Below are positions 1 through 20,000 of a stretch of DNA of 20,000 nt, in pieces. The notes under the pieces were generated by a model. It saw only the letters and a program-made list of their open reading frames with translations, did no database searches and had not been told where the DNA came from. How positions within the stretch are numbered: position 1 is the first letter of the stretch; every line of letters begins with the position of its first letter. Source of the DNA: Elsinoe ampelina (Eukaryota). The stretch spans positions 809,720 to 829,719 of the forward strand of contig ML992501.1 in assembly GCA_010093995.1 (NCBI GenBank), in the 5' to 3' direction. The position numbers and the translations under genes are program-made.

Positions 1-74
1 CCCATTTTCATTGCTTGTCTGCTTGCTTGCCGCCGCCGAACTGGTCGTGATCTGTCTAGCGATACTCTTGGTAA

Positions 75-181
75 GCGGGGATATGCTCGACCTACAATTT
101 CTCCGCCCAATAGACACTGGTATTCTCCCTTCCGGACTCTATTCGGACTCGTGGGTCTCTGTCAAAGCAGGGCCATTAGCC
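75..181. promoter_or_regulatory. Candidate CAZyme regulatory motifs upstream of the GH3 gene (CreA SYGGRG x2, CGG-N8-CGG, XlnR-type GGCTAA)
   Basis: GCGGGG at 75-80 and CTCCGC at 101-106 (reverse GCGGAG) fit SYGGRG; CGG-actctatt-CGG at 133-146; TTAGCC at 176-181 (reverse GGCTAA). Short motifs, so function is inferred from context only. Confidence 0.35.
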
Positions 182-360
182 TAATCTATTGTGAGCGATG
201 CAGGGTCAAATTTTTTGAGCATGATCAGATGGAGAAGGTCTTGATGTCGAATGGACTCTTTGAGATGCTAGGTCGGGACCTATAAGACAGCACGGGACGT
301 ATTTCCATTTTCTGTACCTTTTCTGCACACCTCTGTCTTTCATCTTTTTGCGGCGCCAAA

Positions 361-2868
361 ATGGTCAGACCCCATCTTGCTATTGCCGCCCTTGCGGCCT
401 CAGTGGCGGGCCAAAATGGCACAAACTCGACCTTCCCCTACAAGAACCCCAATCTGCCAGTAGAGGAGAGAATCAGTGATCTCCTCGGCCGTATGACGAT
501 TCAGGAGAAGACAGCTCAGCTCCTTCAAGGCGATGTACGAAACTGGATCAACGAGTCGACTGGAGCAATCAACCAGACCGGTCTCGAGGACAGCATGACC
601 AACAAGGCTGGCAGCTTCTACGTTGGCATCGCGGTCACTTGGGACGTCCTTCTCAAGGGCATTGAGACCGGCCAACGTTACCTGATGGAGGAGACGAGAT
701 TGGGTATCCCGGCATTCGTGCAAACCGAAGCCATTCACGGCTTCCTGGTATCGAACGCGACAATCTTCAACAGCCCGATCGCCTTCGCTTGTGCGTTCAA
801 CCGGAACTTGACGAGGCGTATGGCGGAGGTCATTGGTATCGAGGCTGCTGCTATGGGTACCAACCAGATGTTCGCCCCCGTGGTCGATCTTGCCCGTGAG
901 CTTAGGTTCGGTAGAGTAGAGGAAACATACGGAGAGGGTCCGTGATCGTTCACAATGCTTGAAGACCTAGTCTGACATCACTAGATGAGTACCTTGCTGG
1001 AGAAATGGGCTACAACTACGTTGTCGGCTTGCAGAGCCAGAACGTCAGCGCCATGGTCAAGCACTTTGCTGGTCAGTACCATCGACATTTCAGCTTCATA
1101 ACCCTGATGTGAGCAGGCTTTTCCAACCCCGAACAGGGTATCAATACCGCGCCTGTGCATGGTGGAGAGCGTGAACTTCGCACAACCTGGCTTCCTTCCT
1201 TCAAGAGAGCCATCATCGACGGTGGAGCCTACTCGATCATGAGCGCCTACCACAGCTATGACGGCATTCCATCCCCAGCCGATCACCATATGCTCACCGA
1301 GATTCTCCGTGAAGAGTGGGGATACAAATATTTCGTCATGTCCGACGCCGGTGGCACCGATCGACTCTTCAACAACTTCCGCACCTGCGCGGTGCAGGAT
1401 GCAAAGTGCGTGACCCAACAATGTCTCACAGCCGGCAACGACGTCGAGATGGGCGGCGGCAGCTTTAATTTCCGTGTCATCCCCGAGATGGTTGAAAGTG
1501 GCGCCCTCGACATCGCTGTTGTCGACGAGGCCGTCTCCCGCTTCCTCCGGGCCAAATTCGAACTCGGCCTGTTCGAAAACCCCTTGACTATGCTCGAGGG
1601 CGACCTGAAGAACAAAACCATCAACACGCAAGAATTCAAGGACCTCGCACGCGAACTTGACCGCGAGTCTATTGTTCTCATGCAGAACCCCAGCAAGACC
1701 CTACCCCTCAGCAAGTCCAGCAAGGTTGCTGTCGTCGGTCCCTTTGCGTCAGGCTTCATGAACTATGGCGACTACGTCGTCTACCAGAGCCAGTACCGCG
1801 GCATCGAGTACCTTCAGGGCATCCAGGAGGCTGTCGACGACGCCAGCCAGGTAACCTACGCCAAAGGCTGCGACAGGTGGAGTACCGACGAATCCGGCTT
1901 CCAAGAAGCCCTCGATGTGTCCAACGCAGCCGACGTCACCGTGCTCATCGTCGGCACTTGGTCCCGCGACCAGAACGAGCTCTGGCAAGGTCTCAATGCC
2001 ACCACCGGCGAACACGTCGATGTCGTAAGTTAAACTCCCTAGTCACCTTTCTCCCTTTATCTCCACTTGTTCCCCCCGTCTTGGACTCTCTGAACCACCA
2101 CTAATTCCCCTCTAGGCAGATCTCAACCTCGTCGGCGCCCAACGCAATCTCGCTCTCCAACTCGCCGCCACGGGCAAACCCCTCGTCATCGTCTCCTCCA
2201 GCGGAAAGCCAATTACTGAGGTTTGGATTTCGAATTCTTCCGCCAGTTTCATTCAACATTTCTATCCTGGCGAACAAGGCGGGCACGCCCTCGCCGACAT
2301 CCTCTTCGGCGACCACTCGCCCTCCGGCAAACTCTCGGTATCATTCCCGCGCGACGTGGGCACCCTGCCCATCTACTACGACTACCTCAACAGCGCGAGG
2401 AGCGTGGATGCCGGCGGGGTGAACGCCGACGGGAGCCTGAACTTTGGCCACCAGTACGTGCTTAACTCTCCGCTGGCTTGGTTCCCCTTCGGGCATGGGT
2501 TGAGTTACACCGAGTGGGAGTACAGCAACGTCACGCTTTCTTCCACGACGGTGGGAGCGAGGGATAAAGTGACTGCCACTGTGACGGTGCGTAACACAGG
2601 GGATAGGGATGGTATGGAGGTTGTGCAGGTTTATATCAAGGATGTGGTGAGTAGTGTTGTGGTGCCGAACATGAAGCTGAGGGGGTTTGAGAAGGTGTTG
2701 ATTCCTGCTGGGGAGAGTAGGGATGTGAGTGTCGAGTTGGATGTTTATGAGAGTTGTGGGTTGTGGGATCGGAAGTTGCAGTATGTGGTTGAGCCGGGTG
2801 AGTTTCAGGTGTTGGTGGGGACGTCGAGTGCGGATATTAGGGCGAGGGGGAGCTTTACTGTTGCTTAG
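361..2868 (+). CDS. Secreted glycoside hydrolase family 3 (beta-glucosidase/beta-xylosidase), about 774 aa; exons 361-937, 985-1071, 1117-2024, 2116-2868
   Basis: Signal peptide MVRPHLAIAALAASVAG; GH3 motifs TRLGIP, E(A)IHG, APVVDLARELRFGRVEETYGED, VKHF, FVMSD (nucleophile), PSGKLSVSFP, FPFGHGLSYT and a C-terminal Fn3-like domain (EVVQVY...LRGFEKV). Three GT-AG introns (938-984, 1072-1116, 2025-2115) join the pieces into one uninterrupted frame of 2325 nt. Confidence 0.96.
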
Positions 2869-4356
2869 ATGGTAGGGGAAACGATTAGGACTGAATGGAT
2901 GCCTGTGATATTTGACGGCATGAATTACTACCACAATCTGCATCCTTCGCTACTGTGACATGTGGCTACCTAAATAACGGTAGGGACGAGTAAGAACTAT
3001 CGTTTGCGTGCAGGTTGTCGTTCACTCGATCATCTTGGCACTTGTGTTTTTGTTGTTAAGCAACGAAGCTTCGATATCCGTAGGAAGAAATCGGCCCTTT
3101 GAGCGGTGGTCTTGCCTTGTCGGCCGATACATACCAGTGGGAGCAGAATCTCCGAGGGTTGACTGGAATGTGTTCAAACAGAGAAGAGCGTGGGTGAAAT
3201 GAAAGCGTGGGGGACGTTTGGCAAAGTCAGTGCCTAATGCACGCTCCGACGTGTTCATGTTCGACGACAGTACAGCACAGTACGATAGACAATTTAGAAT
3301 AGCGATGGCGATACAATAACGGCAACAGGTGAGAGACTGATTGGCCAGTCTCAAAAAAGACGAGACGAGGACCGATCTCTGGTTGGACGCCTTGTTGTGC
3401 TGACATGCATGCACAATGATGATGCGTGTGGCCCCTGGGCAGTGACACTTGCCGGCCGGCCGGCTTGCTCAATACTGTGTCGTTCATCGAGAACAAGGGG
3501 CTACGAAGGATGGGTGCGACGAGGTGATCAGAGAGGGTGTTGTATTGACCACGCACGCTGCCATTATGGTGGGGTATGGTCCGCTGAGATGGGGGCGACC
3601 AGGATCATCACCTGTTGTGCAGTGAAAGATGAGATCTGTCTGCACGATAAAATGCCGGAACGATGGGTAAGGGGATAGGAGAATGACCTCGTGACTCACT
3701 GACCTCAGCTGGAATGAACAAACAGATGATCGAATCGTATGCAACATGAGTCGGACCTGCATGAAGAGTGAGCAAAGGGAACACATCCAAGCCTCCACCG
3801 AGTCCACCGAAAGCAACAAAAGCACAGCCAGAAAAAACACCGCCAGTGCTTTTTCCCCCGTTTGCATCCCAAAGGAGCCAGCGGTGGCCGCGGACGGGAG
3901 CCCGGGACCAATGGACCTCTCACTGGGCCTAGGTTTTTGGTGGTTGGCTGCCCCCACAAGGCTGCAGCAGTGCCTAGCAATGCCTGGCAATGCCTCTCCC
4001 GTTTCACACTAACCTCCAGCTGTGCCTACTTTCCTTCCCTTCTTTTCTCTCGTTACTGTACCATACAAACAGAGGCATGAGCCACATCCGTCTTGACTCA
4101 CTGCCTGCACAAGGTCATGCCGTCGTGGCTCGAGCGCCCGTCTGACGTCCGTTGTGCATCCCTGTCGGTCTCCCTTGTTGCCTAGTGTCATGAGAGTCCT
4201 CCAAAAGGCAGAAAAGCATATCTGTCAGGCAAGTCTAACTTATATCCCTTGCCTTTGCTACGTTTCATATCTAGCCTCTTCATTCCACCAAGGCTTGTCT
4301 TCTCCTTCAACATCATCTATCTTCAACCAAGGTTCCCGTCATCATTCATCCCTATC

Positions 4357-5118
4357 ATGACAGTCCAACACCCTACCATGGTACGCCGATCCATCAACAC
4401 CATGCCACCTTCTCCACCCTCATCGACCTCACCAAAGGAGGTCAGGTTCGCCGCAGCAGACGTCTCCATCCCAACTGGAATGCGCATCTTGAATCCACAG
4501 GAAAAGGCCTCTGTCACGCACTTCGAGGGTCACGCTGCCACCTGCCGTCATTGCCAGGATGCCTATCACCGCTTCAAAGCCGGCAAGATCATGTGCGCTC
4601 ACGGTGCTGCCCTCATCAGCGATGTGAACAACCACATTGTCCGCTATCATAGTGAGATCTTCTCACGACGAGATCCAACAGTCCGCATCTCAATGCCTAC
4701 CGAGTTCAAACACATCGACGACGCCCTCAAGCTCATCGAGAAGAAAGGTCCACGCGCACCATTCGGCCTTGACGACAAGAAGATCAAGAAGGAAGCCGAA
4801 GGACGGAGTCACCACAGCAGCAGCAAGAAGGACAAGCACAAGCGAGTAGACTCTCACGGCTCCGCCAGCTACACCCAGGATCAGTACGCTGCCGCTCAAG
4901 CCTTTTACCCTTCGTCACCATTCAGCGTCCGGAACATGTCCCCCTCCTCTTCCCGCACATCCAGCACAGAATCTCGGCGACCAAGATCTTTCGAATTGGA
5001 CCAGGCTTACGGTCAACGGTCGGAATCTGTCGCCGCTACTATTGGCACAAGGGCACCAGCCTACGACACCAAGGACTTCAAACCATCATTATCCAGACAC
5101 AAAAGCCATCGCAGGTGA
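4357..5118 (+). CDS. Hypothetical protein (about 253 aa) with H-x3-C-x2-C...C putative metal-binding motif and a basic/Ser-rich tail
   Basis: Single-exon ORF from ATG 4357 with coding-like C-ending codon bias; FEGHAATCRHCQDAY...MCAHG motif; low-complexity termini. Confidence 0.75.
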   Translation: MTVQHPTMVRRSINTMPPSPPSSTSPKEVRFAAADVSIPTGMRILNPQEKASVTHFEGHAATCRHCQDAYHRFKAGKIMCAHGAALISDVNNHIVRYHSEIFSRRDPTVRISMPTEFKHIDDALKLIEKKGPRAPFGLDDKKIKKEAEGRSHHSSSKKDKHKRVDSHGSASYTQDQYAAAQAFYPSSPFSVRNMSPSSSRTSSTESRRPRSFELDQAYGQRSESVAATIGTRAPAYDTKDFKPSLSRHKSHRR

Positions 5119-5780
5119 TGGACACAGTCAGCCATCGTCGTAGATGCTCGGGATAGAGAACGATTCATTACGCCGTTTATTACGATTATTGGGATTGGAT
5201 ATTTGCACTTTACGATACCTGCTCTCCTCTTCATACAGCATGAATCGAGGATCGAGCTTTCTGTTTATGCGTTTCTTTGGCATCGGACCAGACAATTGAG
5301 ATACCCTTCGCTCCATAGAGCAGAATGTACAACCAGCCTTTTGGCAATACCACCTACTCCTCTTTGCCTGAATTCTCCTTCATGACTAGTCTCAACAATT
5401 ATTACGTTGCAGGAGTCATCAGCATGCACGCAAACGTCACCCCGCCAGGCACTGTGCACCTCCAAGCCGCGAATGCACATGTCAATGCGAGAAATGCCCC
5501 TCGTTCGCCAATCATGGCGTGAAACTGGAATGCCTGAATTCCTGCCTTATTACGACTGCATATGCGGGCGGTAGAGCAAGGTTCACCTAGACGACGACGG
5601 ACACGAGATGGCGCTCGTCACTGATCGACGCCAACCTGAAATGGCAAAGGGTGAGTGTTCAAGCCACAAGCTGTGGCTTTGGACAAGCGAAAGATTGGAA
5701 AGGATGAGAGGCTGTGCGGGGGGCCTCGCTCAGCCCTCTCTTCGAATTCACCTTTGTCTGCTTATGGATCAACCAACATC

Positions 5781-6095
5781 ATGCAGTATCAAACGGGATC
5801 GATTCCATACGATCCTATCGAGATCGATAGTGATAGGGACTTCTCGATAATACTATTCGCGAAGAACTCGACGTTTGACCTTTCCAAGCACTCCCTGGAT
5901 CCAACCACGATGAAAGAGGATCTGCAGCGTGCTCAAACTAGTAGGAAGGTACTGATGGCCCATGGACGACGCTTCCATACAAGCTTGCAGAGAACCATGC
6001 TCAATGAGACAATCTATCTTCACCCAGATGGCCACTTTACAGACGAGAGTTACCATCCTTCTTCGCCAGACAATGTATTCGTTCTCTGGAAATGA
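5781..6095 (+). CDS. Possible small hypothetical protein or exon (104 aa from ATG 5781)
   Basis: Open frame 5655-6095 with protein-like composition; no recognisable domain; a GTGAGT donor at 5651 could not be joined convincingly. Confidence 0.25.
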   Translation: MQYQTGSIPYDPIEIDSDRDFSIILFAKNSTFDLSKHSLDPTTMKEDLQRAQTSRKVLMAHGRRFHTSLQRTMLNETIYLHPDGHFTDESYHPSSPDNVFVLWK

Positions 6096-6910
6096 CTACC
6101 ACAATTCGACCCGCCATAAGGTATGCCTTCTCTATACCCATGAGATGAAAGTATGAATGGTCGTCTCCAAGTGCCGAAACATCAAGCTGGTGGCACCGCG
6201 AGGATTACATGGACGACATTGAGCTGTGTAGCCACCTACCGATTACCTGTCATGGCATCAGTCTAGAGATTGCCGCTGCAAACCGCATATCATCATGCTC
6301 GAAAGATAAAGGGTAGGCAATGTTGCATGCATGTATTAGAGTCGTCCGCTCCAAGACGGTACCGTATCAAATCGACCAGTGGCCCCTGTGATCAATCCGA
6401 CACCACTCATTGAGTAACAATCTTCCAGGGCCTTCATCTGACCAATCGTCTTTACTCATCGAGTTCTGACAGAGTAACGATGAGGGCGGAACTCGTGTCT
6501 TAGACCCGGATCCCCAGGGACTCCCCCTCCACACCCCAGACGCCAGAGCCAATACCTTCTCCCGACAAACAACGACCCCGGACCGCCCACATGGAGAGCG
6601 CATGCTTGAAGCGAACAAGCTTCGGCGACAGAAGCTTGTCTGGACGTGCACACGGGAAAATGCTCCACTAATTCCTCAAACCACCAGTATGGTTGGTTCA
6701 GAACGCGGAGATCTGCATACAACGCCGTGATATCCGGGCTTCAGCAGACAGCGTCGTCATCTTTATGCAGCTGCACGGTAGATTCTGCAATTTGCCCGGC
6801 AGCAAAGGAAACACGAAACGAACACCCTCTTCTACCCCAGAATCCCCGCCTCCAATGCATATCGCATCTTCCCTCCTTCCCAGCAGGTGCAACACCCCAC
6901 CAACCTCACC

Positions 6911-8493
6911 ATGGCGACAACCACCAAACCCCCGTCCCCTCCCTCCTCCACCGTCTCCCACCTCGAACACCAACCCCCCGAACACTCCTCCGTCCCAACC
7001 GCCCACCTCTCCGAATCCCACAAACAATACCTCCTCGCCCGCCACGGCACCCTCACCCTCCACCCCCTCCCCACCGCCCACGACTCGGACCCCTACAACT
7101 TCCCCCACTGGCAAAAAACCACCAACCTCCTCCTCGTCGCCTTCCACGCCATGACCGCCACCTTCACCGCCTCGGCCATCCAAAGCGCCTACCCCGCCAT
7201 CGCCGCGGACCTGGCCATCTCCCTGCAAAAAACCACCTACCTCACGTCCCTCCAGATCGCCATCCTCGGCGGGGCGCCCTTGTTCTGGCGCCCGCTCTCG
7301 CAGCGCTACGGACGCCGCCCCGTCTTCCTGCTCAGTCTGATCTGCAGTCTGGTGGGCAACGTCGGGTGCGCGGTGTCGAGGACTTTCGCGACGCAGGCAC
7401 TGTGTCGGGCCATCGTGGCGTGGTTCATCAGTCCCGCTGCCGGGATCGGGAGTGCGGTTGTGCAGGAGACGTTTTTCGAGAGGGAGAGGGCGAGGTATAT
7501 GGGCTGGTGGACGTTGATGGTCACGTTGGGGGTGCCGATTGCGCCGTTTTTGTTTGGGTTTGTGGCGCAGAGGGTCGAGTATAGGTGGATTTATTGGATT
7601 TTGGCGATTGTGAGTAGAGAAGAGAAGGTGATGAGGGATGGTACTGACTGGAGTAGATGAATGGTGTGCAGTTTGTGTTGTACTTCTTCTTGGGGCCCGA
7701 GACGAGGTATGTCCGGACTGGAGTGGAGCATTCCACTTCGGATCTGAAGGCAAAGTACTGGGAGTTCAAGCGGTTGGATCCGACACCGATGCGACTGAAG
7801 GACTTCTACTCTCCGCTTGTGCTAGCGGCTCGACCGGTAGTGTTGATCCCTGCTGCAGCGTACAGCATGGTCTTTCTGCTTGCTGGAGTCCTCCCAACAG
7901 TCGAGGTCGCACAGCTTTTTGCGGAAAAATTCGAGTTCGATGCCCAGCAGCTCGGACTCCAGTATCTCGGCTTCATCATCGGTGGCGTGATTGGAGAACA
8001 ACTAGCTGGCCCACTCAGCGATTGGTGGATGCGGCGAGGCGTAAAAGATGGTAAGGTGAGGCCCGGAAACGAGCACAGGCTCTGGCTTGCATATCCAGGA
8101 TTCGCACTCGCCGTGGTAGGTATAACAGTCTTCCTGGTACAGACTGATCGACTTCCTCCACTGCATTACAACGTCACACCAATTGTAGGTGCAGCCATCG
8201 CAGCCGCTGGTAATCAGATCGTCACAACCATCTTGGTGACCTACGCCGTGGACTGCTATCCGCAAGAAGCAGGAAGCGTGGGTGTCTTCGTCACCTTCGT
8301 GAGGCAGATCTGGGGCTTCTTGGGCCCGTTCTACTTCCCACAAATGTTTGCCAATGTTGGACTGCGAGGATCCGCCGGCATATGTGCAACTTTGATCATT
8401 GGGGCAGCGATTCTACCAACGGCAGTGCTACAGCTGAGCGGAAGGAAGTGGAGAAGAACCAGAGACGCCAGAGGACTGGATGAGAAAGACTGA
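6911..8493 (+). CDS. MFS transporter, DHA1 (drug:H+ antiporter) like, about 511 aa; exons 6911-7609 and 7657-8493
   Basis: DPYNFPHWQK N-terminal motif, motif A region PLSQRYGRRPV, FFERERARYMG, YRWIYWILAI, FFLGPET, GPLSD, EHRL, YAVDCYP; about 12 hydrophobic segments. Intron 7610-7656 (GTGAGT...TACTGAC...TAG) joins the two ORFs in frame. Confidence 0.95.
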
Positions 8494-8510
8494 TCATTGG
8501 ATCGAAAGTC

Positions 8511-10848
8511 TTAGCCGGGCGCAGGTCCAAAGCTGTTGTCCCAGGAGAAGTCCTGCTGTGGGAAATTGAACAGCGTTGGATCTTGAGCCTCGCCCGTGTT
8601 GAGCAGGGTATCCCAAGCGCTCTGCAAACTGTCAGCAAGGATCAAGATGGCCAGCAGCGATAGCTCTCACCCAGTCTATAGTTGCAGTCACATCGTTCAT
8701 CGGGGTGTCAAAAATATCGTCAAAGGAGACATTGTCAAATCCTGCATGTGCTCCATCACCACCAGATTGTATCGAGGAGGTTTGGAAAGCAGGTCCGACA
8801 GTCGTGGTACTCATTTGTGTAGGCACTTGATGTGCATCACGTGGAGAGTCGCTGCCCATCATGGCAGGTACAGTCCGTTTGAGCTTGCTTCCACTCCGAC
8901 GACTGCCAGGGTGTTCTGTCTGAGATCTGGATTGCTCAAGTAGGTGCGATAATGCTTTTGCGGCTCGCCGAGCTTTCATTGGTGCTCGTTCCCAATTGCT
9001 TCAGATTTCTGTCGATTTCTCCAGGGCATCCATCATAGATTTTCGCTCTTCCTGAATGCTCGATTCTGGTCCATCCGACTCTGCCCTGTGCTTGCTATGA
9101 GAGAGCTCAACCCCAACGACAATACCCCCCAAGATGAAGCAGTCCATACAATCCCGTATTTGCTGGTAATGGATGGATTCGAGTTGTCCGCCCTCCCAGA
9201 TAGCCTCACCAAGGACGAGATGGATGTTGACGATCTCAAGTGCGGCTCCGAGACATAGCTTTCTTTCAAGATGATCTGTCGTGCCAAGATGGCGTCGGAA
9301 AAGGACGCAAATGTTTTCAGACGGAACAATTCCACCTTGATTCGCTCCATGATCAATTGTGTATCACCGAATGATTGATCAAGTGACTTCATGCGAAATA
9401 TGCTTGGCGTATCCTCATGGATTCTTGTGAGTTGAGCATTTAGCTTATGAGCTATGGCAGGGTCCGGTCGGTCAGAAGAGTTGGATAGTGATACAGCCTC
9501 TGCGAATATAAGTATCATGTGGCCCATGATAATGCTGGATGCGATGAAGGTCTTCTCCGACGCCGGCCGCGGTGGTGGGAGATGCTCAGATTGTGTAGAA
9601 AAGTCCGAGTCTTCCAGGTTGAGTGGCATGGCCGTGTTTGCTTGTAGCGCCCGGATGACACTAACGAGTCCGATCTGATAGCTGAAGATGATATCCAAGT
9701 GGCAGATGGCTAACCAGATCCTTCGCCGAATCTCTGCCACGAAAGGTGTTACATCAGAGCGGCCACCAGCATCGCGAAACATTCCCATCCTCGTTGCGAG
9801 ACGAGTGACAAGTCCAAGCTGTAACCATAACTTGAGCTGATCGGCATCACTCTTAGTCTGGCCGTACCTGATCAACAATATGAGAGCTTCTAGGAGGTAA
9901 AATTTTGGCCGGGCATAGTCAGCAAGGATGACAGCATGCGTAGCCATCTCGTGGAAGGTCTCTCCAGGGTGGGGCTCCGATGACTCGGGAGGTGATTTAC
10001 GTGAATACTGATCGCCTAGCGCGAGGATGTCGAAGAGGACGGCGAGCCAAACTGGAGAGGCTGCTGTGGGATTCTCCCAGAAGGCAGTGTACTACGACCA
10101 TTAGTCTCGTTAGTGGGTACTGCGCAACTGCCCACTTGCCTGCTGCTGGAAAGTCGGAACATGCACAATATCTCGCAAACGATAAGCGCGGTTCAGAGTA
10201 GATGTTCAATGAACTTACACCTGTACGTGTCACAGGACATGAAGAATGCTGCAATCAGCTTGTCACAAGTTTCGCTGGAACATAGGCGAGCAAATCATCC
10301 ACGGTGTATGCACTGGGCCCAGGGAAAAACAGATCAGGTGTCCCTCGGCTTCCACTAGAGGTGGTAGGCTGGGTCAAAACTCCAGGGAGGGTGGAGGAAA
10401 CCACATCGGGGTCGTCGTCAAGATGAGTCTTGATCTCGGCAATTTCGTTGACAAGGCTCTCCCAGTGAGCTGGACCGACGAAAGCAGTCTCACTGTCTGT
10501 AATCTTCAGGCGGCCCTGCGAACCCGTGGGAGGTTGAGAAGAAGTATCGCTAGACTGGTCTGCAGTGGACGGAGTTGCAGCTTCGGCAGCCTTGTCAACT
10601 CTGGTCGTGATGCCTCCGAGATCTTTTACCATCTGCTCAAGACTATCCAGTCGCCTTCGCATGGCCTGCGATTGCGACTTGTAGGCCAAGGATTCTTGCA
10701 TTGAGCTCGAGTAGACGCATTGAGGCTCGCGAGACCTTCGTACACATTCCCGACACGGTAGCGCCCGGTCGCATCGTAATTTGCCAGTCCTGCATGGTTT
10801 GCAGCTTTTCTGCGGACGCTGGCGGCGTTTAATTTCATTTTGACTCAT
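8511..10848 (-). pseudogene. Zn(II)2Cys6 transcription factor with fungal TF middle homology region, apparently disrupted; reconstructed about 730 aa; exons 10848-10219, 10171-10140, 10091-8671, 8621-8511
   Basis: CKPCRTGKLRCDRALPCRECVRRSREPQC zinc cluster; MHR motifs CDKLIAAFF, IVHVPTFQQQYTAFWENP, RLATRMGMFRD, EIRRRIW, MPLNLEDSD, ICVLFRR, C-terminal IDW/SAWD. Continuity needs frameshifts at about 10270 and 9315 and read-through of TGA at 9003-9001 (ALEKSTEI*, a position normally Trp). Introns 10218-10172, 10139-10092 (GC-AG), 8670-8622. Confidence 0.88.
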
Positions 10849-10874
10849 GGCACATGTGTGAAGGACAAAGGAAG

Positions 10875-11134
10875 TGTTGACTTGTGTGGGGGAGGAAAAA
10901 AGGATTAATTACTGCCTAAACCACCAAAATGAGGTAGATTATAACTACATAAATACTTAACCTGGTATACTAAAAGATAGCTAAATCAAAAGAACTTCTT
11001 AATAGTAGCAGATTAAGACAATAATTATCTAATTTAATTATAGATTAGTAAAATAGTAAGATAGTGTTTAGTTTAACCTTGGGATAAACTAAATCAGGGT
11101 CTTCTTAGCGCTCTAGCTTATACCTCGGTTAATA
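10875..11134 (-). repeat. Probable 3' LTR (260 bp) of the Copia element
   Basis: On the minus strand AAAGGGG polypurine tract (11143-11137) precedes TATTAAC (RIP of TGTTGAC) at 11134; the far end reads TGTTGAC at 10875 on the plus strand, giving TGTTGAC...GTCAACA terminal inverted repeats. The partner LTR is outside the window. Confidence 0.65.
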
Positions 11135-12579
11135 TACCCCTTTACTAAGTAGCTATAACTCTATAATAGCTAGTTAGTAGACTACTAACTCGAGGGATAG
11201 CTATTATAAGAAGGCCTTATACCTCCTAGGTAGTAATAATTTAGTAAATCCATTAGCTAAGATATCTACTAATAGTGTCTATATAACTAAGATAGGACTA
11301 GATAGATCTCTAGCTTAATTAATCTCTTGTTTTAGCTAATAATAATAAATATTAATATAGTAAAGATATATATTTAGCTTCTTAATTAAAGTAGTAATAA
11401 GACTAATAGTTTACTAATTATTATACTAAATACTAACATGTTTAAGGGGATAGATAAAGGCTATTAGCCTCCTCTACTACATAGCTTACTTAGTAGTCTC
11501 TATAAGAGTAAGTAGCTTAGCCTCTATAGTTAATATTATAACTATTAATTACTTTATAGCCTTCTAGTTAATTAATCCTTAAAACATCTTAAAGAGATAG
11601 CCTTAAAAGCTCTTCCTTATTAGGTAGCTACTAAAGCTAGTATCTAATAAAGCTTAAAAGATTAGTAGTAGTATTAAGCTATTAAAGGTAAGAGCTAAAT
11701 TCTTAGTTTTATAGAAATATTAGATTACTCTATTTACTATCCTCTAGTAAGTTAGTAATAGATTTATTAGATGCTCTAACAATCTAGAAGTAGTAAAGGC
11801 TATATTAGGCCTTATAATAACTACTACAAAGTTAATAGATTCAACCTTTTACTAATATAAGTAGATCTCCTATAGTAATACTTAGCCTTTATAAGGTTTA
11901 AGTATCTTAATTAGTAGTAGTATTAACACTAGCCTTATTAGTTCTATAATAAACTTACTATATATCTATTATATATACTAGGCTTAGCTAAGCTAGAGTC
12001 TCTTTATTAGTCTATCCCTTATAACTTAGATAGCTAGAAACTAGCTTAGATCTTTAAGCACCTTTATCTTATATTTAGTATAGAGAGCTATAATAATAGT
12101 ATTAGCTTTCTCCTTATACTTCTTAAGATATATAATAGTAATATTATCTATAAAGAAGAAGATTATTACTTTAGGTATTATCTAGAGGTATAGAGCCTTA
12201 GAGGCTTAAGTAAATCTAATACTCTTTAGAGTAGTAGTAAATTTAGTATACTAGAGAGCTAGGGCTTACTTTAGGCTATATAGTGCCTTATTAAGCAATA
12301 AAATTGCCTCTAATAGAGTAATACTAGGATAGTCCTTTATAAGATTCTCTACTACTAGCTTAAATCTAGTAGGGATAGTATAGTAGGTAGTCTTATTAAT
12401 AGAACTATTAATATAAGTATTAATAACATCTATCTAAATAGCCTTTATATCTTTATAAGTAAGTAATACTATAAGCATTCTAAAGATCTTAGCTACTAGA
12501 GTTACTATATAAGTCTTAGATTCTATTAATTAAAGATTACTTCTTATATAGACTTTTACTTTATACTTTATAACCTTTC
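10875..12579 (-). mobile_element. Ty1/Copia LTR retrotransposon remnant, 3' part (RT, RNase H, PPT, 3' LTR), RIP-inactivated
   Basis: Minus-strand literal translations: YKVKVYIRSNL* (YKAKVCVRGDLQ), LLNKALYSLK*ALAL*Y (KALYGLKQAPALWY, about 12250-12298), FFFIDNI (FVDD, about 12140-12160), IN*KAIK*...TIEAKLL (IDWKATKQ...TTEAELL), *YNN**TI (CDNQQTI), YINIYYY*LKQE (HIDIHHHWLKQE), ILANGFTK (ADGFTK, about 11240-11263). Confidence 0.92.
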
Positions 12580-13042
12580 TATTACGAACTAGTAGGACAG
12601 CTAGAACGTAGGGACGTTAGGACCAATTAAGCTACTAAGATTATTACGTGACCTAGCCCGACATTTACTTAGTTCTCTATCTTCTCTAGTAGCTCTACCT
12701 CTAAAACTATAGAGCGCATAGGTTACTAGTAGACGTGTACTCTGTATTACTCCTAACTCTTACTATAGAGTATATAGAGCACACAGAGAACGTAATAGAG
12801 AATATATATATATAGGAACAGTTCTTACCTTATGTAAGTACTATAGTTAACCTTGTCTAGATAGTAAACACTAGTATTACTAAGGCTAGCCTTTGTAATA
12901 CTATCTAATTGTACTTTATTATCTATAAGATATACCTTCTCTAACTCTTACCTTAGTGCTATACTACTATAGAAGTAGAACTCTCTTATTCTTAGCTTAG
13001 CTTAGACTACTAGTGTAGACTATATTTAGATAGTTCGTAACA
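12580..13042 (+). repeat. 5' LTR of the Gypsy element
   Basis: Direct repeat of 19135-19597; ends T(A)TTACGAACT...AGTTCGTAACA form an 11-bp inverted repeat (TG mutated to TA); TATA-like (TA)6 at 12803-12814. Confidence 0.96.
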
Positions 13043-13158
13043 TTTTAACTACTCTTACTATAGCATAGTACATTACAAGGTTAATAAGTAACTCTTGCTC
13101 TAAGTTACTATTAGCATCTTCGATCGCTAGTAAGCTAGAAAAGCTTACTATTAATAAC

Positions 13159-15144
13159 ATGTCTACTACTAGTTTAACCTCGGGTAAGTATAGAAGGTCT
13201 TTTAGTATAGAGGAAGGACAGAGTAAGCCTAAGTTAGAAGTAGAACTCTTTTATAGGGACCGCGCCTACTTAAGGCGCTTCCTTGTTTAACTTAAAGCCT
13301 TTTTTGCTCTAGAGAGGAATAAGTACGCTAACAACGCAGTAAAGGTCCTCTATGCTAGGATACACCTTAAAGGCGCTACCTTCGGGTAGTTCGAGCCTTA
13401 TATAAGTAGCTACCTAGATAGATAACTAGGCCTAGATATAAAGGCTATCTTTAAGAGCTTTAGTATCTTCTAGGCAAAGATTAAGTAAGTCTTTAATATA
13501 TCTAACAAGGAACGTATCGCTATAATAAAGATCTAACAATTATAACAACGTAGGTCTATAGCCTAGTACTATTCCTAGTTCTAACAACTCGTAATGTACC
13601 TAGACTAGAACAATAGTACTAAACACTTAGTATTCTATTAAGGACTAAGTAACTTAGTTAAAGACTAAATAATACTTAAGCTGCCTAATAGCCTTTAGGA
13701 ACTAGTAGACACTATAATTACTATTAATAACAGACTTTACAAACGACATATAGAACGTTATAGAGAATATAAGGTAAATACTAGATATACGTATTCCTCC
13801 CGAAACTATAGAGACCCTATAGAACTTAATACTATACGTAAAGGCTGCCCCTTATAAGTATAAGGCTATAGCTATAGAGGAAAGTTCCTTAGTAGAAAAG
13901 AGAGAGAGAAGTACAGACGAGATAATCTATATTTTAAGTATAAAAGACCTAGGCATCGGGCTAGAGACTACTAATAAGGGGCGCTAGCTAATAGATTATA
14001 TATAATAGTTACTAGGCTAGTAGAGAAAAAGGCTAACACTACTAAAAAAGACCTAACGACCTTTAGCGTAGGTAAGGAAATATAGAAGGGGTCTATAACA
14101 ACTTAAGAGGTAATAGAATCCTCTCTAGATGTTATACTTAATATCTCTACGACTAATAGCGAATAACAAAGTTAATACGTAATACTATTATAGATAGTAT
14201 ATTATAATAACTCTTATTATATTTACTTATTAGACAAGTAGGGATCTAGTTAGTTCCTATATAAGCTATCTAAGCGTAGGCAACTAACAAAATAGCTAGA
14301 CTAGGGGCTTAACCTAGAAAGGCACTCTATAATTAGTAGTAACATTAACTAACCTTAGAAGGTAGTTAGTAACAATTACTAATATATAATTATTAAGATA
14401 AAGTATTAAGACACGAGTGCTATATAACAATATAGTAGCCTTACCTTTAGCCCTTATAGCGAACTACAAGGAAAGGTATATTATATGTTGCTCTAGAAAT
14501 ATACAAATTTAGATTATAAATAGTACTATACTATCTACTTATACGATGTACTTAGAGAAGACGCTATTAGTCTTAAATACACTATAGACTTCTCGGTAAT
14601 CGAGATAGGTAGTACTATTCCCTATAGCTAAGTAAGAGAATATACTTAGTATAGCCTTACTAATTATAACTACGCTAGAGGTAGTAGCAATAAAGAGGAA
14701 TATAACAAAGAATACACTAAACAACTATAATATAATAACATAGATAAGGACTTATCTAACAATAATAACGACGTACTACTATTAGGCGAATAACTTAAAG
14801 TATACCTTATAGGGATATAGAGGAATTATATAATAATATACACCTACTACTAGAATAGGATATAATAAGACAAATCTATATAACTTGTTTTTGTCTTTAA
14901 TACTAACGCCTAGCTATACCCGGAAGGAATAGTTATACCTATATAGGTGTATAACACTACTTAGTGTAACTAGTAGAGAATTATTAGACTTTATAGCTAC
15001 TAAGGGACTTAGGCGCTAGAAGTTTACCTTACTATATTAAATAGCGACAAAACACAACTTGTCTAATAGATATAGTACTAATAGTAGATACGTGTAGGAA
15101 GGGATTAGCTACTTATCTAAGGAGCTACAATGACAAAAAACTAG
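13159..15144 (+). pseudogene. gag: Gypsy gag (661 codons, RIP-disrupted)
   Basis: ATG 13159 is in frame with TAG 15142-15144; KVLYARIHLKGATFG*FEPY capsid segment; YRDPIELN (YGDPMELD) at about 13807; LYFKYKRPRHRARDY = RIP-altered CCHC knuckle (CxxCxxxxHxxxxC) at about 13927-13971. Confidence 0.88.
15135..15144 (+). other. Putative -1 ribosomal frameshift site A AAA AAC directly before the gag stop
   Basis: ACA AAA AAC TAG in the gag frame; pol motifs (15255, 16245) lie in the -1 frame. Confidence 0.8.
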
Positions 15145-18100
15145 CTAGTTGTTACCTAATAAGGTAAGACAATAATACTAGCTAAAGCCTTAATATAATA
15201 AAGATCTACATGTTAAATTACTTTATACTAGAAGTCTAGATATAAGAAAACAAGGTAAGAGCAATAATAGATTTAGGAGCTAACTATAGCTACGTCTCTA
15301 TAATAATTACTAATTAGCTTAAACCTTATTAACATTAGAAGGAGTTACCTTACCTACTTACTATAGCGGATAAAACCTTTATAGGGAAGAATAGAAAAGT
15401 TACTTAGAAACTACGAAACGTTATAATCTAAATCGAAATATATACGGAAAAACAATTAATTGATATAGTTAATATATAGTACAATATAGTACTTAGTATA
15501 GACTAGCTATAATAACATAACCTAGACGTAGACTAGATTAAAGAAACACTCGAATTTTCTAAGTGTAATTATAGAATATAGAGAGTATAATTAGCTCCGC
15601 GGATACTAACTATAAGGACAGTATAAGTACGACTAATAGTTAGAGCTATTACTAGCGTAAGTAATTAAGCACTTCCGCTAGAATATAAAGACTTTAAGGA
15701 CTTATTTAAAGAAAGAGAAGGTATCGTAGCCTTACTCTAATATAAACTATAGAATTACGAAATACCTTTTAAAGAGAGTAAATCCCTAATATACTATTAA
15801 GGTCTTATACTACTATCGAAACAAGAGAAGAATATCCTTAAGAACTATATCGATAAGTACTTACTTAAAGGATTTATACAACTATTAAAATTACCTATTA
15901 CACACGAAGTGCTTTTTACACCAAAAAAGGATAGAACATTATAAATATATATTAATTACTAGAAACTTAATACACTTACTAGGAAGAATTACTATTCCCT
16001 ACTAAGGATTAACAAACTTTAAGACTAACTACTTAGAGCTAAATAGTTTACTGTAGTTAATATTAGAGACGTCTATTATTAAGTATAAATAAAGGAGAGT
16101 AAGGAGTAGAAGACGGCTTTTAGGATATAATAGAGTCTATATAAGTACCTCGTTATGCCCTTTAGGTTAACTAATACTCCTATAACCTTCTAAGAGTTAA
16201 TTAATAACACTCTATAAGAATACCTTAACAATTTTATCTTAGTATATTTAGATAATATTATTATCTTCTTAAAGACGTATAATAAACATATAGGACATGT
16301 TTATAAAGTGCTATAGAAACTAAAAGAAAAAGACCTACTAGTAAAACTCTCTAAGTATAAGTTCTATAAATACAAGATATAATTTCTAGACTATATTATA
16401 TCTACTAATAGTATTAGACCTAATCTAAAGAAGATCGAGTTAGTAAACGACTAGCTAGAACCTATAATAGTTAAGGAGGTTTAAGCGCTACTAGAGTTCT
16501 TTAACTACTACTATAAGTTTATTAAGGGATTCTCTAAGGTAGCTACGCTAATATCTAACCTTACGAAAAGGGAAACTAGCTTTGTCTTTAACGAGAGATA
16601 TAGGTAGGCCTTTAAGGAGCTAAAGCTTAGACTTATAATAGTACCTGTCTTAGTACTCTTCGACCTAGACTAATAAGCACTACTAGAAACAGATACTTTA
16701 GACTTTGTAATAGAAGTGTGTCTAGCGTAGAGGGACGCGGAAGAATAACGCTACCTAATTATATATTACTTACAAAAAATGACCGGACCTAAACTTAACT
16801 ACGACATATATAATAAGGAATTACTTACGATTATAGAAGTATTCCGCAAGTAGAGAGTATACCTAGAAGAAATAACCTTACCTATATAAGTCTATATAGA
16901 CTATAAGAACCTACTATATTAGATAATAACTAAAGTTCTTAATAGACAACAGGTCCGATAGTTAGAAACACTTATAAGCTATAACTTCTAGATCTACTAT
17001 ATTAAGGGATTAGAGAATAGCGGAGTAGATGCTCTTAGCCGCTAGCTAGATTACTTAAAAAACATAACAATAATAGAGGCCTCTATACTAAAGTAGTAGG
17101 ATAGCGCTCTAGTCTATAAGTACCTAAAGGTAAAGTAGTTATATAGCCTTACCTAGGAGCTTACGTAAGAACAGAAGAAAGAAGTTATTTAAATACACTA
17201 TAATAACCTAATAGCGGGACATAGTAGGATCGATAAGACTATTAAACTTATTATATAAAACTACCTCTAGAAAGAACTCCGAAACGATATTAAGACGTAT
17301 ATTACTGCCTACGATATATGCTATAAGTCTAAGCACTCTCGACATAGACTATATAGCCTACTATAACCCTTACTACTACCGGACAAACTATAGTAATTAG
17401 TTATAATAGACTTTATAGGACCTCTACTGCTATTAGAAGAACCTCTTATAGGTGTAAAGTATAATAGTATTCTAGTTCTAGTAGATAGGTTTACGAAGTA
17501 TTACTACTTTATACTATATAAGATAATAGTAACTACTAAGGATATAGCCTTTACCTTCCTCTAAATAATTGTTTTATAACATAGAGTACTACGAGACTTA
17601 ATAACTAATAGGGATAAGCTATTTACGTTACAATTCTAGTAATTATTTATAGACCTACTAGGAGTTAAATATAAGCTATTAACCTCCTTTTACCTATAAA
17701 CGGATAGACAAACTAAACGGGCAAATTAAGTACTAGAGTAGTATCTATAATGCTATCTAAACTATAAGTAAGACTTATAGGCGACGCTATTACCGCTTAC
17801 GGAGCTCGCTATTAACAATAGAAAGTTAGTAAATAGAATTTTACTATTCTACGTAAACTATAGGATATATCTAGATCTACACTATAACATACTTAGAATT
17901 AAGCTAGTATCTAAGGATACTAACACACTAGTAGCTAACATTAAGAAACTACACGACTAGCTATACTATAATATAGCATTTATATTACAAAGAATAGTAG
18001 AGTTTACTAACCAGAAGAGAATTACAGGACTAATTCTATAGGAGAGAGAGAAAGTTTACCTCCTTAGTAAAAACATTAAAACGAAACAACCAAGTAAGAA

Positions 18101-18515
18101 ACTTAACTATACTAAACTAGGACCCTTTAAGATCCTAGAAAAGAAAAACAAGAACGTATATAAACTAGAACTACTAAGATATATAAGGATTTATCTAGTC
18201 TTTTATATATTACTACTAGAGAAAGTACTATAGAATACTATACCTAGACTTATTAAACTAGATAAAGAAACATAGGAGCTACGGTATAAGATAGAAAGAG
18301 TTTTACGTTATAAACTTATAAAAGGAAAACGCTACTATCTTATCTACTAGAAAGGACATTAGTATAGTAAGGCAATATAGGAACTAGAGGAACACTTTAC
18401 CTTATAAGTAATCCTAGAGTATTAAACTAAAAACCTATCCTAAGTAAACTAACTAGGTAGACCTAACGCTACTAATACTAAACAAAAATAAGAACGCCTA
18501 AGGAAGACTACTTAA
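15141..18515 (+). pseudogene. pol: Gypsy pol (protease, RT, RNase H, integrase, chromodomain), RIP-disrupted; 3' end approximate
   Basis: VRAIIDLGA (AMIDSGA, 15255), YLVMPFRLTNTP (VMPFGLTNAP), YLDN (YLDD, 16245-16256), ETDTLDF (ETDASD), NYDIYNKELL (NYDIHDKELL), integrase HHCC remnant (about 17195-17320), GPFKILEK, IYLVFYILLLE (IHPVFHVSLLE), chromodomain YKIERVL...YYLIY*KG...AI*ELEEH (about 18285-18395). Confidence 0.93.
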
Positions 18516-19060
18516 CTAATAAGAGCGCCCTAATTATTACTAAATAAGGAACCCTAATCGGAGTTAGGCATAAATAACTACTAATCCTATAGTAGGACAG
18601 GATTTACTAACGATAGTATTTCCTCTTGCTCTAGAACTTAAGTACGAGTTTCCTCTAGGGAAATTACTTTCTCTACCTTATCCTCTAACTTCTATATCTC
18701 TTCGTATAGGCGAAGCTTATTGCCTATAGCTCTTTAATAAGCCTCTTTTACCTTTTTATAAGCTTCTTTAGCTTTCCTTCTAGTAGCCTTAGCTATAACT
18801 AATTCCTTTTATAAATAAATATACTTAGACTAGAGATGCTACTATTCTAATTTTGTTACCTAAATATTATAACCTAAGTAGTTACTTATAACATACTAGC
18901 TATAGATACCTAACTAAATATAGACCTTATAGTCTAGCCCCTTCGATTTATAACGAGAATAAGCCTATAGCATATTAGTTCTAAATAGTTTAATAAACTC
19001 TAAGAGATTCTTTCGTGTAGATATACTAGATTCGCTATGCCTTTAACAACTAGGAGACAT
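18512..19060 (-). pseudogene. Antisense ORF3 of the Gypsy element: putative Zn(II)2Cys6-like protein with coiled coil (about 180 codons, RIP-disrupted; ends approximate)
   Basis: From ATG 19060 the frame reads ...ML*AYSRYKSKGLDYKVYI*LGIYS*YVISNYLGYNI*VTKLE**HL...; six TAT codons (expected RIP product of TGT) at spacing x2-x6-x8-x2-x7 (18961-18869), followed by an A/E/K/R-rich helical stretch. Confidence 0.7.
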
Positions 19061-19134
19061 ATTTAGTACATAGCACGTAAAGACAAGAAAGAATACTTAC
19101 TTATTAGGACAACTCGATTAAAGAAGAAGAGTAA

Positions 19135-19597
19135 TATTACGAACTAGTAGGACAGCTAGAACGTAGGGACGTTAGGACTAATTAAGCTACTAAGATTATT
19201 ATATAACCTAGCCTAATATTTACCCGGTTCTCTATCTTCTCTAGCGGCTCTACCTCTAAAACTATAAAGCGCATAGGTTACTAGCGGATATATACTCTAT
19301 ATTACTTCCGACTCTCGCTACGAAGTATGTAGAGCATATAGAGAACGTAATAGAGAATATATATATATAGGAATAGTCCTTACCTTATATAAGTACTATA
19401 GTTAACCTTGTCTAGATAGCGAACACTAGTATTGCTAAGGCTAGCCTTTGTAATACTATCTAATTGTACTTTATTATCTATAAGATATACCTTCTCTAAC
19501 TCTTACCTTAGTACTATACTACTATAGAAGTAGAACTCTCTTATTCTTAGCTTAGCTTAGACTACTAGCGTAGACTATATTTAGACAGTTCGTAACA
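19135..19597 (+). repeat. 3' LTR of the Gypsy element
   Basis: Colinear with the 5' LTR without indels; about 39 mismatches by manual count, all transitions; preceded by AAAGAAGAAGAG purine tract. Confidence 0.96.
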
Positions 19598-20000
19598 CTT
19601 TTCTTTATTATTAACTTTATAGGTAAATACCTATATTAAAGAGATAGGCTTACTAGTGCTACTAGTATAATAGTCTATATATGTTTTAAGTATAAAGTAA
19701 GTAATTTAACCTTTATAGCCTCTTAAAATTGCTTCTTATAAGGATAAGCCTTAAGTTCTCTAATATTAGCTAGTAGTAGTAGGAGATTGTCTCTTAATTC
19801 TAGCTTAGGCTAAGTTAGTATTATTAATAGATAAGTATTAAAGGCTTAGTAATATCTAGGAGCCTTATTAGTTTATATAAGAGTAGTAATATATACTTAC
19901 CTTCTTAGTTTTCTTATTCTTCTTATTATAAGAATATATTTAGGAAGAAGGTTAGCTAACCTTATAGTAATTCTTTAAGGGAGTTACTTAGGCTAAGCTT
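19598..20000 (-). mobile_element. Continuation of the Ty1/Copia element (upstream part of RT), running beyond the window
   Basis: Minus strand KPISLI*VFTYKVNNKEK (WVFTYK motif) joins in frame to VIKYK... at 12574 after removing the Gypsy element and one TSD copy. Confidence 0.9.

Follow-up and report, generated by a model that had tools for sequence, protein, structure and literature searches.

The 20,000-nt stretch of Elsinoe ampelina DNA considered here (contig ML992501.1, positions 809,720 to 829,719 of the forward strand; hereafter the window) is GC-rich over positions 1-10700 (~0.50-0.62), drops to a GC content of 0.27-0.34 from ~10800 on, and holds inside this AT-rich part an LTR retrotransposon whose features are collected in Table 1. 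The element is a Ty3/Gypsy chromovirus degraded by RIP, in which paired LTRs, a target-site duplication, a polypurine tract (PPT), gag, reverse transcriptase (RT), RNase H, integrase, an SH3_Tf2-1 domain and a chromodomain relic can all be recognized. Its two LTRs are 91.6% alike, with transitions accounting for 39/39 differences, and its RIP indices (TpA/ApT 2.0; (CpA+TpG)/(ApC+GpT) 0.24) compare with values of 0.55 and 1.27 in the GC-rich flank. Plus-strand frames of the window, read through with X at stops, matched the Pfam families Retrotrans_gag, RVT_1, RT_RNaseH, Integrase_H2C2 and SH3_Tf2-1; Pfam Chromo gave no match on the window itself, and in relatives it was matched at E 1e-11 to 1e-18. 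The primer-binding site is of the self-priming kind: in 7/8 intact relatives the bases past the LTR end are complementary, with compensatory changes, to 8-9 nt that sit 34-37 nt downstream of the LTR TATA box. No exact complement of this site is present in the window, an absence that we attribute to RIP.

Table 1 Features of the degraded element and of its minus-strand gene relic (positions within the window)
Feature	Position	Strand	Remarks
Target-site duplication, 5 bp	12575-12579 and 19598-19602		CTTTC pairs with CTTTT
5′ LTR	12580..13042	+	463 bp; TATTACGAAC...GTTCGTAACA; pre-RIP TGTTACG...
Self-priming primer-binding site relic	13043..13058	+	directly after 5′ LTR; TTTTAACTACTC...
gag relic, ATG through CCHC knuckle	13159..13971	+	Retrotrans_gag E 8e-4, X read-through
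pol relic	15129..18446	+	protease, RT, RNase H, integrase, SH3_Tf2-1, chromodomain; end ~18446 extrapolated
Chromodomain relic (part of pol)	from 18285	+	aligned to relatives
Antisense accessory gene (aORF) relic	18485..19060	-	ATG 19060; ancestral stop ~18485 estimated from the alignment to relative L004
Long-helix (predicted coiled-coil) relic	18581..18853	-	aligned to helix 75-156 of the P0001 model
Cys6 cluster relic	18869..18961	-	six TAT codons at family Cys sites; TAT 18922-20 at family His
Conserved-hairpin relic (candidate)	19101..19113	+	TTATTAGGACAAC; just upstream of the polypurine tract; assigned in the window by position and loop only
Polypurine tract	19120..19134	+	AAAGAAGAAGAG(TAA), abuts 3′ LTR; in relatives ...GGAGGGGGATAG/TGTTACG at the same place
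3′ LTR	19135..19597	+	463 bp

The nearest pol relative found was L004, residues 60-1150 of whose 1165-residue protein cover 15129-18401 of the window by tblastn with 48% identity over 1092 residues. This match stops at 18401, 15 residues short of the L004 protein end, and, with the 3′ LTR starting at 19135, a spacer of ~690 bp remains outside gag and pol, in keeping with an earlier reading of the letters alone (the sequence-only reading), which had pointed to about 600 unexplained bp between the chromodomain and the 3′ LTR. That reading had proposed that the spacer hides, on the minus strand, a gene for a small zinc-cluster protein whose Cys codons RIP had turned into Tyr codons, and had calibrated the substitution on the gag CCHC knuckle, which indeed reads Y-x2-Y-x4-H-x4-Y at 13930-13971.

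The proposed minus-strand frame contains six TAT codons (18961-59, 18952-50, 18931-29, 18904-02, 18895-93 and 18871-69) with the spacing Y-x2-Y-x6-Y-x8-Y-x2-Y-x7-Y, followed by a charged run of A, E, K and R; on re-reading of the codons, the start, the spacing and the charged run all agreed with the original description. The frame is broken by 18 stops (13 TAG, 5 TAA and no TGA), and the window copy is dead, unable to make protein. Taken by itself, the Tyr pattern is weak and not beyond chance. Tyr makes up 8.7% of six-frame residues in 10801-20000, a six-frame count of that region finds the pattern two times (the second match, at 13840, is junk), and dinucleotide-preserving shuffles (n=300) produced it with a mean count of 0.21 and at least once in 18% of cases. 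These counts are the case for reading the pattern and the charged run as an accident of RIP-skewed base composition in noncoding spacer DNA. Pfam found 0 families on the window's own minus-strand frames, a result expected with Tyr in place of Cys.

The site stands above chance because it is homologous to natural proteins. A phmmer search with the frame (X at stops) against 1.84 billion representative proteins returned six matches at E<=1e-3, the best at 6.1e-13 over ~145 residues, to natural proteins of 175-211 aa. The homologues share the N-terminal consensus ...SSTxRRKxLGEFIxxFGxxMPRACSxCRxxGxECKVHVRSGxCGxC...C[DN][IV]R[VI]TxxEWxRL..., continue past the cluster into a long charged helix and end in a tail of the form LALSPFTWSAxDGLxDxFW. 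In the alignment, all six window Tyr fall under Cys, a seventh Tyr (Y47) falls under His and a TAG falls under Trp; of 27 near-invariant family positions the window retains 12, and 14 of its 15 differences, judged from the codons, are reachable by C>T or G>A alone. The aORF of L004 matches the window by BLASTP at E 2e-18, through to the distinctive C-terminal tail. Every Tyr, stop and His position fits the family, and the chance reading is refuted and has a practically negligible probability. The ancestral peptide that the sequence-only reading had reconstructed comes close to the natural consensus, even to the His at the seventh Tyr, and its forecast for less-mutated relatives was borne out by Cys at all six Tyr sites and by open minus-strand frames. 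L004 is, as a separate observation, both the nearest pol relative and an aORF match.

Copies from the same genome carry further traces of the ancestral gene. In read set X1, 2483 contig pieces matched the stretch, and 166/170 variant sites were transitions. Taking the majority letter of these copies gives back the family residue three times (S>P at codon 2, H>R at codon 75, N>D at codon 153) and removes one stop (TAA>CGA at codon 84); at other sites it is the window that represents the less-mutated copy. No restoration of a Cys codon was seen among the best 40 of 177 variant sites. We regard the minus strand of 18485-19060 as almost certainly the relic of a conserved element gene. Reading RIP backward (Tyr for Cys, TAG for Trp) can, as this case illustrates, recover real genes from dead repeats.

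A profile built from the six phmmer matches found 51 proteins, which gives the family at least that many members; nearly all are without a name or listed as "hypothetical protein", and P0050, one of the members, was automatically named "Zn(2)-C6 fungal-type domain-containing" in UniRef. ESM Atlas clusters of 140, 122 and 62 members have no Pfam family, and their commonest phylum is Ascomycota. At the genomic level, a scan of metagenome contigs located 28 aORF loci, in 24 of which the frame stays open over the full length of the match; L006 and L007, two records of a single sequence, end ~15 codons early, and L020 and L026 are broken. Where tested (9/9 loci), the opposite strand has an intact PR-RT-RNaseH-INT-SH3_Tf2-1-Chromo ORF placed tail-to-tail with the aORF, its end either adjoining the aORF 3′ end or reaching up to ~95 nt inside it, with gag (Retrotrans_gag and zf-CCHC) beyond. 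Many of the contigs are 6.1-7.3 kb long with identical 123-174-nt ends; these are circularly permuted assemblies that contain a single LTR and the internal region. The aORF belongs to the antisense additional ORFs of the aORF-3R class (PMC7264820): it is conserved, runs opposite to pol and is placed after it, ahead of the 3′ LTR. The element group encodes a third protein besides the usual two.

This third gene is under purifying selection in intact relatives. Usable dS was obtained in 4/300 pairs, of which two were near saturation (omega 0.51 and 0.72) and were given no weight; in the other two, at dS 0.42-0.46, aORF dN/dS was 0.03 (L014/L015) and 0.10 (L019/L027), as low as that of pol (0.05 and 0.14), with gag at 0.28. 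The aORF values are unchanged outside the overlap with pol. These values bear on the suggestion that a host transcription factor fragment was captured once by the element family and has since been carried as a passenger. In favor of this suggestion, host sequence is known to be captured by retroelements, and the aORF tree conflicts with that of pol (below); yet the gene is as constrained as pol, is open in elements whose pol C-termini share as little as 43% identity, and is still open in a 2.4-kb derivative that has lost pol. Furthermore, no longer host-type relative and no longer fused form of the protein was found among the matches, which is weak evidence in the same direction. We consider a passenger fragment very improbable.

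The aORF has not simply co-diverged with pol. Across 55 pairs from 11 loci, pairwise identities of aORF and pol were correlated at Spearman 0.10 (p 0.49; Mantel p 0.056). The aORF tree contains a clade with support 99 whose members are scattered by the pol integrase-chromodomain tree, where four changes would be needed, and an AU test on the pol data rejects the aORF clade (p 0.0025). For the 11 loci compared, recombination between element lineages would be the simplest reading of this tree conflict.

What the protein might do was approached through its cluster, its predicted fold and its predicted pairing. In alignment A3, four of the six Cys are invariant and two near-invariant (>=90%), and all 22/22 distinct intact aORFs fit the GAL4-type spacing C-x2-C-x6-C-x5-12-C-x2-C-x6-8-C, specifically as C-x2-C-x6(8)-C-x8-C-x2-C-x6-8-C, where the x8 in the second gap belongs to L028. 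An invariant His lies two residues after Cys3. By the Pfam rule the protein is not a member of the class: 0/48 family members reach the 21-bit gathering cut-off of Zn_clus (PF00172) and none reaches any Pfam cut-off, with Zn_clus matches at E<=1 in 10/48 members (best E 0.063); in a separate Pfam search the scores were 9.7-12.1 bits. A profile search of PDB sequences gave no significant match; the best was the zinc-ribbon ribosomal protein L37Ae (E 0.077), with LEU3 at E 0.69-1.9 and LAC9 at 0.87.

Structure prediction brings the GAL4-type class to the top of the list. The AlphaFold2 model of P0001 (48 sequences; mean pLDDT 82.5, ~88-94 in the cluster region) has an N-terminal helix (17-31), two short helices, each beginning at a CxxC pair, a long helix (75-156, pLDDT 94-98) and a less certain tail. 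When the full model was compared with 350,542 chains by Foldseek, the first 17 matches listed (ranks 1-21) were Zn2Cys6 DNA-binding domains, those of Leu3, Gal4, Pho7, Hap1, Put3 and Lac9, and the domain-only model likewise placed Zn2Cys6 domains at ranks 1-10, with scores that are weak in both searches (E>=0.28). The cluster alone superposed at rmsd 2.2-3.0 A over 29-34 residues (2.2-3.2 A over 29-37 for both searches together). VIA gave Gal4 at Z 2.3 (rmsd 2.6, 42 aligned) and Ppr1 at Z 2.3, two of five chains with Z>=2 and again weak values; VIA-wide on the full model returned long coiled coils alone (Z up to 7.5), a result uninformative on the cluster. The "Zn2Cys6-like" label of the sequence-only reading accordingly fits as far as the spacing and the best fold matches go and fails by the Pfam threshold, and the structure prediction that it had called for favors the label in rank order but not in score. 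We describe the predicted protein as GAL4-type in spacing and best fold matches and as a non-member by Pfam rule.

The long helix may serve for pairing. A homodimer model scored 0.51 versus 0.02 for the best of three controls, in a procedure whose mark was reached by 21/30 solved one-chain pairs and 0/23 single chains (17/29 and 0/30 for eukaryotes) and which made no use of the alignment and can let coiled coils pass through their resemblance to solved ones. Three runs agreed in >=81% of contacts, with partner pLDDT >=77. The modeled contacts (109:109, 123:88 and 130:81) are antiparallel, an arrangement that would set the two clusters ~100 A apart. The truncated architecture that the sequence-only reading had suggested, lacking a middle homology region, is found throughout the family, where the homologues are short and the region is absent.

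We lean narrowly towards the view that the aORF product is a dimeric zinc-cluster DNA-binding regulator. Against it stands the possibility, which we hold to be unlikely, that a real and conserved element gene encodes a Cys6 module that is no sequence-specific DNA-binder and whose ligand would instead be RNA, single-stranded nucleic acid or a protein of the host; such a product could be a cofactor in replication or packaging, serve as an adaptor for integration or counteract silencing, and the long helix would be its scaffold. The missed Zn_clus threshold, the L37Ae match, the antiparallel dimer model and two traits foreign to GAL4-type domains (the invariant His and the extra N-terminal helix) all speak for this alternative; the exact GAL4-type spacing in every intact ORF, the top places of Zn2Cys6 DNA-binding domains in both fold searches and an acidic-aromatic tail that suits an activation domain speak for a DNA-binder.

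The surroundings of the gene bear on the same choice. In 23 loci a distance of 42-113 nt, which includes the PPT, separates the aORF ATG from the LTR start; in the window this distance is 74 nt. Because of this separation, the promoter or 5′ end of the aORF must come from the 3′ LTR or its edge, and we infer that the promoter or transcript start lies in or at the edge of that LTR. A TATA box, CACGTG palindromes and short repeats recur in the LTRs of the relatives. Across the LTR regions of eight relatives there is no conserved CGG-Nx-CCG pair, and two of the eight have no pair at all; this result is indecisive, although it would suit a protein that does not bind DNA in the GAL4 manner. A hairpin between the aORF ATG and the PPT, found by per-sequence stem search with covarying stems in 18/20 relatives, could be the RNA partner of such a protein, but its distance is fixed relative to the LTR and not relative to the aORF, so that it tracks the LTR instead. 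RNAalifold found no pairs on the hairpin alignment because loop length varies.

Under the preferred reading of a DNA-binding regulator, the LTR would be bidirectional: its 5′ copy would drive gag-pol and its 3′ copy the aORF. Transcription of the aORF would start at an antisense promoter within the 3′ LTR, a position proposed because hardly any space for a promoter is left outside it. The ~190-aa product would then bind two zinc ions via its GAL4-type Cys6 cluster, pair through the 80-residue helix and present a C-terminal tail (LSPxTWxAxEGxPDxFW) of possible activation-domain type, and its most likely targets would be the element's own LTR promoter or host genes. Both DNA binding and a regulatory role are thus predicted from sequence and models. 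As a whole, we think it somewhat more probable than not that the window holds the RIP-killed third gene of an Ascomycota Ty3/Gypsy chromovirus lineage with a predicted minimal regulator as its product. A broader proposal, which we advance tentatively and with more doubt than belief, is that this lineage encodes a minimal GAL4-like transcription factor from an antisense 3′ LTR promoter, that the factor tunes its own bidirectional LTR promoter or rewires host genes, that the module has been swapped between lineages by recombination, and that hundreds of fungal "hypothetical proteins" are this regulator.

Fungal LTR retrotransposons are annotated as gag plus pol, and a selected third gene resembling a transcription factor would give these elements a regulatory arm of their own. 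Control of the LTR promoter, action on host genes and the reason why the 3′-end antisense strand is kept become testable questions. In addition, the family is unannotated; what it comprises are transposon genes, which fungal gene sets ought to mask or label as such.

Among known systems, the element resembles the Tf1-type self-priming chromoviruses in its gag with a CCHC knuckle, its PR-RT-RNaseH-INT-SH3_Tf2-1-chromodomain order and its primer site complementary to the transcript start; Tf1 itself is described with a single gag-pol ORF and is not known to carry an antisense gene. Full-text literature searches turned up no paper on a zinc-cluster gene carried by an LTR retrotransposon of fungi, and one paper mentions only "additional domains" in complex nested elements (PMC3248453). 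The statement of the sequence-only reading that canonical chromoviruses consist of gag and pol only is not quite right, since the Boty element of Botrytis is reported, in the passages drawn on here, to have an antisense gene of its own, brtn, likewise located after pol and before the 3′ LTR (PMC8365987, PMC7264820, PMC4227169, PMC5987419). Boty is, like the element studied here, a fungal chromodomain Gypsy element with an extra opposite-strand gene at that position; those passages mention no zinc cluster for brtn, and the two genes are likened by description, not by sequence. It follows that the aORF might belong to the same family as the brtn of Botrytis cinerea and Sclerotinia Boty-like elements, in which case only the zinc-cluster reading and the RIP relic would be new. 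Host kingdom, chromodomain Gypsy type, place and orientation are all alike in the parts of the reports consulted (PMC8365987, PMC7264820, PMC4227169), but no BRTN-named protein appeared among the 51 profile matches or 15 further matches, nr included, which is weak evidence as candidates were picked by shared 5-mers. We judge identity with brtn unlikely.

For the plant Ty3/Gypsy elements RIRE2, Grande, Retand and PvRetro13, too, antisense extra ORFs have been described that lie between pol and the 3′ LTR; in the section consulted, their function is called unknown (PMC7264820). They share with the aORF their position, orientation and conservation within families; they differ in belonging to plant, mostly non-chromovirus lineages and in that the same account reports no zinc cluster for them, and here too the likeness is one of description. 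The aORF product resembles the GAL4-type transcription factors (Gal4, Leu3, Put3, Hap1, Ppr1 and Pho7) in its six-Cys spacing and its best fold matches, in its restriction to fungi, in a predicted homodimer and in its predicted helices, two short ones at the CxxC pairs and another following the cluster. It differs from them in falling below the Pfam cut-off, in its invariant His and its extra N-terminal helix, in an 80-residue helix modeled as antiparallel versus the short parallel coil of GAL4, and in its small size, lack of a middle homology region and encoding by a retrotransposon. A functional parallel may be found in HTLV-1, whose minus strand encodes the bZIP factor HBZ, with transcription from the 3′ LTR. 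HBZ is no homologue, being a bZIP protein of a vertebrate retrovirus instead of a zinc-cluster protein, and the analogy is not one of kinship; what the two would have in common is a small, dimerizing, transcription factor-like protein encoded antisense beside the 3′ LTR of a retroelement.

Directly upstream of the polypurine tract (PPT) that adjoins the 3′ LTR, 18 of 20 elements related to the window copy (loci L001-L028, metagenome loci with relatives of the antisense accessory gene, aORF) carry a hairpin that ends 16-24 nt (mostly 17-18 nt) before the LTR boundary. The stem comprises 4-8 bp and encloses an (A)GG(A) loop; its 5′ arm exists in 15 distinct versions, with changes that are compensatory across the stem (e.g., AGCTTCG/CGAAGCT, AGCGCTG/CAGCGCT, and CTTGCG/CGCAAG). 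Stems of at least 6 bp were found in 12 of the 20 relatives, compared to 9.65% of shuffles. Because hairpin spacing is constant relative to the LTR and not relative to the aORF ATG, the structure probably has a role in priming of the plus strand or in forming the 3′ end. CACGTG palindromes (ATCACGTGAT) are common to the U3 regions of the relatives' LTRs, together with a GTATATAG TATA box and GCTCAGTG/TGATCAC repeats that occur in runs.

Features and compositional regions of the window
Feature	Position	Remark
GC-rich DNA	1-10700	gene-bearing
AT-rich DNA	10800-12579	RIP-like; flanks element
Counterpart of post-LTR priming bases	13043-13058	
Hairpin relic	19101-19113	just upstream of PPT; assigned by position and loop
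AT-rich DNA	19598-20000	RIP-like; flanks element

The additional AT-rich DNA on either side of the window element is not another copy of it; a repeat comparison returned the LTR pair only.

Among the relatives, seven contigs (those of L005, L013, L015, L019, L024, L025, and L027) have both ends identical over 123-174 nt; these are circularly permuted assemblies holding one LTR and the internal part, which is why the position of the aORF varies between contigs. Across 11 loci (L001, L004, L005, L008, L010, L015, L018, L019, L025, L027, and L028), trees of the aORF and of pol (last 420 aa) conflict: an aORF clade with a support of 99 requires four changes when mapped onto the pol tree, and an AU test rejects it (P-value 0.0025). 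This conflict suggests that modules were swapped among element lineages. A 2.4-kb derivative element (L006:4673-7086, with identical sequence at L007:9551-11964) has two LTRs of 330 bp each that are 95% alike and retains the N-terminal part of gag, with pol wholly absent; its aORF remains open (175 aa; protein family member P0003) and is present on five contigs.

In the LTR and leader, seven of eight relatives (L001, L004, L005, L013, L015, L019, and L025) carry, at 34-37 nt downstream of the TATA box in the LTR, a stretch of 8-9 nt complementary to the bases directly after the LTR end. The pairs covary among relatives (GTGTTCAA/TTGAACAC, GCGTTCAA/TTGAACGC, GTGTTTAA/TTAAACAC, and AGTAGTCAA/TTGACTACT). 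A search of the window for an exact complement to its priming bases found none, which we attribute to RIP (C>T/G>A mutation). In the relatives, this self-priming arrangement of LTR and leader resembles that of Tf1.
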